DNA from: a virus
Lineage: Duplodnaviria; Heunggongvirae; Uroviricota; Caudoviricetes
Length of the DNA stretch: 50,611 nt
Strand: one strand, 5' to 3'
IMG/VR virus record: IMGVR_UViG_3300010234_000001
Location: 1 to 50,611 of that record
Shown: piece after piece, positions 1 to 50,611 of the stretch
Numbering within the stretch: the first letter of the stretch is position 1
How the letters are laid out: each line of letters opens with the position of its first letter
The notes under the pieces: model-generated
What the model was told of the DNA's origin: nothing
The model's input: the letters and a program-made list of their open reading frames with translations, nothing else
The model's database searches: none
Program-made: the position numbers and the translations under genes

Positions 1-55
1 GAAGTCAAGAAAATTCCCCTAGAGGCACTTGACAGCCACCTAGAAATGGGTTATC
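1..55 (+). repeat. 55-nt perfect direct repeat, copy 1 (copy 2 at 1410..1464)
   Basis: gaagtcaagaaaattcccctagaggcacttgacagccacctagaaatgggttatc occurs at both positions. Confidence 0.95.
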
Positions 56-72
56 GTAGGGGGCGAAAATAG
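1..72 (+). CDS. 3' end of an upstream GIY-YIG homing endonuclease paralog (partial, runs off the window)
   Basis: Frame 1 reads EVKKIPLEALDSHLEMGYRRGRK*, nearly identical to the C-terminus of 852..1481. Confidence 0.8.
   Translation, partial: EVKKIPLEALDSHLEMGYRRGRK
29..57 (+). promoter_or_regulatory. sigma70-like early promoter embedded in the endonuclease 3' end
   Basis: TTGACA-N17-TATCGT. Confidence 0.6.
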
Positions 73-93
73 ACAAAAGGAAAGGATTATATC

Positions 94-285
94 ATGGTTT
101 CAATCATCGGAAAAGATGAAAGTGTTGCACGCGATGCTACGTGTAAGAATTGCGGATCGATTCTTCGTTATCTTAAGCATGATGTGCAAGAAGGCAAATC
201 GTATGATTATGGTGGCGGATGTGATATAGTCCACTGGATCAATTGTCCGGGATGCGGATCGGAAATTAGTGTTGGACGCTGGTAA
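94..285 (+). CDS. small Zn-ribbon protein
   Basis: CKNC...CPGC, AAGGA SD; resembles 3149..3382. Confidence 0.75.
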   Translation: MVSIIGKDESVARDATCKNCGSILRYLKHDVQEGKSYDYGGGCDIVHWINCPGCGSEISVGRW

Positions 286-458
286 TGATTACAAATTCAC
301 ATCGGCTCGTTCATCCACGGGAATACAGTCAAATCGTAGCAAAGGAATTTGGTTGGAAGTGTGAAACTTGTGACCAATACACGGAAGAGAAACCGTATTG
401 TTCCTATTGTGCAATGTATTGGAAAGATGTATCGGAAGGATTATTTGACGATGAATGA
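285..458 (+). CDS. small CxxC/CxxC protein (57 aa, absent from the ORF track)
   Basis: TAATG overlap with the upstream stop; MITNSHRL...CETC...CSYC...GLFDDE*. Confidence 0.65.
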   Translation: MITNSHRLVHPREYSQIVAKEFGWKCETCDQYTEEKPYCSYCAMYWKDVSEGLFDDE

Positions 459-624
459 ATACATTATATTATGTCGCAACCCAAGTACGGGTAACGTACT
501 TGCAATCGAGGATGAAAACAATCATATTCATGTGTTTAAAAGCTATGAAGAAGTGGATGATTTTATTGAACTTGATCATCCACTAATATCAGCTTGGGAA
601 TATCAAATAGTTGAAATTGAGTAA
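451..624 (+). CDS. hypothetical protein (57 aa)
   Basis: ATG 451 overlaps the previous gene end, AAGGA upstream; in frame with track ORF 349..624. Confidence 0.65.
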   Translation: MNEYIILCRNPSTGNVLAIEDENNHIHVFKSYEEVDDFIELDHPLISAWEYQIVEIE

Positions 625-629
625 AAAAA

Positions 630-708
630 GCCCCTATGGACAAAAGAGGAAAAGTCGGCAGACTTAAAATCTGCGCATCTGTAGGTTCGAGTCCTACTAG
701 GGGCACCA
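630..708 (+). tRNA. tRNA-Leu(UAA) with a short variable region
   Basis: Acceptor gccccta/taggggc+ACCA; anticodon arm gcaga-ctTAAaa-tctgc; T arm gtagg-TTCGAGT-cctac. Confidence 0.9.
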
Positions 709-716
709 AATTATAA

Positions 717-790
717 TCTCGGTGGCAGGCTGGTGGTTTGAAGGCGTCTTATAAGCGTCTTAAAGATGGGTTCAATTCCCATACCGAGTA
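717..790 (+). tRNA. tRNA-Ile(UAU), atypical; no encoded CCA
   Basis: Acceptor ctcggt/accgag; anticodon arm ggcgt-ctTATaa-gcgtc; T arm atggg-TTCAATT-cccat. Confidence 0.75.
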
Positions 791-794
791 CATC

Positions 795-846
795 GAAATC
801 TCCGGATGTATAAATAGTCTATAATGGGCTAACATTCGGAGATTTC
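795..846 (+). promoter_or_regulatory. T4-type late promoter within an RBS-sequestering hairpin
   Basis: TATAAATA 809-816; arms gaaatctccggatgt 795-809 and acattcggagatttc 832-846, the latter containing GGAG. Confidence 0.8.
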
Positions 847-851
847 CTAAC

Positions 852-1481
852 TTGTTCTATACTGTATATAAAATAACTAATAATATCAACGGCAAATATT
901 ATATCGGCAAACATCAGACTAAAGACCTTGATGATGAATACATGGGTTCCGGTAAACTATTGAAACATGCTATTAACAAGTATGGTATCGAAAATTTTAA
1001 CAAAGAAATACTTCATGTATTTGATAATGTAGAGGAAATGAATGCCCGAGAAGCAGAACTTGTTATTGTATCTGAAGGCACATATAATTTATGCGAAGGT
1101 GGACAGGGGGGATTTGGGTATATTAATCAAAGTCGTTCTTCTGAAAATAGAAGAAACTCAATACTATTAAAAATGCGACAAGATAAAAATTATAAAGAAA
1201 CATGTTCCAAATCATTAATTGAATTTAATAAGAAACCGTCTAATAATGCTAAAATAGTTAGATCAAAAAATATGACATTGTGGAATAAAAATAATAAAAA
1301 TCCAATGTCGGGAAAAAAACATTCTACAAAAACTAAAAATTTAATGGCTGATAAGAAAATTGGTAAAAATAATCCATCTTTTGGCACTTGCTGGATAACA
1401 AATGGAAATGAAGTCAAGAAAATTCCCCTAGAGGCACTTGACAGCCACCTAGAAATGGGTTATCATAAGGGACGAAAGTAA
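852..1481 (+). CDS. free-standing GIY-YIG (seg-like) homing endonuclease with NUMOD3-like segment
   Basis: YTVYKITN..NGKYYIGKH, YMGSG, E..YN..GG motifs; NPMSGKKHSTKTK; AT-rich; TTG start. Confidence 0.9.
   Translation: MFYTVYKITNNINGKYYIGKHQTKDLDDEYMGSGKLLKHAINKYGIENFNKEILHVFDNVEEMNAREAELVIVSEGTYNLCEGGQGGFGYINQSRSSENRRNSILLKMRQDKNYKETCSKSLIEFNKKPSNNAKIVRSKNMTLWNKNNKNPMSGKKHSTKTKNLMADKKIGKNNPSFGTCWITNGNEVKKIPLEALDSHLEMGYHKGRK
1438..1466 (+). promoter_or_regulatory. sigma70-like early promoter embedded in the endonuclease 3' end
   Basis: TTGACA-N17-TATCAT. Confidence 0.7.
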
Positions 1482-1497
1482 AAAAAGGAACGATGAA

Positions 1498-1995
1498 ATG
1501 ACACAGCAACATCACGTTTTTGATCTGGAACAAGTTAAGAACTATATTGGTTCTTCTTCCAGTGAAACTAAGATTTACCTAGGTTCGGACTCCGAGCGTT
1601 TCCGCAAGGATGGCGTTTGGCATGCCCGTTACACGACCGTTGTTGTTGTACACATCGATGGTTGTCATGGTTGCCGTATCTTCGGCAAGAGTGAAGTCGA
1701 AAGAGACTTTGATGCAAAGAAGGATAAGCCTTCGATGCGATTGATGAACGAAGTCTACAAGGTCTCACAGATGTTCATCGACCTACAGGAAGTTCTTGAG
1801 GATCGTTACGTCGAAGTCCATATTGACATTAACGGTCAAAAGGAACACGGCTCCAACGTGGTCATGTCGCAAGCTATTGGTTACGTCAAGGGTATGACCG
1901 GTCTAACGCCGAAGATCAAGCCGGAAGCTTTCGCAGCTTCATACGCGGCTGATCGTGGTCCGCGTATTTGGGAAGACGAAAGAAAGGCCGCTTAA
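1498..1995 (+). CDS. RNase H-like (YkuK-type) protein
   Basis: IYLGSDS, RLMNEV, EVHIDIN, KPEAFAASYAAD motifs. Confidence 0.75.
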   Translation: MTQQHHVFDLEQVKNYIGSSSSETKIYLGSDSERFRKDGVWHARYTTVVVVHIDGCHGCRIFGKSEVERDFDAKKDKPSMRLMNEVYKVSQMFIDLQEVLEDRYVEVHIDINGQKEHGSNVVMSQAIGYVKGMTGLTPKIKPEAFAASYAADRGPRIWEDERKAA

Positions 1996-1997
1996 AT

Positions 1998-2327
1998 ATG
2001 CGATCATACGGTTATAAATTGAGTGCGGTCATTGATAAAGTTGTACTTTATCGAAGCCAGTCCTTTCCTAATGCAAAGAAGTGTTTCGCCGTCCATTACT
2101 TCTTCAAGGACGGCGAAAACATCATGGGTGGTTATTTGATGCTTGTTAATCCCAAAAAATGGGATTGGGCAGTATTCCAAGGAAAGGTTATATCGCAAAC
2201 CGGCGATAGATATCATCCAACTATGGATGAGGCTCTTACAAGCCTGATTAATGAAACTACGGATGATGATTCGAACGATTTGGATGGAACTGCAAAGCTT
2301 GTAAAGAATAAGGAAATTCGTTCTTGA
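1998..2327 (+). CDS. hypothetical protein
   Basis: ORF tightly packed in the operon. Confidence 0.6.
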   Translation: MRSYGYKLSAVIDKVVLYRSQSFPNAKKCFAVHYFFKDGENIMGGYLMLVNPKKWDWAVFQGKVISQTGDRYHPTMDEALTSLINETTDDDSNDLDGTAKLVKNKEIRS

Positions 2328-2752
2328 TGAGAATTGAAGAATTTTGTTATACCAAAAAGGATTTTAATCTTGATTGGTTTTCCGGTACTGGCGCTGGTGG
2401 GCAACACCGCAACAAACACCAAAACTGTTTAAGATTAACCCATATTCCTAGCGGAATTACTGTAACCGCAAGTGATAATCGTGATCGTGTTTCCAATCAA
2501 CGAATTGCTTTTGAAAGACTGAAAGAGCAATTGGAACCTTGGATTAAACGGCAATTATCAAGTTTTGAGGTTCCTAGGTCAAATGAGACCATAAGAACGT
2601 ACAACGAAGCGAAAAATTATGTAAAGGATCATGCCTCCGGGGAAAAAATTCCGTATAAAGAGCTTGACAAGCGCTTCGGGGACATGATAGGATACAGACA
2701 TCAATGGAGAGTTGGCAGAGCGGCCTATCGCGACGGTTTGCTAAATCGTTGA
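2324..2752 (+). CDS. truncated class-1 release-factor-like peptidyl-tRNA hydrolase (GGQ domain); 3' end overlaps tRNA-Ser
   Basis: SGTGAGGQHRNK..CLRLTHIPSGITV and IRTYN...VKDH.SG; no N-terminal RF domains. Confidence 0.85.
   Translation: MMRIEEFCYTKKDFNLDWFSGTGAGGQHRNKHQNCLRLTHIPSGITVTASDNRDRVSNQRIAFERLKEQLEPWIKRQLSSFEVPRSNETIRTYNEAKNYVKDHASGEKIPYKELDKRFGDMIGYRHQWRVGRAAYRDGLLNR
2664..2693 (+). promoter_or_regulatory. early promoter inside the RF-like gene, just upstream of tRNA-Ser
   Basis: TTGACA-N18-TAGGAT with the CATG element seen in other promoters of this window. Confidence 0.55.
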
Positions 2753-2795
2753 GCCTTAACGGGTTCCGGGGGTTCGAATCCCTCACTCTCCGCCA
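2706..2795 (+). tRNA. tRNA-Ser(GCU)
   Basis: ggagagt/actctcc+GCCA; anticodon arm acggt-ttGCTaa-atcgt; long variable arm; TTCGAAT T loop. Confidence 0.95.
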
Positions 2796-2828
2796 CTACT
2801 TTTAACATGTACCCGTGAAAGGAAGATC

Positions 2829-3152
2829 ATGTCGATTATTGAAAAACTTCAAAACCTAATGGATAGAAATCCGGAATTTAAAAAAGACATTTTAAATATG
2901 CATGAGGCATACGTTGTCGAAATGCGTAGGCAACTTGACGTGCCCGATGACTGGTCATACACTCGTCAGAGAATGATCAAAAAGGATTGGGACAAACTTG
3001 TCGATATCCTTGGCGAACAGGATATTCGGGTTGTTTCCGGCAACAGCTTCCATTTCGATAAAGATATGAATGTCATATACGAAATGTCATATTTTTATTC
3101 CCCCGAAGCCCGAAATCGGGCAATTCTAAAACAACAGGAGCTTGGAATATGA
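2829..3152 (+). CDS. hypothetical protein
   Basis: AAGGAAG SD, ORF. Confidence 0.7.
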   Translation: MSIIEKLQNLMDRNPEFKKDILNMHEAYVVEMRRQLDVPDDWSYTRQRMIKKDWDKLVDILGEQDIRVVSGNSFHFDKDMNVIYEMSYFYSPEARNRAILKQQELGI

Positions 3153-3382
3153 ATATTCTTAAGAAGGGTACAATTCCGGAAGAACTTTTCTACTATGGTA
3201 AATGTTATAATTGTCATACTGAAGTAGAATTTAAGCAGAAAGAAGCAAAACTTACCGCTACTCCAAGGGATGGAGATTTACTTTCTGTAAATTGTCCAGT
3301 ATGTAAAATTAAAGACATATATTCGAATGCATGGTCCGGTTATACTCCAAGCAAAATGTTAAGTAGTCATGGCAACGTATGA
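3149..3382 (+). CDS. small Zn-ribbon protein
   Basis: CYNC...CPVC; ATGA overlap. Confidence 0.7.
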   Translation: MNILKKGTIPEELFYYGKCYNCHTEVEFKQKEAKLTATPRDGDLLSVNCPVCKIKDIYSNAWSGYTPSKMLSSHGNV

Positions 3383-3863
3383 TTTTGGCGGTGGTTGCGC
3401 TTGCGGGCTTGTTAGGTGGTGTAGTTGTAAAAGCTGGTCTCAATCCGATGGGGAAAACTACGAGTTATTTAAACGCCGCATAGCGGCGGGTGAAACACCG
3501 CCCGAAGGCATGTTCAATCCTGTTGAGTATAGAATGGAACAAAAAAGGTTGAATATCATGGAAAAAAAGAAAATTAATCTTGTTCCGGAAATTAAATTTG
3601 AATGGTTCTGGAATCAGGATGATCAAGCGGAAGAATTACGTCAAAGCGGTTACGAACTTGGCCCGATTGTGGCATTTATTTCAACTGTTACAAATCCATT
3701 AACCAACAATGATGATACAATCAGTATTGCTTTCTTTGTTGAAGATGATGCCGGATATATTGAATATTTCGGTTGGGATGAAGATTATCTGGAATTGAAA
3801 AAGAAAGTGGAAACCGAAGTTAAAGATAGAATTGATGATGGAGTGAAGGTGATATTCAAATGA
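3369..3863 (+). CDS. hypothetical protein with a Cys-rich N-terminus
   Basis: ORF with GGGCACG..CSC. Confidence 0.6.
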   Translation: MATYDFGGGCACGLVRWCSCKSWSQSDGENYELFKRRIAAGETPPEGMFNPVEYRMEQKRLNIMEKKKINLVPEIKFEWFWNQDDQAEELRQSGYELGPIVAFISTVTNPLTNNDDTISIAFFVEDDAGYIEYFGWDEDYLELKKKVETEVKDRIDDGVKVIFK

Positions 3864-4132
3864 GACAAGTTATATGGAGTCAACAAACCGCCACATCGTG
3901 GATCGCAACGGAATATGGTGTTCCGTTTGATATATCAGTACAGCACGCCGTCATATTTGCCATAGATCATCCATTCACCGAAAAGGTTATGTATACCGGA
4001 CTCTGGTTGGATAACGATGATATTTTATGGGAAAATGGTCCAATTTGCGATGAAAAATCATTGCCTTTGGCCTATGATTGTGTTAACGTTGAATTACAAA
4101 GAATTGGATTAGGGGAAGTGAAATATGGCTAA
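3860..4132 (+). CDS. hypothetical protein
   Basis: ATGA overlap. Confidence 0.65.
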   Translation: MRQVIWSQQTATSWIATEYGVPFDISVQHAVIFAIDHPFTEKVMYTGLWLDNDDILWENGPICDEKSLPLAYDCVNVELQRIGLGEVKYG

Positions 4133-4760
4133 GGACATTTGGATAATTTCGGATACCCACTTCGGTCACACAAACTTTTTAAAGTTTCGTGACAGCAACG
4201 ATAATTTGATTCGACCATTCTTCACTGTTGATGATATGGACGAATATATGGTCACCAAGTGGAATGAAATAATCAAGCCACACGACAAGGTATACCATCT
4301 TGGCGACGTGTTCTTTGGTAATGCAGACAAGGCGGAAAAAATCCTCGCGAGACTGCATGGTAAGAAGAGATTACTTCTTGGTAATCACGATATTCTGGAG
4401 AAGACTTTTGAGCATATGCCGGAATTCTCTTCGGGATGGACAGTTAAGGATAGTGTCCTTCGTTTCCATTTCGAAAAGATCATGCTTTGGCGTCCATTCG
4501 GGAAAGAGAAGATTATGCTTTCCCATATTCCGCTAAGGAAGGACCAGATGGGGCATGACGCCGGGGAATTTAACTCGGACGATCCGGATGCGCAAGCAAA
4601 GTTTTTTAAGAATTTCGTTCTGAATGTGCATGGTCATATTCATCATCAGGTTATCGATGAGCCGGAATATTACAATGCGTGCGTGGAGCACCACGACTAT
4701 TCACCCATTCACCTTGACACGCTGATAGCGGAGCGAAATAAAAGGGCTGGCGGGGGTTGA
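4125..4760 (+). CDS. calcineurin-like metallophosphoesterase
   Basis: SDTHFGH, HLGD, GNHD, SHIP, HGHIH motifs. Confidence 0.9.
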   Translation: MAKDIWIISDTHFGHTNFLKFRDSNDNLIRPFFTVDDMDEYMVTKWNEIIKPHDKVYHLGDVFFGNADKAEKILARLHGKKRLLLGNHDILEKTFEHMPEFSSGWTVKDSVLRFHFEKIMLWRPFGKEKIMLSHIPLRKDQMGHDAGEFNSDDPDAQAKFFKNFVLNVHGHIHHQVIDEPEYYNACVEHHDYSPIHLDTLIAERNKRAGGG

Positions 4761-4785
4761 CATCCCCCTACCGGCATGGTAGAGT
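4757..4785 (+). promoter_or_regulatory. early promoter
   Basis: TTGACA-N17-TAGAGT with TG extension. Confidence 0.7.
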
Positions 4786-4818
4786 GTACTCACATGATAA
4801 GAATTGAAAGGATATAAC

Positions 4819-5079
4819 ATGTCAAAACAGGTTAAACTAGTAATTGATAATACCTTCCTTAAGGCACTTAAGGTTGCAGCGACTGTTGTCGGGGTGTGTG
4901 TTCTGATTGGAACGCTGCTATTGATAGCACCCATGTATCCAATAGTCGGATTGTTCGTGGTTATCGGTATTATCTTCATAACGCTTGTTTGGTTCCTTTG
5001 GAACGTAAACGACAATAACATCAACAAGCCATGGATGTTCGTGCCATGGAAGTTCGAAGAGGTTGATAAAGATGAGTAA
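4819..5079 (+). CDS. small 2-TM membrane protein (paralog 1)
   Basis: Two hydrophobic helices; MSKQVKLVI start, AAGGA SD. Confidence 0.7.
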   Translation: MSKQVKLVIDNTFLKALKVAATVVGVCVLIGTLLLIAPMYPIVGLFVVIGIIFITLVWFLWNVNDNNINKPWMFVPWKFEEVDKDE

Positions 5080-5362
5080 CGTGCAGATTAAGATTCATCC
5101 GGCCGCAATCGAAGGATTGAAATCCGGATTTAAGATAATTGGAGCACTTGTGGCAGTCGCGCTGACAGCATTATTCCTTGTCTGGCTGGCGACATTAAAT
5201 ATCGCCCTTACGGTTGGAATCTTGTTCATCATATTTTTGGGGGGAATATTACTCATATCCATTAGTGATGCGATGGATTCGCATAATGTTTTTAAGCCCG
5301 GTCCCTACCTTGGCAAAGAGAAGGCATTTACTTTTGTGCGAAAGGAAGATGAAGATGAGTGA
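5072..5362 (+). CDS. small 2-TM membrane protein (paralog 2)
   Basis: Two hydrophobic helices; MSNVQIKI start. Confidence 0.7.
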   Translation: MSNVQIKIHPAAIEGLKSGFKIIGALVAVALTALFLVWLATLNIALTVGILFIIFLGGILLISISDAMDSHNVFKPGPYLGKEKAFTFVRKEDEDE

Positions 5363-5633
5363 AAAGGTTAAGCTGGTAATCAACTCGTATCTGATTGATG
5401 CAATCAAGGAAACGTTTAAGATTTTGTTGATTATCGTGATTAGTGGGAGTCTATTGATTCTCACATCAATAATATTCGTATCCTTGCTTATTCATTTTTG
5501 GCCTCTGGCGATTGTGTTCATGATATTGATCATTGGCGTATTCATCGCGTGGATGCACTTCGTCTTGACTGCCCCTTCGTATAACACATGGCTATTCAGA
5601 TTTGAGAAGGTAAAAGATGATGAAACCGATTGA
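5355..5633 (+). CDS. small 2-TM membrane protein (paralog 3)
   Basis: MSEKVKLVI start, two hydrophobic helices. Confidence 0.7.
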   Translation: MSEKVKLVINSYLIDAIKETFKILLIIVISGSLLILTSIIFVSLLIHFWPLAIVFMILIIGVFIAWMHFVLTAPSYNTWLFRFEKVKDDETD

Positions 5634-6063
5634 TGCTATAATCTTTGATATTGATGGTACGTTGCTGGACAACAGTCACCGTCTCCATCACATCAAAGAA
5701 AAGCCGAAGGACTGGCTTACATACGTTGCCGAATTGGATAATGATACACCAATCCCGGAAACAGTAGAATTGCTTGAATTGCTCATGGAGCAAGGATACG
5801 CGATTATTCTTAGCACCGGTCGCAAAGAATCGGAGCGGGAAGGTACCGAAGCCGTTTTTGAGCGATACGGAATTGAATTCGATGAGCTTTACATGCGTCC
5901 GAACGGTGATAATCGCCGGGATGATATACTGAAGCAGGAAAACTTGGATAAAATCAAGCTTGTTTATAAACCAATAATGGTGTTTGAAGATCGAACGCGA
6001 TGCTCGGAAATGTATCGCAATAATGGTCTTAAATGCTATCAGATAGCAAAAGGGGATTTTTGA
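5617..6063 (+). CDS. HAD-family phosphatase resembling the PseT/PNK 3'-phosphatase domain, stand-alone
   Basis: IIFDIDGTL, STGR, LYMRP.GD.R.D...K, VFEDR motifs. Confidence 0.85.
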   Translation: MMKPIDAIIFDIDGTLLDNSHRLHHIKEKPKDWLTYVAELDNDTPIPETVELLELLMEQGYAIILSTGRKESEREGTEAVFERYGIEFDELYMRPNGDNRRDDILKQENLDKIKLVYKPIMVFEDRTRCSEMYRNNGLKCYQIAKGDF

Positions 6064-6064
6064 T

Positions 6065-6334
6065 ATGATTAATAATTTTTTCGATTCATTGGATGATATT
6101 GTTGAGAATGAATTCAATGGTCACCTCATGGGGTATGTTATTGTCCTAGGAATGTGGACCATTGTAGCCGGTATAATATTGTCATTCATTGCTCTAGCAA
6201 TTGCCGCGATAATTTTACATGCGGCATGGTTGACAATTCCCATTGGTGCATTCGTTGCTTTGGTGCTCTTCGCATACTATCGCAAGCGGATTAATTTTAG
6301 AGTGAGCGTGGACGATGAAAAAGATTCTAGCTAA
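6065..6334 (+). CDS. small 2-TM membrane protein
   Basis: Hydrophobic stretches. Confidence 0.7.
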   Translation: MINNFFDSLDDIVENEFNGHLMGYVIVLGMWTIVAGIILSFIALAIAAIILHAAWLTIPIGAFVALVLFAYYRKRINFRVSVDDEKDSS

Positions 6335-6569
6335 ATTCTATGATTCATATAAGTTTATCGCGTCGGATGGGGAGAAATATCTTCCCCCGTTCGTCATTCA
6401 TCTGATGCTTTCCGGGGCAATTATTTCGACGCTGATTATCATTGCCGCATTGATCTTCGGAATCGTCAACTCGCCAATTGTGATCATATTCCTTTTCATT
6501 GTTTTTGGTGGCGGATTGTTTAGTTATTGGAAAATGCATGGACATCTTAAGATATGGAAGAGAGAATAA
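6315..6569 (+). CDS. small 2-TM membrane protein
   Basis: Hydrophobic stretches. Confidence 0.7.
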   Translation: MKKILAKFYDSYKFIASDGEKYLPPFVIHLMLSGAIISTLIIIAALIFGIVNSPIVIIFLFIVFGGGLFSYWKMHGHLKIWKRE

Positions 6570-6572
6570 TAT

Positions 6573-7154
6573 ATGACGAATGCTTACCAAAATATTATTG
6601 AAGAACTGGAAGGTCCAATTTGTTTTTCCGGTGGTTCTAAAGGGGCGGATACTGTTTTCACGTATTGCGCCGGATTGATTGGTCATTCCGCCATCAATTT
6701 TTCTTTCTTGAACCATAGCACGCCATGCCCGAAAGATACAATTATTATATTGAATCAGCATGAGCTTTCAATTGCGGACCCAAAACTTGAAGAAGCGAAT
6801 AAACTTCTTCGTCGTAAATACCCAACAAGATATGAATATGTCAACAATTTACTTCGCCGTAATTATTATCAAATAATTTACTCCGATAAGATTTTTGCCG
6901 TTACGCCAATCGAAAAGAATGGATTACCCGCTGGTGGAACCGGATGGACAATCGTATTGGGTGTATTGAGTGGAATTCAAGAGGTTTACGTATTTGACTG
7001 CAAGCAACAAAGCTGGTTTGAGAAACTGGAAGGAAAATGGCAATGGAAGCCAATTGAAACCCCACCAGTGCCCGATGGAAAATATACGGGAATTGGTAGT
7101 CACGAATTACCTGAAATGGGTAAAGATGCAATCCTAAAACTATATGGAGTATAG
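6573..7154 (+). CDS. SLOG-superfamily (DprA/YspA-like Rossmannoid) protein
   Basis: SGGSKGAD, LRRN, GGTGWT motifs. Confidence 0.6.
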   Translation: MTNAYQNIIEELEGPICFSGGSKGADTVFTYCAGLIGHSAINFSFLNHSTPCPKDTIIILNQHELSIADPKLEEANKLLRRKYPTRYEYVNNLLRRNYYQIIYSDKIFAVTPIEKNGLPAGGTGWTIVLGVLSGIQEVYVFDCKQQSWFEKLEGKWQWKPIETPPVPDGKYTGIGSHELPEMGKDAILKLYGV

Positions 7155-7157
7155 ATC

Positions 7158-7493
7158 ATGGGAATAAGAGCAACGGCTAATATTGGATTTGGTGTAGACC
7201 TTGGAAGCGAAGATGATTTTCTTAAAAGTCATGATGAAATGAATGAAATTGTAGATCGAACGTATTCATCCCCTATTATGGTTGTTACGCATGGTCATTA
7301 TGAATACCCATTTTACACGGCAATAATTTCCGAAACTTATGGTAATACCGGAGATTGGGGGGAATGTATTGATTTCGATTCCCTTGAAAAGCCAACCGAC
7401 GATAAAATCAAAATGTTGCTGGATTGGTGCAAAGAAAATGATTTTGAAATTGTTGATGAACCGTCATGGCTTGTTAGCGCATCATATGGATAA
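7158..7493 (+). CDS. hypothetical protein
   Basis: GGAG SD, ORF. Confidence 0.7.
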   Translation: MGIRATANIGFGVDLGSEDDFLKSHDEMNEIVDRTYSSPIMVVTHGHYEYPFYTAIISETYGNTGDWGECIDFDSLEKPTDDKIKMLLDWCKENDFEIVDEPSWLVSASYG

Positions 7494-7498
7494 AAATT

Positions 7499-8677
7499 AT
7501 GAATTATGATTTTCCGACAATACGTCATTTGGATGAAGTTCTTAAAGTCGTAAAAGGAATGAAGGAATTCACCGTCCTGAAGCGGGGACCGTACACGGTC
7601 GTCTCGTATCAGGTTGCGATGCCCGAAACCTTTCCGGACGTAAAGGGCTTCTTCGGGGCTGCGCGCCGGGAATGCCGTGGTCTTATCTTCGATAAGGACG
7701 GAAAAATAATTCGTCGGGCATATCATAAGTTCTTCAACATGAACGAACGGAACGAAACGCTTGAAAAGAAGATCGATCTGTCCCGCCCGCACGTCGTGCT
7801 TGAGAAGCTTGACGGATCAATGGTAACCCCGCTGATTCTCAACCGGGACACATCAAAGGAATTTAATCGCCGCGTATGTTGGGCCACAAAGCTTGGTATC
7901 ACGGGCGTAGCCATGGAAGCGGATGCTTTTGTGCAGAAGTCCAATATTCGGTATAATGATTTTGCTATCATGTGTGATGCGGCGGCAATGACGCCAATCT
8001 TTGAATGGTGTAGCAGAAGCAATAAAATTGTGCTGGATTATCCGGAAGATCAGCTAATTCTGACGGGCATACGCTTCTACAAGACCGGATCATACATTCA
8101 ATATGATCAAATGGTTCGCATTGCGGAGAATTGGGGTATTCCGTTTGTGCAACGGATGGATATCAAAGACATTCATGACGTTTCCGGGATGGAAGGAATC
8201 GAAGGAATTGTAATTCGATTTGATGACGGTCATATGGTCAAGGTAAAGTGCGACTGGTATGTTCTGCGTCATAAGGCCAAAGAAGCAATCAAACAGGAAA
8301 AAAATGTGATTTCGATGATCATTAATGATCAGGTGGATGACGTGATTCCCATGCTGGCGGAAGCGGAAGCGGAACGGCTGCGCAAATTTGGGGTTGACTT
8401 TTGGGTGGGGGTGTGGCAGTATGCTGAAGAGTTGACGCAAATGATTCATCGGATGAAAAATTCGCACTCCCGAAAGGAGTTCGCATTGCTCTACGATAAA
8501 AATATTGACAAGGTGAAAAGATCGATTATATTTGGTTTTTACAATCATGACGATGTTGATCGACATGAAGTGAAAGACAGAGTAATTGAAAATATCGCCA
8601 AAAACTTAGGATCAAACCCTAGAGTCGAAAATGTTCGACATCTTTGGGGTGGCAAACGATGGAGTGATTATGCCTAA
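7499..8677 (+). CDS. rnlA: RNA ligase 1 (T4 RnlA-like)
   Basis: RECRGLIFD, KFFN, EKLDGS, FEW, EGIVI, VKVK..WY motifs. Confidence 0.93.
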   Translation: MNYDFPTIRHLDEVLKVVKGMKEFTVLKRGPYTVVSYQVAMPETFPDVKGFFGAARRECRGLIFDKDGKIIRRAYHKFFNMNERNETLEKKIDLSRPHVVLEKLDGSMVTPLILNRDTSKEFNRRVCWATKLGITGVAMEADAFVQKSNIRYNDFAIMCDAAAMTPIFEWCSRSNKIVLDYPEDQLILTGIRFYKTGSYIQYDQMVRIAENWGIPFVQRMDIKDIHDVSGMEGIEGIVIRFDDGHMVKVKCDWYVLRHKAKEAIKQEKNVISMIINDQVDDVIPMLAEAEAERLRKFGVDFWVGVWQYAEELTQMIHRMKNSHSRKEFALLYDKNIDKVKRSIIFGFYNHDDVDRHEVKDRVIENIAKNLGSNPRVENVRHLWGGKRWSDYA

Positions 8678-9137
8678 TTTTTACATGTTGGTTGGTGTTC
8701 CCGGCAGCGGGAAGTCCTCTTATCTCAAGGAGCGGTTGCTTCGGAATGAGGACGAACGTGATGCCGCTATCATCAGCAGCGATCACACGGTGATGTATCG
8801 CGATTTGGATGATGCTATCAAATGGGGGGACGATATCTTTTGGGATCAGACTAATCTGTCTTATGGCTCCCGGAAGGGCAAGCTCAACAAGATTCCGGAC
8901 AGCTACACGAAGGTTGCGTTGGTTTTCAACACGCCGGATGATGACGAGCTTGAGCGTCGTCTGAATTCCCGCGAGGGAAAGCATATCCCGAAGAAGGTTA
9001 TTAAGGACATGGCCGGTCGTTATCAGCCGCCAACCATTCCCGAAGGGTTTAATCGGGTGGAATTCTATCAAACCAATTTTAGTAACCCCAATGCATCGTT
9101 TGAAGAGAGATTTTTTCTAAACTATGTAGAATCGTAA
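8670..9137 (+). CDS. P-loop polynucleotide-kinase-like protein, stand-alone
   Basis: LVGVPGSGKS, WDQTN, R...R, IP..VI..M, P...EGF; GGAG SD before ATG 8670. Confidence 0.8.
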   Translation: MPNFYMLVGVPGSGKSSYLKERLLRNEDERDAAIISSDHTVMYRDLDDAIKWGDDIFWDQTNLSYGSRKGKLNKIPDSYTKVALVFNTPDDDELERRLNSREGKHIPKKVIKDMAGRYQPPTIPEGFNRVEFYQTNFSNPNASFEERFFLNYVES

Positions 9138-9151
9138 TGTGAGGATTATGT

Positions 9152-9736
9152 ATGAATTATGAGAATGTGATACAAACGTATAAAGGGAATTTATTTGACT
9201 TTGAAGAACTTGATGGTAACGTAGTTGATATTGAAGATATTGCGCATTCCCTGTCTAATCAATGCAGGTGGACGGGACATACAATTTGCTTCTTTTCCAT
9301 AGCGGAACATTCGTGTCGGGTTCATGACAGGGTGTTATTCGATACGGGAGATAGGGTTCTAGCGGCGGAAGGATTAGTACATGATGCACCGGAAGCGTTC
9401 TTCCTAGACATACCTAGACCGTTGAAGAGGCTCCTAGGGGATTACCTAGGCAGACTGGAACACGGGGAAGAGTATGTCATGGGTCAACTTGGTTTGCCGC
9501 ATAAATTATCCCCGGAAGTCGCTTTAGTTGATAATAGAATGCTCTCTACCGAGTATCTACAATTGATAGACTGCGATAATATTATTCGAGTTCCTATCAT
9601 GATGGACTATATGAGGGAATTCCCCCCATACGACAAGGCGGAAGTTAATCTTTCGACAGTTTGGACTCCGTACAGAGCGGAGCAAGAGTTTCTTAACCGT
9701 TGGCGCGGTTATGAAAACTGGAAGGAAAATCAGTAA
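9152..9736 (+). CDS. HD-domain phosphohydrolase (YfdR/YfbR-like)
   Basis: IEDIAHSLS..CRW.GH, SIAEHS, LVHDAPEA, DIPRPLK. Confidence 0.85.
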   Translation: MNYENVIQTYKGNLFDFEELDGNVVDIEDIAHSLSNQCRWTGHTICFFSIAEHSCRVHDRVLFDTGDRVLAAEGLVHDAPEAFFLDIPRPLKRLLGDYLGRLEHGEEYVMGQLGLPHKLSPEVALVDNRMLSTEYLQLIDCDNIIRVPIMMDYMREFPPYDKAEVNLSTVWTPYRAEQEFLNRWRGYENWKENQ

Positions 9737-9758
9737 AATTCCAATTTGTGTAAACTTA

Positions 9759-9786
9759 GCCGTCCCTTCGGGGGCGGTTTTTTTTT
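9759..9786 (+). terminator. intrinsic terminator
   Basis: gccgtccc-TTCG-ggggcggt followed by a T run. Confidence 0.9.
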
Positions 9787-9792
9787 GTTTTA

Positions 9793-9800
9793 CCTAAATA
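9793..9800 (+). promoter_or_regulatory. late promoter variant
   Basis: CCTAAATA right after the terminator, before the late gene block. Confidence 0.5.
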
Positions 9801-9826
9801 ATGATAAGTAAAACAAAGGTCTTAGG

Positions 9827-10468
9827 ATGCTTACACTCAAAGAACATATAAATCTTCAGGAAAGCTCCATACCCGACAAGCTCGAAATGAGAGTATTGAA
9901 TGGCGTGGATGGAGTTAATTCGGCAATAAAACTCCTAAAAGGAACCAAGTCGGATACTTCCGAAATAATGGAAGTATATAAAAATGTTAACCCGGCAATA
10001 CTAAACTACATCAAATCCAATCGCATGATTAAACGGGATATGAACGAATGGATTGCCCATCATGGTCATGGAAAGACGATATCCGACGTGCGAGAGTTCG
10101 TTGTCGGACTGATGAACTATGCGATTAATAAGGTCAATAAAGACATTGTTGATGCCAGAAAACCGTTACCATCGCTGGATGCTAGGTTCGAAGCTAGACC
10201 AAGAAGAAGACCTAGATATGTTAAGGGAGCGTTCCTGCGCAAGCGGAGAACCATCAACTTCTACAAGAACCATCCGAAACAACTATATTATCTATTCCGG
10301 TTGTATAATGCAATCTTATCATGCAAGAGTGGTGGAATAGATGAATCCCGAAACATAGATAAGTTATTGGAAACACAGGACTTTATCACTTCTTCCGACA
10401 AAGGGATCGTTGGAACGATTAAATCCGCGACGGTTAGACGTTATCACGGACATAAAAAGGAAACTTAA
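9827..10468 (+). CDS. hypothetical basic protein, possible internal virion protein
   Basis: MLTLKEHINLQE N-terminus resembles a T4 capsid-targeting sequence. Confidence 0.6.
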   Translation: MLTLKEHINLQESSIPDKLEMRVLNGVDGVNSAIKLLKGTKSDTSEIMEVYKNVNPAILNYIKSNRMIKRDMNEWIAHHGHGKTISDVREFVVGLMNYAINKVNKDIVDARKPLPSLDARFEARPRRRPRYVKGAFLRKRRTINFYKNHPKQLYYLFRLYNAILSCKSGGIDESRNIDKLLETQDFITSSDKGIVGTIKSATVRRYHGHKKET

Positions 10469-10474
10469 TACGCC

Positions 10475-10684
10475 ATGAAAGAAACTCTAACGAAGAAAAT
10501 AGCTAAATATAACAAGAAGAAAAAGGCTAGGAAGTCCACTTACAAGCCTAGAATCACATACAACGTAAATTCCGTTGATTCTATGCTCGCCGGAACGCAA
10601 TTATTTGGGGCGTTTGGAAGAATGGGTGAGCAGGTTTTAGCGGATTATCTCAAGTTCAGAAACAAAGGAACTGAAACAAAATGA
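10475..10684 (+). CDS. small Lys-rich hypothetical protein
   Basis: ORF with ATGA overlap to the next gene. Confidence 0.6.
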   Translation: MKETLTKKIAKYNKKKKARKSTYKPRITYNVNSVDSMLAGTQLFGAFGRMGEQVLADYLKFRNKGTETK

Positions 10685-11523
10685 CACTTCAAGTACCATT
10701 CACACGTAGAAAGGGTCTTGCGCTTGACGCCGTTACGGAAGTCATGCAAAAGAGCCAGCTAGTTCGTGATGCGAGCAGAGCATTGAACGAAGAATTGGGA
10801 ATTCCCGACAGGGAAGCCGTCCCGCATGATGCGCGCTCCGAATATGATGAACTTCTAGAACAAAAAATAGAAGAACTTCAAAAAAAAAAGTTAGATGAAT
10901 CCGAGCAGGTTAATGAGCTTTCCAAGAGAACCTTGGGTCGTTATGTTGATAGGGCTTCTAAAGATCGCGTCGTAAGAAACTATAACATTGCTTCGGACGA
11001 CGAACATTATGATCAAACCGGCAAACGTAAAAGAAGCCTTAAAGATACTGCAACGGATGAAAAAGTTGACTCTAAAAGAGAGCGTGGTATTAATAAAGCC
11101 TTGCGAAAACTAACCCGTGAATCCAAATCGGAGCATCTAGATGAAAATTTAGTGCCGGGCGCACTGGTTAAAGTGAAATCGGGTGTACCTAAGTTCGGTA
11201 ACATGGTGGGTCGTATCGTTAGAAATAACAGAAATCATCTAATGATTAAATTCTCCAACGGACAAACGCATGGTTTATATAAGAGTCAATTAGTTCATGA
11301 AGAGAATCAAATCGATGAACTATATGGTAAAGGCAAGCTTAATGATATTAAGTCCAAGCACGAAGCTGGTGTATCCCAAGCATTAGAAACGGGTGACCGA
11401 AAACAATTGGCCCACCATATGGCAAAGAAAGAAAAAGCATTCAAACTTCGCGCAGTTGCCGGTGATCCGAGAAGAAATTCATTGGAAATGCGAAAGAAAC
11501 TTAGAAAGAAATGGAAAGTTTAA
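10681..11523 (+). CDS. candidate internal head polyprotein made of basic modules separated by I/L/V-x-E sites
   Basis: VNE|LSKRTLGRY, LDE|NLVPG (KOW/SH3-like), IDE|LYGKG modules. Confidence 0.6.
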   Translation: MTLQVPFTRRKGLALDAVTEVMQKSQLVRDASRALNEELGIPDREAVPHDARSEYDELLEQKIEELQKKKLDESEQVNELSKRTLGRYVDRASKDRVVRNYNIASDDEHYDQTGKRKRSLKDTATDEKVDSKRERGINKALRKLTRESKSEHLDENLVPGALVKVKSGVPKFGNMVGRIVRNNRNHLMIKFSNGQTHGLYKSQLVHEENQIDELYGKGKLNDIKSKHEAGVSQALETGDRKQLAHHMAKKEKAFKLRAVAGDPRRNSLEMRKKLRKKWKV

Positions 11524-11529
11524 TAAGCA

Positions 11530-12960
11530 ATGCATCCACGATACGAATCACTTGGCGACATTTTTCTTAAGGAATTTGACTTAGGTGGCGCATTCAAAAG
11601 CATCTTTGGCGGTGGGGGCGGCGGCAAAAAGTCGGTATCTTCCGGTACTGGTGGTGGCGATAGGGTCGCATCATCGCCAAGGGGTTCACGCACGGCCGGT
11701 TCCGCTAACAGATCGGTTAATTCCGGTTCCGGTGCAACGGCCGCGCAACGATCAGGAACTAATGTAGGGGCGGGAACCGCTGGTGGTGACAGTGCCGCTA
11801 GCGGATTGAGAGCTAAACCCCGCACGCCTTCCGCCAGATCAACAGTGGATCGGGCAAAGAGGGGTGCAGCAACTACCCCCGTTAGTCCAAATCTGGCCTC
11901 GCGTGTCAAAGCCCAACAAGCGGCACGAACCAATCCGTCCGGTTCGGTAACTCCAAGTTCCTTATCAAGAGCGGGTAGTCTTCGTCGCGGAAGAGCGTCA
12001 ATGAATGCGGGTCAAAGAGCTTCATCCGACCGTTATTCCGGACAAGCAAGAGCGGCCGGAAAGCCACCAAGTTCTTCCCCTAGCCGTCCCGGAACATCCA
12101 TCAAAGTTACCAATCCAACATCGAATTATCTTTCCGCAAAAAGATCGGCTGCGGTCCAAAGCGATACCAAGAGAAAGCAAGCGGGTGTACGCGGTCGTGA
12201 TGCGGCCGACAGGGGTCGTTTGGGCAGATCGGTTGCCGGAATTGAAGGAAATGCGGCCGGTCGTAAGAGATACGATCCTAAAGTCCGAGCGCGTAATCAA
12301 GGTAACGCTATTGCCGGTTCACTCCGTTTCAATCAGGATCGGGGCAGACAAGCGCAAGGCGATCAAGCGGCGCATGCGGCAAGAACGGCACGAACATCCA
12401 GTGGAAATGCGGCTAGGGATCGGGCGGCACAAGCGGCTGCGCGCGGTCGGAGAACTACTACGAGCGGTGCCGGTCGGGCAAGATTCCATACGGTCAAAAA
12501 GGGTGATACTCTTGGTGCACTAGGAAAGCGATACGGTCAATCCGTTGATAAGCTACGTTCCGGAAATCCTGACGTTGATCCAAGAAGAATGCAAATTGGT
12601 TCCAGAATTCGGCTTGGTCGTCACGGGGCAAGTGGTGGTGGCGGAACAACAACAACCACCACTCCAAAGAGAAGCGTAGCACCACCAACAACAAGAACGT
12701 CAACGCCACCAACCCCTAGAATAAGACCTAGAGGTTCGGTAGCGGATCGTGCCCATTCCGCCGCAATGGCAGCAACTAGGGGAAACCGGGGAAGCGGTAG
12801 TTCACCATCCGGTCAGACGGCCGGATTGGCTAAGGGTTCTAATCCAATTGCATTCTCCAAGGAACATGGAATTACGCTTAAGAGATTCTATGAACTTAAT
12901 CCGAGTGTAAAGGGTAAGGAAAGACGACTGCAAATAGGACAGAAATTGAGATACAACTAA
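11530..12960 (+). CDS. Arg/Gly/Ala/Ser-rich low-complexity protein with two LysM domains
   Basis: HTVKKGDTLGALGKRYG...NP...MQIGSRIRL and KGSNPIAFSKEHGITLKRFYELNP...LQIGQKLRY. Confidence 0.8.
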   Translation: MHPRYESLGDIFLKEFDLGGAFKSIFGGGGGGKKSVSSGTGGGDRVASSPRGSRTAGSANRSVNSGSGATAAQRSGTNVGAGTAGGDSAASGLRAKPRTPSARSTVDRAKRGAATTPVSPNLASRVKAQQAARTNPSGSVTPSSLSRAGSLRRGRASMNAGQRASSDRYSGQARAAGKPPSSSPSRPGTSIKVTNPTSNYLSAKRSAAVQSDTKRKQAGVRGRDAADRGRLGRSVAGIEGNAAGRKRYDPKVRARNQGNAIAGSLRFNQDRGRQAQGDQAAHAARTARTSSGNAARDRAAQAAARGRRTTTSGAGRARFHTVKKGDTLGALGKRYGQSVDKLRSGNPDVDPRRMQIGSRIRLGRHGASGGGGTTTTTTPKRSVAPPTTRTSTPPTPRIRPRGSVADRAHSAAMAATRGNRGSGSSPSGQTAGLAKGSNPIAFSKEHGITLKRFYELNPSVKGKERRLQIGQKLRYN

Positions 12961-13133
12961 TGAATAAAAGATTCGCAAAATTATACGAAGATTTTCTTAA
13001 GGAAAAGAAGATTAAGGGTGTCAAGCCCGATGTTGACGTGGAAACGGAAGATCAACGAAAAGCTCCATCGAAAAAGGTTGGAAATATAACAATTAACCCG
13101 GAATACAAGGGTTCTTACGTTGGCAATCCCTAA
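12960..13133 (+). CDS. small hypothetical protein (57 aa, absent from the ORF track)
   Basis: TAATG overlap; MNKRFAKLYEDFLKE...GSYVGNP*. Confidence 0.6.
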   Translation: MNKRFAKLYEDFLKEKKIKGVKPDVDVETEDQRKAPSKKVGNITINPEYKGSYVGNP

Positions 13134-13137
13134 TTAA

Positions 13138-13145
13138 CATAAATA
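13138..13145 (+). promoter_or_regulatory. late promoter variant
   Basis: Intergenic CATAAATA before a structural gene. Confidence 0.6.
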
Positions 13146-13189
13146 CTTGACTAGAATAGATAACTCGTACAATCGGGAGAATAATAAAA

Positions 13190-13828
13190 ATGCCTCTATG
13201 GTCATCAACGGATGCTAACACTGGTTCGCCAAAGTTTACACCGGCACAGTTCAAGCTAGCAACCACTCAAGCCAACGCTAACACGCTGTTTAGCAACACA
13301 AATCCGAATGTTGTTGTTACTGGCATCAATGTAGGTGTGTTTGGTATTGACACTGACGAAATGCAAGCCATGTCTGCCAATGCGGCAAGACCGGCGCATG
13401 CAGGTTGGGTTGTTCGAACATCCGGACAGGGTGGACGGGCAGGTCGTGTTCATTACGAAACCCTTGTTGCTGGCGGTTCAATCACGGGAGACGCCGAAGA
13501 TACGGTGCATCCGGATTGGAGAATCGTTATTTACGATCAGCCGGAAAGTTCCAATCAGCAAACAAGCAATGCTATTTCATTTACAGTCAATGCAAACACG
13601 GTTCCACCGGGTAAGACGCTACGATATCAGTGGCAGTCGGACGGCGGACCGCCCGCACAAACGTGGGCAAATGTTGCTAATACTGGCGTATTCACAAACT
13701 CAAACACTTCCACTCTTAACATTTCAAACAACGCGCTTCTAGCGGATAACGTATATCGCGTAATTGTTTCAAGTGGTAATGGTGCAACGTCAGTAACAAG
13801 TGCCAACGTTACAATCTCTATTTACTAA
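13190..13828 (+). CDS. virion structural or decoration protein with a C-terminal Ig-like domain (Hoc-like)
   Basis: MPLWS..D, AHAGWV, RVHYETLVA; QP...F.V.A...L.YQWQ...TL.I...YRVIVS Ig pattern. Confidence 0.7.
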   Translation: MPLWSSTDANTGSPKFTPAQFKLATTQANANTLFSNTNPNVVVTGINVGVFGIDTDEMQAMSANAARPAHAGWVVRTSGQGGRAGRVHYETLVAGGSITGDAEDTVHPDWRIVIYDQPESSNQQTSNAISFTVNANTVPPGKTLRYQWQSDGGPPAQTWANVANTGVFTNSNTSTLNISNNALLADNVYRVIVSSGNGATSVTSANVTISIY

Positions 13829-13841
13829 GGGGGATTGAAAC

Positions 13842-14864
13842 ATGACAATCAAATCATTCGGGAAGTTCCTTGACGAAGCGAGAGTAAGACCGGAAACGGG
13901 CTATCCTTCCGCCGAAATTCAGAACAAGAACTTCTTCAAGAATAAGATGGATCGCCGGGAAGTTGTCAATCGGGAGTTGGATATCGTAACCGCAAAGCGA
14001 TATCTAACCCCATACCTTGCGCTGCACGCAATCTCAAAGACGTTATCAATCTTTGGAATAGTTCTTCCAAAGTATAACTTCTTGAATCCGGCAGCGGGAG
14101 AACAGACGTTCAAAGTTAGAACCTATTCACCAATGGGTCAAAATCTTGATGGAACGTTCGATCCTCCGAAAAGTAAAGAAGGTCCGGACTATTACGTATA
14201 CTTCTCTTACAACATGGACAAAGACGGATTTACGGAAGTCTATGCGGAATTGACTGACATAGAAGGTGTTCGTGAAATTCAAGGGTATTCCCCTATTTCG
14301 GAAGAAAATGTTAATGAACTTGCCGGGAAAGGTCAACTAAGAGCTATTGCCAAACATTACGGAGCCAAGTTTCGGGAAAGTGGCAACTGGAATGATCTAA
14401 AGAAGCACAACAGAGCGGCCGGATTATCAAAATTCAATCGCGGTTTCAATCAACAGCCGAGCGTCAAAGGAAAATCTACAATCAAAGAAGAACGGATTGT
14501 TGAACTATCCAACAAGTTGATTGCAAGATATTCTAGAGCCGCTTCGAACGACAGAAATCAGGCCGGTTATGAACAGGGAATGAATGACACCAAGCATAAT
14601 TTCAAGAAGCCAAACCCGGAAAACGACAATCGTCTCCGCAAGAGAGCGAAAGGTTCGGAACTACTGGCTAATCGAATTGCCAAGGAAGACATTCAGGAAA
14701 TTGCTTTAAATCTAATTCAGAGATATGCCGCAATGAAGAAGGCCGATGCAAAGAAGAAGATGCAAAAAGCGCAACAGAATGAAAGCAACACTCCTAGAGA
14801 TAGGGAATACGGAAAAACATCCCTACGTAAAATCTATACAAAGGGTACTCCCGGTCAGAAATAA
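13842..14864 (+). CDS. candidate internal head polyprotein
   Basis: MTIKSFGKFLDE capsid-targeting-like N-terminus; VNE|LAGKG, IVE|LSNKLIARY, IQE|IA modules. Confidence 0.6.
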   Translation: MTIKSFGKFLDEARVRPETGYPSAEIQNKNFFKNKMDRREVVNRELDIVTAKRYLTPYLALHAISKTLSIFGIVLPKYNFLNPAAGEQTFKVRTYSPMGQNLDGTFDPPKSKEGPDYYVYFSYNMDKDGFTEVYAELTDIEGVREIQGYSPISEENVNELAGKGQLRAIAKHYGAKFRESGNWNDLKKHNRAAGLSKFNRGFNQQPSVKGKSTIKEERIVELSNKLIARYSRAASNDRNQAGYEQGMNDTKHNFKKPNPENDNRLRKRAKGSELLANRIAKEDIQEIALNLIQRYAAMKKADAKKKMQKAQQNESNTPRDREYGKTSLRKIYTKGTPGQK

Positions 14865-15257
14865 ATGATAGCAAACTATGATCTGAATGATGAAAATTTC
14901 CTAATATATTCGATGAAGGCTTACGAAAAGCCTAATTGTATCATGTCCGAATTTGACTCTGATATTAAGAGAGTTAAATACGTGAAGAGATTACTAAACA
15001 AATATTTACAATCCGGAGACTTAAAGGAGAGGCTGATACTTAATCATATTATCATCCTCTCCAACGTCTTTGGCGCGGATTTTACTACCCGCATGTTGTT
15101 TTTCAAGCTTGAGGAAGAATATTATTCGCTAATAAAAACCTTCCTGCTATATTTGAACATGATGCCGGAAAGAATAAATAGTATTGAAGGTAACGTAATT
15201 ATATCCAGCGACATTCTCATAGACATGAATGTCGTCAACAAACTAAGAAGGATTTAA
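14865..15257 (+). CDS. conserved T4-like phage hypothetical protein
   Basis: LN.ENF..Y..KAY..P.C...EF..D.KR.KY.KRL...LKERLILNHII pattern. Confidence 0.75.
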   Translation: MIANYDLNDENFLIYSMKAYEKPNCIMSEFDSDIKRVKYVKRLLNKYLQSGDLKERLILNHIIILSNVFGADFTTRMLFFKLEEEYYSLIKTFLLYLNMMPERINSIEGNVIISSDILIDMNVVNKLRRI

Positions 15258-15258
15258 C

Positions 15259-15930
15259 ATGTCAAAAACCTTTCCTCCACAACATGTGGACCAAAGACCG
15301 GATGGTGACAGTAGTATCTATAGAAACAAACATGAAAAGACTATAATTTATAGACATCAAGGTTCTCACCATAAAGCTTTTGGTGAAAGGGATAGTAATG
15401 GAAATTATAAAATAACTTCCGGAGAACATGAAGGTAAGAGAGTACATATAAATTCCGTAGGGATGGCGAATAGAGAAAAAGAACATATAGATCGTAAGCA
15501 AATTATGAAAAACCATATAAAAACTAGAAATAACAAACCAATTCATTATCCGGTTAAGCGAAATAACGTTGATGAAGAAGCTCCAACCAATGCGGCGGGT
15601 AATGGCGGAATCGACGGGATCGGAATCGGTCCTAACGGAGAGCCGGGTATCAGCCGCAAGATACAGAGTATGATACAGAAACATAAAGGTCAGCATATGA
15701 TGCGGAGACGCAAATTTGCGGGTAACGACGTATTTGTTGTTGACAACTCAACCTTCCACAAAGCCACCATGGGTAAAAAGAAGTGGGGACGATGGAAGAA
15801 TTATGTTGGCGAATCCGACATGCACGACGAAATAAAAGAATTTGCATACAAACATCCATACAAACCAATAGTGCTGCAAAACGAAATGACGGGGGCTATG
15901 CAGTATCTAAGATACGGCGGAAAACAATAA
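15259..15930 (+). CDS. hypothetical protein, possibly a processed head protein
   Basis: VDEE|APTN..G; KFAG..VF.V...PI.LQ.E.TGAM.YLR C-terminal domain. Confidence 0.65.
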   Translation: MSKTFPPQHVDQRPDGDSSIYRNKHEKTIIYRHQGSHHKAFGERDSNGNYKITSGEHEGKRVHINSVGMANREKEHIDRKQIMKNHIKTRNNKPIHYPVKRNNVDEEAPTNAAGNGGIDGIGIGPNGEPGISRKIQSMIQKHKGQHMMRRRKFAGNDVFVVDNSTFHKATMGKKKWGRWKNYVGESDMHDEIKEFAYKHPYKPIVLQNEMTGAMQYLRYGGKQ

Positions 15931-16796
15931 TGGCTTTAACATACGAACAAGTAAAAAAAATTGCCGGATCATTAAATTCGGCCAATGGCAAGAAACACAT
16001 AATAGAAGGTTTTGTCGAGTATTTTAACAAATACGCGGAGAGGTACGGTATTACCACATACCTAAGAGTATGCCACTTCGTCGCGCAATGCGCGCACGAG
16101 TCGGCCCACTTTAACACGCTGGAAGAATACGCTTCGGGTAACGCCTACGAAGGTCGTCAGGACTTGGGTAACACCAAGCCGGGTGATGGGAAGCGATATA
16201 AAGGGCGTGGCGTCATACAGCTTACGGGGCGTTACAACTATGCGGAATTCAGCAAGAATACCGGATTTGATGTTCTAAATCATCCGTTAAGAATGCTGGA
16301 ACCGGAGTTATCCGTTCTTGCCGCTATGGAATATTGGAAAACGAGAAACCTTAACAAGCTTGCCGACAAGGATGACGTTAAGGGAATTACCAAGAAGATT
16401 AATGGTGGATACAATGGACTTTCGGATAGAAAAAGATATCTGGCGGTAGCGAAGAGCGTTTTCAAGAACGCTAACTTAGACTTTGAAGATACGCCACTTT
16501 CATTCGGTATCCGGGAGATTCAGGAAAAACTCCTAAATCTTGGATATGACGTAGTTGGAAGCGCGGATGGAATTCGCGGACCAAAGACTGATGCGGGAAT
16601 TCTCACATTCAAGAATGAACAAATGTCGGTGGATAACATAATAATTGATCAAGACTTTATTGAAGCTCTCGATCAAGGGAAACATAGAAACAACAAAGAT
16701 GAAGAAGATAAAGATAATATCAAAGATGATGGTTTACTGACAATGTTGCTGAAACTATTCATTAATGCTATATCGGCCCTGTTTGGAAGACGGTAA
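15930..16796 (+). CDS. GH19-family endolysin with a C-terminal peptidoglycan-binding-like domain
   Basis: FVAQCAHES, YEGR.DLGN..GDG.RYKGRG.IQLTGR.NY, INGG.NGL.DR; IQEKL..LGY...DGI.GPKT. Confidence 0.9.
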   Translation: MALTYEQVKKIAGSLNSANGKKHIIEGFVEYFNKYAERYGITTYLRVCHFVAQCAHESAHFNTLEEYASGNAYEGRQDLGNTKPGDGKRYKGRGVIQLTGRYNYAEFSKNTGFDVLNHPLRMLEPELSVLAAMEYWKTRNLNKLADKDDVKGITKKINGGYNGLSDRKRYLAVAKSVFKNANLDFEDTPLSFGIREIQEKLLNLGYDVVGSADGIRGPKTDAGILTFKNEQMSVDNIIIDQDFIEALDQGKHRNNKDEEDKDNIKDDGLLTMLLKLFINAISALFGRR

Positions 16797-16804
16797 CCCA
16801 ATTC

Positions 16805-16812
16805 CATAAATA
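16805..16812 (+). promoter_or_regulatory. late promoter variant
   Basis: Intergenic CATAAATA. Confidence 0.55.
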
Positions 16813-16848
16813 CTTGTATAAAAACAAGAGTACCAACCGGAGAGTATT

Positions 16849-17115
16849 ATGACCAACAGCAACAATGGTGTTGTCAAAAGGCAATTATCCGACGCGGAAC
16901 TAACCCCCGACGAGAGAAAAGAGCTACGGGAACTTCTTGAAGTTCTTAGATTCGAAAAAAAACTAGCCGACAGAAACCTTAAGCGTTTCGCTTGGATTAA
17001 AACTGGTGCGGGTTGGTTTGTCGGTGTCATGACCGCAGTGTATATTTTTCGAGATACAATCGGAACTATCATGGCATTTTTTAAAGCTGGTTTCAAATCA
17101 CTAGGCGGAGAATAA
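16849..17115 (+). CDS. holin-like single-TM protein
   Basis: Next to the endolysin; one C-proximal hydrophobic helix. Confidence 0.5.
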   Translation: MTNSNNGVVKRQLSDAELTPDERKELRELLEVLRFEKKLADRNLKRFAWIKTGAGWFVGVMTAVYIFRDTIGTIMAFFKAGFKSLGGE

Positions 17116-17118
17116 AAA

Positions 17119-17679
17119 ATGTTTAACTGGATCAATATCAATTATGTAATCCATTCAATTATTGCCCTATCAATGATAGCAGTAGTTGGGCCTTTGGCAT
17201 ATTGGACTTTTGACAGAACCCCCCCTATTGAAATTGTAAGTAGCGTTGAAATTACACCACAAATTAAAGCGGGTGAATCTTTTCGATATGAGCAAGAAAT
17301 TTTCAGGGATGAACTTTGCCATACCGTGATTGAAAGAAGGCTTATTGATGGGGCAAATATACTTCACCATTTTACCCCTATCACTAGAGAAGCGGGTGGT
17401 ACACTAGCTTGGCCGGATTCCGAAACCAGAATTATTTCTATAAAAATTCCGGAAGATGTTTCACCGGGTCAATCCATACTTCAAGTTTCCGCGACATTTA
17501 GATGCAACCCCGTACATCAATTGTGGCCGATAAGAATTCAGTTAACCGACCATTATTTTGAAGTATTGCCTAATGATATTACAGCACAGCTTCGTCAATT
17601 GGAAGAACAAGGTTTATTGCGCGATCTACCAGAGGCTGTTGAGCGCAGCCTAGCGTTGCCCCCGCAAGAAATTCAATAA
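17119..17679 (+). CDS. N-terminally membrane-anchored protein (possible lysis accessory)
   Basis: N-terminal TM helix, beta-rich domain with two Cys. Confidence 0.55.
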   Translation: MFNWININYVIHSIIALSMIAVVGPLAYWTFDRTPPIEIVSSVEITPQIKAGESFRYEQEIFRDELCHTVIERRLIDGANILHHFTPITREAGGTLAWPDSETRIISIKIPEDVSPGQSILQVSATFRCNPVHQLWPIRIQLTDHYFEVLPNDITAQLRQLEEQGLLRDLPEAVERSLALPPQEIQ

Positions 17680-17685
17680 AGCCCC

Positions 17686-17714
17686 TTGACATCCCCCGCA
17701 GGATGGTGTAATAT
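17686..17714 (+). promoter_or_regulatory. early/middle promoter
   Basis: TTGACA-N17-TAATAT. Confidence 0.7.
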
Positions 17715-17751
17715 CCGCCTCTGAATCCCTACAGAGAGGAATACACCAACA

Positions 17752-18774
17752 ATGGGCGATCTACTTCTAGACACCATATATGTACCAAAACTTGCCGGTC
17801 GGCTGGATAGATTCCGCCGAACGAGCAGTTATACGTGGAATTTTAGATGCCCCATCTGCAACGATTCGGCCAAGAACAAATACAAGGCGAGGGGCTATAT
17901 CTATAAGAAGCGCAGTGATCTATACTTTCACTGCCATAACTGCGGATCAAGCATGTCTTTCCCGAAATTTTTAAAGACGGTCGATCCTTACCTATATCGG
18001 GAATATCAGTATGACAAGCTAAAGGGAACCAAAGACGAAGAAAAAATAGGCGAAGGAACCGAATACGTAACAAAAACATTCAGTTCTAACGTGAAAATCA
18101 AGCTTTCTAGAATATCCGACCTTACAAACATACATCCGGCGAAAAGATTTTTAGTAAATCGGAAGATTCCAAAAGATTTTTTCACTTCTTTGTATTATAC
18201 GGAAGATTATTTCGCATTTATAGACGAAATATTACCCAACAATAACAAGGACTTACCGAGCGACAAAAGGATCGTAATCCCTTTATATAATAAAAACAAT
18301 GAGTTACAAGGTGTGCAAGGTAGGGCACTCCGTAAGTCCTCCAACAAATATATAACAATACTGCTTAATGAAGCCTCTTCCAAAATATACGGTTTGGAGA
18401 GACTTGATCCTGCCAAAACGGTGTATGTTGTAGAAGGTCCGTTTGACAGCATGTTCATTGAGAACGCTATTGCCGCAACGGATGCGCAACTTTATAACAT
18501 CCCAATTAAACTAGAATCCATGGGATATGAAAAACTCGACTACGTTTTCGTTTACGATAACGAGCCGAGAAACAAGGATATTGTCAAACACATGAGGAAG
18601 ACAATTGACTTGGGCTACAAAATTTTCATCTGGCCGTCCGATATGACGGAGTATAAAGATGTGAATGAAGCCATTTTAAATGGTGTTTCTTTGGCTGAAA
18701 TGTACCATACCATCCAAAACCGCATTTTTCGCGATTTAAATGCCAAAATAGAATTTGCGCAGTGGAGCGCTTAA
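17752..18774 (+). CDS. 61: DNA primase (T4 gp61-like)
   Basis: NFRCPICND...CHNCG zinc domain; VVEGPFDS, YDNEPRN, KDVNE TOPRIM motifs. Confidence 0.95.
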   Translation: MGDLLLDTIYVPKLAGRLDRFRRTSSYTWNFRCPICNDSAKNKYKARGYIYKKRSDLYFHCHNCGSSMSFPKFLKTVDPYLYREYQYDKLKGTKDEEKIGEGTEYVTKTFSSNVKIKLSRISDLTNIHPAKRFLVNRKIPKDFFTSLYYTEDYFAFIDEILPNNNKDLPSDKRIVIPLYNKNNELQGVQGRALRKSSNKYITILLNEASSKIYGLERLDPAKTVYVVEGPFDSMFIENAIAATDAQLYNIPIKLESMGYEKLDYVFVYDNEPRNKDIVKHMRKTIDLGYKIFIWPSDMTEYKDVNEAILNGVSLAEMYHTIQNRIFRDLNAKIEFAQWSA

Positions 18775-18829
18775 ATTCTCTTAATGAAATCAATGCTTTA
18801 TAAGGGCAAAAAAGTGGAGTAAAAAAAAC

Positions 18830-19645
18830 TTGAAAAACGTTATTTTGAAGGGGGTCACATTTCCCCTTAATATTGAAGACATAGAGACGCCGGAAGACTT
18901 TATAGCATATTGCGCAAGAGTTTCCAACCCTAAAAATCAGGCTAACAAGGAAACCGCATCAAAACTGCTGCGGTATCTAATCAAGCATAAGCATTGGTCC
19001 CCATTCGAAATGGTGGACGTTGTGATTGAGATTAATACCAATCGCGACATTGGACGCCAGATTTTACGGCATCGAAGTTTCTCATTCCAAGAATTTTCCC
19101 AAAGATACGCGGAAGTCGATACTACGACTTTGACTAGAAGCAGGGAAGCGAGAATGCAAGACCCGGATAATCGGCAGAACAGCAAGTCACTTCGGGACTT
19201 TACCTTGCAGCAAGAATGGGATGATCATGTGGATAAAGCCAAACGGAAGATTATTGATTGCTATAATTGGGCAATTGATAACGGCATTGCCAAAGAGGTT
19301 GCCAGAACGATCTTGCCGGAAGGGTTTACCCCAACAAAGATGTACATGAAAGGTAGTCTCCGTAGCTGGATTCACTACTGCGCGCTACGCATGACCAAAG
19401 GTACGCAAAAGGAACATCGGGATATCGCGGAAGCGTGTTGGAAGCTTGTTGTTGAACAAGTTCCGGCCCTTGAAGGCGTAGCCGAAGACATACGGGACGA
19501 ATACGAGAGGGATAACAATAGATCATTAGAAGATGCAATATCAAAGCTCAAAGGGGCTACCGAATGGACCGGTGGTCATGGTATGCCGGGAACAGATATG
19601 CGTGCAATTAATGAAGCTATTCAAGATTTGGAGAAGCTATTGTGA
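18830..19645 (+). CDS. thyX: flavin-dependent thymidylate synthase
   Basis: ARVSN, HWSPFE, RQILRHRSFSFQEFSQRY, AKEVAR, QKEHR. Confidence 0.95.
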   Translation: MKNVILKGVTFPLNIEDIETPEDFIAYCARVSNPKNQANKETASKLLRYLIKHKHWSPFEMVDVVIEINTNRDIGRQILRHRSFSFQEFSQRYAEVDTTTLTRSREARMQDPDNRQNSKSLRDFTLQQEWDDHVDKAKRKIIDCYNWAIDNGIAKEVARTILPEGFTPTKMYMKGSLRSWIHYCALRMTKGTQKEHRDIAEACWKLVVEQVPALEGVAEDIRDEYERDNNRSLEDAISKLKGATEWTGGHGMPGTDMRAINEAIQDLEKLL

Positions 19646-19712
19646 AAAAAACTGAAAATGCCGCCATAGACGACGCAAAACAACTATTAACAAACAAGGA
19701 ATAACAGAAAGA

Positions 19713-22544
19713 ATGAATAACGACAATTATTTTCCAACGGTCTACCAAGATTTTATACACAAATCGCGCTACGCAAGATGGCTATGGAAAGAAAAGAGAC
19801 GGGAAACGTGGCAAGAAACTGTTGGCAGATATTTCGATTTCTTTGAAGAACATTTGCAAGAAAAATGTGAATACATCCTAAGTATTGATGAAAGGAATGA
19901 ACTTGAAGAAGCCGTACTAGGGCTTCGCGCAATGCCAAGCATGCGATGCTTAATGACTGCCGGTCCCGCATTGAAACGGGAGAATGTTGCCGGATATAAC
20001 TGCTTTCGGGGAAGTGAAGAATTTCTCACGAAAGATGGTTATAAGCAATTTCATGAAGTTGTTGGGGAAACGGTAGAAGTTTATACTCCAAAAGGATGGA
20101 AACCTGCCAAGGTTGCTTCGTATGGAAATCAAAAACTTCAGAGAGTTACTTTTAAACCATCAAGAAAAACTAATGTTAGATTTTCTGTTGACGTTACGCC
20201 AAATCATAGATGGTTAACAACGAATCGCGGAGAAATAACAAATTTATCTATTGGAGACAAAGTTAAATCCAATCTTCAAACAGATAACTTTGAATTTATT
20301 CCTCAAGCATTTATTCGAGGGTTTGGATATGGAGACGGGACATTAGATTCCAGAGGTAGGGCTAAATTACGTCTTTGTGGTAATAAAGATGTAAAATGGC
20401 TTTCCGTGTTTGAATCTTATGGTAACGCATCAATATGGTCACCCGAAAAAATGAATGGGGACGTATTGATAGTTTACCATAAAGGATATTTTGGTAATTG
20501 GAAGGAACTTCCGATAGAACATATGCAAGATATTAATTACATGAAATCGTGGTTGGATGGTTATCTTGCAGCGGACGGTCATGTTAATTCTAAACAACCC
20601 GGATTGTCTTCACAGAATTACGACGCCATCCAATTCGTGAAATATATTGCTCCAATGTGTGGCTATATTGTTACCGGAGAAAATACTTCATTAGTTATGG
20701 AAACAAACTTTGGAATACGAAAAAATCCGCTGACTAGATTAACACTAAGAAATGAAGCGGAATTTATCGTAACTAATATTGAAGAACTTGATGAAACTGA
20801 AGAAGTTTTTTGTGTGCAAGAACCGGAAACGCACTCATTTACTCTTGCGAGCGGATTATTAACTGGAAATTGTAGTTATGTTGCTGTTGATAGTTTGCGT
20901 TCATTTGACGAAATTCTTTACATCCTTATGAATGGTACGGGCGTTGGCTTTTCTGTAGAAAAAAAGTATGTCAATCAACTACCAATCATAGCAGAGGAAT
21001 TCTATGACACTGATTCAACGGTTGTCGTCGCAGATTCAAAACTCGGATGGGCAAAAGCGCTCAAAGAGCTTATTCATCTTCTCGCTTCTGGACAAATTCC
21101 ACGGTGGGATGTTTCGAAGATCAGACCCGCTGGTGCGCCTCTCAAAACATTTGGTGGCCGTGCTTCGGGACCGGCAGTCCTAGTTGATTTATTTGATTTT
21201 GTAACAAGAGTTTTCCGCAATGCGGCCGGAAGACGCTTGACAACGCTCGAATGTCATGATATAGTGTGCAAGATTGCGGAAATCGTTGTTGTGGGCGGCG
21301 TTCGTCGTTCCGCGCTAATTTCGTTGTCCGATCTTTCGGATGACCTTATGCGATCCGCAAAGTCAGGTCAATGGTGGGAATCAAATCCCCAACGTGCGCT
21401 GGCAAACAACTCGTTTGTTGGCAACGGTCATATTGACACGGGAGTATTTTTAAAAGAATGGTTATCACTCTATGAATCAAAATCGGGCGAACGGGGAATC
21501 TTCTCAAGAACTGCGGCGCAAAATCAAGCAAGCTATAATGGACGACGTGACGAAACGCTTGATTTTGGAACAAACCCATGCTCGGAAATCATTCTTCGGA
21601 ATAGGGAATTCTGTAACCTATCCGAAGTCGTTGTTCGAGCGACCGACAGTGTGGAGACCCTAAAAGAAAAGGTTCGTATCGCCACTATACTCGGAACATT
21701 CCAGTCAACTCTTACGGATTTCCGATATCTTTCAAAGAAATGGAAAGAGAACTGTGAAGAAGAGCGTTTGCTTGGTGTGTCCTTGACCGGAATCATGGAC
21801 AACGCGCTGACCAATAGTTTACCGTCAAGCACAAACGGTATGCCTATTGAAATTATGGCTAATGATGATTACGAATTGCCGGGAATTCTTCAGGAACTGA
21901 AGCGGGTAGCGGTAGAAACAAACAAGGAATGGGCGGAAAAGCTAGGAATTAATCAGTCCACGGCTATTACTTGCGTCAAGCCGTCCGGAACCGTGTCGCA
22001 GCTAGTGGATAGCGCATCGGGCATTCATTCCCGTCATGCGCCATACTATATTCGAACTATTCGGGCCGACAAGAAAGACCCGCTAGCTAAGCTTATGATC
22101 GATCTTGGTTTCCCTTACGAAGATGACGTAATGAAGCCGGATCACACATACGTTTTCTCATTCCCCGTAAAGTCGCCAAGCGATGCGGTATACAGGGAAG
22201 ATAGAACGGCAATCGAGCAACTTGAATTATGGAAAGTATATCAGGATAACTGGTGTGAGCACAAGCCTTCAATCACAATATCAGTCAAAGAGGATGAGTG
22301 GGTTGAAGTGGGTGCTTGGGTTTTCAATAACTTTGATAGAATGAGCGGAGTATCGTTTTTGCCATTCACGGATCATGTTTATAAGCAAGCCCCATATCAA
22401 GATGCTACGGAAGAAGAATATAAAGAACTATTGGAAATCATGCCGGATGGTATTGATTGGAACTTATTAAAGGATTATGAAAATGTCGATGAAACAATCG
22501 GATCACAAGAACTCGCCTGTGTCGCCGGAAATTGTGAAATCTAA
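19713..22544 (+). CDS. nrdJ: class II (B12-dependent) ribonucleotide reductase containing an intein
   Basis: RRETW.E.V.R, GGVRRSA, TNPCSEI, FCNLSE, TCVKPSGT, C-terminal CVAGNCEI. Confidence 0.93.
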   Translation: MNNDNYFPTVYQDFIHKSRYARWLWKEKRRETWQETVGRYFDFFEEHLQEKCEYILSIDERNELEEAVLGLRAMPSMRCLMTAGPALKRENVAGYNCFRGSEEFLTKDGYKQFHEVVGETVEVYTPKGWKPAKVASYGNQKLQRVTFKPSRKTNVRFSVDVTPNHRWLTTNRGEITNLSIGDKVKSNLQTDNFEFIPQAFIRGFGYGDGTLDSRGRAKLRLCGNKDVKWLSVFESYGNASIWSPEKMNGDVLIVYHKGYFGNWKELPIEHMQDINYMKSWLDGYLAADGHVNSKQPGLSSQNYDAIQFVKYIAPMCGYIVTGENTSLVMETNFGIRKNPLTRLTLRNEAEFIVTNIEELDETEEVFCVQEPETHSFTLASGLLTGNCSYVAVDSLRSFDEILYILMNGTGVGFSVEKKYVNQLPIIAEEFYDTDSTVVVADSKLGWAKALKELIHLLASGQIPRWDVSKIRPAGAPLKTFGGRASGPAVLVDLFDFVTRVFRNAAGRRLTTLECHDIVCKIAEIVVVGGVRRSALISLSDLSDDLMRSAKSGQWWESNPQRALANNSFVGNGHIDTGVFLKEWLSLYESKSGERGIFSRTAAQNQASYNGRRDETLDFGTNPCSEIILRNREFCNLSEVVVRATDSVETLKEKVRIATILGTFQSTLTDFRYLSKKWKENCEEERLLGVSLTGIMDNALTNSLPSSTNGMPIEIMANDDYELPGILQELKRVAVETNKEWAEKLGINQSTAITCVKPSGTVSQLVDSASGIHSRHAPYYIRTIRADKKDPLAKLMIDLGFPYEDDVMKPDHTYVFSFPVKSPSDAVYREDRTAIEQLELWKVYQDNWCEHKPSITISVKEDEWVEVGAWVFNNFDRMSGVSFLPFTDHVYKQAPYQDATEEEYKELLEIMPDGIDWNLLKDYENVDETIGSQELACVAGNCEI
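20001..20870 (+). mobile_element. intein (290 aa) with a LAGLIDADG-type endonuclease
   Basis: GYN|CFRGSEEFL...LLTGN|CSY; TPNHRW block B; AFIRGFGYGDG and WLDGYLAADG motifs. Confidence 0.92.
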
Positions 22545-22791
22545 AAAGACTTATGTCCACTGGCAAGAACCGGTGGGTGAAGATGAATTAGGAACCTTCG
22601 GATGGGAAATTAAGATGGAAAAAAGTGAAGCCATCCGTTGGTATCGTCAAAAAAGAATACAAAGTAAGTTTACTTCCGAACGGAGTCGTAATATATTACG
22701 AAATATGACTGATGATGAAATATTTGAAGATTTAGTCATTTGTTATTGGGGGTATGTAACAGAAGAAGAGGATAATAGTAATGACGGATAA
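22534..22791 (+). CDS. hypothetical protein (start uncertain)
   Basis: ORF overlapping the nrdJ end. Confidence 0.55.
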   Translation: MKSKKTYVHWQEPVGEDELGTFGWEIKMEKSEAIRWYRQKRIQSKFTSERSRNILRNMTDDEIFEDLVICYWGYVTEEEDNSNDG

Positions 22792-23194
22792 TGAAATAGA
22801 TAAAGCGGCGGAACGATCAAAATTTCAATTGATATTTGAGAATATGGACACTAGCGTCCACTACCCAATAAATAAAAAATTGCGAAGACTTTATAAATTT
22901 AAATTGCGACATATTCCATTATGGATTGTTTCTATTGGAAAAGCAACATTTGATAATCTGTATTCGCATGAAAAAGTATCGATAAGAGACCTTTTTTATG
23001 GTCGATATAGTTCGGATAAGCTGATTAAAGATGCGACCATACAATTGAATAAGCGGGAAGGGGTAGACAAAATCGATCAAATAGAAAAATATAGGAAGAT
23101 TGTGGACGAAATTAATGAAAGAAATAGAATTGAGGCACTAACAGAAGCGGAAGAAAGAATCGATGAAATTAGTAACGAAGGCAAGAGCGGATGA
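22781..23194 (+). CDS. hypothetical protein
   Basis: GAGGA SD, ORF. Confidence 0.65.
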   Translation: MTDNEIDKAAERSKFQLIFENMDTSVHYPINKKLRRLYKFKLRHIPLWIVSIGKATFDNLYSHEKVSIRDLFYGRYSSDKLIKDATIQLNKREGVDKIDQIEKYRKIVDEINERNRIEALTEAEERIDEISNEGKSG

Positions 23195-23363
23195 ACTGCT
23201 TCAATACTTCATCTATGTCATAGACGAAGATTTGAGCGCGGAGTTATTCGATTCGGTCGAACTGGCCGAAGAAGAAATACAAGAAGACTTACGGGATTAT
23301 ATCAACCAGCTTAAACAAAATTGGTATAATATACTCAAAGAAGCGGGAGTGGAAATCGCATGA
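23163..23363 (+). CDS. hypothetical acidic protein
   Basis: ORF with ATGA overlap to the next gene. Confidence 0.6.
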   Translation: MKLVTKARADELLQYFIYVIDEDLSAELFDSVELAEEEIQEDLRDYINQLKQNWYNILKEAGVEIA

Positions 23364-23656
23364 GTTTTACAATATACACAAAAGATGACTGCGTATTCTG
23401 TACGCGCGCAAAGAAATTACTGGAAGAGCATGGTAAAAGATACCATGAATATAAGTTTAGTGTTGATTTCAATAAAAGAGAACTTGCGGCAATAATAGGA
23501 TTGCCGGAAGATGCTAAAATAACTCTTCCGCAAATATTCGAATCCGGCTTCGATTACATCACGGATGAAGTCGATATGCTGAAAACCCACGTTGGCGGAT
23601 ACGAGCAACTGGTTCCATACTTGGAACGCCCAAAAATAGAAATAGATGGATGGTAG
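23360..23656 (+). CDS. glutaredoxin
   Basis: IYTKDDCVFC.RAK, TLPQIF, HVGGY. Confidence 0.9.
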   Translation: MSFTIYTKDDCVFCTRAKKLLEEHGKRYHEYKFSVDFNKRELAAIIGLPEDAKITLPQIFESGFDYITDEVDMLKTHVGGYEQLVPYLERPKIEIDGW

Positions 23657-23670
23657 ATAACAAGGAGTGA

Positions 23671-23719
23671 TATAAATACTGACATATGGTCCAAACCCAA
23701 GAAGGGAGACTTATGTCAG
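23671..23719 (+). promoter_or_regulatory. late promoter plus a hairpin occluding the start codon
   Basis: TATAAATA 23671-23678; ctgacata 23679-23686 pairs with tatgtcag 23712-23719, which contains ATG 23713. Confidence 0.6.
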
Positions 23720-24114
23720 ACTGGTTGTACAATGGAAAACCATTTACCGAAGAACATATTGGTTCAAACACTGCGTTTGTGTATCAGATAACAAACACTA
23801 GAAACAATAAAAAGTATATCGGTAAGAAAGTATTAAACTTCATCAGAAGAACAACCCGCAAAGGGAAAAAGGTGAAGGTTCTAAAAGAATCGGATTGGAA
23901 GACATATTTCGGTTCTAATAAAAAGTTAGTGGAAGAAGTCAAAACCCATGGGGCGGAAGACTTCAAGCGGGAAATTCTGCACTTGTGCAGAACTAAAGGT
24001 TCCGCGAATTATTTGGAATTGAAAGAACAGATACTTCAGGGTGCCCTTGAGTCTGACGATTACTACAACGAATGGATTAGAGTGAGAATCCATGCATCCC
24101 ACACCAAAAATTAA
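23713..24114 (+). CDS. denA: GIY-YIG endonuclease II (DenA-like)
   Basis: W.YNG, FVY.ITN..N.KKYIGKK, ESDWK.Y.GS, F.REIL, YYN..I. Confidence 0.8.
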   Translation: MSDWLYNGKPFTEEHIGSNTAFVYQITNTRNNKKYIGKKVLNFIRRTTRKGKKVKVLKESDWKTYFGSNKKLVEEVKTHGAEDFKREILHLCRTKGSANYLELKEQILQGALESDDYYNEWIRVRIHASHTKN

Positions 24115-24117
24115 AGC

Positions 24118-24146
24118 TTGACAAGCCCTTGCGGGCATGCTAGGTT
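24118..24146 (+). promoter_or_regulatory. early promoter
   Basis: TTGACA-N17-TAGGTT with GCATGC before the -10. Confidence 0.7.
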
Positions 24147-24221
24147 ACGGATACTGAAATGAGCATGCGGGCGATGAAGCGCGCATGTACGACCCAACAT
24201 ACTGAAATGAAAGAGGTATAC

Positions 24222-25229
24222 ATGAGCGATAACAATATTTTTGATACAATTGGTTCCGAACACAAGCCGAAGCCTAAAAATCGTGATAGGAACGCAGTAG
24301 AACCTAACACGGAAGAAGAAATTAACGTAAAAGACACCGGAAAAGGGGACAAGCGTAGATGGGGTTCCGTTGGGGACATCTATCACGGGCTTAGCTCCAC
24401 GCACGAAATCCTTCCAACCGGTCTTTTTAATTGTAAAATCATCAACAACATTGGTCCCGCACTCGAAAAGCGGGCTAACGACACGGATGATCTAATTCGA
24501 TTCCCCGATTCGGATATTGAAGGAATTATCAATGAATTCCATCAGTTTTGGGAGATTGAAAAGAGGTTCCGCGAACGCGGTTTTCTTCACAAGCGGGGAT
24601 TCCTGCTATACGGTCCGCCCGGAAGTGGTAAAACTTCGTGCGTACAACTGTTGATCAAGTCCCTTATTGACAGCTACGAAGGAATCGTGGTAATGATCGA
24701 CAATCCGGAGGTTGCCGCCGAATGTCTGGCAATGCTTCGCAAGGTGGAGAAGTCCAGACCAATCATTGGTATCATCGAGGATATTGATGCGGTCGTGGAC
24801 AGATACGACGAAGATGATTTTCTGTCATTGCTTGACGGCGAAAGACAGGTTGATAATGTTATTTTCGTCGCTACGACCAACTATCCGGAACGACTGGACC
24901 CCCGATTTATCGACCGTCCATCAAGATTCGACACAATCAAGCTTATCGATATGCCTAATGCGGCATCCCGCGAGATTTATCTTTCAACCAAGGAAAAATC
25001 CTTGAGGGAAGATGCTGAAGAGCTTGAGAAATGGGTAAAGGCAAGCAAAGGATTTTCCGTTGCCCACCTGAAGGAAATGATCATTGCTATAAAGTGTTTT
25101 GATCAGGACTTCGATAGTGTTGTTGAGCGTCTTAGCGCAATGCAAAAGCGTAAAATTGATTCGGCCGAATATGACGAAATGTCCACGTTCGGATTCATGC
25201 CAACTAAAAACAAACTTGATGACGATTAA
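24222..25229 (+). CDS. AAA+ ATPase
   Basis: RGFLLYGPPGSGKT, IIEDID, ATTNYPERLDP..RPSRFD. Confidence 0.9.
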   Translation: MSDNNIFDTIGSEHKPKPKNRDRNAVEPNTEEEINVKDTGKGDKRRWGSVGDIYHGLSSTHEILPTGLFNCKIINNIGPALEKRANDTDDLIRFPDSDIEGIINEFHQFWEIEKRFRERGFLHKRGFLLYGPPGSGKTSCVQLLIKSLIDSYEGIVVMIDNPEVAAECLAMLRKVEKSRPIIGIIEDIDAVVDRYDEDDFLSLLDGERQVDNVIFVATTNYPERLDPRFIDRPSRFDTIKLIDMPNAASREIYLSTKEKSLREDAEELEKWVKASKGFSVAHLKEMIIAIKCFDQDFDSVVERLSAMQKRKIDSAEYDEMSTFGFMPTKNKLDDD

Positions 25230-25240
25230 GGAGAAACATA

Positions 25241-25573
25241 ATGATCTTTAGCGATGAACTAGACGCACTGGAAGCTCACGTAAAAGTAACAAAAACCGAA
25301 CCAAACCTACGCAACACCCTATTTCGTTCCCTTTTAGTGGATTTTCTCACCGAAGGGGTATGCAAGGTGACCTTCACCAAGAAGGATGGCAGCGAGCGTA
25401 TTATGAACGCCACGTTGCATCCCTCTTGGCTTCCACAACCGGAAATTAAGGAAGAGGAAGGGGTTGACAAGGTGCCGAATTATGATATAATCACGGTTTG
25501 GGACATTGATAAGGACGACTGGCGGGCATTCCGTCTTGATAGTCTGAAAACGTTCAACGGTAGGGAGGTTTGA
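25241..25573 (+). CDS. WYL-like / SH3 beta-barrel protein
   Basis: VTFTKKDGSER.M.ATL...VWD.DK..WRAFR.D. Confidence 0.7.
   Translation: MIFSDELDALEAHVKVTKTEPNLRNTLFRSLLVDFLTEGVCKVTFTKKDGSERIMNATLHPSWLPQPEIKEEEGVDKVPNYDIITVWDIDKDDWRAFRLDSLKTFNGREV
25464..25491 (+). promoter_or_regulatory. early promoter inside a coding sequence
   Basis: TTGACA-N16-TATAAT with TG extension. Confidence 0.65.
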
Positions 25574-25574
25574 T

Positions 25575-26207
25575 ATGCCGACAGGATATACTCATGGAGT
25601 AGCCAATGGTGAAGTTACGACCTTCGCCCAATACGCAAAGCGGTGCGCAAGGGGAATGGGGGCGCTCGTATCGAAGCGCGACGATCCCCTTGATGACGAT
25701 CTTCCATCGAAAATCGAACCGTACACCGAATACTATGATGGAAAAATCGCGGAACTACAAGAAGAAATCAAATTTTTCTTGTATAAACCGGATAATGAAC
25801 TAAGGCACAAGATAACCAAAGAATATGTTGATGATCGTATTTCAACATATGAATACTTAAACGAGAATCGAGAGCAAATTGCCAGATATAATGATATGCT
25901 TGAGAAGGTCAAAGCATGGGTTCCCCCAACCGAAGATCATGTTAACTTTAAAAAATTCATGACGGATCAACTTGAAGATAGCATAAGCTTCGATGATTCA
26001 TCAAAGTATTATGAAGAAAGGTTAAATGATTTATTTTCGCAACCCATGCTAATTATCGATGATGATGTTCGAGAATATCGGGAACGGAATCTGAAAAGTG
26101 TTCGCGAAGATATTACTAGCTATGAGAAACGGCGGGATGAAGAAATCGAAAGTGCTAACCGCAACACCGTCTGGATTCAAGAAATGTTAAAATCATTGGA
26201 GGAATAA
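25575..26207 (+). CDS. conserved phage hypothetical protein (MPTGYT type)
   Basis: MPTGYT...F...CAR..GA...RD; W.PPT..H..K.FM..QL. Confidence 0.75.
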   Translation: MPTGYTHGVANGEVTTFAQYAKRCARGMGALVSKRDDPLDDDLPSKIEPYTEYYDGKIAELQEEIKFFLYKPDNELRHKITKEYVDDRISTYEYLNENREQIARYNDMLEKVKAWVPPTEDHVNFKKFMTDQLEDSISFDDSSKYYEERLNDLFSQPMLIIDDDVREYRERNLKSVREDITSYEKRRDEEIESANRNTVWIQEMLKSLEE

Positions 26208-26211
26208 TATT

Positions 26212-26316
26212 ATGGCATGGGAACGAAAGAACCGACCCCGGAAGGGCAGACGTAAAATCGGAAGCAAGAAACGCCGGGAGAGATTGAGACAGAGAAACGA
26301 AAAAAAGGGCAAGTAA
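26212..26316 (+). CDS. 34-aa highly basic peptide (absent from the ORF track)
   Basis: GGAGG SD; MAWERKNRPRKGRRKIGSKKRRERLRQRNEKKGK*; fills the intergenic gap. Confidence 0.7.
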   Translation: MAWERKNRPRKGRRKIGSKKRRERLRQRNEKKGK

Positions 26317-26319
26317 TTT

Positions 26320-27405
26320 ATGTCTACGCTATCAAAGCAAGAGTTGAAGAAATTTCATGGTGATGAACCGGTTCTGGATGAAAATTCAACGACCGGAGAC
26401 TTCATTAACGCCCACACATACTACAACTATGTTGACGACAAGCGGGTAAGAGGGTACGCACTCTCTTACCTTGAGAGTATTGGATACGACAAAAAAAAGA
26501 TTGCAAGCGCGGAAAAGATTCCCGTCCCATTCATGCAATCAATCGGCACCAATTTTCGATTGCTTGCTACTGGAAGCGTGCTATCCCAAGATGTTATCGA
26601 TAAGAATTTCGAACGACTGGAAAAGCTTATTGAAAAGTATGGCAAAAAGACCAAAAAAAGTGTAGCGCCGAATGAGCCTACCGTTCAAGATAGAACGATG
26701 GAAAAAGTTGGCTCCCTTATTGCGGATATTGAGGATGAAATTGACAAGTTTTGGGACAAAGGTAGTAGCGACTTCAACGTAGCTATCTGGCTGACCAACA
26801 ATGAAGTCAAGCCAAAACTATCCACCAAGATAGCGGAATATTATTGGCCTCTATACGAAGAAGCATTGGAAATCCTTAAAGGTACGGACGATCAGCTTAA
26901 CGAAGCGTATTCAAAAGTTAAGCGAATGAAGAAGAAAAGATACGCCGAATTTCTAAAGAACATCATCTATGCGTGCGAAACACGATTGGACGTACAAAAA
27001 GCGTCACGCAAAACGCGGAAGACCAAGGAAAAGCCGGTGAAGGATATTGTCGCAAATGTGAAGTATCTCCCCGCAGCACCAGAATTTGGCATTAAATCGG
27101 TTAATCCGACCAAGCTGGTGGGCGCATCGCAGGTATGGGTTTTTAACACCAAATATCGCCAGTTGGGTGTCTATAATGCCTTGGGTCCGAACGGCATCAC
27201 TGTCAAGGGCACAACGCTACAGGGGTTTGACGAGAAAACTAGCACCGGAAAAACGCTGCGCAAGCCCGAAGAGGTATTGCCAAAGGTGTTGTCGGGTGGT
27301 AGGGTGGCGAGACGTAACCTAATCCCGTCCATTCGCGCGGTCGAAAAAAAGATGACCGGTCGCATAAATAAGGATACGGTAATTATGAGAGTGATAAATG
27401 GGTAA
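26320..27405 (+). CDS. conserved T4-like phage hypothetical protein
   Basis: SVNP..LVGA..VWVFNTKYR.L..Y...VKGTTL.GFD...KTLRKPE C-terminal domain. Confidence 0.75.
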   Translation: MSTLSKQELKKFHGDEPVLDENSTTGDFINAHTYYNYVDDKRVRGYALSYLESIGYDKKKIASAEKIPVPFMQSIGTNFRLLATGSVLSQDVIDKNFERLEKLIEKYGKKTKKSVAPNEPTVQDRTMEKVGSLIADIEDEIDKFWDKGSSDFNVAIWLTNNEVKPKLSTKIAEYYWPLYEEALEILKGTDDQLNEAYSKVKRMKKKRYAEFLKNIIYACETRLDVQKASRKTRKTKEKPVKDIVANVKYLPAAPEFGIKSVNPTKLVGASQVWVFNTKYRQLGVYNALGPNGITVKGTTLQGFDEKTSTGKTLRKPEEVLPKVLSGGRVARRNLIPSIRAVEKKMTGRINKDTVIMRVING

Positions 27406-27769
27406 AGTGCTGGAATTCCCTAAAGAAAAGTTTGGTAAATTTCATCCAAACGAGATAGCCAAGCGGAAATCCGAACAGACCGATCTATGGAGACAGAAGC
27501 TTGATAAGAGCATTCGTCACCTTACGAACGATCTATTTTTCAAGATCAAAGAAGACCTTGAAAAGTCGGACATTCCGCTTGGTGACCGGTTCAACGCCGA
27601 CTATGCATACGTGGAAGAAGCCATTGTGGCTATGTTCTATCGCTTGCATGGTTTAGAACACCCCGTTCAAATCCAGATGGATATGATCGGTCATGGGTTC
27701 ATCGTTGATCCGGAGCTTCAGAAGGAGAAGAACAATGACAAACCCGACCCCGGACCAATCACCGCTTAA
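27398..27769 (+). CDS. hypothetical protein
   Basis: MGKVLEFP start; G.EHP.Q motif. Confidence 0.7.
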   Translation: MGKVLEFPKEKFGKFHPNEIAKRKSEQTDLWRQKLDKSIRHLTNDLFFKIKEDLEKSDIPLGDRFNADYAYVEEAIVAMFYRLHGLEHPVQIQMDMIGHGFIVDPELQKEKNNDKPDPGPITA

Positions 27770-27848
27770 ATGGCCGAAATGGCTTAAATATTCAGTTGTC
27801 TATACGGTAATAGGAACAATCTTCATTATGACTATAATGCTAAACTAA
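27735..27848 (+). CDS. 37-aa single-TM peptide
   Basis: AGGAG SD; MTNPTPDQSPLKWPKWLKYSVVYTVIGTIFIMTIMLN*. Confidence 0.5.
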   Translation: MTNPTPDQSPLKWPKWLKYSVVYTVIGTIFIMTIMLN

Positions 27849-27859
27849 AGGAAAAAGAA

Positions 27860-28429
27860 ATGATAGACAAGACGGAAGTGCTAGTAGAATTATTGCTTAA
27901 TCCGACAATGAAAAACCCGGATATCGAGGTTATCATTGCGGAATTTCGGCGGCTACAAGATGCACTAAAGAAATCACAATTCGAGACGATGTTTGAAGCT
28001 GATAAAAATTTGGCAAAAGAACTTGAAATCAGTGAATTGATAGTAATGGTCAAAGACTTAAAAGAAACGGTGGAAGCATTCAATGAGCAAGCCGCAAAGA
28101 TTGATGAAGAAAATCTTGGCTTGAAAAACAAGCTAAAGCGAAAGCAGGATGAAATCAATATAGTTGAGAAAAAATGCAACAGTATTGACAAGCATTTCAA
28201 AGACTTATATACAATCAATGAGTCTTTGCTGAAGCAGCGGGACGATAAAAAGAATGAAATCGCGCTACTCGATGATCTGCTCAATCAAATGGCTCTCGAA
28301 ATGGATGACAGCAAGAGAACAGTTGAAAAATTAGTTGAAGATAATGCAAAGCTTTCCGATGATCTAAAAAAGTGGCAAAGAGGATACGCCGACGAATATG
28401 TTGAAAATATGCAAAAGGATCAGTGGTAA
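27860..28429 (+). CDS. coiled-coil hypothetical protein
   Basis: Heptad-rich E/K/L composition. Confidence 0.7.
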   Translation: MIDKTEVLVELLLNPTMKNPDIEVIIAEFRRLQDALKKSQFETMFEADKNLAKELEISELIVMVKDLKETVEAFNEQAAKIDEENLGLKNKLKRKQDEINIVEKKCNSIDKHFKDLYTINESLLKQRDDKKNEIALLDDLLNQMALEMDDSKRTVEKLVEDNAKLSDDLKKWQRGYADEYVENMQKDQW

Positions 28430-28435
28430 AATACT

Positions 28436-29299
28436 ATGATTTTATTGGATTTGAACCAAGTTGTTATTGCGAGTGTGATGGTTCATGCCCGTGATTCTAA
28501 AGATGGTGAACTCAATGAACAAATGATTCGCCATATGGTGCTCAACACCATTCGATCATACAATCGTCAATTCAAGATGAAGTATGGCCGAATGGTGCTT
28601 TGCTGCGATTCGCGTCATTACTGGCGCAAGAATTTCTTTCCCAACTACAAGGTTCACCGAAAGAAGGATCGGGATAAATCCAAGCAAAATTGGCAAATGG
28701 TATTTGACACCCTAGCGAGAATCAAACAAGAGATTCGCGAAGATATGGGATATCAGGTCATAGAGGTTGACCTTGCAGAAGCGGATGATATAATCGGAAC
28801 GCTAGCCCCAATCCTATGCACGGTAGAGCCGGTGTTGATCATATCATCCGACAAAGACTTCATGCAGCTACAGATTCATCCTAATATCGATCAATATTCA
28901 CCCACATTCAAGAACTTCATTCGGTCGGATGATCCGGTAACGTATCTGCGGGAGCATATCCTGCGGGGGGATAAAAGTGATGGAATTCCTAATTTCCTAT
29001 CGGATGATGACACATTAGTGAGTGGAAAACGCCAAAAACCCCTAAATAAGAAAAGAATGACGGATTGGGTTACGTATGAACCTGAATTCTTTTTGAATGA
29101 TGATGATTCAACAATAGCTAATGGTTATCATAGAAATCATACGCTGGTTGATTTATCTAATACACCGCATGATATAAAAAACGAGATTATTATGCAGTTT
29201 CATAAAAACCCGCCGCCCCGCCGTACAAAAACGGACATTCTTAATTACTTCATCAAGAAAGGTTTGAAAGACCTTTCGGGAAAAATAGAGGACTTCTAA
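28436..29299 (+). CDS. rnh: T4 RNase H (5'-3' exonuclease, FEN family)
   Basis: ILLDLNQ, YWRK..FP.YK, EADDIIG, SSDKDF.QL, GDKSDGIPN. Confidence 0.95.
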   Translation: MILLDLNQVVIASVMVHARDSKDGELNEQMIRHMVLNTIRSYNRQFKMKYGRMVLCCDSRHYWRKNFFPNYKVHRKKDRDKSKQNWQMVFDTLARIKQEIREDMGYQVIEVDLAEADDIIGTLAPILCTVEPVLIISSDKDFMQLQIHPNIDQYSPTFKNFIRSDDPVTYLREHILRGDKSDGIPNFLSDDDTLVSGKRQKPLNKKRMTDWVTYEPEFFLNDDDSTIANGYHRNHTLVDLSNTPHDIKNEIIMQFHKNPPPRRTKTDILNYFIKKGLKDLSGKIEDF

Positions 29300-29724
29300 T
29301 GATACTAAACATGTATGAAATCTTTGATCTAGTCGCGAATGAAAATGGCGTAAATGCTAGGAAAGAGATTCTAAAAAAGAACGAGTCGGACACGTTAAAG
29401 AACGTGCTCCAAGGCGCATTCCATCCGGGAATTAAATTTATTTTCCCGCGCGTTCCGGAATACACACCTTCCGATGATCCGCCCGGAATGGCATACGTTA
29501 ACATTGACGAAGTGCTTCAGCGAATTTATCTATTCGTTGAAGGTTCAACAAAGGCTTCACCAAACCTGACGCAAGACAAGCGAGAGAAAATTCTCATTGA
29601 AATGCTGGAAGGCATGGAAGCCCGCGAAGCCGAAGTGGTGTTAAACATGATGCAAAAAGATTTGAAGGTCAAGTACCTAACCAAGAATTTGGTTGACGAA
29701 GTTTTTCCGGGACTTACTCACTAA
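29299..29724 (+). CDS. conserved T4-like phage hypothetical protein
   Basis: P.YTP.D.P, KRE..LI.MLEG...EA pattern; follows rnh. Confidence 0.7.
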   Translation: MILNMYEIFDLVANENGVNARKEILKKNESDTLKNVLQGAFHPGIKFIFPRVPEYTPSDDPPGMAYVNIDEVLQRIYLFVEGSTKASPNLTQDKREKILIEMLEGMEAREAEVVLNMMQKDLKVKYLTKNLVDEVFPGLTH

Positions 29725-29727
29725 AGC

Positions 29728-30105
29728 ATGGTACCTCTCACGGAGGCAATTTCCCTTACTAAAAGGGAAGATTTTCACCCAACAAAAGCGGATTGTGAAT
29801 TTTGGTTTAATTTACTCAACGAAGAGCTATTTTGTGCCGAATTAGCCAAACCAAAATTTGTGATTCGCCGGTTGCGGGGAAAATGGGGCATGCTCGATTG
29901 TGACTTGACAGAAGGACCGGAAGATGCTAAGTTGACCATCACTACTAAATTTCCGGGCAAAATGAAGTTCGTGGAAGTGCTGGCGCACGAAATGGTGCAT
30001 CAATATCAGCTACAATTTCACGAACCCATGGGGCACGGAAAGCACTTTAAAAAGTGGAGACCCATTTTCGAGGATCGCGGGTTGAAACTTCGGGAAAAAC
30101 TTTGA
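29728..30105 (+). CDS. SprT-like zinc metalloprotease-domain protein
   Basis: LAHEMVHQYQ...HG..F. Confidence 0.8.
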   Translation: MVPLTEAISLTKREDFHPTKADCEFWFNLLNEELFCAELAKPKFVIRRLRGKWGMLDCDLTEGPEDAKLTITTKFPGKMKFVEVLAHEMVHQYQLQFHEPMGHGKHFKKWRPIFEDRGLKLREKL

Positions 30106-30126
30106 TCCTCATAGAGAGAAGGAACC

Positions 30127-30318
30127 ATGAAGAAAAAGGTTGATTTTCGTCAGCAGAATCGTCGTACCCACCGCAAAGACGATGGCGAACATTTCACGGA
30201 TCGTCGCAGCAAGCGAACGAAAATGGAAGAAATGACTGGAAGACGAAAGAATTCCAATAATAGTCGTTCAAAACTACTAAGATATGCGGACATCATTGAT
30301 GAATCCGATATAGACTAA
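30127..30318 (+). CDS. small basic hypothetical protein
   Basis: AAGGA SD, ORF. Confidence 0.6.
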   Translation: MKKKVDFRQQNRRTHRKDDGEHFTDRRSKRTKMEEMTGRRKNSNNSRSKLLRYADIIDESDID

Positions 30319-30332
30319 CATTAAGGAATAAT

Positions 30333-30590
30333 ATGCCAAGATATACATTCGAAGACGAAAATGGTGAACAGTCCATTGTTGAAATGAAGATGGCGGAGTT
30401 GGATGATTTCAAGGAAAAGAATCCTAACTTGCATCAGGTTTTCACATCACCACAGACTGTTGATCCTATTCTGCTAGGACGGGAACGACCGCCCGCCGAC
30501 TTCCAAAAGTACGTGATCGATAAGATTAAAGCAAAAACACCGGGGCATAGCATGGATAGCACCCGATGGCCCACATCGAGAGAATGGTAA
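30333..30590 (+). CDS. FmdB-like small protein lacking the Cys ligands
   Basis: MPRYTF...M.M.ELD.F...NP.L.Q. Confidence 0.6.
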   Translation: MPRYTFEDENGEQSIVEMKMAELDDFKEKNPNLHQVFTSPQTVDPILLGRERPPADFQKYVIDKIKAKTPGHSMDSTRWPTSREW

Positions 30591-31252
30591 ATCAATTCGA
30601 TTACGGATTAACCGATATAACAACCGATTCCGGGAGGATATACGTTCTCCCGGACGGAACTCAATATCCATCAGTAACTACCGTTCTAGGGCACGTTAAA
30701 CCCCAAGGGATAATTGATTGGGAAGAGCGGATCGGATTGATAGAAGCTGACAGGATTCGTGACATTGCAACATCAAAAGGTTCAAAACTTCATGATCTTG
30801 TTGAAAGATATCTTGACGGACAGAAGCCGGATCACAAAAGGGAATTCCCGGATGTTAACGCACTATTCTTCAAGATAAAATCGGAACTTGATAAGATATC
30901 CAACATCGTATGCCAAGAGGCTGCGCTATATTCGGACGAACTTAAAATTGCCGGTAGGGTTGACTGCGTTGGTAAATATAATGGGCAATACGCTATAATC
31001 GACTTCAAAACAGCATCCAAACCAAAGAAGCCGGAATATATCACCAGCTACTGTGAACAAATAACCGGATATGGGCGAATGTTTTACGAGAGAACTGGCA
31101 TAAATATCAGACGCGGTGTTATTATTATGGCATCACCAATCAAAGGCCAAGTTTTTAAGGTGCGTTTGGATGATCATATCGAATCCTTAAAAGCCAAAAT
31201 AGAAGGATACTATCAAGATGTTGAAGCTAATACTGACACTATTATTGAGTAG
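30584..31252 (+). CDS. PD-(D/E)xK exonuclease
   Basis: YPSVTTVL, G..H..VE.YL, E..LYS..IAGRVDC, IIDFKT, Y..Q..Y. Confidence 0.85.
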   Translation: MVNQFDYGLTDITTDSGRIYVLPDGTQYPSVTTVLGHVKPQGIIDWEERIGLIEADRIRDIATSKGSKLHDLVERYLDGQKPDHKREFPDVNALFFKIKSELDKISNIVCQEAALYSDELKIAGRVDCVGKYNGQYAIIDFKTASKPKKPEYITSYCEQITGYGRMFYERTGINIRRGVIIMASPIKGQVFKVRLDDHIESLKAKIEGYYQDVEANTDTIIE

Positions 31253-32315
31253 TGTTATAATTGTCGGCAGCGCATTCGCGCTTTCCGCCGATAAAACACC
31301 ATTGCCCGCCCATGCGATTGCGTATCAGGCGAGAGCGGCAACAGTCCTTATTCATGCCCATAACAACGCAGTAAAGCCATGGTGGAATGATTCGGTCGGC
31401 ACCGGATTTATGATCGATCCGAATGTATTCATCACGAATTATCACGTCTTTCCAAGATATTTTACGGACGACGTAAAGGTAACGGCGCAAACGTACAATA
31501 CGAGCCGTGAATATGAGGTTGAAGTAATTGCCGCTGATCGCTTGACGGATATTGTCATCTTTGGGATCATTGGATGGAATGAATTTAAGGGAATCGAACC
31601 ATACGGCATTCTAGAATTTGAGGAAAATCCAAAAGGTATTCAATACGCGGATATAACATACGCTTTCGGTCACCCCGGAAGGGCGGATTGGACATTCCTA
31701 AGCGGAATCGTATCTAATCCGAATGGTCATCCGGTCACCGAAATTCAACCAACCACAATGATTCAGACGAATCTAGGCATTGGACCGGGAATGTCGGGTG
31801 GTCCGGTTTTGAGTGAAACAGGAAGGGTTATTGGAATCAGTAATCAAATTATTGATGTTCCCGGAACAAACACCGGTTTTGCCATTCGTTCGGATTCGGC
31901 AATCGAAATTATTTCCGACCTGATGGATGATGATGGTGTTGTTCATTGGCCTAAAATTGGAATCGGAATGAAAGACGATCCGGATTTGCCATACACATTG
32001 ATTGAAGATGTGATTGAAGGTTCTACTGCGGATGGAATATTCCTTCCGGGGGATCAAATTATTTCCATCAATGATCGGAGCGGTGCCAGAGTCAGGGACG
32101 TTCAAGAAGAAATATGGCTATACAATTTGGGTGACGTGCTGGCGTTCGAGATAGAACGGGACGGGGAACGATTGACGAAGATTGTGATAATCAAAGAGGT
32201 TATCACATCCGAAGAATTAAATGAGTTGATTCACGTCTATACTCCAACCCCGCTTCCGCTGGTGGAAATTGCACCGCCACCATCACAACCGGAAACGGAT
32301 GACGAAAATCATTAA
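31218..32315 (+). CDS. secreted HtrA/DegP-like serine protease with a PDZ domain
   Basis: Signal peptide; GTGF, TNYHV (His), TDI (Asp), GMSGGP (Ser); C-terminal IG...GD.I.SIN PDZ. Confidence 0.85.
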   Translation: MLKLILTLLLSSVIIVGSAFALSADKTPLPAHAIAYQARAATVLIHAHNNAVKPWWNDSVGTGFMIDPNVFITNYHVFPRYFTDDVKVTAQTYNTSREYEVEVIAADRLTDIVIFGIIGWNEFKGIEPYGILEFEENPKGIQYADITYAFGHPGRADWTFLSGIVSNPNGHPVTEIQPTTMIQTNLGIGPGMSGGPVLSETGRVIGISNQIIDVPGTNTGFAIRSDSAIEIISDLMDDDGVVHWPKIGIGMKDDPDLPYTLIEDVIEGSTADGIFLPGDQIISINDRSGARVRDVQEEIWLYNLGDVLAFEIERDGERLTKIVIIKEVITSEELNELIHVYTPTPLPLVEIAPPPSQPETDDENH

Positions 32316-32332
32316 AAATGCATTTTTAGGGG

Positions 32333-32361
32333 TTGACATACGACACCGGATGCTATATACT
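32333..32361 (+). promoter_or_regulatory. strong sigma70-like promoter of the tmRNA locus
   Basis: TTGACA-N17-TATACT. Confidence 0.8.
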
Positions 32362-32369
32362 ACAGAAAT

Positions 32370-32428
32370 AATGACCGATGACGGTAATCGGAGGGAAGCA
32401 AGACCGGGGGGCGGTACCCCGCGCCTCT
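32370..32428 (+). pseudogene. relic alphaproteobacterial-type tmRNA acceptor piece without CCA
   Basis: gac-cgggg-GGCGGTA-ccccg-cgcctct followed by aaag instead of ACCA. Confidence 0.65.
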
Positions 32429-32441
32429 AAAGTAGAAAAGT

Positions 32442-32478
32442 TATAAATAGTGCATAGGAGGATAACTCTATGCACTAT
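32442..32478 (+). promoter_or_regulatory. late promoter overlapping a hairpin that sequesters the SD and AUG
   Basis: TATAAATA 32442-32449; atagtgcata 32447-32456 pairs with tatgcactat 32469-32478. Confidence 0.85.
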
Positions 32479-33006
32479 ACGATATACAAAATAACAAACT
32501 TAGTAAACGGTAAAATCTACATCGGAAAACATCAAACCAACAATTTGAACGACAATTACTATTCATCATCAAAAATTTTAATTGATGCTATAAAAAAACA
32601 TGGTAAAGATAATTTTCGAAAAGAAATTTTGTTTGATTTTGATGAAGAAGAAGATATGAATATGAAAGAAGCTGAAATTGTTTCAGAAGAATTTGTCAGT
32701 CGGCAAGACACTTACAATGTCGCATTAGGAGGGAATGGTGGTTGGTCTTACATCAACGATGGTTCCAATGAACACTTGGATAGAGCCAGAAAGGCTTCGA
32801 AGAAAGGCTTTGAAAATGCTAGAAATCACCCAAATTGGGGTAAGACATCCTTTCAAAAAGGTGATCCGAAAGTTGCGCAATTAGCCATAAAAGCAAATGA
32901 ATATAGAAAAAAATATGGTCTGACAAAAGAACATAAAAATAAAATTCGTCAAGCGTCTTTAAAAAGAGAACAACAAAGACGAGAAACTGGATACTATCAG
33001 AAATAA
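32470..33006 (+). CDS. free-standing GIY-YIG (seg-like) homing endonuclease
   Basis: YTIYKITN.VNGKIYIGKHQT, F.KEIL, E.EIV, TYN...GG.GG; paralog of 852..1481. Confidence 0.9.
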   Translation: MHYTIYKITNLVNGKIYIGKHQTNNLNDNYYSSSKILIDAIKKHGKDNFRKEILFDFDEEEDMNMKEAEIVSEEFVSRQDTYNVALGGNGGWSYINDGSNEHLDRARKASKKGFENARNHPNWGKTSFQKGDPKVAQLAIKANEYRKKYGLTKEHKNKIRQASLKREQQRRETGYYQK

Positions 33007-33007
33007 C

Positions 33008-33080
33008 GCTGACTGATAGCTCATCATAGATCGACTGGATTGTGGTATGGACCCGGTTTCGATTACCGGCATCTCCACCA
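33008..33080 (+). ncRNA. ssrA: two-piece tmRNA, acceptor piece (5' end approximate)
   Basis: gac-ccggt-TTCGATT-accgg-CATCTCC-ACCA. Confidence 0.9.
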
Positions 33081-33088
33081 AAATATAT

Positions 33089-33306
33089 GGGGATGAAAGG
33101 ATTTCGACATATACGAAAAGGAAGATTTAGGTGTTCGACAAGATGCTGTCGTTAAATAGAATCACAAACTAAACGCAAACCTAACTGCGAGCAACGACAA
33201 TGTTGCAAATAAGGGTAAGCCTTCTCGCGGAATCGTCAATGACGGTTTCGCTATTGCGGCCTAACCTATGAGCTTCGGGAGTGAGCTTGGAAACAGAATC
33301 ACTCCC
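33089..33306 (+). ncRNA. ssrA: two-piece tmRNA, coding piece; tag ANLTASNDNVANKGKPSRGIVNDGFAIAA* at 33175..33264
   Basis: GGGGATG pairs with CATCTCC including G3:U70; ...TTCGAC D-region; tag ends in AA*; 3' hairpin gggagtga-gcttggaaacagaa-tcactccc. Confidence 0.9.
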
Positions 33307-33319
33307 AACTTATTTGAAT

Positions 33320-33428
33320 CGGAAATGTATCATTAGTTTAACTAGCGGAATCTAGTCAATGCTAGGATGCAGAGAAGGCCCGACCGCTAAAGACTAGAAT
33401 GGGGGTAAGCTCTGGTGATACATTTCCG
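33320..33428 (+). ncRNA. unclassified structured RNA
   Basis: 13-bp perfect closing stem cggaaatgtatca/tgatacatttccg with internal helices; no ORF. Confidence 0.5.
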
Positions 33429-33569
33429 TGCTACGCGTTAAGGCTTTGGAGATTCTTCGGGGGATAAACTCCAACCAGTCAAATAAAAGTAATCCCTTGG
33501 TCTTTCAAGAGCTTTCGCCATAGTAAAGCTCTGTCATTTTCCCTCATACCCCTAGGAGTCTTCCATCGC

Positions 33570-33809
33570 ATGTCTTCTTCCTATCATTACTACGCAAGGG
33601 CCGGATTATCATACGAAATAAACAATGTAATTAATTTGGAAATAGATAGATTGAAACATATAAAACGAGACATGGACCCCGACAAAGATACATTGGATGA
33701 AAATTGGACGACTTACAATAATACAATTAGACAAATTGAAGATATGAATATGATTAAGACATATATGGAAAGTAGAATTAAAAAATTGACGGAGCAATTG
33801 GATGACTGA
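33570..33809 (+). CDS. hypothetical protein
   Basis: AGGAG SD, ORF. Confidence 0.6.
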   Translation: MSSSYHYYARAGLSYEINNVINLEIDRLKHIKRDMDPDKDTLDENWTTYNNTIRQIEDMNMIKTYMESRIKKLTEQLDD

Positions 33810-34113
33810 CGAAGAGATTATTGCGGTCTACAAATATGAAATAGAACATTACATCAATCCTGAAATCGCAAAGATGAAAGAACAAATAGATAAGGACGAT
33901 GAAAAAAGTAGACAAAGATGGATTGAATGGAATCCGGACAAAGACCCAAATTCTTATGTAGCTTCGCCGGGAGTATGGAATGAAGGCAGTAAAGAAGCAA
34001 TGAATAGTTTTCTATACGGATACTGGCATAACATAAGAAGTTTTATGGAATTAAGATATTTAAGACTGATAGAAAAACGGCAATTTCCAGAGAAGGAGGA
34101 TCGTGACAGCTAA
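33802..34113 (+). CDS. hypothetical protein
   Basis: ORF; shares the EI...I...I..MK...D.D and I..(Y/F)ME.R pattern with 33570..33809. Confidence 0.65.
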   Translation: MTDEEIIAVYKYEIEHYINPEIAKMKEQIDKDDEKSRQRWIEWNPDKDPNSYVASPGVWNEGSKEAMNSFLYGYWHNIRSFMELRYLRLIEKRQFPEKEDRDS

Positions 34114-34306
34114 AGAAGACTCGCTACAGTTTTCCACGGAAATAGAAGAAATAGCACGGGAGAAACGGCTAAGCTACATAGACGCAATTCTACATTATTG
34201 TGACGCGACAGGCTTGGAGGTAGAGTTGGTTAATAAACTCGTCAACAAGCAATTAAAAGAAAAAGTACAAGTAGAAGCGGAAGAATTGAACTTCCTGAAA
34301 AAATAG
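34103..34306 (+). CDS. 33: late transcription co-activator (gp33-like)
   Basis: FS.EIE......SYIDAI..YC.......L....LKEK...EA..LNFL; position before 59 and 32. Confidence 0.85.
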   Translation: MTAKEDSLQFSTEIEEIAREKRLSYIDAILHYCDATGLEVELVNKLVNKQLKEKVQVEAEELNFLKK

Positions 34307-34319
34307 AGGATCGCGCCTC

Positions 34320-34892
34320 ATGAACCTAGAACCAGAAGAGACATACCGACTATACCTTGCAATTAAAGCGCATTTCAAGTCGGACTACGATTACTTCAAA
34401 TACCACGGCAAAGTTAAGACGGGAGATTTTAGAAAGCGAAAGGATCGCTTTGCATTCCATAGACTGGCTAAAAAGTATGATAACGAAGACATTATTGATT
34501 TTTTGGTTTCAAACTGCGTTTATCTACCGGAAAAAGACTTTTGGATATCAAATCTATTGTCGGTGGATTCCGACATTATATTTCAGCGATTTAGAGAATA
34601 CAAACAAAATTTTCCAAAACATTTCATTGAAGAAATAAAACAGTTGCGGAAAGAATTTCCGCGATTTTTGGCTGTGGAAAACGGCCAGCTACCTTACATC
34701 ATTAAAGGGTTGATTGGCGGGCATGTCTCTTATCAGACTGTTGTCGCCACAAATCAGGTTTGCCCTTTTTATGACGATATCGAAGATGACCTAATATGGC
34801 CGGATGTTCGGACGAAATTAGTCAACTTCAAGCCGTTCGTGTGGTTTGACCACGCGGAGACCGCAGCGGTGCTGCGACAAGAAGTGACTTGA
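34320..34892 (+). CDS. 59: helicase loader (gp59-like)
   Basis: Y..YLAIK.HF..YDYFKY.GK, F.KRKDR..F..L..KY. Confidence 0.85.
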   Translation: MNLEPEETYRLYLAIKAHFKSDYDYFKYHGKVKTGDFRKRKDRFAFHRLAKKYDNEDIIDFLVSNCVYLPEKDFWISNLLSVDSDIIFQRFREYKQNFPKHFIEEIKQLRKEFPRFLAVENGQLPYIIKGLIGGHVSYQTVVATNQVCPFYDDIEDDLIWPDVRTKLVNFKPFVWFDHAETAAVLRQEVT

Positions 34893-34917
34893 CAAACCAA
34901 TTATATTATGCTATACT
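34889..34917 (+). promoter_or_regulatory. promoter for gene 32
   Basis: TTGACA-N17-TATACT with TG extension. Confidence 0.8.
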
Positions 34918-34986
34918 ACTTTTTTATTATGTGATCCGTGAACAAGAATATACATTTAACATACTATTACACACGGAGAAACAAGT

Positions 34987-35910
34987 ATGGATTTTAAGAC
35001 ACTAAAAAAGTCTGCTAAGGACTTTTCATCACTATCTAAGAAGATCGAAGAAATTAACAACCCAAAGTCCTCATATGGGGATGAAGACGAAAACTTCTGG
35101 CAGCCCGAAGTGGATAAGAGCGGGAATGGCTATGCGGTTATTCGGTTCCTGCCACAACCGGCAGCGGACGGTGACGAAGGAACTCCCTTCGTTCATTACT
35201 TCCGACACGCATTTCAGGGTCCGGAAGGTGATTGGTATATTGAAAACGATCTAACTACGCTTGGTAAGAAAGACCCTTGCACGGATTACAATAACGTACT
35301 CTGGAAGAAAGGTCATGAAGATCAGGCAAGAAAACAGAAAAGAAAACTATACTACGTTTCGAATATTCTCGTAATCGAAGACCCGGCAAATCCGGAAAAC
35401 GAAGGAAAGATTTTCTACTACCGTTACGGTAAGAAGATTTTTGAGAAGATCGAAGCGGCAATGCACCCGAAGTTCAAGGATCAGGAAGGATACAATCCGT
35501 TCGATCTTTGGGAAGGTGCAAACTTCAGCTTAAGAATTATGAAGAAGGACGGTTTCAGAAACTATGACGAATCAAGCTTTGCACCGCGAAGCGAGGTTGG
35601 TGAGAGTGATGCGGACCGCGAAAGAATTTGGAAGGCGGAACGTACCCTTCTAAAGTTCACGAATCCGGATCGATTCAAGAGCTATGAAGACCTTCAGGAG
35701 AGACTAGAGACGGTTCTAGGCATTGACTTGGAAGCAATCCTTAACAAGAAAAAGGAACGTGCAACCACAGTCTCGGAAGTCGCAAAGAAACCGGAGCCAA
35801 GAACGGTCGAAGATGACGATGCTGAAGAAGCGGTCCATGAAATGGATGAAGATGAGGATGACAGCGGAGACTTGGATTCCCAAGTTGAAGCAATCCTTAA
35901 AGGCAAATAA
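34987..35910 (+). CDS. 32: single-stranded DNA-binding protein (gp32-like)
   Basis: DKSGNGYAVIRFLP, WYIEN, KRKL.Y.SNI, YGKKIF, GANF.L, NYD.S.F; acidic tail. Confidence 0.95.
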   Translation: MDFKTLKKSAKDFSSLSKKIEEINNPKSSYGDEDENFWQPEVDKSGNGYAVIRFLPQPAADGDEGTPFVHYFRHAFQGPEGDWYIENDLTTLGKKDPCTDYNNVLWKKGHEDQARKQKRKLYYVSNILVIEDPANPENEGKIFYYRYGKKIFEKIEAAMHPKFKDQEGYNPFDLWEGANFSLRIMKKDGFRNYDESSFAPRSEVGESDADRERIWKAERTLLKFTNPDRFKSYEDLQERLETVLGIDLEAILNKKKERATTVSEVAKKPEPRTVEDDDAEEAVHEMDEDEDDSGDLDSQVEAILKGK

Positions 35911-35920
35911 TACCAACATG

Positions 35921-35948
35921 GAAACGGGGCGGGAAACTGCCCCGTTTC
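35921..35948. terminator. terminator hairpin between convergent genes
   Basis: gaaacggggcgg-GAAA-ctgccccgtttc. Confidence 0.85.
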
Positions 35949-35952
35949 TTCG

Positions 35953-38900
35953 TTATACGATGGTACGAAGCTCTTCGTCCGTCATAAGTCGGGCCGCATT
36001 CACATGTTCCTGCGCCGAAGATGGCTTGGTAGGCTTTGACGCCGTTTCATAACCGCCCGGTGGTGGTTCCCCCGCCGTTACCGCATCAACTTCAGCCGCT
36101 TTGGCTTCCGCTTTCTTTCTCACGTCAATTACTTCTTTACGAATATCAGCCAATTCTCTCCCGAGTTGCATAAATCTTTCTTCGCCTATTTCTTCCGATG
36201 AAGATGCGCCGGAAAGTTCCGGAATGATTTCATTTGCCCTTCCCCCACCCTCTTGGGCCAAAAGTTTCGCAGCAGTGGATCGCATTCTTACGAGGTTTTG
36301 ATCTGATGTCATGACGGGTTTAGTCCATGGACCGCCCGCACCTTGGAAATGTCCACCTTCCAATTGCATCTGTCCATAACTATATGCGTCATTTATCCAT
36401 TTCGGATTGTCGGGTGAAGCAATATTTGCACCAGTAATTCCTTCCCGTATAGATTTACCAATCATAGTGGAAAATACTTCCGGATTGGAATCCGCAGTTA
36501 GTCTTTTTCCATCCGTCGTTACTGCCACCATAGTTCCATTTCCACCAGTGATACTCGACAATCCATTAGTGGCAGCATAATCTTCAAGCCAAGTTTTTAC
36601 TTCCGGATATGTATCAAAACCGGTAACAACCGGCTTTTTAGTTGCGGATGATGTTGGAGCGGCGACAGCTTTAGCGGCCTGTTCCGCCACCAACTTTCTC
36701 TGTTCCGCAACCCATGCATCAACATCAACTCTCGGTATTTCATCCTGTTCGGACCAAATTTTCTTAACTTCGGCTAATCCGGGACCGCCACCCCAAATAT
36801 CGGTTTCCCATGGAACCATTCCAATATGATGGCGACCCTCTTGCATATAACCTGCCCCGCCCGGCGCACCAGTACCGACACCAAAACCGGTTAATCCGGC
36901 AGCAATATTTCTCCGATAAATTCTTCGAAGAATTTCGGCATCTTTGGGATTAGTCCACTTAAGAACGCGACCATTCAATGTATAGTCAATATCTGCCGCT
37001 CTACCACCAATTGGATTACCATCTTCATCATATTCAGTATCATGCAGAGAAGTTCCTACTCTCGGTCCTTTACCGGCTTGGTGCTGTCCACCGGAAGCAA
37101 CCACTGCTTCCAAACCATCCATAAAGCTAACACCATAAGCTAGTGAAGCTTTAAGTTCTGGATCAATTGGAAGTTTTCTCGTTCTAGCAACATCACTTTG
37201 TTCTTCCCGAACACGATCCAATGGATCACCAAGTTTTGCACGTCTTTCCTTATCCTCTTGGAATTCATACGTATTGAGATATCCAAAACTTGGATCGCGG
37301 GGAGCAAACGAATATCCTTCGGACGATTTACCGTATGACGCTCTGGCGGCCTGTAAAGCCGATCTAACTTCAGCAACCGAATGTGATGACCTATTACCGT
37401 GACCATAATAAGAATTTCCCGTTTTTGGATTTGGCATCGATGCAAATTCTTTCGCAATATCCATCATTGCCGCATCAATATTATCACTATCCCCACGAAT
37501 ATATGCGGCTAGATTTGGTCTCTGGCCGTTCATTATCAAATTTTGCGCAAGTATTCTCTGACTTCTCTCATCAAATAAATCATCTTTGGATAAACCGGAA
37601 CCCGGAAAAGCAACAGTTTTTAAAGTTGATGGAATAAATTGCATATAACCGGCAGCAAAAAGTTTACCAGAAGCTTGTGCCGCCATAACTTCACCAATTG
37701 TCATTTCAGTTAAGTCTTTTCCAAGATATTTGGAAGCGTCATTTGTGCTTCCAATAATACTACCATGTCTGGTACCTTTATTCATAGAATTGTATCCGCC
37801 TTCACCGGAAGAAACAAATTCTAATAGTCCATCCAATCCGGAATTGTTTGGTTTCATTGGAATAACTCCACCCAAACCAGCCATTTGTTCACCCGGCTTT
37901 AATGGGGGAAGTTTAGGTCCGGATGATCCACCATTTCTGTTACCACTGCCACTGCCACTGCCACTGCCACTGCCACCCCCGCGACTGGTTGATCCCCAAC
38001 CCCGCGTATGACCGAGACCGGAATAAATCGAAAGACTGCCGGATGTTGTTCCATCAAAGAAACCGTGCCCAATATCACGACCGCCAAGTCCGCGACCGAA
38101 ACTAGGACCAAATCCGCTGCGCGAACCGGTTTCTCCGCCACTATCATATTGACCACCCCCAAGCGATGCGTAGCTTACGCCTCCACCACCATCATCATAT
38201 GATGCGAAACTAATTCCACCACCGGGACCGCCCCTATTACCCCTTCCTCTACCCGCCGCTGCTTGTGCTACGGCGCGGGAACGCGACGAAGGTGGCGGTG
38301 CTGCATTAAGATCGGTTGATGATGAAGAAGATGATGATCCAATTCGTTCAAGAATGGAAGGATTTTGGAATTTACCCCTTTTGAAAAAGCGGTAGCCCAT
38401 TTTTTCCTTTCCAATCTGTATAATCATATCATACAGTTCGGAATAAGTTAATATTCTCTGACCATCAATAGACTTAACTGTTGAATCTCTAGGGTCAATT
38501 TCTTTAATTACTTTATATTTTGCATCTGTTCGTAGAGATTGTTTAAGGGAATTAATGAAATCGGCATTAAACTTATTGATATTACCAGAATCATAAAGAT
38601 ATTGAGTTACTGCTTCACGCATACTTTCCACGACCTGATAAAAATCTTCATCCTCTTCCGGATAACTTCCGGGAGTTAGAACAAGATAATAAAAGTCCCT
38701 AGTCAAATTCCATAAATCTATACCAACAGCGACTGCCCCTCCAACACCACCCGTAAGAGGCATTGATATCCATGCACCCATGGCCGCAACTTCAAGACCG
38801 GCACCAAATTTATCATCGAAAACATGATATCTTATTATGGCGGAAGCGGAAGAAAATAATAGACCAGCTATCGGAATTTTTTTCAAAACAGCTTGGGAGA

Positions 38901-39678
38901 AAAACTTACCAAATTCTTTATCCAAGAAAAGTTTAATTAATCTAGCCCGTTCCGCTTTTTTTATAGCTCTCCAACCAACATACGCATCAGCGGCAATAAT
39001 AGCATCAGCGGCAATATTGGTACCTCTAGGAATACCCGCTCTACGAGGGTCCGGTTGTATTGAAAGGTGTTGTCGTCTCCATTCTGGACTTCCAGTAGGA
39101 GGATTTGCCACTGGTTTAATAGGGGCAACTTCAACTTTTGGTACTGGATGTGAAAGCGGTCTTGGTGTAAATTTTCCACCTTTAGTTCGAGTTCGCGCTT
39201 CGGCTTGCGCTCTTCTATGTTCCCGAATATCAGTCGGATCAGTTATTGCACCTTGGGGTTTAAATCGTTCCGCCATTGGAGAACCCGCTTGTCTGACCGC
39301 ATTAGCGCGTCCCCGTCTCTTCAGCGCATTGAGTGCAGCGGCACCCGCCAGTCCCGGAACAAGAAATCCGAGAATGCTACTTAGGATACCGCCGAATAGG
39401 CTAGAATCATCTAGATTTTTTTTTTGAATATCGTTTATTCTGTTTCGAATATACGTGGTATCCGCTTTAATTGCCGTAGCGGTTGTGGATATTCGATTAA
39501 GCGTGATGGTTTGCTTGTGGGTGGTGCGTTTGAAAGTCCCTACTGGACTCGCAATCGCATCCTCCACAAGATCGGGGACTTTAGCTTCCAACTCGTCGTT
39601 AACAACGTCCCGAAGTCCTTCCCGGAATCGGTGCATCGAAAAACGGTCGGTAATGTTTTGTGCTATATCAAAGGGCAC
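35953..39678 (-). CDS. tape-measure / baseplate-hub-like protein with muramidase and metallopeptidase-like domains (start GTG 39678 or 39747)
   Basis: Follows the gp26- and gp51-like genes; hydrophobic LKKIPIAGL segment; SGEGGYNSMN..LTEMTI.EV...AAG.MQFIP.TL...EFAS.P lysozyme-like; SLHD...GRAADI...HHIG. Confidence 0.7.
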   Translation of the reverse strand: MPFDIAQNITDRFSMHRFREGLRDVVNDELEAKVPDLVEDAIASPVGTFKRTTHKQTITLNRISTTATAIKADTTYIRNRINDIQKKNLDDSSLFGGILSSILGFLVPGLAGAAALNALKRRGRANAVRQAGSPMAERFKPQGAITDPTDIREHRRAQAEARTRTKGGKFTPRPLSHPVPKVEVAPIKPVANPPTGSPEWRRQHLSIQPDPRRAGIPRGTNIAADAIIAADAYVGWRAIKKAERARLIKLFLDKEFGKFFSQAVLKKIPIAGLLFSSASAIIRYHVFDDKFGAGLEVAAMGAWISMPLTGGVGGAVAVGIDLWNLTRDFYYLVLTPGSYPEEDEDFYQVVESMREAVTQYLYDSGNINKFNADFINSLKQSLRTDAKYKVIKEIDPRDSTVKSIDGQRILTYSELYDMIIQIGKEKMGYRFFKRGKFQNPSILERIGSSSSSSSTDLNAAPPPSSRSRAVAQAAAGRGRGNRGGPGGGISFASYDDGGGGVSYASLGGGQYDSGGETGSRSGFGPSFGRGLGGRDIGHGFFDGTTSGSLSIYSGLGHTRGWGSTSRGGGSGSGSGSGSGNRNGGSSGPKLPPLKPGEQMAGLGGVIPMKPNNSGLDGLLEFVSSGEGGYNSMNKGTRHGSIIGSTNDASKYLGKDLTEMTIGEVMAAQASGKLFAAGYMQFIPSTLKTVAFPGSGLSKDDLFDERSQRILAQNLIMNGQRPNLAAYIRGDSDNIDAAMMDIAKEFASMPNPKTGNSYYGHGNRSSHSVAEVRSALQAARASYGKSSEGYSFAPRDPSFGYLNTYEFQEDKERRAKLGDPLDRVREEQSDVARTRKLPIDPELKASLAYGVSFMDGLEAVVASGGQHQAGKGPRVGTSLHDTEYDEDGNPIGGRAADIDYTLNGRVLKWTNPKDAEILRRIYRRNIAAGLTGFGVGTGAPGGAGYMQEGRHHIGMVPWETDIWGGGPGLAEVKKIWSEQDEIPRVDVDAWVAEQRKLVAEQAAKAVAAPTSSATKKPVVTGFDTYPEVKTWLEDYAATNGLSSITGGNGTMVAVTTDGKRLTADSNPEVFSTMIGKSIREGITGANIASPDNPKWINDAYSYGQMQLEGGHFQGAGGPWTKPVMTSDQNLVRMRSTAAKLLAQEGGGRANEIIPELSGASSSEEIGEERFMQLGRELADIRKEVIDVRKKAEAKAAEVDAVTAGEPPPGGYETASKPTKPSSAQEHVNAARLMTDEELRTIV
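37943..37976. repeat. hexamer microsatellite (CCACTG)x5+ encoding a Gly-Ser linker
   Basis: Direct tandem repeat. Confidence 0.9.
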
Positions 39679-39895
39679 TATCTCTAAACCTTTGTGCTTG
39701 TTTTGCCAACAGGGTTGCTTCCCTGTCTCTTCTATCTTCGTTTTCACGCTTTATGTGCGCGGCAATCATGTCAACATAAACCTGTCTTTCCCATGGAATC
39801 ATTTCATTCAAATCGGAAAGACTGTACTTATGAAAATGCATCAAGGTAAAATTAGTCTTCATATGGTTGGCGAGGCTATCCCTGCTCGCCATCAT
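39668..39895 (-). CDS. 51: gp51-like baseplate hub assembly protein (may also be made as a frameshift extension of the gp26-like protein)
   Basis: TNF.LM.FHKYSLSDL.EMIPWER.VYV. Confidence 0.85.
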   Translation of the reverse strand: MMASRDSLANHMKTNFTLMHFHKYSLSDLNEMIPWERQVYVDMIAAHIKRENEDRRDREATLLAKQAQRFRDSAL

Positions 39896-40605
39896 TAAAA
39901 AAAACTTGCCAAATCCCTGTAGATAAACTTATGAACAAATCCGCAGTTCGTGCACGTATGTTCCTTGTTTACCTCAAATCTTGGCAGATCGGCCAACCAT
40001 TTTTCAATCTTGTCGAATTGATCCTTGGTAAGCGAATCAAAAAATTCAATAACTTCTTCATCCGTTTGATCGGCAAGGGGATATACTTGCGTCTGATCAT
40101 AGACAAGCTTAACAGCGCTGCGAAGAAGCTTGACCCCATATTTATCTTCCGTAGTTGTGTCCTTGACGGAATCAAACGTTGGAAACTGCATCTGCACGCC
40201 AATATTTTCGCCAAGCTTGATATCCATCTTAGGCTTTTCGTTGCCAACCGTTTCGACGGCCTTTAGGTCATATTCGATCTTGAAAGGCGTTCCGCATACT
40301 TTATCGCCAGTAACGTTGTCGCAACGATACTCGTTCTCAATCTTGCTTCCGACCGACTGAATGTTTAGCGTAAGCAGCACGTATTCAACATCAAACACGG
40401 GTTGCTTGTCAACATCAAATCCTTCGGTAATAACGCAATTCGTCACAATTTGTCGAATCGCATCGCGTATTGCTTGATCACTGCCATCCTGTGCGGCAGT
40501 AAGAATAATTTTGTCTTCTTTAACTAGGAAAGATCGATAATCGATTTGCTTTCCGGATGGTAGTGTTAGTGATGATATTGGGACATCAATTTTTGGTAGT
40601 GCCAT
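39895..40605 (-). CDS. 26: gp26-like baseplate hub subunit / chaperone
   Basis: MALPKI..P...L.LPS....YR.FLVKE.KI, FDVEY, SVG, CxxC, ends LASFF. Confidence 0.85.
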   Translation of the reverse strand: MALPKIDVPISSLTLPSGKQIDYRSFLVKEDKIILTAAQDGSDQAIRDAIRQIVTNCVITEGFDVDKQPVFDVEYVLLTLNIQSVGSKIENEYRCDNVTGDKVCGTPFKIEYDLKAVETVGNEKPKMDIKLGENIGVQMQFPTFDSVKDTTTEDKYGVKLLRSAVKLVYDQTQVYPLADQTDEEVIEFFDSLTKDQFDKIEKWLADLPRFEVNKEHTCTNCGFVHKFIYRDLASFF

Positions 40606-40624
40606 TTTAAGATTTCACTCCTGT

Positions 40625-41296
40625 TTATCTTGGTGGTCTTGCCCGCCATTGCGCGGCTATGGATGTATCCAGTGTTTCATTAGCATTTTCCAAACCGGAT
40701 ACTTGATTAGTATTTGGAAAAAGTGTTTGTTCTTGATGGGTTCTCCAATGAAGAAATGTGAACGTAACCTGAAGTCGATGAAAATTATCTTCCGCCCAAT
40801 TCATGCTTAGCGGACTGACCATAATCGGATATGCGTGTTCCAATCCTATTTTGTATGTCGCTCTTAGTCCATTATCCCCTTCAATCTCGCTGAATTGCCA
40901 AATATCTATGTTGGTTGCGTAATTATCCCGATATTCGAAGTCATACGTCGTTTTCGGGTTAATTAATTCAATCCATCTATCAAAGAATTCTTTCTCAAGC
41001 ATTTCATTTCTGACAAGAAACGATAGATTCATTTCCAAATAAGCGGATTGGAACGGCAGCTTAAAGTTTGGACCATAATATCTTACATCACCCACGTTAA
41101 GCGCCCTTCCGGGAAATTCGGCCACATCACACAAAAACATCAAATCTTCCGCAAAATCCGCCGTCAAGAGGCGAAAATTGTTAATTTGGACGCCAAATCT
41201 GGCGGATTTCGCCAGATCACCGAATTTACCGAGTGTCGAGCGAAATCGTTGAATTTCGTTAATTTGTGGGGTATTTGGTATATCGTATGTTGCCAT
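40625..41296 (-). CDS. tail-tube-fold protein (gp54/gp19-like baseplate-tube initiator)
   Basis: RF.V.I, C...EFPG, FFD.W...I, AYP.......W......L.VTF.F. Confidence 0.7.
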   Translation of the reverse strand: MATYDIPNTPQINEIQRFRSTLGKFGDLAKSARFGVQINNFRLLTADFAEDLMFLCDVAEFPGRALNVGDVRYYGPNFKLPFQSAYLEMNLSFLVRNEMLEKEFFDRWIELINPKTTYDFEYRDNYATNIDIWQFSEIEGDNGLRATYKIGLEHAYPIMVSPLSMNWAEDNFHRLQVTFTFLHWRTHQEQTLFPNTNQVSGLENANETLDTSIAAQWRARPPR

Positions 41297-42043
41297 TTAT
41301 GGATTTCTTCTTCTGTTTCTTCTTCCGCTCTGGTGCGGTCCTGTGCCTGCAATTCGGGAACTTTCCCTCCAAACATACTCTTTTGGCTTCTTCTGGAAGT
41401 TTTCAACCGGCAAGAATAGCGAATATTCCCATTCGGATGGTTTTACTTCGGAAAACGGGCTTCTGACATGCGCCCAAAGGTATCTCTTAAGCATTGGCTT
41501 AACAAATCTTGAACCGGCGAATGATTTTAGCACCATATATGATAGTCTTAGTCTCGCTTTATCGCTTAGCGACGTGTCATCAACGAATCTCATAAGTTGC
41601 GCGAGTATTCGTATTCTAATATTTGGTTTCAAATAGTGCAAATTAATGCCATAAAATCCGTCCTTAGTGAATTCGAACGGGAAAATTAGTGGAAAAGCGT
41701 CCCAATACGGAAGTTTTTTTTTCCATTTTGCATCATAAACGAAGAAATATAGCTTGCCTATTTCCGGTGTAGCTCTTCTTTGCTTGCGATTAGCCATAAT
41801 GTCTTTATGGCGATCAACAGTCATATTTCTGACGCGGCGTTGTAGCCACATTCGGGATTCCTGCTTTTTATTAGCAATTCCCTTTTGTTCAATCTCCATC
41901 TTGATGCGATCCAAGAGTGGAATACTATAAATTTTACCCGCCGCATCCCTCATAGTGCCAAGAAAGCGTTCGGTTGCCTTATTTTTTATTCTTATTAGTC
42001 TTTGTCTTAGCTTTTCTAGACTTGGTAACCTTAACTTCGCCAT
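41297..42043 (-). CDS. 2: DNA end protector (gp2-like)
   Basis: GKLYFF.YDAK.K..LPYWD.FPL, G.NLHYL, KRYL..HVRS, LP.E.F.K. Confidence 0.9.
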   Translation of the reverse strand: MAKLRLPSLEKLRQRLIRIKNKATERFLGTMRDAAGKIYSIPLLDRIKMEIEQKGIANKKQESRMWLQRRVRNMTVDRHKDIMANRKQRRATPEIGKLYFFVYDAKWKKKLPYWDAFPLIFPFEFTKDGFYGINLHYLKPNIRIRILAQLMRFVDDTSLSDKARLRLSYMVLKSFAGSRFVKPMLKRYLWAHVRSPFSEVKPSEWEYSLFLPVENFQKKPKEYVWRESSRIAGTGPHQSGRRNRRRNP

Positions 42044-42497
42044 TATTTTTGTATTTGCCTAACTCTTTTTCCGTGATGATTTGAAATTCGTATCCTTTGG
42101 ATTCACACCAGTGCTTTGCCGCTGTCCACTTGGATTTGTTGATTCCCCATGCGTGAACTTCTTGTAGAAATCTTTTAGTAACTCGCTCGGGTTTCTTTGG
42201 TTCTCTTGTTTGTTCCAAAGGTTTAACCTCCATGATGCATTCTTTAATATTCCCATCTTTATCTCTCAATTTTACGTAAAAATCCGGAAAATATCTCCGT
42301 CTACGCTTCATTTTATCCCACGGGGAGAAGTATGGAATCCATATTTCTTCCGAAGACCACTCCAATACGGAACTGTTTCGATCTAAATAAGACATAACGG
42401 TTCGCTCCCATCCACTTCTATAAATAATGTTAGTGGGATCACCTTTATATTTATTCGAATTCTTCGGACGAAACTTACCCTTGTGGGTTTTAAACAT
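41979..42497 (-). CDS. 4: head completion nuclease (gp4-like)
   Basis: KGKF.PKN..KYKGD..NI.YRS.WE, WSSEE, RYFPDF, EVKP..QT, N..KW.AA, I.TEKEL. Confidence 0.9.
   Translation of the reverse strand: MFKTHKGKFRPKNSNKYKGDPTNIIYRSGWERTVMSYLDRNSSVLEWSSEEIWIPYFSPWDKMKRRRRYFPDFYVKLRDKDGNIKECIMEVKPLEQTREPKKPERVTKRFLQEVHAWGINKSKWTAAKHWCESKGYEFQIITEKELGKYKNNGEVKVTKSRKAKTKTNKNKK
42419..42426 (+). promoter_or_regulatory. late promoter for the divergent gp48-gp53 unit (inside gene 4, opposite strand)
   Basis: TATAAATA about 100 nt upstream of 42524. Confidence 0.55.
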
Positions 42498-42523
42498 TCT
42501 CATACAAACTATATAGGACGAAA

Positions 42524-43582
42524 ATGGCAGACATATCACTAGATGGCGGTGCATCCAATGCGGGAGACATTATTGGTGGAGTAAAAGAATTATGGGACAA
42601 AGCCATAGATACATTTACGCCTGCCGGATTACCGGGCGATGATACACTGGATCAATCCAATTATGATTTTACGGAAAGATATTTTCCATCCAACCTTTTG
42701 GCGGATGGAAGTTTTAACAATCATTGGATTTTGTTTAACATTAACGTCAAAGATAATTCCAACTTCGCGAGTTATTTTAACCCGGAAGGGGATTTCATAA
42801 CCGAATATACAAGAACGGATGAATTATCCAAAGTTGATGCGCTAAGAACTAATATTGATCAACGATGGAGGGGTGCCGTTAATAATAGATTTGGAGTACC
42901 GCAACCGGGCGAACAATTTAGCGGTCCAAACTGGATATTCGTTCCAAGAAGAACGCGACGTATTGTCGAATCAATAGCATTATTCATGCCATCCACCGTA
43001 CAGTTTTCACAGCGGAATGACTACGAAGATATCAGCCTGACAAAATTTGCCGCCGACACAGTGGGTGGAATGGCCTCATTGCTTGGCGGTAAAAAGGCGG
43101 GGGCACTGGTGGGATCGGCATACGGTGCTGCCAGCACGATTACCGGATTGGCGCAAAATCCAATTAATCCAAGAATGGAAGTCCTGTTCTCGAAAACACC
43201 ACTCCGGGAATTCCAATTTGACTTTTTGTTTGCGCCAACAAGCCAACAAGAAACTGACAATCTTAGAAAAATATTAAGGGATTTTCGCTTCCATGCCGCT
43301 CCGGAAGTAACCAGCGTTGATGGTGGATTCGTTGAGGATTTCATAAAAGGTCTATTATGGATACCACCATCCGAATTTGATATAACATTCTATCATGGGG
43401 CAAAAGAAAATCTGGAAATTCCCCGAATCAATACATGCGCAATAACGGCCATCGACATTGACTACGCACCATCCGGTGTGTATTCAACGTTTTCGAATGG
43501 TGCGCCCGTAAGAACGCGAATGATGTTGAGATTTAGAGAACTTGAAGTTCTACACAAGCTGCGCGTGGCGCAAGGATTCTAA
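42524..43582 (+). CDS. 48: baseplate tail-tube cap (gp48-like)
   Basis: I.LFMP, INP..E.LF.....R.F.F.F.F.P....E...I...FR, P.EF.I, C....IDY.P.G, L.F.ELE. Confidence 0.85.
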   Translation: MADISLDGGASNAGDIIGGVKELWDKAIDTFTPAGLPGDDTLDQSNYDFTERYFPSNLLADGSFNNHWILFNINVKDNSNFASYFNPEGDFITEYTRTDELSKVDALRTNIDQRWRGAVNNRFGVPQPGEQFSGPNWIFVPRRTRRIVESIALFMPSTVQFSQRNDYEDISLTKFAADTVGGMASLLGGKKAGALVGSAYGAASTITGLAQNPINPRMEVLFSKTPLREFQFDFLFAPTSQQETDNLRKILRDFRFHAAPEVTSVDGGFVEDFIKGLLWIPPSEFDITFYHGAKENLEIPRINTCAITAIDIDYAPSGVYSTFSNGAPVRTRMMLRFRELEVLHKLRVAQGF

Positions 43583-43805
43583 TATGGAAGTGAAAAAACT
43601 TGAAGAAGTCGGAACTGAAGATATCGCCGCAAAAATTGAAGGAAAATGGTATTTCTTCGGCAATGCATTAAAGGCGGGTGAATTATATCAAGACCTTAGA
43701 TGCATAGCGGGACTTGATCCGGATGAAGAATTTGCTAGATTAATTAAAGAAAGTGGAATTGGTCCATACGAAACGCTGAATGAAATTAAACAATATCACA
43801 GCTAA
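43583..43805 (+). CDS. hypothetical protein (start approximate)
   Basis: MEVKKLEEV... ORF after gp48. Confidence 0.5.
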
Positions 43806-43817
43806 AGGGAAACAAGA

Positions 43818-44051
43818 ATGAAAATCAAAGAACTCGTTACCGAACTCTATGGAAAAGGTAGCATAGAAAAAATTAAGAAATATCACCGGGACGCGGAAGA
43901 CGCCGCTGATGCTAAAGTTGATCGTAATCCCACTATGGGAATCAACAAGGTCCATTCGCTGCTAAACAAGGGCCGCAAGCATGCCGCTTCGGCCGATAGA
44001 GCGGATGATCTTAGGGACAAGCGGGACGCGCTGGCAAGACGAAGAAGATAA
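43818..44051 (+). CDS. small candidate internal head protein (LYGKG module)
   Basis: MKIKELVTE|LYGKGSIEKIKKYH matches modules in 10681 and 13842. Confidence 0.6.
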   Translation: MKIKELVTELYGKGSIEKIKKYHRDAEDAADAKVDRNPTMGINKVHSLLNKGRKHAASADRADDLRDKRDALARRRR

Positions 44052-44720
44052 ATGGGAACATATTTCGATAAATTTCCAAAGATTCGTTACGACATAATTC
44101 GGGACGGGACGCCAAAATACGTCACGTATACGAACTTGCTCGTCCGCACGGGTATACGCGAAGCGATCAAGAACAACATGTTCTCATATTATGATTATGT
44201 TGTGCCGGAAGGAATGTCTATTGAGATATTGGCGGAACGGTATTACGGAAATCCGCAATTTCATTGGGTAATTATGATGGCAAACGATATGGCCGATCCG
44301 CATCATGACTGGCCTTTGGGACAACTTGCGTTCAACAAATTTATTGTTGCCAAATACGGAAGCATTGCGACGGCAAAAATTACGCCATACAAATACACTA
44401 AAACTATTTCCAGATTTCATATCGCAACCCAAACGACGGACACGACCATACTTGACGTGACGGAGACAGTCTATGACGGACTGGCAGCGTCATCGCTAGT
44501 AACATATAATCTAGAGGATGGAACGTCGGTCGAAGAAACAATCACGCGGGGAATAACCTACGCGTATGATTATGAGGTTGCTCTTAACGAAGAGAAACGA
44601 AACATCAAGCTTATCAAGAGGGAATACCTTCCCGCAATCAAAAAAGAATTTGATGACCTAATGTTTACCGAGGGAAACACAAGTCTCCGTTTCGGTCTTA
44701 GAACTTTAAGGAATTTTTAA
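44052..44720 (+). CDS. 53: baseplate wedge protein (gp53-like)
   Basis: YF..FP.I.Y, E.LA.RYYG....WVI...N...DP..DWPL, Y.YE..LNE.KR.IK. Confidence 0.9.
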   Translation: MGTYFDKFPKIRYDIIRDGTPKYVTYTNLLVRTGIREAIKNNMFSYYDYVVPEGMSIEILAERYYGNPQFHWVIMMANDMADPHHDWPLGQLAFNKFIVAKYGSIATAKITPYKYTKTISRFHIATQTTDTTILDVTETVYDGLAASSLVTYNLEDGTSVEETITRGITYAYDYEVALNEEKRNIKLIKREYLPAIKKEFDDLMFTEGNTSLRFGLRTLRNF

Positions 44721-45932
44721 ATGGCTTTGGCCGAACAATTTATGGAACAAACCGCTTCTTATGATGTTTTTATTGAAGGAATTTCACCCCGATTTGCAAA
44801 TGAAGTAGTGGCGGGGGATATCACGATGATGGAATCATTGCTATCCCCTTCGCTGGAAACTATTGTCAATTTTGAAGCGCCAATCCACGAATCGGACGGC
44901 GTGTCATTCAAGAATTGGGATTTGTTTCGCGGAAACAAGATGACAATCGAATACGGAAACCCGAACATCAGTCCGGGGAGACACCAGAGCGTCACGCAAT
45001 ACATTTATCGCATGGAGAATCGCCAGTACGATAATTCCAACAAAGAAACATTCACGCTGCGCGCCTGCGACGAAACCGTCATCAACAATCAGCGAAGACG
45101 CATGTCCAAGCAATTCGACTGCGAGACGCCAACCACCGTGGCGGGAGAAGCGCTACGCTGCATAGGGGCTAGTCGCGTGGATATGGACGACTCCGGTCCG
45201 ACGCGGAATTACATAGCGGAAAACGTCCATCCGTTCCAAGTGCTATCCGATCAAGCGGACGTAGCGCTATACGGGGATGATCCGTCATTCCTGCATTACA
45301 TGACATATCTTGGCGGGGGGACGCACCATTTTAGATCATTCAAATCCCTGATCGAAAAAGATACCAGATGGGATTATTTCAAGAACGATCCGGGATTTGG
45401 GGGTAGCTTTATGGGAAACCCTTATAACATCATGGCTTACGAGTTTCCTTGCGATTTTGATTTGCTCACGGATATCCTGAATGGCATCAACGATGATGGC
45501 ACCATGGCCCGGTCGCTTACCACCATCAACCCGTTTACCGGGGCTGTAAGCCTTGTGGAAGGCGATTTGACCGCATGCGGGGGTATGGGCGAGGCAATCA
45601 ACGAAGAGGTTGTGAGCGACGCGGGGACGGATAATGAATGCGGCGTGAAGGTTGAAGAGTATCATCTGAAGCGTCAGGCGCGATTGTCGTTGATCCAACC
45701 GGACAAGCTATCCTTGCGAATGGTTGTTCCGTTCAACCCGCTGCTAGTGTGCGGGGATATGATTGATGTGACGTTCCCGATCCGACCAATTCAGGGGCAG
45801 CACACAATCGAGAAAGACTACGGGAGTGGTGAATACATGATCGTGACCCTGAAGCACCAGCTAAGCCAAGGCGCTCACGGGGTCACGATGATAGAGGCGG
45901 TAAGCGATTCGATTCGGAATAACCTAACCTAA
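44721..45932 (+). CDS. baseplate hub protein (gp27-like)
   Basis: Follows gp53; C-terminal VP....L.CGD.I.V...SG.Y.I..L.H hub pattern. Confidence 0.6.
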   Translation: MALAEQFMEQTASYDVFIEGISPRFANEVVAGDITMMESLLSPSLETIVNFEAPIHESDGVSFKNWDLFRGNKMTIEYGNPNISPGRHQSVTQYIYRMENRQYDNSNKETFTLRACDETVINNQRRRMSKQFDCETPTTVAGEALRCIGASRVDMDDSGPTRNYIAENVHPFQVLSDQADVALYGDDPSFLHYMTYLGGGTHHFRSFKSLIEKDTRWDYFKNDPGFGGSFMGNPYNIMAYEFPCDFDLLTDILNGINDDGTMARSLTTINPFTGAVSLVEGDLTACGGMGEAINEEVVSDAGTDNECGVKVEEYHLKRQARLSLIQPDKLSLRMVVPFNPLLVCGDMIDVTFPIRPIQGQHTIEKDYGSGEYMIVTLKHQLSQGAHGVTMIEAVSDSIRNNLT

Positions 45933-46106
45933 TCCCGCAAATGCGATGACGTTCAGCGGGATTGTGAAGAGAACCCAAATCAATAAGCAAATAAAATTGA
46001 TCCAGAATGTAATCCCATAGTCGTCTTGATCCATTCGCAACTTAACGACAATCAAACTAATGGCAACGAAGAATATTCCAAGAAAAATAAAACCAAGGTG
46101 TATCAT
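45924..46106 (-). CDS. small 2-TM membrane protein
   Basis: Hydrophobic ORF. Confidence 0.55.
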   Translation of the reverse strand: MIHLGFIFLGIFFVAISLIVVKLRMDQDDYGITFWINFICLLIWVLFTIPLNVIAFAGLG

Positions 46107-46202
46107 TTTTTGCCCTTTCCCTTTTTCTCCGCGATAACCTCAAGGATATACCAAATAATGAAGATCGCGGTTACGATAATAAAACCAACGGATAAACTCA
46201 CA

Positions 46203-46403
46203 TCAAGCCTCCGAAGTCCCATGGCGGTAGTAGTTCCAAATCCAAGGACTTCCACCACCGCTTAGATTTAGCTGAACAAAAAGGGTAATTCCCGAATCCT
46301 TTCCAATCTGGAAATCATAAAGGGACTTTCCCTTCTCCTTCCGGAGACGAATCTGCTTAGTCCAACGCGTCTCCGGAATTACAAAAATGATATTCATCTT
46401 CAT
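46203..46403 (-). CDS. hypothetical protein
   Basis: Tightly packed ORF. Confidence 0.55.
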   Translation of the reverse strand: MKMNIIFVIPETRWTKQIRLRKEKGKSLYDFQIGKDSGITLFVQLNLSGGGSPWIWNYYRHGTSEA

Positions 46404-46808
46404 CTACCCCCTTTCATCCAGCAATTCTTCAAGATTGGCGAGTTGCATCCCAAGTTCTTGATTTTCATTATGCATCGCCTCAAGTTCCTCCGTCAAATCT
46501 TCAACTTCATCCTCTTCGATGGCTAGATGCAAAGCCAGTTCATCATACTGGCGGGAGAGTGAATCATAGTCCGTATTCAAGTCATCAAATTCCTGACACA
46601 CTTCGGCATGGGAATGCTTCCAGCGCTCATTTTCAATTGACAAACGGATATTCTCCTTGAGTAATTCTTCAATGCCCCCCATTGCTTCAGTCAAAGCATC
46701 AACCGCAAGTTTATTATTTTCGGATAGCTGATAATTCTTAGCGGCAATTTCTTCGCTTCGCTGACATACGCCGTCGTAACGATTTCTCCAATAATCGACA
46801 TCATTCAT
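46404..46808 (-). CDS. acidic coiled-coil protein
   Basis: AAGGA SD; E/D/L-rich heptads. Confidence 0.7.
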   Translation of the reverse strand: MNDVDYWRNRYDGVCQRSEEIAAKNYQLSENNKLAVDALTEAMGGIEELLKENIRLSIENERWKHSHAEVCQEFDDLNTDYDSLSRQYDELALHLAIEEDEVEDLTEELEAMHNENQELGMQLANLEELLDERG

Positions 46809-46826
46809 TTTTCAGTTCCTTTCATG

Positions 46827-47324
46827 TTATGGGATTATGGTGAGTAGTACGAAAGATATTATCATTGCGGCCGATACCATTCCGAAAAGTATACCGATTA
46901 AACCGAATGCTATCGTCAGCCACATAGTAATATCATAGTTAAAGATGTACTTCTTCTCGTGGATTAGGTGTTGAAGATATGTCGAAATCGTCACAAGAAT
47001 GACGAAAATGATGGTAAACCAACCGGCCGCCCATATTAAATCAACAAGCATAACTAAACCACATCTTTCCTTCATTTTCTTCAAGTTTTTTTTCCGAATC
47101 GTTGGATGAACCGGAATGTCAAGATAAATGGACGCTTTCTCGAAAAATTCAAGTTCGGCAGACCCGTCCACCATGATATTCCCCGACGTAAGGCCGTACA
47201 ACCCGTCCGGTTCCTTCATGTATTGGGAAACATAATACATGAAGGAACCGGCGCAGCCAGATTTCCGCGCCTTCCTGCTCGGTGATGGCTGTCTCACTCT
47301 TTTGTTCCGGAACTTCGCTCTCAA
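46827..47324 (-). CDS. hypothetical protein with a C-terminal 2-TM domain (possibly two genes; internal ATG at 47051)
   Basis: Hydrophobic C-terminal half. Confidence 0.5.
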   Translation of the reverse strand: MRAKFRNKRVRQPSPSRKARKSGCAGSFMYYVSQYMKEPDGLYGLTSGNIMVDGSAELEFFEKASIYLDIPVHPTIRKKNLKKMKERCGLVMLVDLIWAAGWFTIIFVILVTISTYLQHLIHEKKYIFNYDITMWLTIAFGLIGILFGMVSAAMIISFVLLTIIP

Positions 47325-47607
47325 TCAAAGAACCCGAATCTAGGTTAAAAAAGTCGTAATCCCTAAATTCCCCAAGAACGGGAATATGATAATCAATCCA
47401 TTCTATTTGATCATCGGTGTACTTTGTTATCCGATTCGAATCATTCGTCCATTCGGAAGTACGTTCGTCCCAAAATGCCTTACGTTCCGAATGATATAGA
47501 ACCGATACGGGTTCGACAAATTCTTCCCAAGCCCAATATCGATTATCCATTCTTATGTTGCTTGGAAGGGAATCACGAATATCCGCATCATATCGTTTCG
47601 CTTCCAT
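47149..47607 (-). CDS. hypothetical protein (5' end possibly frameshifted)
   Basis: ORF; see the finding at 47580..47689. Confidence 0.5.
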   Translation of the reverse strand: MEAKRYDADIRDSLPSNIRMDNRYWAWEEFVEPVSVLYHSERKAFWDERTSEWTNDSNRITKYTDDQIEWIDYHIPVLGEFRDYDFFNLDSGSLIESEVPEQKSETAITEQEGAEIWLRRFLHVLCFPIHEGTGRVVRPYVGEYHGGRVCRT

Positions 47608-47685
47608 GATATGATGCGTAATACCAACACCGGTCCAATAGGGTCTATTACCCGAAACATTTTCCCATTAATACGTATTGCTTAG

Positions 47686-48096
47686 TCATAGGTTTTCCTC
47701 AATATAATTTGCGATGCGTTTAAAATCCTCTTCGTCCCTGTCATTAAGACAAATCAAATCGGCTTCGACATCCGAATTAACTCCAAGTTTTTCCGCCAAC
47801 CAGAATGGAAGTTCCGTGCTGATACCGTTTTTACCAATAGTATGTTCGCTCAAGTTGCACCCGTAATAATACGAGTTATCAGGCTCATGCAGATATCTTT
47901 CCAGCGGACCATTTTCATCGGGGTATTCCGAATTATCATATTCAATGCCTTCGTCCAAGACAATCTCGCAAAGCACGCCAAGGCAGCAATATTTGTCCCC
48001 CGTTACATCCGCACGGCGAAGCGCACCCTGCCCTTGCTCGTAATTGCCGCTCCGCAGGGCGGCAATCCACTTCTCTTTAATTTTCTGTTCCATCAT
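47686..48096 (-). CDS. paralog family A protein (ALRSG..YCCLGVLCE)
   Basis: KWIAALRSGNYEQG...YCCLGVLCE...LND...F..IA.YIE. Confidence 0.8.
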   Translation of the reverse strand: MMEQKIKEKWIAALRSGNYEQGQGALRRADVTGDKYCCLGVLCEIVLDEGIEYDNSEYPDENGPLERYLHEPDNSYYYGCNLSEHTIGKNGISTELPFWLAEKLGVNSDVEADLICLNDRDEEDFKRIANYIEENL

Positions 48097-48410
48097 AAAT
48101 TCCTTTCAATCCAGTCGGCAATGGTTTCGAATGTATCATTATCCGTATCGTTCATTTCGACAAGGGTATCCATTTGGGCTTGACTCAAACCAATTTTGTT
48201 CATCATACGATCCGACAAAACTTCATACGCATCATCCTCGTACATATAGCATTCCAATTTATCATCATATTCGGAAGGAATTCCCATAACTTCGCAAAGC
48301 ACGCCAAGGCAGCAATACCCATCAACATCTTGAAGTCGGGATTGTGTCTGTTTATACTTGCCACTCCGAAGCGCATTAATCCACTCAATTTTCAGGTCGT
48401 TATCCTTCAT
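48093..48410 (-). CDS. paralog family A protein
   Basis: WINALRSGKYKQ...YCCLGVLCE...MND...F..IADWIE. Confidence 0.8.
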   Translation of the reverse strand: MKDNDLKIEWINALRSGKYKQTQSRLQDVDGYCCLGVLCEVMGIPSEYDDKLECYMYEDDAYEVLSDRMMNKIGLSQAQMDTLVEMNDTDNDTFETIADWIERNL

Positions 48411-48879
48411 GACTTTTTCTCCAATCGAAATCCTGATTGGCCCAAAAATTCACTACCGGCTCATTCGGATTGTCCGCAAGATAGCGAAGATAATCCGCCG
48501 CATCTTCCTTGGTTGCATTAAAAGAAGATTCGAATAGACAGTAAGCTTCGGATGAATTCAACCCTAGAAGTTCCGCACCAATATCGGAATAATCAATGCC
48601 ATCCCAATAATGATCTTCTTCTTCCCATGCCAGTCGTTTTTCTTCAATAGTAAGTTTGGCGTCTTGCATAAACTTTTCCGGTTTCAATGCGAAGACGGCA
48701 TAGCCCGCAATGCATGCGGTTGTGTTGCATACATGAATTTCATCTTCGTTGCCGGTGACTTCAAGCCATGATCCCATATAAAATTCGGGACGCGTTTTAC
48801 CATTCGCCTCAATTTCGTCCGCTACTTTTCGTAGCGCATCCGCATTTCTCATTTTTTTGTCTCCTATTCGATTTGTCAT
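48400..48879 (-). CDS. hypothetical phage protein (C.T.ACIAG motif)
   Basis: FYMGSW, CNTTACIAGY, ELLGL...EA..LF. Confidence 0.75.
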   Translation of the reverse strand: MTNRIGDKKMRNADALRKVADEIEANGKTRPEFYMGSWLEVTGNEDEIHVCNTTACIAGYAVFALKPEKFMQDAKLTIEEKRLAWEEEDHYWDGIDYSDIGAELLGLNSSEAYCLFESSFNATKEDAADYLRYLADNPNEPVVNFWANQDFDWRKSHEG

Positions 48880-48885
48880 GAACCG

Positions 48886-48914
48886 GTTATAGCATGCCCG
48901 CTAGGGCGTGTCAA
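48886..48914 (-). promoter_or_regulatory. early promoter
   Basis: Minus strand TTGACA-N17-TATAAC with GCATGC before the -10. Confidence 0.7.
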
Positions 48915-49311
48915 GCGGAATCTCTTCCAGCACGGAAATATCCAGCCCATGATTATTCCCAAGACTATTCAGATTTTGTTTCCAACTGAAAAAGAAATTA
49001 TCCATTTCAGAATTTACTGTCGCCCTGTCATGCGCCATCTGCAACTCCCGGATAAATGCAATTCTCGATTTATCGTATTTTAAATCGCCAATCTGACCTA
49101 TAACTTCTACGGCATTCAAACCCTCGAATTTCTTTTGGTATTTGCTATCCGGAATGAGCCAACCCATTGCGCACTTGCGACCATTCCTCTTTTCGCGATA
49201 TAGGCAGTGGCGTTCCGCATCCACTGATGGTCCCCCCTGCTCTATAATCTTTCGGGTTGTGTAGTCAAAGATTTCTTGAAGAGAACTTAGCGGTGTTACT
49301 TCATTCATCAT
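48901..49311 (-). CDS. paralog family B protein (QGGP..RKCAMGWLIPD)
   Basis: QEIFD...KIIEQGGP.VD...C.YR...GRKCAMGWLIPD...ELQ..HD; start at MMNE. Confidence 0.8.
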   Translation of the reverse strand: MMNEVTPLSSLQEIFDYTTRKIIEQGGPSVDAERHCLYREKRNGRKCAMGWLIPDSKYQKKFEGLNAVEVIGQIGDLKYDKSRIAFIRELQMAHDRATVNSEMDNFFFSWKQNLNSLGNNHGLDISVLEEIPLDTP

Positions 49312-49312
49312 A

Positions 49313-49639
49313 TCATAGCTCCCGTTCGATCCAATCGGCAATCCGATCAAAATCGTGTTGTAAGGTATCATTTCTGCTTGAAAGAACGTGTTGTTGACCC
49401 GGCGTAATTCCAATTTTGTAAAGGAATTGTTCGGACAAGTATCCGGACGATAACTTATCGGGAAACCGGTAAGAATAACTACCGAAATTATTTGGGGTTC
49501 CGGTAATTCCCGCAACTTCGCAAAGCACGCCAAGGCAGCAATACTCATCGCGGATTGACCGCAAACTGCATATCCCCTGTTTGTATTCCCCGCTCCGTAG
49601 CGCTTCAAGCCACTTCTTCTTCAAATCCGGATTCATCAT
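49313..49639 (-). CDS. paralog family A protein
   Basis: KWLEALRSGEYKQG...YCCLGVLCE...ND...F..IADWIE. Confidence 0.8.
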   Translation of the reverse strand: MMNPDLKKKWLEALRSGEYKQGICSLRSIRDEYCCLGVLCEVAGITGTPNNFGSYSYRFPDKLSSGYLSEQFLYKIGITPGQQHVLSSRNDTLQHDFDRIADWIEREL

Positions 49640-50022
49640 TCCAAAACTCCATCCAGCACATCATAATTAAGACCGTGGTTAATAGCAACTACTTTCATCG
49701 AGAAAGGCCAAGTCTTGGAGAAATCATATACTGCGCATCTATCATGCACGGCTTGCAGTTCCGAAATAAATTTGATGTTCGGAACTTCAACGTTCGGATA
49801 AAATATTTTCAGAATATCATCAATGTTATTCTGCTCCATATCCGGAATGTATTCGTTGTCCGGAATGAGCCAGCCCATTGCGCACTTCCGTCCGTCATGG
49901 CGGTAATAGCAAGACGCGTATTCGTCAACGCAAGGACCGCCCTGCTCGATAATCTTGCGAGACACGAAGTCGAAAATATCCTGCTTCGAACTCATAAATG
50001 TTACTTCCGCTTTTTTTGTCAT
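49636..50022 (-). CDS. paralog family B protein
   Basis: QDIFD...KIIEQGGP.VD...CYYR..GRKCAMGWLIPD...ELQ.VHD. Confidence 0.8.
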   Translation of the reverse strand: MTKKAEVTFMSSKQDIFDFVSRKIIEQGGPCVDEYASCYYRHDGRKCAMGWLIPDNEYIPDMEQNNIDDILKIFYPNVEVPNIKFISELQAVHDRCAVYDFSKTWPFSMKVVAINHGLNYDVLDGVLE

Positions 50023-50023
50023 T

Positions 50024-50263
50024 TTAATCTATCTCCGGTTTAAAGGATTTGAGAATGATTGCGCATTCGTACAAGGCTTTTCCCGTATTCCCGCAATCAT
50101 CCATGAGACGTTCATATTGGGCCATATCCGCATTGCGATGCCTCTCCATTTGTTCGGCCGCTATGCGATCAAGATTCATAGCGCCAAGGTAAATCAACAA
50201 GAATATGCCGCCAAACAACATATATGGTATGGCGGATAGTATGAATTTAGTGAAACCAATCAT
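50024..50263 (-). CDS. small membrane-anchored protein
   Basis: N-terminal TM helix, two Cys. Confidence 0.6.
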   Translation of the reverse strand: MIGFTKFILSAIPYMLFGGIFLLIYLGAMNLDRIAAEQMERHRNADMAQYERLMDDCGNTGKALYECAIILKSFKPEID

Positions 50264-50266
50264 GAT

Positions 50267-50536
50267 TCAAAAAATCCCCTTAGCTCTTTCCAGCGCTTCG
50301 CCGAAAGTGTATCGATACCCATGACTAATTTTATTATATTCCCATGGAATATAAGTTAATTCGGGTTTGGACGTTGCCGTCCAAAAATTGGAACCAACGA
50401 GCGGACCATCAACACCATTATGCTTCAGCCATTGGGCCAAGAGGCAATTATTGCAATCGGAGTATCGGTACGATTCATCCGGATCATGACTGGAAAGCCA
50501 GTCGATAAACGCTTTATGGTCATCAAAGTATTTCAT
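50267..50536 (-). CDS. hypothetical protein
   Basis: F..WL....PD..Y.Y.D..NCLLAQW...TFG.AL.R. Confidence 0.7.
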   Translation of the reverse strand: MKYFDDHKAFIDWLSSHDPDESYRYSDCNNCLLAQWLKHNGVDGPLVGSNFWTATSKPELTYIPWEYNKISHGYRYTFGEALERAKGIF

Positions 50537-50564
50537 TTCTCTATCTCCATCTGATTATGCCCAT

Positions 50565-50594
50565 TGTCTAGCATGCCGGGGTATCCCCTGTCAA
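50565..50594 (-). promoter_or_regulatory. early promoter of the minus-strand cluster
   Basis: Minus strand TTGACA-N18-TAGACA with GCATGC. Confidence 0.55.
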
Positions 50595-50611
50595 CCCCCC
50601 TATGGGCATTT

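Follow-up and report, generated by a model that had tools for sequence, protein, structure and literature searches.

A phage gene for a small release-factor (RF)-type protein with a GGQ motif runs, without a stop codon of its own, into the tRNA-Ser gene that follows it and closes inside that tRNA. We favor, with a probability of about 0.55, the view that this overlap is a local by-product of array packing and recombination, unselected or weakly selected, and not a conserved regulatory device, because the junction appears to be lineage-specific and because many ORF-tRNA junctions of this kind exist elsewhere in such arrays. The stretch of DNA analyzed, hereafter called the window, is 50,611 nucleotides long and represents the first 50.6 kb of a complete virus record (a 178.6-kb phage; 178,611 bp, with terminal repeats). 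Positions marked "genome" are those of the full record.

The GGQ gene closes inside tRNA-Ser

The features at the junction are as follows.

2327..2752, + strand: GGQ-only release-factor-domain gene (ATG at 2327, alternative TTG at 2324; ORF list, Pfam)
2325..2329, + strand: TGATG overlap, in which the stop of the upstream ORF (1968-2327) and the ATG at 2327 share one base (read from the sequence)
2706..2795, + strand: tRNA-Ser(GCT) of class II; the variable arm is long and CCA is encoded (ARAGORN; Rfam RF00005, 44.4 bits)
2829..3152, + strand: next gene, 107 aa, no family match in a Pfam search, own AGGAAG ribosome-binding site (ORF list)

The GGQ gene encodes 141 aa from the ATG or 142 aa from the TTG. 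Since the stop of the upstream ORF overlaps the ATG at 2327 and AAGGAA is found 12 nt upstream of it, this ATG is the likely start, and the TGATG arrangement suggests that the upstream ORF and the GGQ gene are translationally coupled; in our alignment, the homologs start at the same N-terminal position. An earlier, sequence-only reading of this DNA had stated that the frame has no stop ahead of the tRNA +1 at 2706, extends 47 nt into the tRNA, and stops at 2750-2752, and the ORF list, ARAGORN, and Rfam all agree with it. The +1 falls in codon 128, and the protein ends in ...GYRHQ|WRVGRAAYRDGLLNR, where WRVGRAAYRDGLLNR is the tRNA-coded tail, and the stop is a UGA at tRNA positions 45 to 47, between the anticodon stem and the variable arm. 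A run of 15 codons into unselected sequence is about what chance would give after the loss of a stop, which makes the length of the tail unremarkable.

Aligned with five other phage tRNA-Ser(GCT) genes, the tRNA looks like a normal member of class II. Its acceptor stem has 7 bp and is perfect (GGAGAGT/ACTCTCC), and since the CCA is also encoded, we regard the assignment of +1 to 2706 as firm at the sequence level; the RNase P site is predicted between 2705 and 2706. The next gene begins only 33 nt past the 3' end of the tRNA and has its own ribosome-binding site, so tRNA-Ser is predicted to lie within a protein-coding operon.

The gene product resembles domain 3 of class I release factors

The GGQ protein matches the Pfam RF-1 family (PF00472) over residues 10 to 103 (E value of 7.7e-18; 65 bits against a cut-off of 35). 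Its GGQ motif (G25-G26-Q27) is invariant in 51 aligned relatives, and because it retains 17 of the 17 family-invariant residues in the alignment, the gene appears to be intact rather than decaying. We built a family profile from the 50 closest relatives and ran it against PDB structures. Profile positions 15 to 129 aligned to residues 238 to 362 of the 365 residues of E. coli RF2, a region that, in a class I release factor, comprises domain 3 and the last helix. The GGQ protein aligned only to these residues of RF2 and to residues 196 to 322 of RF1; within its 142 aa, domains 1, 2, and 4 of a full class I release factor and a PxT or SPF motif are missing. We assign the gene on these grounds to a phage family of GGQ-only release-factor proteins, predicted to have no codon-reading domains.

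The relatives can be aligned with the GGQ protein up to an invariant arginine (R125), and the homology to RF1 and RF2 ends at about residue 127 (core end at about 127 to 130), which is also the last codon before the tRNA. The recognizable release-factor homology had been said to end before the tRNA, and the profile alignment to RF2 places the end of the core within ∼3 residues of the tRNA +1. A product ending at Q127 would accordingly lack at most ∼3 residues of the terminal helix and would keep essentially the whole conserved core. In an AlphaFold2 model of the protein (mean pLDDT of 81), the C-terminal helix, residues 111 to 136, extends into the tRNA-coded tail with falling confidence. As a prediction, this model speaks neither for nor against a role of the tail and does not appear to separate the readings weighed below.

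No ArfB chain was present among the PDB matches (45 matches, at an E value of 0.001 or better for the family profile and of 0.01 or better for the closest homolog), and the GGQ protein lacks an ArfB-type linker and basic tail. Its C-terminal part aligns to the terminal helix of RF1 and RF2, and C12orf65 gave a weak sequence match in the profile comparison. In many of the closest homologs, the C terminus is a conserved K-x-S-G-R, located about 15 residues past the invariant arginine; the motif is absent from the window protein and from the array-embedded clade described below. This ending may resemble the ArfB C terminus, although the PDB searches gave no ArfB match.

Homologs at other loci end on their own stops

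We then compared homologous loci from four sources, namely, 80 loci from IMG/VR, 80 from JGI metagenomes, three contigs with the closest proteins, and a second IMG/VR scan seeded with a member of the array-embedded clade. At each locus, the stop of the release-factor homolog and the next tRNA were located. The genes that neighbor the GGQ gene in the window are listed here, since some of them recur at these loci.

1498-1995: RNaseH-like gene (PF04308)
4125-4760: calcineurin-like phosphoesterase gene (weak Pfam match)
5617-6063: gene for a PNKP-type HAD phosphatase domain protein

The sequence-only reading had proposed to look for recurrence of the stop-inside-tRNA arrangement with different tRNAs, and we found none: a release-factor homolog read into a tRNA at 0 of ∼150 homologous loci, which are phylogenetically related, so that the count overstates the number of independent observations, and the window is a singleton. 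The closest relatives (45 to 75% identity, many of them GC-rich) have their own stops 5 to 20 residues past the invariant arginine, with no adjacent tRNA. That reading had itself counted close homologs stopping before the tRNA against its proposal, and the finding that the closest ones end on their own stops away from any tRNA does argue against a dedicated device. In the array-embedded clade (∼40% identity), the proteins end in ...EARAKAVR and the stop always lies 0 to 7 nt before the next tRNA; the clade comprises 21 distinct release-factor proteins that stop in this way before at least nine tRNA species. Their genes start ∼20 to 27 nt after the preceding tRNA, and the clade shares the RNaseH-like (PF04308) and phosphoesterase genes also seen beside the GGQ gene of the window. 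The same two genes accompany release-factor homologs in many other arrays, and in mycobacteriophage Nanosmite, a metallophosphoesterase gene is located three genes upstream of the RF-1 gene.

Stops inside tRNAs are thus depleted in the release-factor family (1/22, against 15/34 for neighboring ORFs), which appears to have kept its own stop at each of the many different tRNAs that it met. By this comparison, the stop-less junction of the window looks lineage-specific and one-off. A megablast search of 50,697 phage records retrieved no near-identical phage genome, and an exact-pattern scan with the 5' half of tRNA-Ser hit three unrelated contigs, none with a release-factor gene upstream.

One contig (L167; JACCDG011191114.1) was considered as a close relative, with 88% identity over release-factor residues 3 to 50, and was rejected as uninformative on the junction, an insert that bears an integrase having interrupted its gene after residue 50. 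The locus (L167 1420-4000) is GC-rich, and the interrupted gene is followed by ∼2.4 kb with a tyrosine-recombinase-like ORF and, on the other strand, an HNH-like ORF. A 43-nt 3' fragment of a tRNA-Ser comes next, and this arrangement suggests an integrative element whose attachment site derives from a tRNA.

Other ORFs of phage arrays also end at or inside tRNAs

The genome contains 11 ORF-tRNA junctions with a gap of 0 to 7 nt, and several more with an overlap. Its layout, as read from the sequence, is tRNA-punctuated, with coding regions flanked by tRNAs and stops at or inside the tRNA 5' ends. Two of the overlapping ORFs have clear families.

genome 161680-162141 (L085:6680-7141): HNH endonuclease, phrog_10822 (1e-53), stop 10 nt inside tRNA Leu-TAG
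genome 144372-144731 (L087:1372-1731): SNase-like nuclease, phrog_452 (1e-30) and Pfam SNase, stop 10 nt inside tRNA Gln-CTG

The stop of both genes is a TAG that coincides with the conserved U8-A9-G10 of the tRNA, and the homology of both reaches the tRNA boundary. Overlaps of this U8-A9-G10 type (-10) recur in many related phage arrays. No ORF for a small basic peptide that extends into tRNA-Lys was detected in the genome.

We took a census of such junctions in 70 non-redundant related loci and this genome, counting distinct proteins in the final figures. A threshold of 80 aa or more was rejected as noise, since it gave 25 stops inside tRNAs against 24 in the antisense control. Longer ORFs gave the following counts, which, the loci being related, do not equal independent events.

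Non-RF ORFs of 120 aa or more: 19 stop 0 to 7 nt before a tRNA and 15 inside; antisense control, 4 before and 3 inside
Non-RF ORFs of 150 aa or more: 10 stop 0 to 7 nt before a tRNA and 11 inside; antisense control, 4 before and 0 inside

Among the tight junctions of long non-RF ORFs, ∼40 to 50% therefore have the stop inside the tRNA, and ending inside the next tRNA appears to be a usual result of how these arrays are packed. The layout is not specific to the release-factor gene, since other long ORFs, including the HNH and SNase-like genes of the same genome, do likewise. When ten long overlapping ORFs from other loci were searched against Pfam, a single weak homing-endonuclease match was obtained, and the reality of these ten ORFs rests on their length and on the antisense control. 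In Acinetobacter phage 133, which is cultured and annotated, a homing-endonuclease CDS ends 4 nt before tRNA-Trp. A search of the open-access literature retrieved no paper on stops inside tRNAs in phage arrays or on RNase P-made non-stop mRNAs for a rescue factor.

Promoter-like sites upstream of tRNA-Ser

Two promoter-like sites bear on how tRNA-Ser is transcribed.

2664..2693, + strand: sigma-70-like promoter TTGACA-N18-TAGGAT with a TG-extended -10 box (consensus scan)
1438..1466, + strand: strong promoter-like site preceding the RNaseH-like gene, TTGACA-N17-TATCAT, with 11 of 12 consensus positions matching (consensus scan only)

The site at 2664, an internal promoter already pointed out from the sequence, is indeed present with TG before its -10 box. 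It lies within codons 114 to 124 of the GGQ gene, 12 nt upstream of the tRNA-Ser +1. The genome has 37 such motifs on the + strand, and 4 of the 37 are found 9 to 16 nt before a tRNA (Ser-GCT, Leu-CAA, Lys-CTT, and Val-TAC), where 0.12 would be expected (P ∼8e-6; 0/20000 permutations). Because this placement before four tRNAs is non-random, the 2664 site is likely to be tRNA-Ser's own promoter, also driving the downstream genes, and the four promoter-tRNA pairs are best described, from their arrangement, as self-contained units with very short leaders. With its own promoter inside the release-factor codons, tRNA-Ser would be supplied independently of the release-factor transcript. The promoters before the three other tRNAs (TTGACA-N17/18-TAnnnT) are located at genome 128338-128366, 167685-167713, and 177126-177154; that of tRNA-Val(TAC) is likewise contained in an ORF (176973-177212), which runs 47 nt into this tRNA.

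The -35 box of the 2664 promoter is coded by L-D-K, which is conserved in the relatives. The -10 box is coded by I-G-Y at a place where the relatives have I-E-A or similar, G-Y being unusual residues there, and this coincidence suggests that the release-factor coding sequence has been bent to fit the tRNA promoter. A sequence scan revealed no terminator-like site between the promoter-like site at 1438..1466 and tRNA-Ser. That site is the likely start of a read-through transcript comprising the RNaseH-like gene, orf119, the release-factor gene, and tRNA-Ser, and any transcript from upstream also contains tRNA-Ser.

tmRNA genes near release-factor homologs

The window had been said to encode a tmRNA as well, and both ARAGORN and Rfam detected one.

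32987..33355 (ARAGORN) or 33018-33264 (Rfam tmRNA_permuted, 93.4 bits), + strand: permuted (two-piece) tmRNA, phage-encoded

A GIY-YIG (SegE-like) endonuclease ORF of the window (32470-33006) ends 20 nt inside the ARAGORN call, which starts at 32987, and before the Rfam start at 33018, so here too an ORF and an RNA gene are tightly joined. At two of the homologous loci, a permuted tmRNA is found within 1 to 2 kb of an RF-1-domain gene (L027 4858-5405 and L039 4020-4391), and the tmRNA tags in these arrays are ANDDVYALAA and ANAANDEVFALAA. The presence of RF-1-domain genes, Pth, and tmRNA in tRNA arrays is already known (PMC5966550), and phage genes for GGQ-only release-factor proteins habitually reside inside phage tRNA arrays.

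Outside the window, the genome also contains a tRNA with the anticodon UUA, an ochre suppressor that reads UAA (genome 173919-173991; L085:18919-18991). It scores 55 bits with Rfam and has a clean anticodon stem and one C-A mismatch in the acceptor stem. The genome otherwise looks standard-code, and the same phage has the GGQ-only factor and the tmRNA.

Possible origin of the overlap

We propose that a tRNA-Ser(GCT) transcription unit became packed onto the 3' end of the release-factor gene, with its promoter in codons 114 to 124 and its +1 in codon 128. The stop ahead of the tRNA being missing, the release-factor frame would close at the first in-frame stop within the tRNA. Upstream transcripts would be translated while being made, and read-through RNA that is still unprocessed would yield the protein of 141 or 142 aa, with its last 15 residues dictated by the tRNA. 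A ribosome reading to 2752 would unfold the 5' half of the tRNA, so that translation to the real stop and folding of the tRNA would be mutually exclusive for a given RNA at a given moment. RNase P cuts at the +1 of a tRNA, and ribosomes at stop-less 3' ends are substrates of tmRNA. Once the tRNA has folded, a cut between 2705 and 2706 would leave an upstream RNA that lacks a stop and a protective 3' structure and ends with ...GYRHQ plus one base. Later ribosomes would run to the end of this RNA and be resolved by trans-translation, using the host or the phage tmRNA, or by another rescue route. The expected outcome is a lower yield, and some of the protein may be tagged or may end prematurely at Q127. 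Two observations weigh against a mere by-product: the depletion of stops inside tRNAs in the release-factor family makes the window an unusual exception that could be under lineage-specific selection, and the presence of a tmRNA gene in this phage genome would agree with a functional link.

The sequence-only reading had interpreted the missing stop as a selected device, in which RNase P makes a non-stop release-factor mRNA whose product is tagged through tmRNA and destroyed until trans-translation becomes saturated, the protein thereby serving as a backup rescue factor by the logic of ArfA and BrfA. The layout would be compatible with such a gate, as no stop precedes the tRNA +1, the part before the tRNA carries nearly the whole conserved core, and a tmRNA is found in the same genome, with tmRNA genes near release-factor homologs in L027 and L039 too. 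Yet none of the ∼150 homologous loci shares the layout, the array-embedded clade has its own stop before at least nine tRNAs, and nuclease genes with no link to rescue show the same overlap; moreover, the protein has no codon-reading domain or ArfB-type tail, and its rescue activity is putative. We hold this device to be decidedly unlikely. What stands of the proposal is the layout, with a stop-less upstream RNA if RNase P cuts at +1, and the presence of the tmRNA; the regulatory purpose finds no support, the arrangement being neither conserved nor gene-specific. A non-stop physical consequence is hence plausible, whereas a dedicated device is not supported, because the layout is absent in ∼150 relatives and common to other array genes. 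Another explanation is an assembly or sequencing artifact, the real phage having a stop immediately ahead of the tRNA. The record comes from metagenome assembly, the relatives' stops lie 0 to 7 nt before the tRNA, and the CAA at 2702-2704 is one transition away from a TAA that would sit 1 nt before the tRNA +1. We nevertheless regard an artifact as highly improbable, given that substitution errors in a consensus are rare, that several other long ORFs of this genome also stop inside tRNAs, and that the release-factor frame is intact up to the junction.

A broader reading places the function in the array rather than in the junction. Phage tRNA/ORF arrays would be tRNA-punctuated, as in mitochondria, and a GGQ-only factor and tmRNA would clear ribosomes from the ends left by RNase P; the release-factor message of the window would be one more such end, and any feedback on it would be incidental. 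ORF stops do cluster 0 to 7 nt before, or inside, the next tRNA, the release-factor genes of the array-embedded clade start ∼20 to 27 nt after the preceding one, and RF-1-domain genes, Pth, and tmRNA are known from tRNA arrays (PMC5966550). This is co-occurrence, however, seen in arrays that were collected through their release-factor homologs; besides, translation during transcription, before processing, could make overlaps harmless, and the release-factor family itself avoids the stop-less layout. We consider this reading unlikely. Quite unlikely, in our estimate, is a fuller version, in which RNase P excision strips or exposes stops across the array, the GGQ-only factor and tmRNA are the phage's own means of clearance, and the release-factor message, being stop-less itself, gives an output that tracks the rescue load. 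With the by-product reading that we prefer, the main value of the junction is as a pointer to a general array layout, with stops at or inside tRNA 5' ends. If RNase P does leave stop-less messages at this junction, then phage tRNA arrays in general would generate many non-stop or end-of-message termination events, which would offer a concrete reason for these arrays so often carrying a GGQ-only factor and a tmRNA.

Comparison with known systems

The nearest counterparts of the GGQ protein are RF-1-domain (PF00472) proteins that occur on their own in the tRNA arrays of phages and mycobacteria (Morgado and Vicente 2018, PMC5966550); these are likewise small GGQ proteins with no codon-recognition domains, encoded in or beside arrays with homing endonucleases and tmRNA. 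They are annotated, for example, in Acinetobacter phage 133 and in cluster mycobacteriophages. The window gene differs from them in that it lacks its own stop and closes within the following tRNA, with the promoter of that tRNA in the gene's last codons, a combination not seen at the homologous loci that we examined.

ArfA and BrfA are small recruiters of RF2, and the stop-less layout of their genes is a family trait. In B. subtilis, brfA is a rescue-factor gene expressed, under tmRNA control, from a non-stop mRNA that ends at an internal terminator, and the non-stop mRNA of arfA arises by an RNase III cut. In E. coli, arfA is a rescue-factor gene expressed from a non-stop mRNA (PMC10107115). 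The window resembles these systems in having a predicted RNA-processing site upstream of the stop of a rescue-type gene (tRNA +1 at 2706 and stop at 2750-2752, a likeness of layout), a truncated product that would keep the conserved part, and a tmRNA. It differs from them in encoding an unrelated protein with a catalytic GGQ domain, in the nature of the cut, which is predicted to be made by RNase P at a tRNA, and in that the stop-less layout is not conserved in homologs (0 of ∼150 loci). Should RNase P indeed generate stop-less messages at this junction, it would add a third independent route to the non-stop mRNA of a rescue-type gene, after RNase III (arfA) and an internal terminator (brfA).

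ArfB (YaeJ) and ICT1 carry, after the GGQ domain, a linker and then a basic C-terminal helix, with which they probe the empty mRNA channel. The window protein shares with them a GGQ peptidyl-tRNA hydrolase domain, a size of ∼140 aa, and the lack of stop-codon recognition, whereas its best matches are domain 3 and the C-terminal helix of RF1 and RF2, and it has no ArfB-type linker or basic tail.

In mitochondria, mRNAs are bounded by tRNAs, stops are incomplete or lost on tRNA excision, and the GGQ-only proteins ICT1 and C12orf65 act in rescue. Unlike mitochondria, the phage arrays belong to a bacterial and viral setting that has no polyadenylation to complete stops, and their processing is predicted from the layout. 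With ORFs that abut or overlap tRNAs and a GGQ-only factor in the same system, mitochondrial tRNA punctuation is the closest analog of the array-wide pattern.

Follow-up and report, generated by a model that had tools for sequence, protein, structure and literature searches.

T4 SegB, a free-standing GIY-YIG homing endonuclease encoded among clustered tRNA genes, represents the one characterised family whose recognition site is the tRNA T-loop together with the CCA end; the enzyme recognises GGTTCRANTCC plus CCAR and cuts next to the CCA (PMC2330249). In phage T6, SegB generates 718-bp units composed of tRNA-Tyr and a segB gene without its 28 C-terminal residues (PMC13096335). [quoted passage not shown] However, the flanks are acceptor pieces of tmRNA genes, not tRNAs, and the flanking copies are different alleles rather than identical repeats, present as one unit with no ladder.

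Nuclease genes occur elsewhere within intact tmRNA intervening segments (HNH in viral loci L266 and L288, LAGLIDADG in L285); in the literature searched, no mention was found of homing-endonuclease genes inside the intervening segments of permuted phage tmRNA genes. As in these three loci, the nuclease gene of the present phage starts just past an acceptor piece, in sequence that precursor processing would discard, but their upstream acceptor keeps its CCA and matches the downstream coding piece, whereas in the present phage the acceptor before the nuclease gene is orphaned and the coding piece is separated from that gene by a second acceptor. With that second acceptor interposed and the upstream one unpaired, the nuclease does not reside in a functional intervening segment. 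Because the upstream acceptor is orphaned and another follows the nuclease, we regard this as a bypassed, derived state, and the bypassed orphan-acceptor arrangement is a new twist on nuclease genes in tmRNA intervening segments.

Two further systems bear comparison. In marine T4-like phages (Melnitz, a phage of OM43, and pelagimyophages; PMC9004378), the alpha-type two-piece tmRNA genes (Rfam RF01849/RF04321, PMC11915505) likewise have an early promoter directly upstream, a T loop of the GGCNGTA type as in the orphaned acceptor piece (hereafter the relic), a tag end and pseudoknot of the alpha-phage type as in the live coding piece, and, in relatives, a position upstream of gp59/gp32. The live gene differs from them in the canonical TTCGATT loop, U53:A61 closing pair and CAUCUCC/GGGGAUG stem of its tRNA-like domain, and in its 8-base intervening segment and 29-residue tag. 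In the genomic islands catalogued by Islander (PMC4383910), integrases leave displaced fragments of tRNA or tmRNA genes at the island ends, and there, as here, a non-functional duplicate fragment of a tRNA-like gene records an earlier DNA insertion; in contrast, the present locus has no integrase, its two copies are non-identical, and what remains is the 5'-proximal acceptor piece together with its promoter rather than a 3' duplicate.

Layout of the locus

The window is the whole stretch of DNA that was analysed, 50,611 nucleotides long. Within it, positions 32333-33355 are a single predicted transcription unit with three parts: the promoter and whole acceptor piece of an alpha-type two-piece tmRNA gene; a SegB-family GIY-YIG cassette with its own late promoter motif and a hairpin over its ribosome-binding site; and a complete permuted tmRNA gene whose tRNA-like domain is of a different type. 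All the elements named in the original prediction are present where it had placed them. The features are as follows.

32333-32361, plus strand: early sigma-70-type promoter, TTGACA-17-TATACT
32357-32371, plus strand: direct repeat copy 1, ATACTACAGAAATAA, covering the last part of the -10 box and the first bases of the transcript leader
32362-32428, plus strand: relic, an orphaned alpha-type acceptor piece (profile match, exact core copies, no CCA, no partner strand)
32375-32391, plus strand: leader hairpin of the relic
32405-32421, plus strand: T arm of the relic, preceded by AGAC; stem CGGGG/CCCCG (32405-32409 with 32417-32421), loop GGCGGTA (32410-32416)
32422-32428, plus strand: acceptor 3' strand of the relic, CGCCTCT, followed by AAAG where ACCA is expected
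32442-32449, plus strand: T4-type late promoter motif of the nuclease cassette, TATAAATA (by inspection)
32447-32478, plus strand: 11-pair hairpin burying the Shine-Dalgarno sequence and AUG (32447-32457 pairs with 32468-32478)
32470-33006, plus strand: SegB-family GIY-YIG homing endonuclease gene, 178 aa (Pfam, PHROG and segB homology)
32991-33006, plus strand: direct repeat copy 2, ATACTATCAGAAATAA, encoding the last residues and stop codon of the nuclease
33018-33080, plus strand: live acceptor piece (Rfam, ARAGORN, profile match E 1.9e-10)
33049-33052, plus strand: GGAC of the live acceptor piece
33053-33069, plus strand: live T arm, CCGGT-TTCGATT-ACCGG
33070-33076 and 33077-33080, plus strand: live acceptor strand CATCTCC, then ACCA
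33081-33088, plus strand: 8-base intervening segment, AAATATAT (by inspection)
33089-33355, plus strand: coding piece, 5' strand GGGGATG (Rfam, ARAGORN, alpha coding-piece profile)
33175-33264, plus strand: tag reading frame, 29 residues ending AIAA (ARAGORN)

The promoter, which had been predicted to be strong, matches at 11 of 12 positions; L044, a relative with the same gene order, is about 80% identical across the -10 box and start region, and no further promoter-like site (score of at least 9/12) was found between 32362 and the tmRNA. We take it to be the promoter that the alpha-type tmRNA gene had from the outset, now predicted to drive transcription of relic, nuclease gene and tmRNA together. 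The protease gene upstream (31218-32315) has no match in viral contigs and finds only itself among 5.8 billion proteins, relatives of gp59 are at most 32% identical, and no close relative of the phage was found in any collection searched.

The two acceptor pieces

The tmRNA 3'-end element with a GGCGGUA loop and CGCCTCT, and lacking CCA, that was noted in the original prediction is the sole match, on either strand of the genome, to an nhmmer profile for which 118 distinct acceptor pieces of the alpha type were taken from viral contigs (32354-32427, E 4.2e-7). This alignment begins at the -10 box, takes in the hairpin, the T arm and the acceptor strand as far as CGCCTC, and reaches 50 bases upstream of the T-arm hairpin; the Rfam alpha_tmRNA model scores just the 17-base T-arm hairpin (E 0.28). 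Viral loci L079, L082 and L140 and two alphaproteobacterial genomes (a Rhodospirillales MAG and Hoeflea sp.) contain identical copies of a 26-base core, GACCGGGGGGCGGTACCCCGCGCCTC, and L044 has the promoter and leader in common with the relic. The element has the leader, T arm and acceptor 3' strand of an alpha-type acceptor piece and lacks a CCA end and a complementary 5' strand; on this showing it is a true homologue of such pieces that has been orphaned, not a look-alike.

The relic is regarded as orphaned because no alpha-type 5' half that could partner it is present anywhere in the 178.6-kb genome; the one candidate strand, AGAGGCG, is found at 45893 within a 403-aa ORF and was rejected as a chance 7-mer. 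Its poor pairing with GGGGATG was found as originally described: CGCCUCU against GGGGAUG, read off by eye, gives the wobbles G1:U72, G3:U70 and U6:G67 and the mismatch A5xC68, and the gain on cofolding with the coding piece is only -2.5 kcal/mol, which shuffled sequences exceed (-4.2 ± 2.3 kcal/mol). Pairing and cofolding together lead us to reject the idea that the live coding piece could use the relic as its acceptor instead. By itself it folds no better than its own shuffles (z -1.10). No phage SmpB or CCA-adding enzyme able to rescue a CCA-less acceptor was found, but the missing CCA alone is no proof that the relic is dead, because the CCA is not always encoded (PMC11915505). AGAC in place of GGAC was considered as a defect and discarded, since the working alleles L288 and L319 begin in the same way. 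The T arm and leader hairpin carry no disabling mutation and are identical to those of working alleles, a structural perfection that could reflect either a recent event or retention for function.

The original description of this acceptor as host-type holds by half at most: the motif occurs in the two Alphaproteobacteria, but GGCGGTA-type acceptors are also found in more than 100 phage tmRNA genes, including those of relatives with the same gene order. Three distant T4-like relatives with that gene order but without the endonuclease, L038, L044 and L254, likewise carry their tmRNA upstream of gp59/gp32. Because these three have a tmRNA at the same locus and L044 shares promoter and leader with it, the relic is best read, as far as sequence comparison goes, as a resident allele of this phage lineage. 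Each has one acceptor, ending in CGCCTCCACCA, and none has both copies, as expected if an allele was replaced. An endonuclease-free allele in which CGCCTCCACCA is followed by GGGGGCG had been forecast, and these relatives have that order; the two elements do not adjoin directly, however, but are separated by 136, 100 and 42 bases in L038, L044 and L254, respectively.

The second acceptor, with its TTCGATT loop, is complete as anticipated: the live tmRNA scores 93.4 bits with Rfam RF04321 (cut-off 47) at 33018-33264, and ARAGORN places a permuted tmRNA gene at 32987-33355. The clean pairing ascribed to it is also borne out, GGGGAUG forming 7 pairs with CAUCUCC, G3:U70 included, with a cofold gain of -13.1 kcal/mol. 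An upstream acceptor thus pairs with the 5' strand of the coding piece, as in other permuted tmRNAs, and the gene has the G3:U70 alanine identity pair and a hydrophobic tag end of the ...AA kind. The coding piece contains an alpha-phage-type pseudoknot with GCTTGGAAACAGAATC and matches the alpha coding-piece profile at 33166-33328 (E 4.1e-16); a mixed profile of canonical-type coding pieces had no match in the window, probably as a result of its poor alignment.

Phage tRNA arrays contain tag-less mini-tmRNA genes (L346, L347) to which positions 33049-33081 are identical at 33 of 33. Neither viral contigs nor the genomes of 185,579 bacterial species contain the exact live acceptor, which was found in metagenomes at two mini-tmRNA loci only. 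The idea that the live tmRNA is chimeric, its tRNA domain beta-like and its coding piece alpha-like, is weakened by L254, which naturally combines the same T arm with an alpha-type pseudoknot and tag start; the ORF beside the L254 tmRNA has no Pfam match. The U53:A61 pair was also considered as a phage-specific mark of immunity to the nuclease and set aside, as it is present in 20 viral loci, both one-piece and two-piece; among those inspected, no nuclease gene adjoins the tmRNA.

The nuclease gene and its junction

The GIY-YIG gene predicted between the two acceptors is confirmed by matches to Pfam PF19835 (30.9 bits) and PHROG 314 (E 1.4e-43). Its catalytic domain is intact, with the conserved Tyr, Tyr-Ile-Gly, Glu and Asn residues (Y6, Y17-I18-G19, E67 and N83) invariant in the alignment with relatives. 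Over all 178 aa it is 39.6% identical to segB of phage RB18, which sits between tRNA-Gly and tRNA-Ser, and 11 of its 12 closest relatives in viral contigs (L166-L176) lie inside tRNA arrays, so that segB homology and residence between tRNA or tRNA-like genes are found together. In the closest relatives, the ATG is 40-67 bases past a tRNA (134 in L169), compared with 41 bases past the relic here, and two relatives overlap the next tRNA at their own 3' end. In the alignment, the protein ends about 25-45 C-terminal residues short of its relatives, without the KW...GW..GR module, and so lacks a complete C-terminal DNA-binding region; it appears to be a C-terminally truncated SegB-family homing endonuclease.

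The TATAAATA motif is found at the same place 5' of the ATG in the relatives L166, L168, L170, L172 and L174. It lies at the 5' edge of the hairpin that covers the Shine-Dalgarno sequence AGGAGG (32456-32461) and the AUG (32470); the minimum free energy of 32366-32480 is -38.4 kcal/mol (z -4.15), a stability equalled by 0 of 200 shuffles. Set against the T-loop motif of SegB, the live T arm agrees at 9 of 11 positions and the relic at 7 of 11, a count of letters for an enzyme about 40% identical to the characterised one.

The leader 15-mer at no more than one edit is found only at 32357 and 32991 in the 178.6 kb, both strands. Such a leader match occurs in 20 of 20,000 shuffles of 32471-33100 (p ~0.001), for a repeat that was noticed first and tested afterwards; when the two regions were compared by a general Smith-Waterman shuffle test, the figure was only 25 of 500. 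Copy 2 of the repeat appears to be the ghost of a -10 box and leader that belonged to the live tmRNA gene. Because the endonuclease is C-terminally truncated and its stop codon lies inside this duplicated tmRNA leader, the locus, by analogy with the T6 units, points to a microhomology junction of the SegB type and not to a simple homing tract. A tRNA-like gene and a truncated segB with a microhomology junction are both present, as in T6, and identical repeated units are not. Outside the leader, the two acceptor pieces have no significant similarity; because they are far too unlike to have arisen by tandem duplication in recent times, another allele or an outside source of the tRNA-like domain must be assumed.

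Origin and meaning of the arrangement

We consider it reasonably probable that nuclease-associated recombination joined two tmRNA alleles and that the relic and the nuclease gene now serve as a long leader of the tmRNA precursor. The nuclease gene would first have inserted directly past the CCA end of the acceptor, a site proposed because its relatives occupy that position after tRNAs and other nuclease families occupy it inside tmRNA intervening segments. Break and repair at a short sequence common to both may then have fused the nuclease gene, in its 3' part, with the leader of a second tmRNA allele. Lost in that step would be the C-terminal DNA-binding module of the nuclease, the coding piece of the old allele and the greater part of the second promoter, and the old acceptor, its partner gone, would have become the relic. 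At present the early promoter would make a long precursor in which the relic and an untranslated nuclease message constitute a 5' leader of about 650 bases, and tRNA-processing enzymes would free the live acceptor and coding pieces; any translation of the nuclease would be confined to late transcripts, which would begin within the hairpin. We infer this order of events from a single genome because no close relative of the phage was found.

Recombination between alleles has one rival with the same end structure, which we judge rather unlikely: two complete tmRNA genes, one with the alpha-type and one with the canonical T loop, stood in tandem, the nuclease inserted after the first acceptor, and a deletion reaching as far as the -10 box of the second gene then took away the coding piece of the first. 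The leader repeat is consistent with a promoter and leader present in duplicate, and L279 has two tandem tmRNA-like coding pieces, the second with a decayed tRNA-like 5' half. However, none of the same-order relatives (L038, L044, L254) has two acceptors, and an insertion is needed as well as a deletion that ends exactly in the C-terminal region of the nuclease. One genome cannot separate this course from inter-allelic recombination.

Replacement by intron-less homing, as envisaged in the original prediction, is partly upheld: the orphaned alpha acceptor and the SegB-family gene agree with an endonuclease-linked exchange of alleles, but the truncation, the duplicated leader and the retention of the old acceptor do not. 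In its classical form, the nuclease cut a nuclease-free alpha allele, and repair from a donor phage copied the nuclease with its linked tmRNA allele, replacing everything to the right of the acceptor stem. SegB-type enzymes do cut beside the CCA, exactly where the homology of the relic stops (PMC2330249), and the complete identity of the live tRNA-like domain to the mini-tmRNA genes of other phages suggests a horizontal origin. Nevertheless, the alpha T loop, at 7 of 11, would be a poor target; the shared sequence required to the left of the nuclease gene is not seen between the 3' end of the relic and the junctions of the nuclease relatives; and a truncated nuclease next to a duplicated leader is unexpected. 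We doubt clean homing because co-conversion across homologous flanks would not have spared the old acceptor, and we give the classical course a distinctly small likelihood.

It is very improbable that the relic is kept for a function, either as an element that stabilises or processes the precursor leader or as a decoy for SmpB or another partner of the tRNA domain. Its undamaged T arm and leader hairpin would suit such a role, tag-less mini-tmRNA genes do occur in phage tRNA arrays, and a tag-less tmRNA-like RNA of phage DS6A reportedly inhibits host tmRNA, as cited in PMC11915505. But without its 5' strand the relic has no acceptor stem and no charging, it shows no folding beyond that of shuffles, there is no second genome to show conservation, and a recent event explains its perfect preservation equally well. 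Chance resemblance of a GC-rich 5'-UTR hairpin to a T arm, for which it can be said that Rfam scores the 17-base hairpin alone, is scarcely credible and is refuted by the unique profile match, with its 50 bases beyond the hairpin, and by the exact copies of the core in real tmRNA genes, the promoter and leader being common to L044 as well.

If two alleles were joined by recombination, the locus would be a natural fossil of the SegB rearrangement shown in the laboratory, in which a tRNA gene and a truncated segB are united via microhomology, with a tmRNA in place of the tRNA. It would also indicate that the modular two-piece tmRNA gene stays functional through the loss and renewed gain of an acceptor piece. 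For annotation it is a warning that a phage tmRNA locus can hide an orphan acceptor that standard tools miss. The type of a phage tmRNA has been used to infer host history, for example for Melnitz (PMC9004378), and a swap of tRNA-like domains driven by nucleases would weaken such inference.

More tentatively, SegB-family nucleases may use the tRNA-like domain of tmRNA (T arm plus CCA) as a homing site and so drive the exchange of entire tRNA-like domains between tmRNA alleles and the tag-less mini-tmRNAs of tRNA arrays, a possibility that we consider fairly unlikely but not remote. If it is true, the non-canonical alpha T loop and the U53:A61 variant would be resistance alleles and orphan acceptors would be scars, and the diversity of marine phage tmRNAs would be shaped by selfish nucleases rather than by matching to hosts. 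The alpha allele, the live allele and the mini-tmRNA are concrete candidate substrates for cleavage of tmRNA genes by SegB-like enzymes, and the locus would preserve a record of nucleases reshuffling tRNA-like genes.

The relic acceptor piece upstream of the nuclease gene

The elements of the original prediction, a promoter, a T arm with GGCGGTA and a following CGCCTCT without CCA, a GIY-YIG gene, and a complete second acceptor, are all present.

32333-32361: promoter, TTGACA-17-TATACT, 11/12 positions matched
32375-32391: leader hairpin 1 of the relic (32362-32428)
32405-32421: leader hairpin 2, the T arm (CGGGG, GGCGGTA, CCCCG), followed by CGCCTCT and then AAAG
32470-33006: nuclease gene
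33018-33080: live acceptor, T arm CCGGT-TTCGATT-ACCGG, then CATCTCC-ACCA
33089-33355: live coding piece, after an 8-base spacer, with GGGGATG (G3:U70 present) and a 29-residue tag

A pattern scan of viral contigs retrieved 125 alpha-type acceptors, with T loops GGCAGTA (69), GGCGGTA (23), TGCGATA (16), and others. A profile of 118 distinct pieces, each taken from 60 bases upstream through CCA, has a single match in the phage genome, at 32354-32427 (E 4.2e-7), running from the -10 box through the first hairpin and T arm to CGCCTC. The 26-base core of the relic is identical in three viral loci (L079, L082, and L140) and in two Alphaproteobacteria, a Rhodospirillales MAG and Hoeflea sp., both of which have CACCA next to it and GGGGGCG further on. 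Differences from working alleles are confined to the 3' end, where the last stem C is T and ACCA is absent; the absence of CCA alone would not settle whether the relic is orphaned, because CCA is not always encoded (PMC11915505). By these sequence comparisons, the relic is a real tmRNA acceptor piece. AGAC for GGAC was ruled out as a defect, being a natural variant in loci L288 and L319.

The relic is also orphaned. Against the genome's only coding piece it gives G1:U72, U6:G67, and the mismatch A5xC68, in agreement with the predicted A-C mismatch and extra wobbles, and the cofold gain is −2.5 kcal/mol, compared with −13.1 kcal/mol for the live acceptor and a mean of −4.2 kcal/mol for relic shuffles. 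No alpha-type 5' half was found elsewhere in the phage genome.

In the relic leader, 32377-32390 (GATGACGGTAATCG) is complementary at 13/14 positions to 33060-33073 in the live T loop and stem (CGATTACCGGCATC; small blastn search, E 0.026), which may reflect chance or pairing within a precursor. In many alpha-type phage tmRNA genes (L061, L093, L100, L103, L110, L117, L121, L136, and L160), a 159-183-base intervening segment opens just after ACCA with AAAGGAG and a short ORF encoding a conserved peptide, ..(I/L)GDSDEEPSS(K/T)K..; the relic AAAGTAGA directly after CGCCTCT resembles the segment start AAAGGAGA, as if only ACCA had been deleted.

The live tmRNA and the probable resident allele

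The full IMG/VR record is 178,611 bp with terminal repeats, and the window, its first 50.6 kb, is T4-like (gp59 loader gene, 34320-34892; gp32, 34987-35910). The relic, nuclease, and tmRNA region is bounded by a trypsin/PDZ protease gene (31218-32315) and the gp59/gp32 replication module. Between the 32333 promoter and the tmRNA there is no further promoter-like site scoring at least 9/12, and the tmRNA is therefore probably transcribed from this promoter through the relic and nuclease gene. A second early promoter, outside the window (G000:C1:177126-177170), is identical to it in -10 box and start, TATATACTACAG.

Directly after the nuclease ORF, 33018-33264 matches Rfam RF04321 with 93.4 bits, and ARAGORN predicts a permuted tmRNA spanning 32987-33355. 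The tag end and pseudoknot fit the alpha-phage profile (33166-33328, E 4.1e-16), with viral locus L254 the nearest natural relative for these parts. The T arm and acceptor (33049-33081) are identical at 33/33 positions to tag-less, standard-order mini-tmRNA genes in phage tRNA arrays of two metagenome contigs, L346 and L347; the live acceptor was not found in 185,579 bacterial species genomes. The mini-tmRNA genes (reversed L346, ~704-787; reversed L347, ~1897-1980) are ~85 bases, a short connector linking a 5' half that begins with GGGGATG to a 3' half; ARAGORN makes no call for them, and the L347 array also has a GIY-YIG ORF. The unusual T arm of the live tmRNA, closed by a U53:A61 pair (GGTTTCGATTACC), recurs in 20 viral tmRNA loci, one-piece and two-piece (L327-L345), and by its distribution is a widespread phage variant.

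Distant relatives with the same gene order each have one two-piece tmRNA ahead of gp59/gp32. In L038 and L044 there are alpha T loops, CGCCTCCACCA, and GGGGGCG after intervening segments of 136 and 100 bases, respectively; L254, whose gp32 is 43% identical to that of the window, combines the T arm GCGGT-TTCGATT-ACCGC with a 42-base segment. Together with the live tmRNA comparisons, these place both T-loop types at this locus in the phage family, and the tRNA-like domain looks exchangeable. The relic shares its -10 box and leader with L044 and, given the single two-piece tmRNA in the relatives, is best regarded as this phage lineage's resident allele. The acceptor had been described as host-type; its alphaproteobacterial type is borne out, but host-type is unproven.

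The nuclease gene and its expression

The ORF at 32470-33006 encodes a GIY-YIG nuclease (Pfam PF19835; PHROG 314, E 1.4e-43) that is 39.6% identical along its full 178 residues to segB of phage RB18, a gene located between tRNA-Gly and tRNA-Ser. The viral-contig relatives nearest to it (44-65% identity) are encoded within tRNA arrays, most with the ATG 40-67 bases past a tRNA (134 in L169) and TATAAATA in between; in two, the 3' end overlaps the next tRNA. In the window, 41 bases separate the relic from the ATG, and the stop codon lies directly against the live acceptor piece. An 11-pair hairpin (32447-32457/32468-32478; z −4.15), with TATAAATA (32442-32449) at its 5' edge, covers the Shine-Dalgarno sequence and AUG. 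By analogy, this would be the T4 arrangement restricting translation to late transcripts that begin within the hairpin, early read-through RNA being untranslatable (reviewed in PMC2988022).

Origin of the arrangement

The nuclease is 25-45 residues shorter at the C terminus than its relatives in the protein alignment and lacks a conserved C-terminal module. Its last codons and stop lie inside ATACTATCAGAAATAA (32991-33006), which duplicates the 15-mer of the leader (32357-32371). No third site in the genome matches this 15-mer at ≤1 edit, and such a match arose in 20 of 20000 shuffles. T6 SegB-dependent amplification yields 718-bp units of tRNA-Tyr and segB lacking 28 C-terminal residues, a non-toxic short form, joined at microhomology between the tRNA 5' end and segB 3' end (PMC13096335). 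The same architecture is seen in the window, where the unit is ~635 bp, but the two tRNA-like copies there are different alleles. The recognition sequence of T4 SegB consists of GGTTCRANTCC, a degenerate stretch, and CCAR, with cleavage next to CCA (PMC2330249). Most likely, two tmRNA alleles, or two tandem genes, were joined through microhomology in a nuclease-associated event. The observation originally made is confirmed and its interpretation partly supported; clean homing is less likely than such joining. Since the collections searched contain no close relative of this phage, a single genome underlies the order of events.

Two tandem tmRNA-like coding pieces, with a small ORF and promoter between them, occur in L279 (~2170-2770); the first has a tag start like that of the window (A.TASNDNV), and in the second the tRNA-like 5' half has decayed while tag and pseudoknot are intact. 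Beta-like permuted phage tmRNAs (L011, L022, and L030) have an 87-103-base intervening segment with a Shine-Dalgarno sequence and a short hydrophobic ORF (MFENWHWQY.. start).

Three other viral loci have nuclease genes within intact tmRNA intervening segments.

L266:1683-2226: HNH
L288:2592-3123: HNH
L285:3173-3735: LAGLIDADG

These segments are 481-511 bases; CCA is retained in the acceptors, which match the 5' strands of their coding pieces. Group I introns are the only tmRNA setting for which the 2025 tmRNA database paper mentions nuclease genes. The arrangement in the window is a derived one, a second acceptor bypassing the nuclease-bearing segment.

Follow-up and report, generated by a model that had tools for sequence, protein, structure and literature searches.

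A probably working circularly permuted tmRNA gene of apparent mosaic make-up, with a long predicted tag, beside a homing endonuclease gene in a T4-like phage

The ssrA locus and its tmRNA gene

The window analysed here (the whole stretch of 50,611 nucleotides) spans the opening 50.6 kb of a record of 178,611 bp assembled from a metagenome, and that record is a complete 178.6-kb T4-like virus genome with direct terminal repeats, rated 100% complete. The tmRNA (ssrA) gene lies between a dexA-like exonuclease gene and gp33-gp59-gp32; its neighbours are an RNase H-like gene, the dexA-like exonuclease, a secreted HtrA-like protease, gp33, the gp59 helicase loader and gp32. T4-type replication and transcription genes are thus found on both sides of it. 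An assembly mis-join at the locus is unlikely. The proposal of the initial annotation that the gene is phage-encoded is borne out by the complete record, its terminal repeats and these flanking genes. The gp32 of the window is approximately 55% identical to cyanomyophage gp32, and the phage is probably no marine cyanophage because psbA is absent from its genome. No SmpB gene was found in the phage genome, and therefore host SmpB would be needed. Assignment of a host via bacterial genomes was tried and rejected: among 185,579 bacterial species genomes the acceptor stem of the window tmRNA with a 1-30 nt spacer occurred in only three tmRNA genes, from scattered taxa, the remaining matches to the pattern being tandem tRNA-Ala genes.

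The protease gene upstream (31218-32315) encodes an HtrA/DegP-like protein of 365 aa that combines a trypsin-like with a PDZ domain and has a signal-peptide-like N-terminus, and a secreted protease is unusual for a T4-like phage. A 32% identical homologue occupies the same position upstream of ssrA in L075, the closest relative found; a search with the protease gene for close relatives of the locus returned no kin.

Downstream of the protease gene the locus is laid out as follows.

32333-32361 (+): sigma-70-like early promoter from a promoter scan, 11 of 12 consensus matches
32362-32428 (+): apparent relic of an alpha-type acceptor piece, with hairpin 32375-32391, T-arm 32405-32421 and acceptor 3' strand 32422-32428
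32442-32478 (+): expression cassette, with T4-late-promoter-like TATAAATA at 32442-32449 and a perfect 11-bp hairpin
32470-33006 (+): free-standing, SegE-like GIY-YIG homing endonuclease gene, 178 aa (homing activity putative)
33018-33080 (+): live acceptor piece, with helix-2 strand, T-arm, acceptor 3' strand and ACCA
33053-33069 (+): T-arm of the live acceptor piece, canonical T-loop, closing pair U-A
33070-33076 (+): acceptor 3' strand, followed by ACCA at 33077-33080, read from the sequence
33081-33088 (+): intervening segment (spacer) of 8 nt, read from the sequence
33089-33174 (+): front module of the coding piece, with acceptor 5' strand 33089-33095, helix-2 strand and a 23-nt linker
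33099-33108 (+): tmRNA-specific D-loop analogue within the front module (Rfam alignments)
33136-33151 (+): PK1-region hairpin within the front module (Rfam alignments)
33175-33264 (+): tag reading frame, 29 codons and TAA, with an alternative resume codon, GCG 33187, giving 25 aa
33277-33306 (+): post-tag hairpin (PK2 element), an 8-bp stem and a loop with the conserved ...GGAAACAGAA motif
33307-33569 (+): extra non-coding stretch of 263 nt, folded into several hairpins, among them a closing stem of 13 perfect pairs (33320-33332 with 33416-33428)

ARAGORN called a permuted tmRNA at 32987-33355 (+) with its tag frame at 33175-33264, and the Rfam tmRNA_permuted model RF04321 matched 33018-33264 along its full length (model positions 1-213) at 93.4 bits against a gathering score of 47 (E 7e-17, whole window), this being the sole RF04321 match, and the sole tmRNA, in the 178,611-bp genome. 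It is almost certainly a genuine permuted tmRNA gene, and the two-piece, circularly permuted form that had been read from the letters is upheld by both programs, which the initial annotation had itself proposed as checks. The permuted order is seen in the ACCA end at 33080, which precedes the start of the 5' strand at 33089, while the 5' end of the acceptor piece falls somewhere in 33007-33018. The acceptor stem (33070-33080 with 33089-33095) has seven pairs, including G3:U70, and discriminator A, and a two-strand fold of the gene yields the acceptor stem, T-arm and helix 2; the anatomy first described (a CATCTCC-ACCA end at 33080, an 8-nt spacer, a start at 33089 and G3:U70) is thus confirmed as read from the sequence. 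Spacers of approximately 1-30 nt are found in other viral permuted tmRNAs with the same acceptor stem. The PK1-region hairpin is at its expected place, and a second stem for the pseudoknot was not identified in the sequence.

The U-A closing pair of the T-stem is unique to the window among 45 phage permuted tmRNAs, and it is also found in at least 81 ordinary bacterial tmRNA genes from metagenomes and is therefore compatible with function. A reading of this pair as a rare anti-endonuclease change was rejected as unsupported, the pair being common among bacterial tmRNAs. In the post-tag hairpin the loop motif is invariant in 8 of 8 aligned phage genes and the stems vary, the differing stems appearing, by eye, to keep their pairing; the best match to this hairpin at any locus fetched was that of L075.

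Taken together, 33018-33306 is probably an intact, working circularly permuted ssrA gene of a T4-like phage, and its function is predicted with good confidence. That the gene is instead dead or interfering, a scar of rebuilding that does no tagging or a decoy for host SmpB, is highly improbable. In favour of such a fate are its scores under both clade-specific Rfam cut-offs, an 11-bp hairpin within the tag reading frame, a PK1 pseudoknot seen only as far as the hairpin 33136-33151, and the report of a tRNA-domain-only phage tmRNA that inhibits host tmRNA (PMC11915505). However, all the identity elements, the D-loop motif, helix 2, the resume context, the open frame and the Ala-Ala stop ending are intact, and the relic upstream gives a local picture of what decay looks like, with its lost CCA and broken stem.

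Promoter, relic and endonuclease gene

The promoter at 32333-32361 aligns with promoters that immediately precede the alpha-type tmRNA genes in L014 and L008, and L075 has a like promoter at the same position, suggesting that this is the ancestral ssrA promoter, now heading the relic, the endonuclease gene and the live tmRNA. By its sequence, the segment that follows (32362-32428) reads as the stranded relic of an older acceptor piece: its T-arm retains an intact 5-bp T-stem and an alphaproteobacterial-type T-loop, with a partial match to the alpha_tmRNA model at 32405-32421. In an alignment of 32333-32428 with five relatives, which covers the promoter and the whole acceptor piece of the relatives' alpha-type genes, 25 columns are invariant, nearly all of them in the T-arm and acceptor strand. 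The relic has lost its CCA and the last base of its stem is changed; paired with the live coding piece its strand would give an A-C mismatch and three wobble pairs (read from the sequence). No alpha-type coding piece matching the relic was found anywhere in the genome. Within the relic hairpin a 14-nt stretch (32377-32390) is 93% complementary to 33060-33073 of the live T-arm and acceptor strand, a likeness near chance level (approximately 0.1 expected by estimate).

The endonuclease gene starts 42 nt downstream of the relic, and the live tmRNA gene comes directly after its stop codon. Its product was assigned to PHROG 314, ‘homing endonuclease’ (E 1.4e-43), and its GIY-YIG domain to the Pfam family SegE_GIY-YIG PF19835 (30.9 bits, cut-off 25); homing activity is putative, being predicted from these matches. 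Of its 13 closest homologues on viral contigs (L080-L090, 44-65% identical), 11 lie within tRNA arrays, where a tRNA gene stops 41-135 nt upstream of the start codon, and homologues are scattered through the tRNA arrays of unrelated phages. At the same site in L075, in Pelagibacter phage Mosig and in L004-L014 the gene is absent, and none of 48 homologous loci was a donor with the endonuclease beside a tmRNA.

The cassette in front of the gene suggests how it may be expressed. Its hairpin (32447-32457 with 32468-32478) encloses the ribosome-binding site, pairs with the start codon and overlaps the late-promoter-like motif. The same motif stands before the ATG in the homologues L080-L082, L084 and L086-L090, with an inverted repeat around it in L080, L082, L086 and L088. 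In phage T4, early read-through transcripts keep genes with such hairpins silent, and by analogy with these T4 precedents the endonuclease gene may be regulated by hairpin and late promoter in the same way.

Phage T4 SegB provides the nearest named parallel (PMC2330249), as in both phages a free-standing GIY-YIG gene stands among tRNA-like genes, and SegB recognises the tRNA T-stem-loop, with flanking tRNA genes co-inherited in crosses (PMC2330249). The window differs in that the neighbour is a tmRNA gene and the Pfam match is of SegE type, not SegB; its cleavage specificity is putative.

Beyond the post-tag hairpin the extra stretch at 33307-33569 has a fold z-score of -2.4; L075 and Mosig are without it, the next gene starting right after the post-tag hairpin. 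It gave no Rfam match at E up to 5 and no significant likeness to alpha-type intervening or coding pieces. That it holds the remains of the old alpha-type coding piece was considered and rejected, with no nhmmer match and, in local alignments to seven relatives, z no higher than 1.8 against 300 shuffles. An Rfam scan of 32200-33700, taken to E 5, turned up no glutamine riboswitch of the kind reported for Melnitz and Mosig.

Relatives at the locus and the mosaic make-up of the gene

Two-piece tmRNAs have already been published for phages, with 53 counted in isolated phages by 2021 and Melnitz, Mosig and the pelagimyophages discussed (PMC9004378), and therefore the kind of gene is not new; a 2025 tmRNA database holds 79 phage sequences (PMC11915505). 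The initial annotation had taken permuted tmRNAs to typify the Alphaproteobacteria, which overstates the case, given the beta and cyanobacterial lineages that have them as well as the 53 phage forms (PMC9004378). The site is known too. Five distant relatives, found via gp59 at approximately 30% identity, have a permuted tmRNA in the same gene order, alpha-type by Rfam at 95-142 bits, and both of the tags that ARAGORN called in them are of 13 residues. In L075 (gp59 52% identical) the gene order is unchanged and the tmRNA is alpha-type, its tag being 16 residues long, and in Mosig an annotated SsrA stands in the order nuclease, SsrA, gp33, gp59. A search with the acceptor stem and a short spacer (1-30 nt) found 49 more viral contigs, many of them T4-like with the gene at the same locus; these genes are mostly beta-type, with one cyano-type and one that scores as alpha with a canonical T-loop. 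Close relatives of the live gene itself were sought in viral and metagenome contigs with patterns for the exact T-arm, the back-translated tag end and the tRNA domain, and none was found, while blastn against isolated phages gave only short tRNA-like matches.

The window thus holds a known kind of gene at a known locus, and what is unusual is the tag lengthened in frame, the hybrid make-up, and the homing endonuclease and dead acceptor piece alongside. This mosaic, standing behind an endonuclease gene and a dead acceptor piece, was absent from the initial annotation, and no published account of such an arrangement was found in the literature searched.

The live gene falls short of the alpha model RF01849 (48.9 bits, cut-off 50), its T-loop being canonical and not alpha-type, and of the beta model RF01850 (49.9 bits, cut-off 84); both clade-specific Rfam models miss it and the merged model alone catches it. 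Segment profiles were built from the fetched alpha-type and beta-type phage genes. For the acceptor piece the alpha-type profile gave no match and the beta-type profile 22.9 bits; for the tRNA-like 5' half with PK1 there was again no alpha-type match, and the beta-type profile gave 4.1 bits. From the resume context to the post-tag hairpin the order is reversed, the alpha-type profile scoring 34.9 bits over the whole length and the beta-type profile 20.5 bits at the 3' end only. With the front half alone the best clade-specific Rfam model was beta_tmRNA (45.9 bits), the Rfam clade models being uninformative on the back half. These scores are consistent with a mosaic in which a canonical or beta-like tRNA-like front is joined to an alpha-type tag-coding back, the front being assigned from low scores in small profiles. 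Against a beta-like front, a profile of whole alpha-type coding pieces still covers the live coding piece along its entire length, at 43 bits.

Comparison with named systems places the gene between types. With the phages Mosig EXVC030M (MT647606) and HTVC008M and the OM43 phage Melnitz (PMC9004378) it has in common the permuted form, the genomic site, an early promoter before the gene, the same post-tag hairpin loop and the same tag family, but their genes are alpha-type throughout, with tags of approximately 9-13 residues, spacers of approximately 60-140 nt and no endonuclease, whereas here the T-loop is canonical, the spacer is 8 nt, the tag runs to 29 residues, and a relic and the endonuclease gene lie upstream. 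With the Caulobacter-type alphaproteobacterial tmRNA (RF01849) it shares the order of acceptor piece, spacer and coding piece, an A-N-D-N-like tag start and an Ala-Ala end, and the relic at 32362-32428 has an alpha-type T-loop, but the live gene is below the RF01849 cut-off, with a T-loop and D-loop analogue of canonical type. The beta-type (RF01850), frequent at this locus among uncultured T4-like phages, resembles the window gene in its canonical T-loop, its short spacer and the size and arrangement of the part between tRNA domain and resume codon, but the window gene stays well under its cut-off overall and its tag-coding half is nearer to alpha-type phage genes.

Two other genes have mixed or matching features. 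A permuted tmRNA on the metagenome contig L236 (167-512) has a T-arm 91% identical to that of the window and an identical D-loop analogue, and may represent the donor type of the front module; the partial Cys-rich ORF preceding it had no significant Pfam match. The tmRNA of another T4-like phage (L039:2019-2343) clears the alpha-type Rfam model at 110 bits, although its T-loop is canonical and its spacer 11 nt long, and mixed tmRNA forms may be a wider class.

We propose that the ancestral state was an ordinary alpha-type two-piece gene with a tag of approximately 13-16 residues, and that a GIY-YIG endonuclease of the family found in tRNA arrays, beside tRNA 3' ends, landed just behind its tRNA-like acceptor piece. 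A new acceptor piece, the short spacer and the canonical or beta-like tRNA-like 5' half would have arrived with it, leaving the old acceptor as a relic without CCA and the tag-coding back half native; the tag would have grown later, by a diverged 15-nt duplication of the resume context and a hairpin-forming insertion, both in frame. Since SegB recognises the T-stem-loop and tRNA genes are co-inherited with it (PMC2330249), a nuclease-linked swap is the most economical reading, and we favour nuclease-linked replacement of the front module with moderate confidence.

The main alternative, that the whole live gene is foreign and was brought in complete by the endonuclease, the likeness of the tag half reflecting family-wide conservation, we regard as unlikely. 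It draws on the conservation of the resume context, tag ends and post-tag hairpin across alpha- and beta-type phage genes, on L039, from which alpha-scoring genes with a canonical T-loop and short spacer are seen to exist as a type, and on the nearly identical tRNA-like domain of L236. Against this, the alpha-type profile outscores the beta-type on the back half and does so over its whole length, the best single match of that half is L075, the closest phage relative by protein, and the downstream sequence yielded no trace of an old coding piece. Our best overall explanation, held with fairly good confidence, is a working permuted ssrA gene with a nuclease-linked history of rebuilding. A fuller version, in which a nuclease of tRNA arrays swapped in a foreign module and the resulting hybrid works with two usable resume sites and a doubled adaptor-like motif, is put forward tentatively, as somewhat less than an even chance. 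If true, it would mean that selfish nucleases shuffle tmRNA modules between co-infecting phages and that longer tags can arise as a side effect.

The tmRNAs that phages carry, although known, are still little understood. Alpha, beta, cyano and mixed types of tmRNA appear to replace one another at the ssrA site in marine and aquatic T4-like phages, and a homing endonuclease of the tRNA-array family may take part and leave a datable relic, which would provide a testable route for the evolution of modular RNA genes.

The long tag and its resume codon

ARAGORN gave exactly the same 29 residues for the tag as had been translated earlier, and the second in-frame Ala codon pointed out at 33187 is indeed present. 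The tag starts at an Ala resume codon with a conserved upstream context, of which 16 of 17 nt around the first Ala codon are identical to L075, and ends in a hydrophobic Ala-Ala stop homologous to those of the relatives; the N-D-N-V-A codons match those of L012 and L075, and an identity of 77% to L075 over 65 nt extends from the last tag codons across the stop codon and the 8 nt behind it to the post-tag hairpin. The tags of the relatives are 9-16 residues overall against 29 in the window, and the commonest tmRNA tag length overall is 10 (PMC11915505).

Two insertions account for the difference. The first, of 15 nt (33180-33194), directly follows the first two tag codons, as compared with all seven relatives, and is a diverged duplicate of the resume context, hence the second resume-like context noticed in the initial annotation. 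The second, in mid-tag, is of approximately 24-27 nt and holds a seemingly perfect 11-bp hairpin (33227-33251, minimum-energy fold), found nowhere else in the genome. The long tag would therefore be an ordinary ANDN...FA(L/I)AA tag extended by in-frame insertions and a duplication, as judged from the alignments; preservation of the frame across both insertions is expected by chance approximately 1 time in 5 and is weak evidence. Derivation of the tag insert from a stretch of the endonuclease gene was considered and rejected, the likeness being at chance level by estimate.

Both resume contexts (33175 and 33187) retain U at -5 and A at -4, which fix the reading frame in E. coli (PMC2481249). 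GCA 33175 lies 23 nt past the PK1 hairpin, compared to approximately 20-22 nt in beta-type phage genes, and aligns gap-free to the beta model and to all relatives; because of this distance and consensus match it is favoured as the resume codon, at about twice the likelihood of GCG 33187. A tag of 29 residues is thus the more probable outcome. Resumption in the second copy of the context, at GCG 33187, with a 25-residue tag or with both forms made, is rather unlikely: the RF04321 alignment sets its consensus resume codon there, the context likewise has the U at -5 and A at -4 (PMC2481249), and the sequence that follows reads closest to the A-N-D-N start of the family, but this placement requires a 13-nt insertion after PK1 that alignment of the beta model and all relatives to 33175 does without, and the first context is the better-conserved copy in its near identity to L075. 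Both sites may be used, and the frame and C-terminus are identical either way.

With GCA 33175 preferred, the gene would work as follows. Transcription from the early promoter at 32333 would give a long precursor, in which RNase P would cut before 33089 and the 8-nt spacer would be trimmed back to the encoded CCA at 33080; the processing of the Caulobacter two-piece tmRNA is the model for this cut and 3' trimming. The 7-bp acceptor stem and helix 2 would keep the two RNAs joined; charging via G3:U70 would be done by the alanyl-tRNA synthetase of the host, and host SmpB would carry the RNA to stalled ribosomes. Translation would resume at GCA 33175, or less probably at GCG 33187, to add a tag of 29 (or 25) residues with the customary hydrophobic ...AIAA degron at its end.

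The insert had been called basic, which it hardly is, its charged residues being two Lys, one Arg and two Asp, for a net charge of +1. It had also been suggested that the insert may change adaptor or protease routing, and that the phage could so reprogramme the fate of stalled proteins; as an adaptation selected for that effect, the long tag is very unlikely. The tag is two to three times the length of that in all relatives at the ssrA locus and retains the C-terminal degron, an N-D-x-(V/F)-A motif lies near either end of it, and the pair could give two adaptor sites or a wider spacing, and expansion recurs in two others among 46 phage permuted tmRNAs. However, the insert is not shared by any relative, the insertions resemble ordinary products of duplication and slippage, and the net charge is just +1. 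A degradation tag can apparently more than double by in-frame duplication with its ends kept, and this tag would be a natural test case for how far resume-site choice and adaptor spacing tolerate change.

Among the 46 other viral permuted tmRNAs, the tags called by ARAGORN were of 9-16 residues in 44 and of 30-31 residues in two. These two, from uncultured phages (L026 and L052), have predicted tags of 30 and 31 residues, and one of them is cyano-type, with the usual cyanobacterial tag motif embedded in it; tag expansion in phage tmRNAs may therefore recur.

Follow-up and report, generated by a model that had tools for sequence, protein, structure and literature searches.

A 109-nucleotide element directly after the two-piece tmRNA gene of a metagenomic phage is probably an orphan spacer hairpin outside the tmRNA

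A glutamine riboswitch (RF01739) has been reported directly 3' of ssrA in phage Melnitz (PMC9004378). In the Melnitz genome (MZ577097) this riboswitch, which we confirmed with Rfam, lies at 46398–46446 (L133:6398–6446), 8 nt after the tmRNA pseudoknot, and is followed by a small ORF, the coactivator gene, gp59 and gp32, with no terminator in between. Since the riboswitch precedes the small ORF, this ORF is a likelier target of its control than the tmRNA, and its position indicates that the slot after the tmRNA can hold a cis-regulatory RNA co-transcribed with ssrA. No riboswitch was found beside the tmRNA in phage Mosig.

Hairpins of a different kind are found in the alpha-type two-piece tmRNA genes of marine T4-like phages, of which 17 were compared, including those of the Pelagibacter phage Mosig and the Methylophilales phage Melnitz. 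Here the hairpin lies inside the tmRNA precursor beside a processing site, between the CCACCA and G1, and is excised. In 16 of the 17 genes the intervening segment, 44–142 nt in length, is closed by a helix of 9–13 bp that starts no more than one base from the CCACCA and ends 2–5 bases before G1, usually with TGAT or TTGAT in that gap (L090:3541–3676, L094, L095, L096, L098, L100:5131–5223, L101, L105, L107, L112, L113, L116, L124, L125, L131, which is Mosig, and L133:6077–6218, which is Melnitz). The closing stems occur in at least nine sequence versions with the pairing kept, and the interiors are unrelated to each other. In the alpha_tmRNA consensus of Rfam this region is taken to be unpaired. 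At L106:3330–3825 the intervening segment measures 496 nt, and the arms of its closing stem, which is interrupted, flank the ORF of an HNH-type homing endonuclease (MKHLHHIIPKHMGG...). A relic pseudoknot of a different tmRNA type is present downstream, at about 4140–4195 of the same locus. The intervening segments of alpha-type genes are regions in which a covarying closing stem is kept and which can host homing endonucleases.

Processing hairpins for RNase III separate genes in phage polycistronic transcripts, for example in the T7 early RNA, and a typical RNase III substrate offers roughly 20 bp, about two turns, of near-continuous double-stranded RNA.

The 109-nt element described here was found in the first 50.6 kb (50,611 nt, the whole stretch that was analysed and is referred to as the window) of a 178.6-kb virus record with direct terminal repeats, from a phage that is T4-like judging by the neighbouring genes. 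The element and the Melnitz riboswitch share the same slot, 8–13 nt past the tmRNA pseudoknot, with a small ORF and then the genes for the coactivator, gp59 and gp32 downstream, but the element is twice as long, is closed by a 13-bp helix and matches neither RF01739 nor RF01704. In architecture and size it is like the alpha-type segment hairpins, its 13-bp helix and 83-nt interior comparing with a 9–13-bp helix around a variable interior of about 20–120 nt. Unlike those hairpins it lies 3' of the coding piece of the tmRNA, the window's own intervening segment being only 8 nt, and it shows no sequence similarity to the intervening segments (z ≤ 2.5). A displaced native intervening segment was accordingly considered and rejected on both counts, sequence and position. 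With the RNase III hairpins it has in common the intergenic location, an imperfect stem-loop with a long basal helix, and a place in a presumptive read-through transcript between two functional RNAs, whereas its basal helix of 13–14 bp, or about 17 bp at most, is shorter than typical substrates of that enzyme. MITEs (about 100–150 bp, with terminal inverted repeats) are alike in that the element has 109 bp, perfect 13-bp terminal repeats and no ORF; it is unlike them in being single-copy and in lacking a target-site duplication (the flanks are GAAT and TGCT), and the assignment as a MITE was discarded.

The element is located between the two-piece tmRNA gene and the coactivator/gp59/gp32 cluster (Table 1), and comparison with other phages indicates that this slot is hypervariable. 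The closest relative, L090, was found via gp59 (52% identity). Its synteny with the window extends up to the protease gene and resumes from the coactivator gene, and everything in between differs: the tmRNA of L090 is of the alpha type, an unrelated gene comes immediately after it, and the 109-nt element is absent. More generally, phage two-piece tmRNA genes are repeatedly followed by cargo of various kinds, including tRNAs, a riboswitch and orphan genes. Non-coding DNA is scarce in this phage, there being only nine stretches of at least 150 nt without an ORF (of at least 50 aa, in any frame) in the whole genome, of which 33007–33569 is the second longest. The GC content of the element and the following spacer is 45–48%, compared with 44% for the tmRNA, 31–36% for the orphan ORFs and 43% for the genome. 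The phage encodes neither an RNase III nor an SmpB.

Table 1. Features of the tmRNA locus and its surroundings, in window coordinates.
Feature	Position	Strand	Details
Trypsin-PDZ (HtrA/DegP-like) protease gene	31218–32315		Upstream of the tmRNA locus
SegE-type GIY-YIG homing endonuclease gene	32470–33006		32% GC
tmRNA acceptor piece (P2 5' strand, T arm, 3' acceptor strand, CCA)	33018–33080	+	RF04321 match; CATCTCCACCA ends at 33080
tmRNA intervening segment	33081–33088	+	8 nt between the two pieces; read from the sequence
tmRNA coding piece	33089–33306	+	5' acceptor strand GGGGATG, tag ORF 33175–33264, terminal pseudoknot
Terminal tmRNA pseudoknot	33268–33306	+	GGGAGTGA / TCACTCCC, loop GCTTGGAAACAGAA
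Degenerate T-rich tail	33307–33319	+	AACTTATTTGAAT; from comparison of tails after the pseudoknot
109-nt element	33320–33428	+	Starts 13 nt past the pseudoknot end at 33306
Closing helix of the element	33320–33332 / 33416–33428	+	CGGAAATGTATCA / TGATACATTTCCG, 13 Watson–Crick pairs, 83 nt between the arms
Local hairpin	33341–33345 / 33352–33356 (arms)	+	ACTAG-CGGAAT-CTAGT
Crossing complement	33343–33348 / 33384–33389	+	TAGCGG/CCGCTA
Crossing complement	33351–33357 / 33392–33398	+	TCTAGTC/GACTAGA
Inner stem	33370–33374 / 33410–33414	+	CAGAG/CTCTG, nested MFE fold
Inner stem	33378–33381 / 33403–33406	+	GCCC/GGGT, nested MFE fold
Second hairpin	33446–33474	+	TTGGAGATT / AAACTCCAA
Third hairpin	33508–33540	+	AGAGCTTT / AAAGCTCT, 8 bp, 9-nt loop, then GTCATTTT
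Shine–Dalgarno sequence	33554–33558	+	AGGAG, of the 79-aa ORF
Orphan ORF, 79 aa	33570–33809	+	31% GC
Orphan ORF, 103 aa	33802–34113	+	36% GC; paralog of the 79-aa ORF
gp59 helicase loader gene	34320		
gp32 gene	34987		

The tmRNA gene is permuted, with a match to Rfam RF04321 at 33018–33264 (93.4 bits) and an ARAGORN call at 32987–33355 with the tag ANLTASNDNVANKGKPSRGIVNDGFAIAA. Its intervening segment fits the scan pattern used for permuted tmRNA genes, which allowed 2–32 nt at this place. The gene is a mosaic, in that its front end is of the canonical type and its tag end and pseudoknot are of the alpha type, and a dead acceptor relic at 32402–32427 matches alpha-type genes. The terminal pseudoknot is common to the 17 alpha-type phage tmRNA genes, and in these the full-length match to Rfam alpha_tmRNA (RF01849) ends at the pseudoknot, at the position corresponding to 33306. 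The 3' end given by ARAGORN for permuted tmRNAs falls roughly 100 nt (93–106) past the tag stop in every full call (27 checked), so that this end is arbitrary and is not the end of the RNA.

For comparison we used 45 other phage two-piece tmRNA genes, made up of 26 viral permuted genes with a canonical T-loop, 16 genes picked for sharing the window's terminal pseudoknot loop CTTGGAAACAGAA, and those of L090, Mosig and Melnitz. In all 45 the RNA ends with one pseudoknot after the tag, and what follows in the relatives is a T-run, the next ORF within 20–40 nt, a tRNA or, in Melnitz, the riboswitch. None of the 45 has a domain after the terminal pseudoknot that is comparable to the element, and a long spacer is found only in L106, where it is unrelated to the element of the window. 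About half of the relatives have a clean T-run at the position of the tail, of which AACTTATTTGAAT in the window is a degraded version, and blastn finds the window similar to 130 loci only as far as 33307–33317. On these comparisons the tmRNA gene ends at 33306–33316 and not at the 33355 of ARAGORN, and 33307–33319 is likely to be its real 3' end region. The element at 33320 therefore begins where the tmRNA gene ends, which agrees with an earlier note on this DNA that had placed it right after the tmRNA. Inclusion of the element in the two-piece tmRNA itself (RF04321/RF01849) was also considered and was rejected, given that the RF04321 match ends at 33264 and the homology stops where described above.

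The pairings that the earlier note had listed are all present in the element. Its perfect 13-bp closing stem was confirmed both in the sequence and with a repeat finder, the local hairpin and the CAGAG/CTCTG stem are where the note had them, and the two long-range complements do run in pseudoknot order, crossing each other as well as the CAGAG/CTCTG stem. A G-U pair at 33333/33415 lengthens the closing helix to 14 bp. These 13 Watson–Crick pairs and one G-U pair either stack on the 5-bp inner stem or, if the CAGAG/CTCTG stem is given up, extend by two G-U and two Watson–Crick pairs to about 17 bp. The minimum free energy (MFE) of the element is −39.0 kcal/mol, and the inner stems between 33370 and 33414 have pair probabilities of 0.78–0.89. 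The two crossing complements, which are joined by AA linkers on both sides, are each worth −7.9 kcal/mol as duplexes, with pair probabilities of 0.04–0.05 in the nested ensemble. Nested folds that use one crossing helix reach −37.0 and −36.0 kcal/mol, 2–3 kcal/mol above the MFE, and a fold with the local hairpin reaches −38.5 kcal/mol, 0.5 above it. The fold energies thus bear out the proposed competition of the long-range complements with the local hairpin, and with alternatives within 0.5–3 kcal/mol of the MFE the interior has several near-equal conformations. The region has no ORF, as the earlier note had observed, with 3–8 stops per frame on both strands across 33317–33569. An intrinsic terminator was rejected as an identity for the element, which has an 83-nt loop and TGCTACGCG after the 3' arm; the scan found no plus-strand terminator here.

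Only the closing stem of the element stands out statistically. Perfect inverted repeats were counted with perfect arms and a loop of up to 150 nt, and block-shuffled genomes (n = 5) contained none of at least 13 bp and 1.2 of 12 bp per genome, whereas the real genome has 22 of at least 12 bp against about 1.2 expected, some 15 times as many as the shuffles. The whole element folds with z = −4.27 and the minus strand equally well, with z = −4.76. The interior alone gives z = −0.85, with 43 of 200 shuffles folding as well, and a crossing pair of perfect helices of at least 6 bp occurs in 1.8% of dinucleotide shuffles. All of the interior pairings are built on four CTAG palindromes, at 33342, 33352, 33362 and 33394, and a repeated CTAG palindrome by itself produces competing pairings. 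Two other repeats in the genome have a like geometry, one of 13 bp with 85 nt between the arms at 69870–69980 and one of 12 bp with 83 nt at 133925–134031, and both lie in frames that are stop-free over the repeat and 150 nt to each side. Such repeats therefore arise or persist in this genome apparently without being non-coding RNA genes. Near 169–171 kb there is a cluster of three further hairpins, at 169074–169125, 169217–169268 and 170931–170982, whose 15-bp arms are similar and whose loops are 22 nt long. Around the CTAG cores of the element, a recurrent DNA motif was looked for and dismissed, as no extended motif recurs in the genome. A CTAG-rich region of about 300 bp lies outside the window at genome positions 51381–51690, with 11 CTAG including the repeated CTAGGCGTCAT; the 500 bp inspected there have stops in all six frames, and an ORF of at least 50 aa overlaps part of them.

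The whole window was scanned with the 4227 covariance models of Rfam 15 at gathering thresholds, and nothing was found on the element. Narrow scans of 751, 276 and 205 bases at E ≤ 10 likewise placed no ribozyme, riboswitch or other family on it, and returned noise only (miRNA, snoRNA and lncRNA models at 9–15 bits), none of it centred on the element. The glutamine riboswitch models RF01739 and RF01704 gave no match at E ≤ 10 in the 276- and 205-base scans. The same procedure finds the Melnitz aptamer (RF01739, 52.8 bits against a cut-off of 35 bits), so that the negative Rfam result has a working positive control. By these scans the element is not a member of any described RNA family; the earlier note had recognised no tRNA, SRP, 6S or ribozyme signature in it.

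No homolog of the element was found by blastn against 50,697 phage records, and no second copy was found in the phage's own genome by blastn or with a covariance model of the element. The same model revealed no true homolog in 57 related loci and three large viral records, its sole match among these being the intervening segment of L100 (17 bits, E = 1.4). The stem-arm pattern had no match in genome_contigs (185,579 reference genomes) and three in metagenome_contigs, all of them long palindromes with unrelated interiors. A 16-mer from the interior gave a single chance match of 20 nt in viral_contigs, in an apparently coding sequence of a giant-virus contig, and a 21-mer from the interior gave none in genome_contigs. 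With no homolog in any collection searched, the conservation on which the proposal of the earlier note depended is lacking. The possibility that the element is a relic tmRNA, tRNA or gene fragment was dropped, with blastn, the Rfam scan and the stops in six frames all against it.

Between the element and the first orphan ORF are two further hairpins (Table 1). The element ends 125 nt before the ribosome-binding site of that ORF. Between 33447–33463 and 33549–33565 a 16-bp long-range helix is possible, which would mask the AGGAG of ORF 33570 at the expense of the local hairpin at 33446–33474; it is not significant (z = −1.33 for the region). The hairpin at 33508–33540 could, from its sequence, be a weak terminator or attenuator, and is skipped by the terminator scan as its loop exceeds the scan rule. 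In the interval from the tmRNA to ORF 33570 a simple scan predicted neither a promoter nor a terminator on the plus strand, and read-through transcription is therefore likely. The two orphan ORFs are tandem paralogs with the common motif YEI..(x)IN.EI...K, and no homolog of either was found in 5.8 billion proteins or in a profile search of 1.84 billion representatives.

It is highly probable that the element is an orphan spacer hairpin that lies outside the tmRNA. We tentatively favor, as a whole reading that may well turn out otherwise, a lineage-specific spacer hairpin that is transcribed by read-through from the tmRNA and serves, if it has any function at all, at most as punctuation for processing or stability. 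In such a transcript the element would most likely trail the tmRNA precursor at its 3' end and at the same time precede the orphan ORFs as their 5' leader. The 13-bp helix would act as passive structural punctuation, either as a double-stranded cleavage site or as an exonuclease stop, such that host nucleases could detach the coding piece of the tmRNA from the message that follows and then trim it back to the pseudoknot, in a situation where the U-tract after the tmRNA has decayed. A closing helix of 9–13 bp appears to play this role around the excised intervening segments of alpha-type genes. Taken by itself, the punctuation mechanism is rather doubtful. The spacer-hairpin reading is consistent with the position at a gene boundary, the degraded T-run, the alpha-type architecture, the scarcity of non-coding DNA, the tmRNA-like GC content and the significance of the stem. 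Against punctuation, relatives without a T-run pass straight into the next gene with no hairpin, so that one is not generally needed, and the absence of the element from all relatives means that no selection is demonstrable. In addition, a helix of 13–14 bp is short for RNase III, the phage lacks a gene for this enzyme, both strands fold equally well, and no intervening segment resembles the element in sequence. Should host nucleases indeed cut at this hairpin, it would reveal the way in which a phage tmRNA leaves a polycistronic transcript that has no terminator, and would link this release to the conserved closing helix in the intervening segments of related genes. At present the hairpin is an isolated case, unconserved and seen in one metagenomic phage.

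Almost as likely as the punctuation reading, and like it on the doubtful side, is a neutral relic, in which recombination and homing-endonuclease traffic left behind a 253-nt ORF-free spacer with no dedicated function and the inverted repeat is a mutational by-product, for example of template switching that perfects quasi-palindromes. The many long inverted repeats of the genome, two of them of like geometry and in stop-free frames, fit such an origin, as do the hypervariable slot with its break of synteny to L090 between the protease and coactivator genes, the mosaic tmRNA gene with its dead acceptor relic, the relic pseudoknot that L106 also has downstream of its tmRNA, the thermodynamically ordinary interior and the lack of homologs in the collections searched. 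It is less easily reconciled with the tight packing of T4-like genomes, in which this spacer is among so few ORF-free stretches, with a GC content that matches the structured tmRNA and not the AT-rich neighbours, with a perfect stem that shows no decay, or with the finding that no frame of the spacer resembles a gene fragment. An improbable alternative is a cis-regulatory leader for the orphan ORFs, riboswitch-like or protein-binding, with the element as the sensor and with the hairpin at 33446–33474, the competing Shine–Dalgarno-covering helix (33549–33565) and the weak terminator at 33508–33540 as the expression platform. The Melnitz riboswitch, 8 nt past the same pseudoknot, is a positional precedent for such a leader; the region is 250 nt long in a genome with almost no non-coding DNA, and the alternative 16-bp helix can sequester the AGGAG. 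However, no riboswitch family matched at E ≤ 10 although the Melnitz aptamer was found easily, a P1 of 13 perfect pairs greatly exceeds the stability that is usual for the switching helices of riboswitches, the ribosome-binding site is 125 nt away, the downstream structures are not significant, and no relative supplies comparative support.

The earlier note had proposed a co-transcribed stable RNA, a switch or a small ribozyme. That the element is transcribed together with the tmRNA is plausible, but the identity as a structured RNA finds no support in the missing Rfam match, the z of the interior or the missing homologs, and the same applies to a new ribozyme or switch. We regard as quite unlikely a previously undescribed structured RNA tied to the phage tmRNA operon, comprising the element and perhaps the following 140 nt, which could be a leader of a new kind that senses a ligand or protein and controls the orphan ORFs, or else a signal dedicated to the 3' maturation of a two-piece tmRNA that has lost its terminator by decay. 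Most unlikely is a specific folded RNA, whether a small stable RNA in its own right, a ribozyme of the small self-cleaving kind, or one more pseudoknot domain on the coding piece of the tmRNA. The crossing 6-bp and 7-bp perfect helices, rare among the shuffles, the tmRNA-like GC content and the adjoining stable RNA gene would suit it, and T4 has, next to its tRNA genes, further genes for stable RNAs whose function is unknown. Against it are the lack of a match to any ribozyme or RNA family in Rfam, which a class not yet described may escape, linkers of 2 nt on both sides that from known geometry would be awkward for a classical H-type pseudoknot, interior pairings that all rest on the repeated palindromic CTAG, the 45 other phage two-piece tmRNAs that have no domain after the terminal pseudoknot, and the lack of a predicted promoter or terminator of its own. 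An element acting at the DNA level, as a protein-binding or cruciform site with four CTAG cores bracketed by the 13-bp inverted repeat, is very unlikely. Four CTAG fall within 56 bp, against a genome average of 1.95 per kb, at spacings of 10, 10 and 32 bp, near multiples of the helical repeat and about on one helix face, and a perfect inverted repeat is strand-symmetric; the phasing, however, amounts to three spacings examined after the fact, no extended CTAG motif recurs in the genome, the arms have no second copy and there is no candidate binding protein.

The genes upstream of the tmRNA locus were also compared with those of other phages. A trypsin-PDZ protease gene is found just upstream of the tmRNA locus in L090 as well (L090:1788–2801), and its position next to the tmRNA in both phages may point to a functional link between a phage protease and tmRNA tagging; no viral relatives of the window protease were found. 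The GIY-YIG endonuclease has 48 relatives, which sit in tRNA arrays, and none of them adjoins a tmRNA. Those of L002–L012 (44–65% identity) are inside phage tRNA gene arrays. This distribution fits a nuclease family that targets tRNA-like sequence, and would explain the site of the window's endonuclease gene beside the acceptor piece of the tmRNA.
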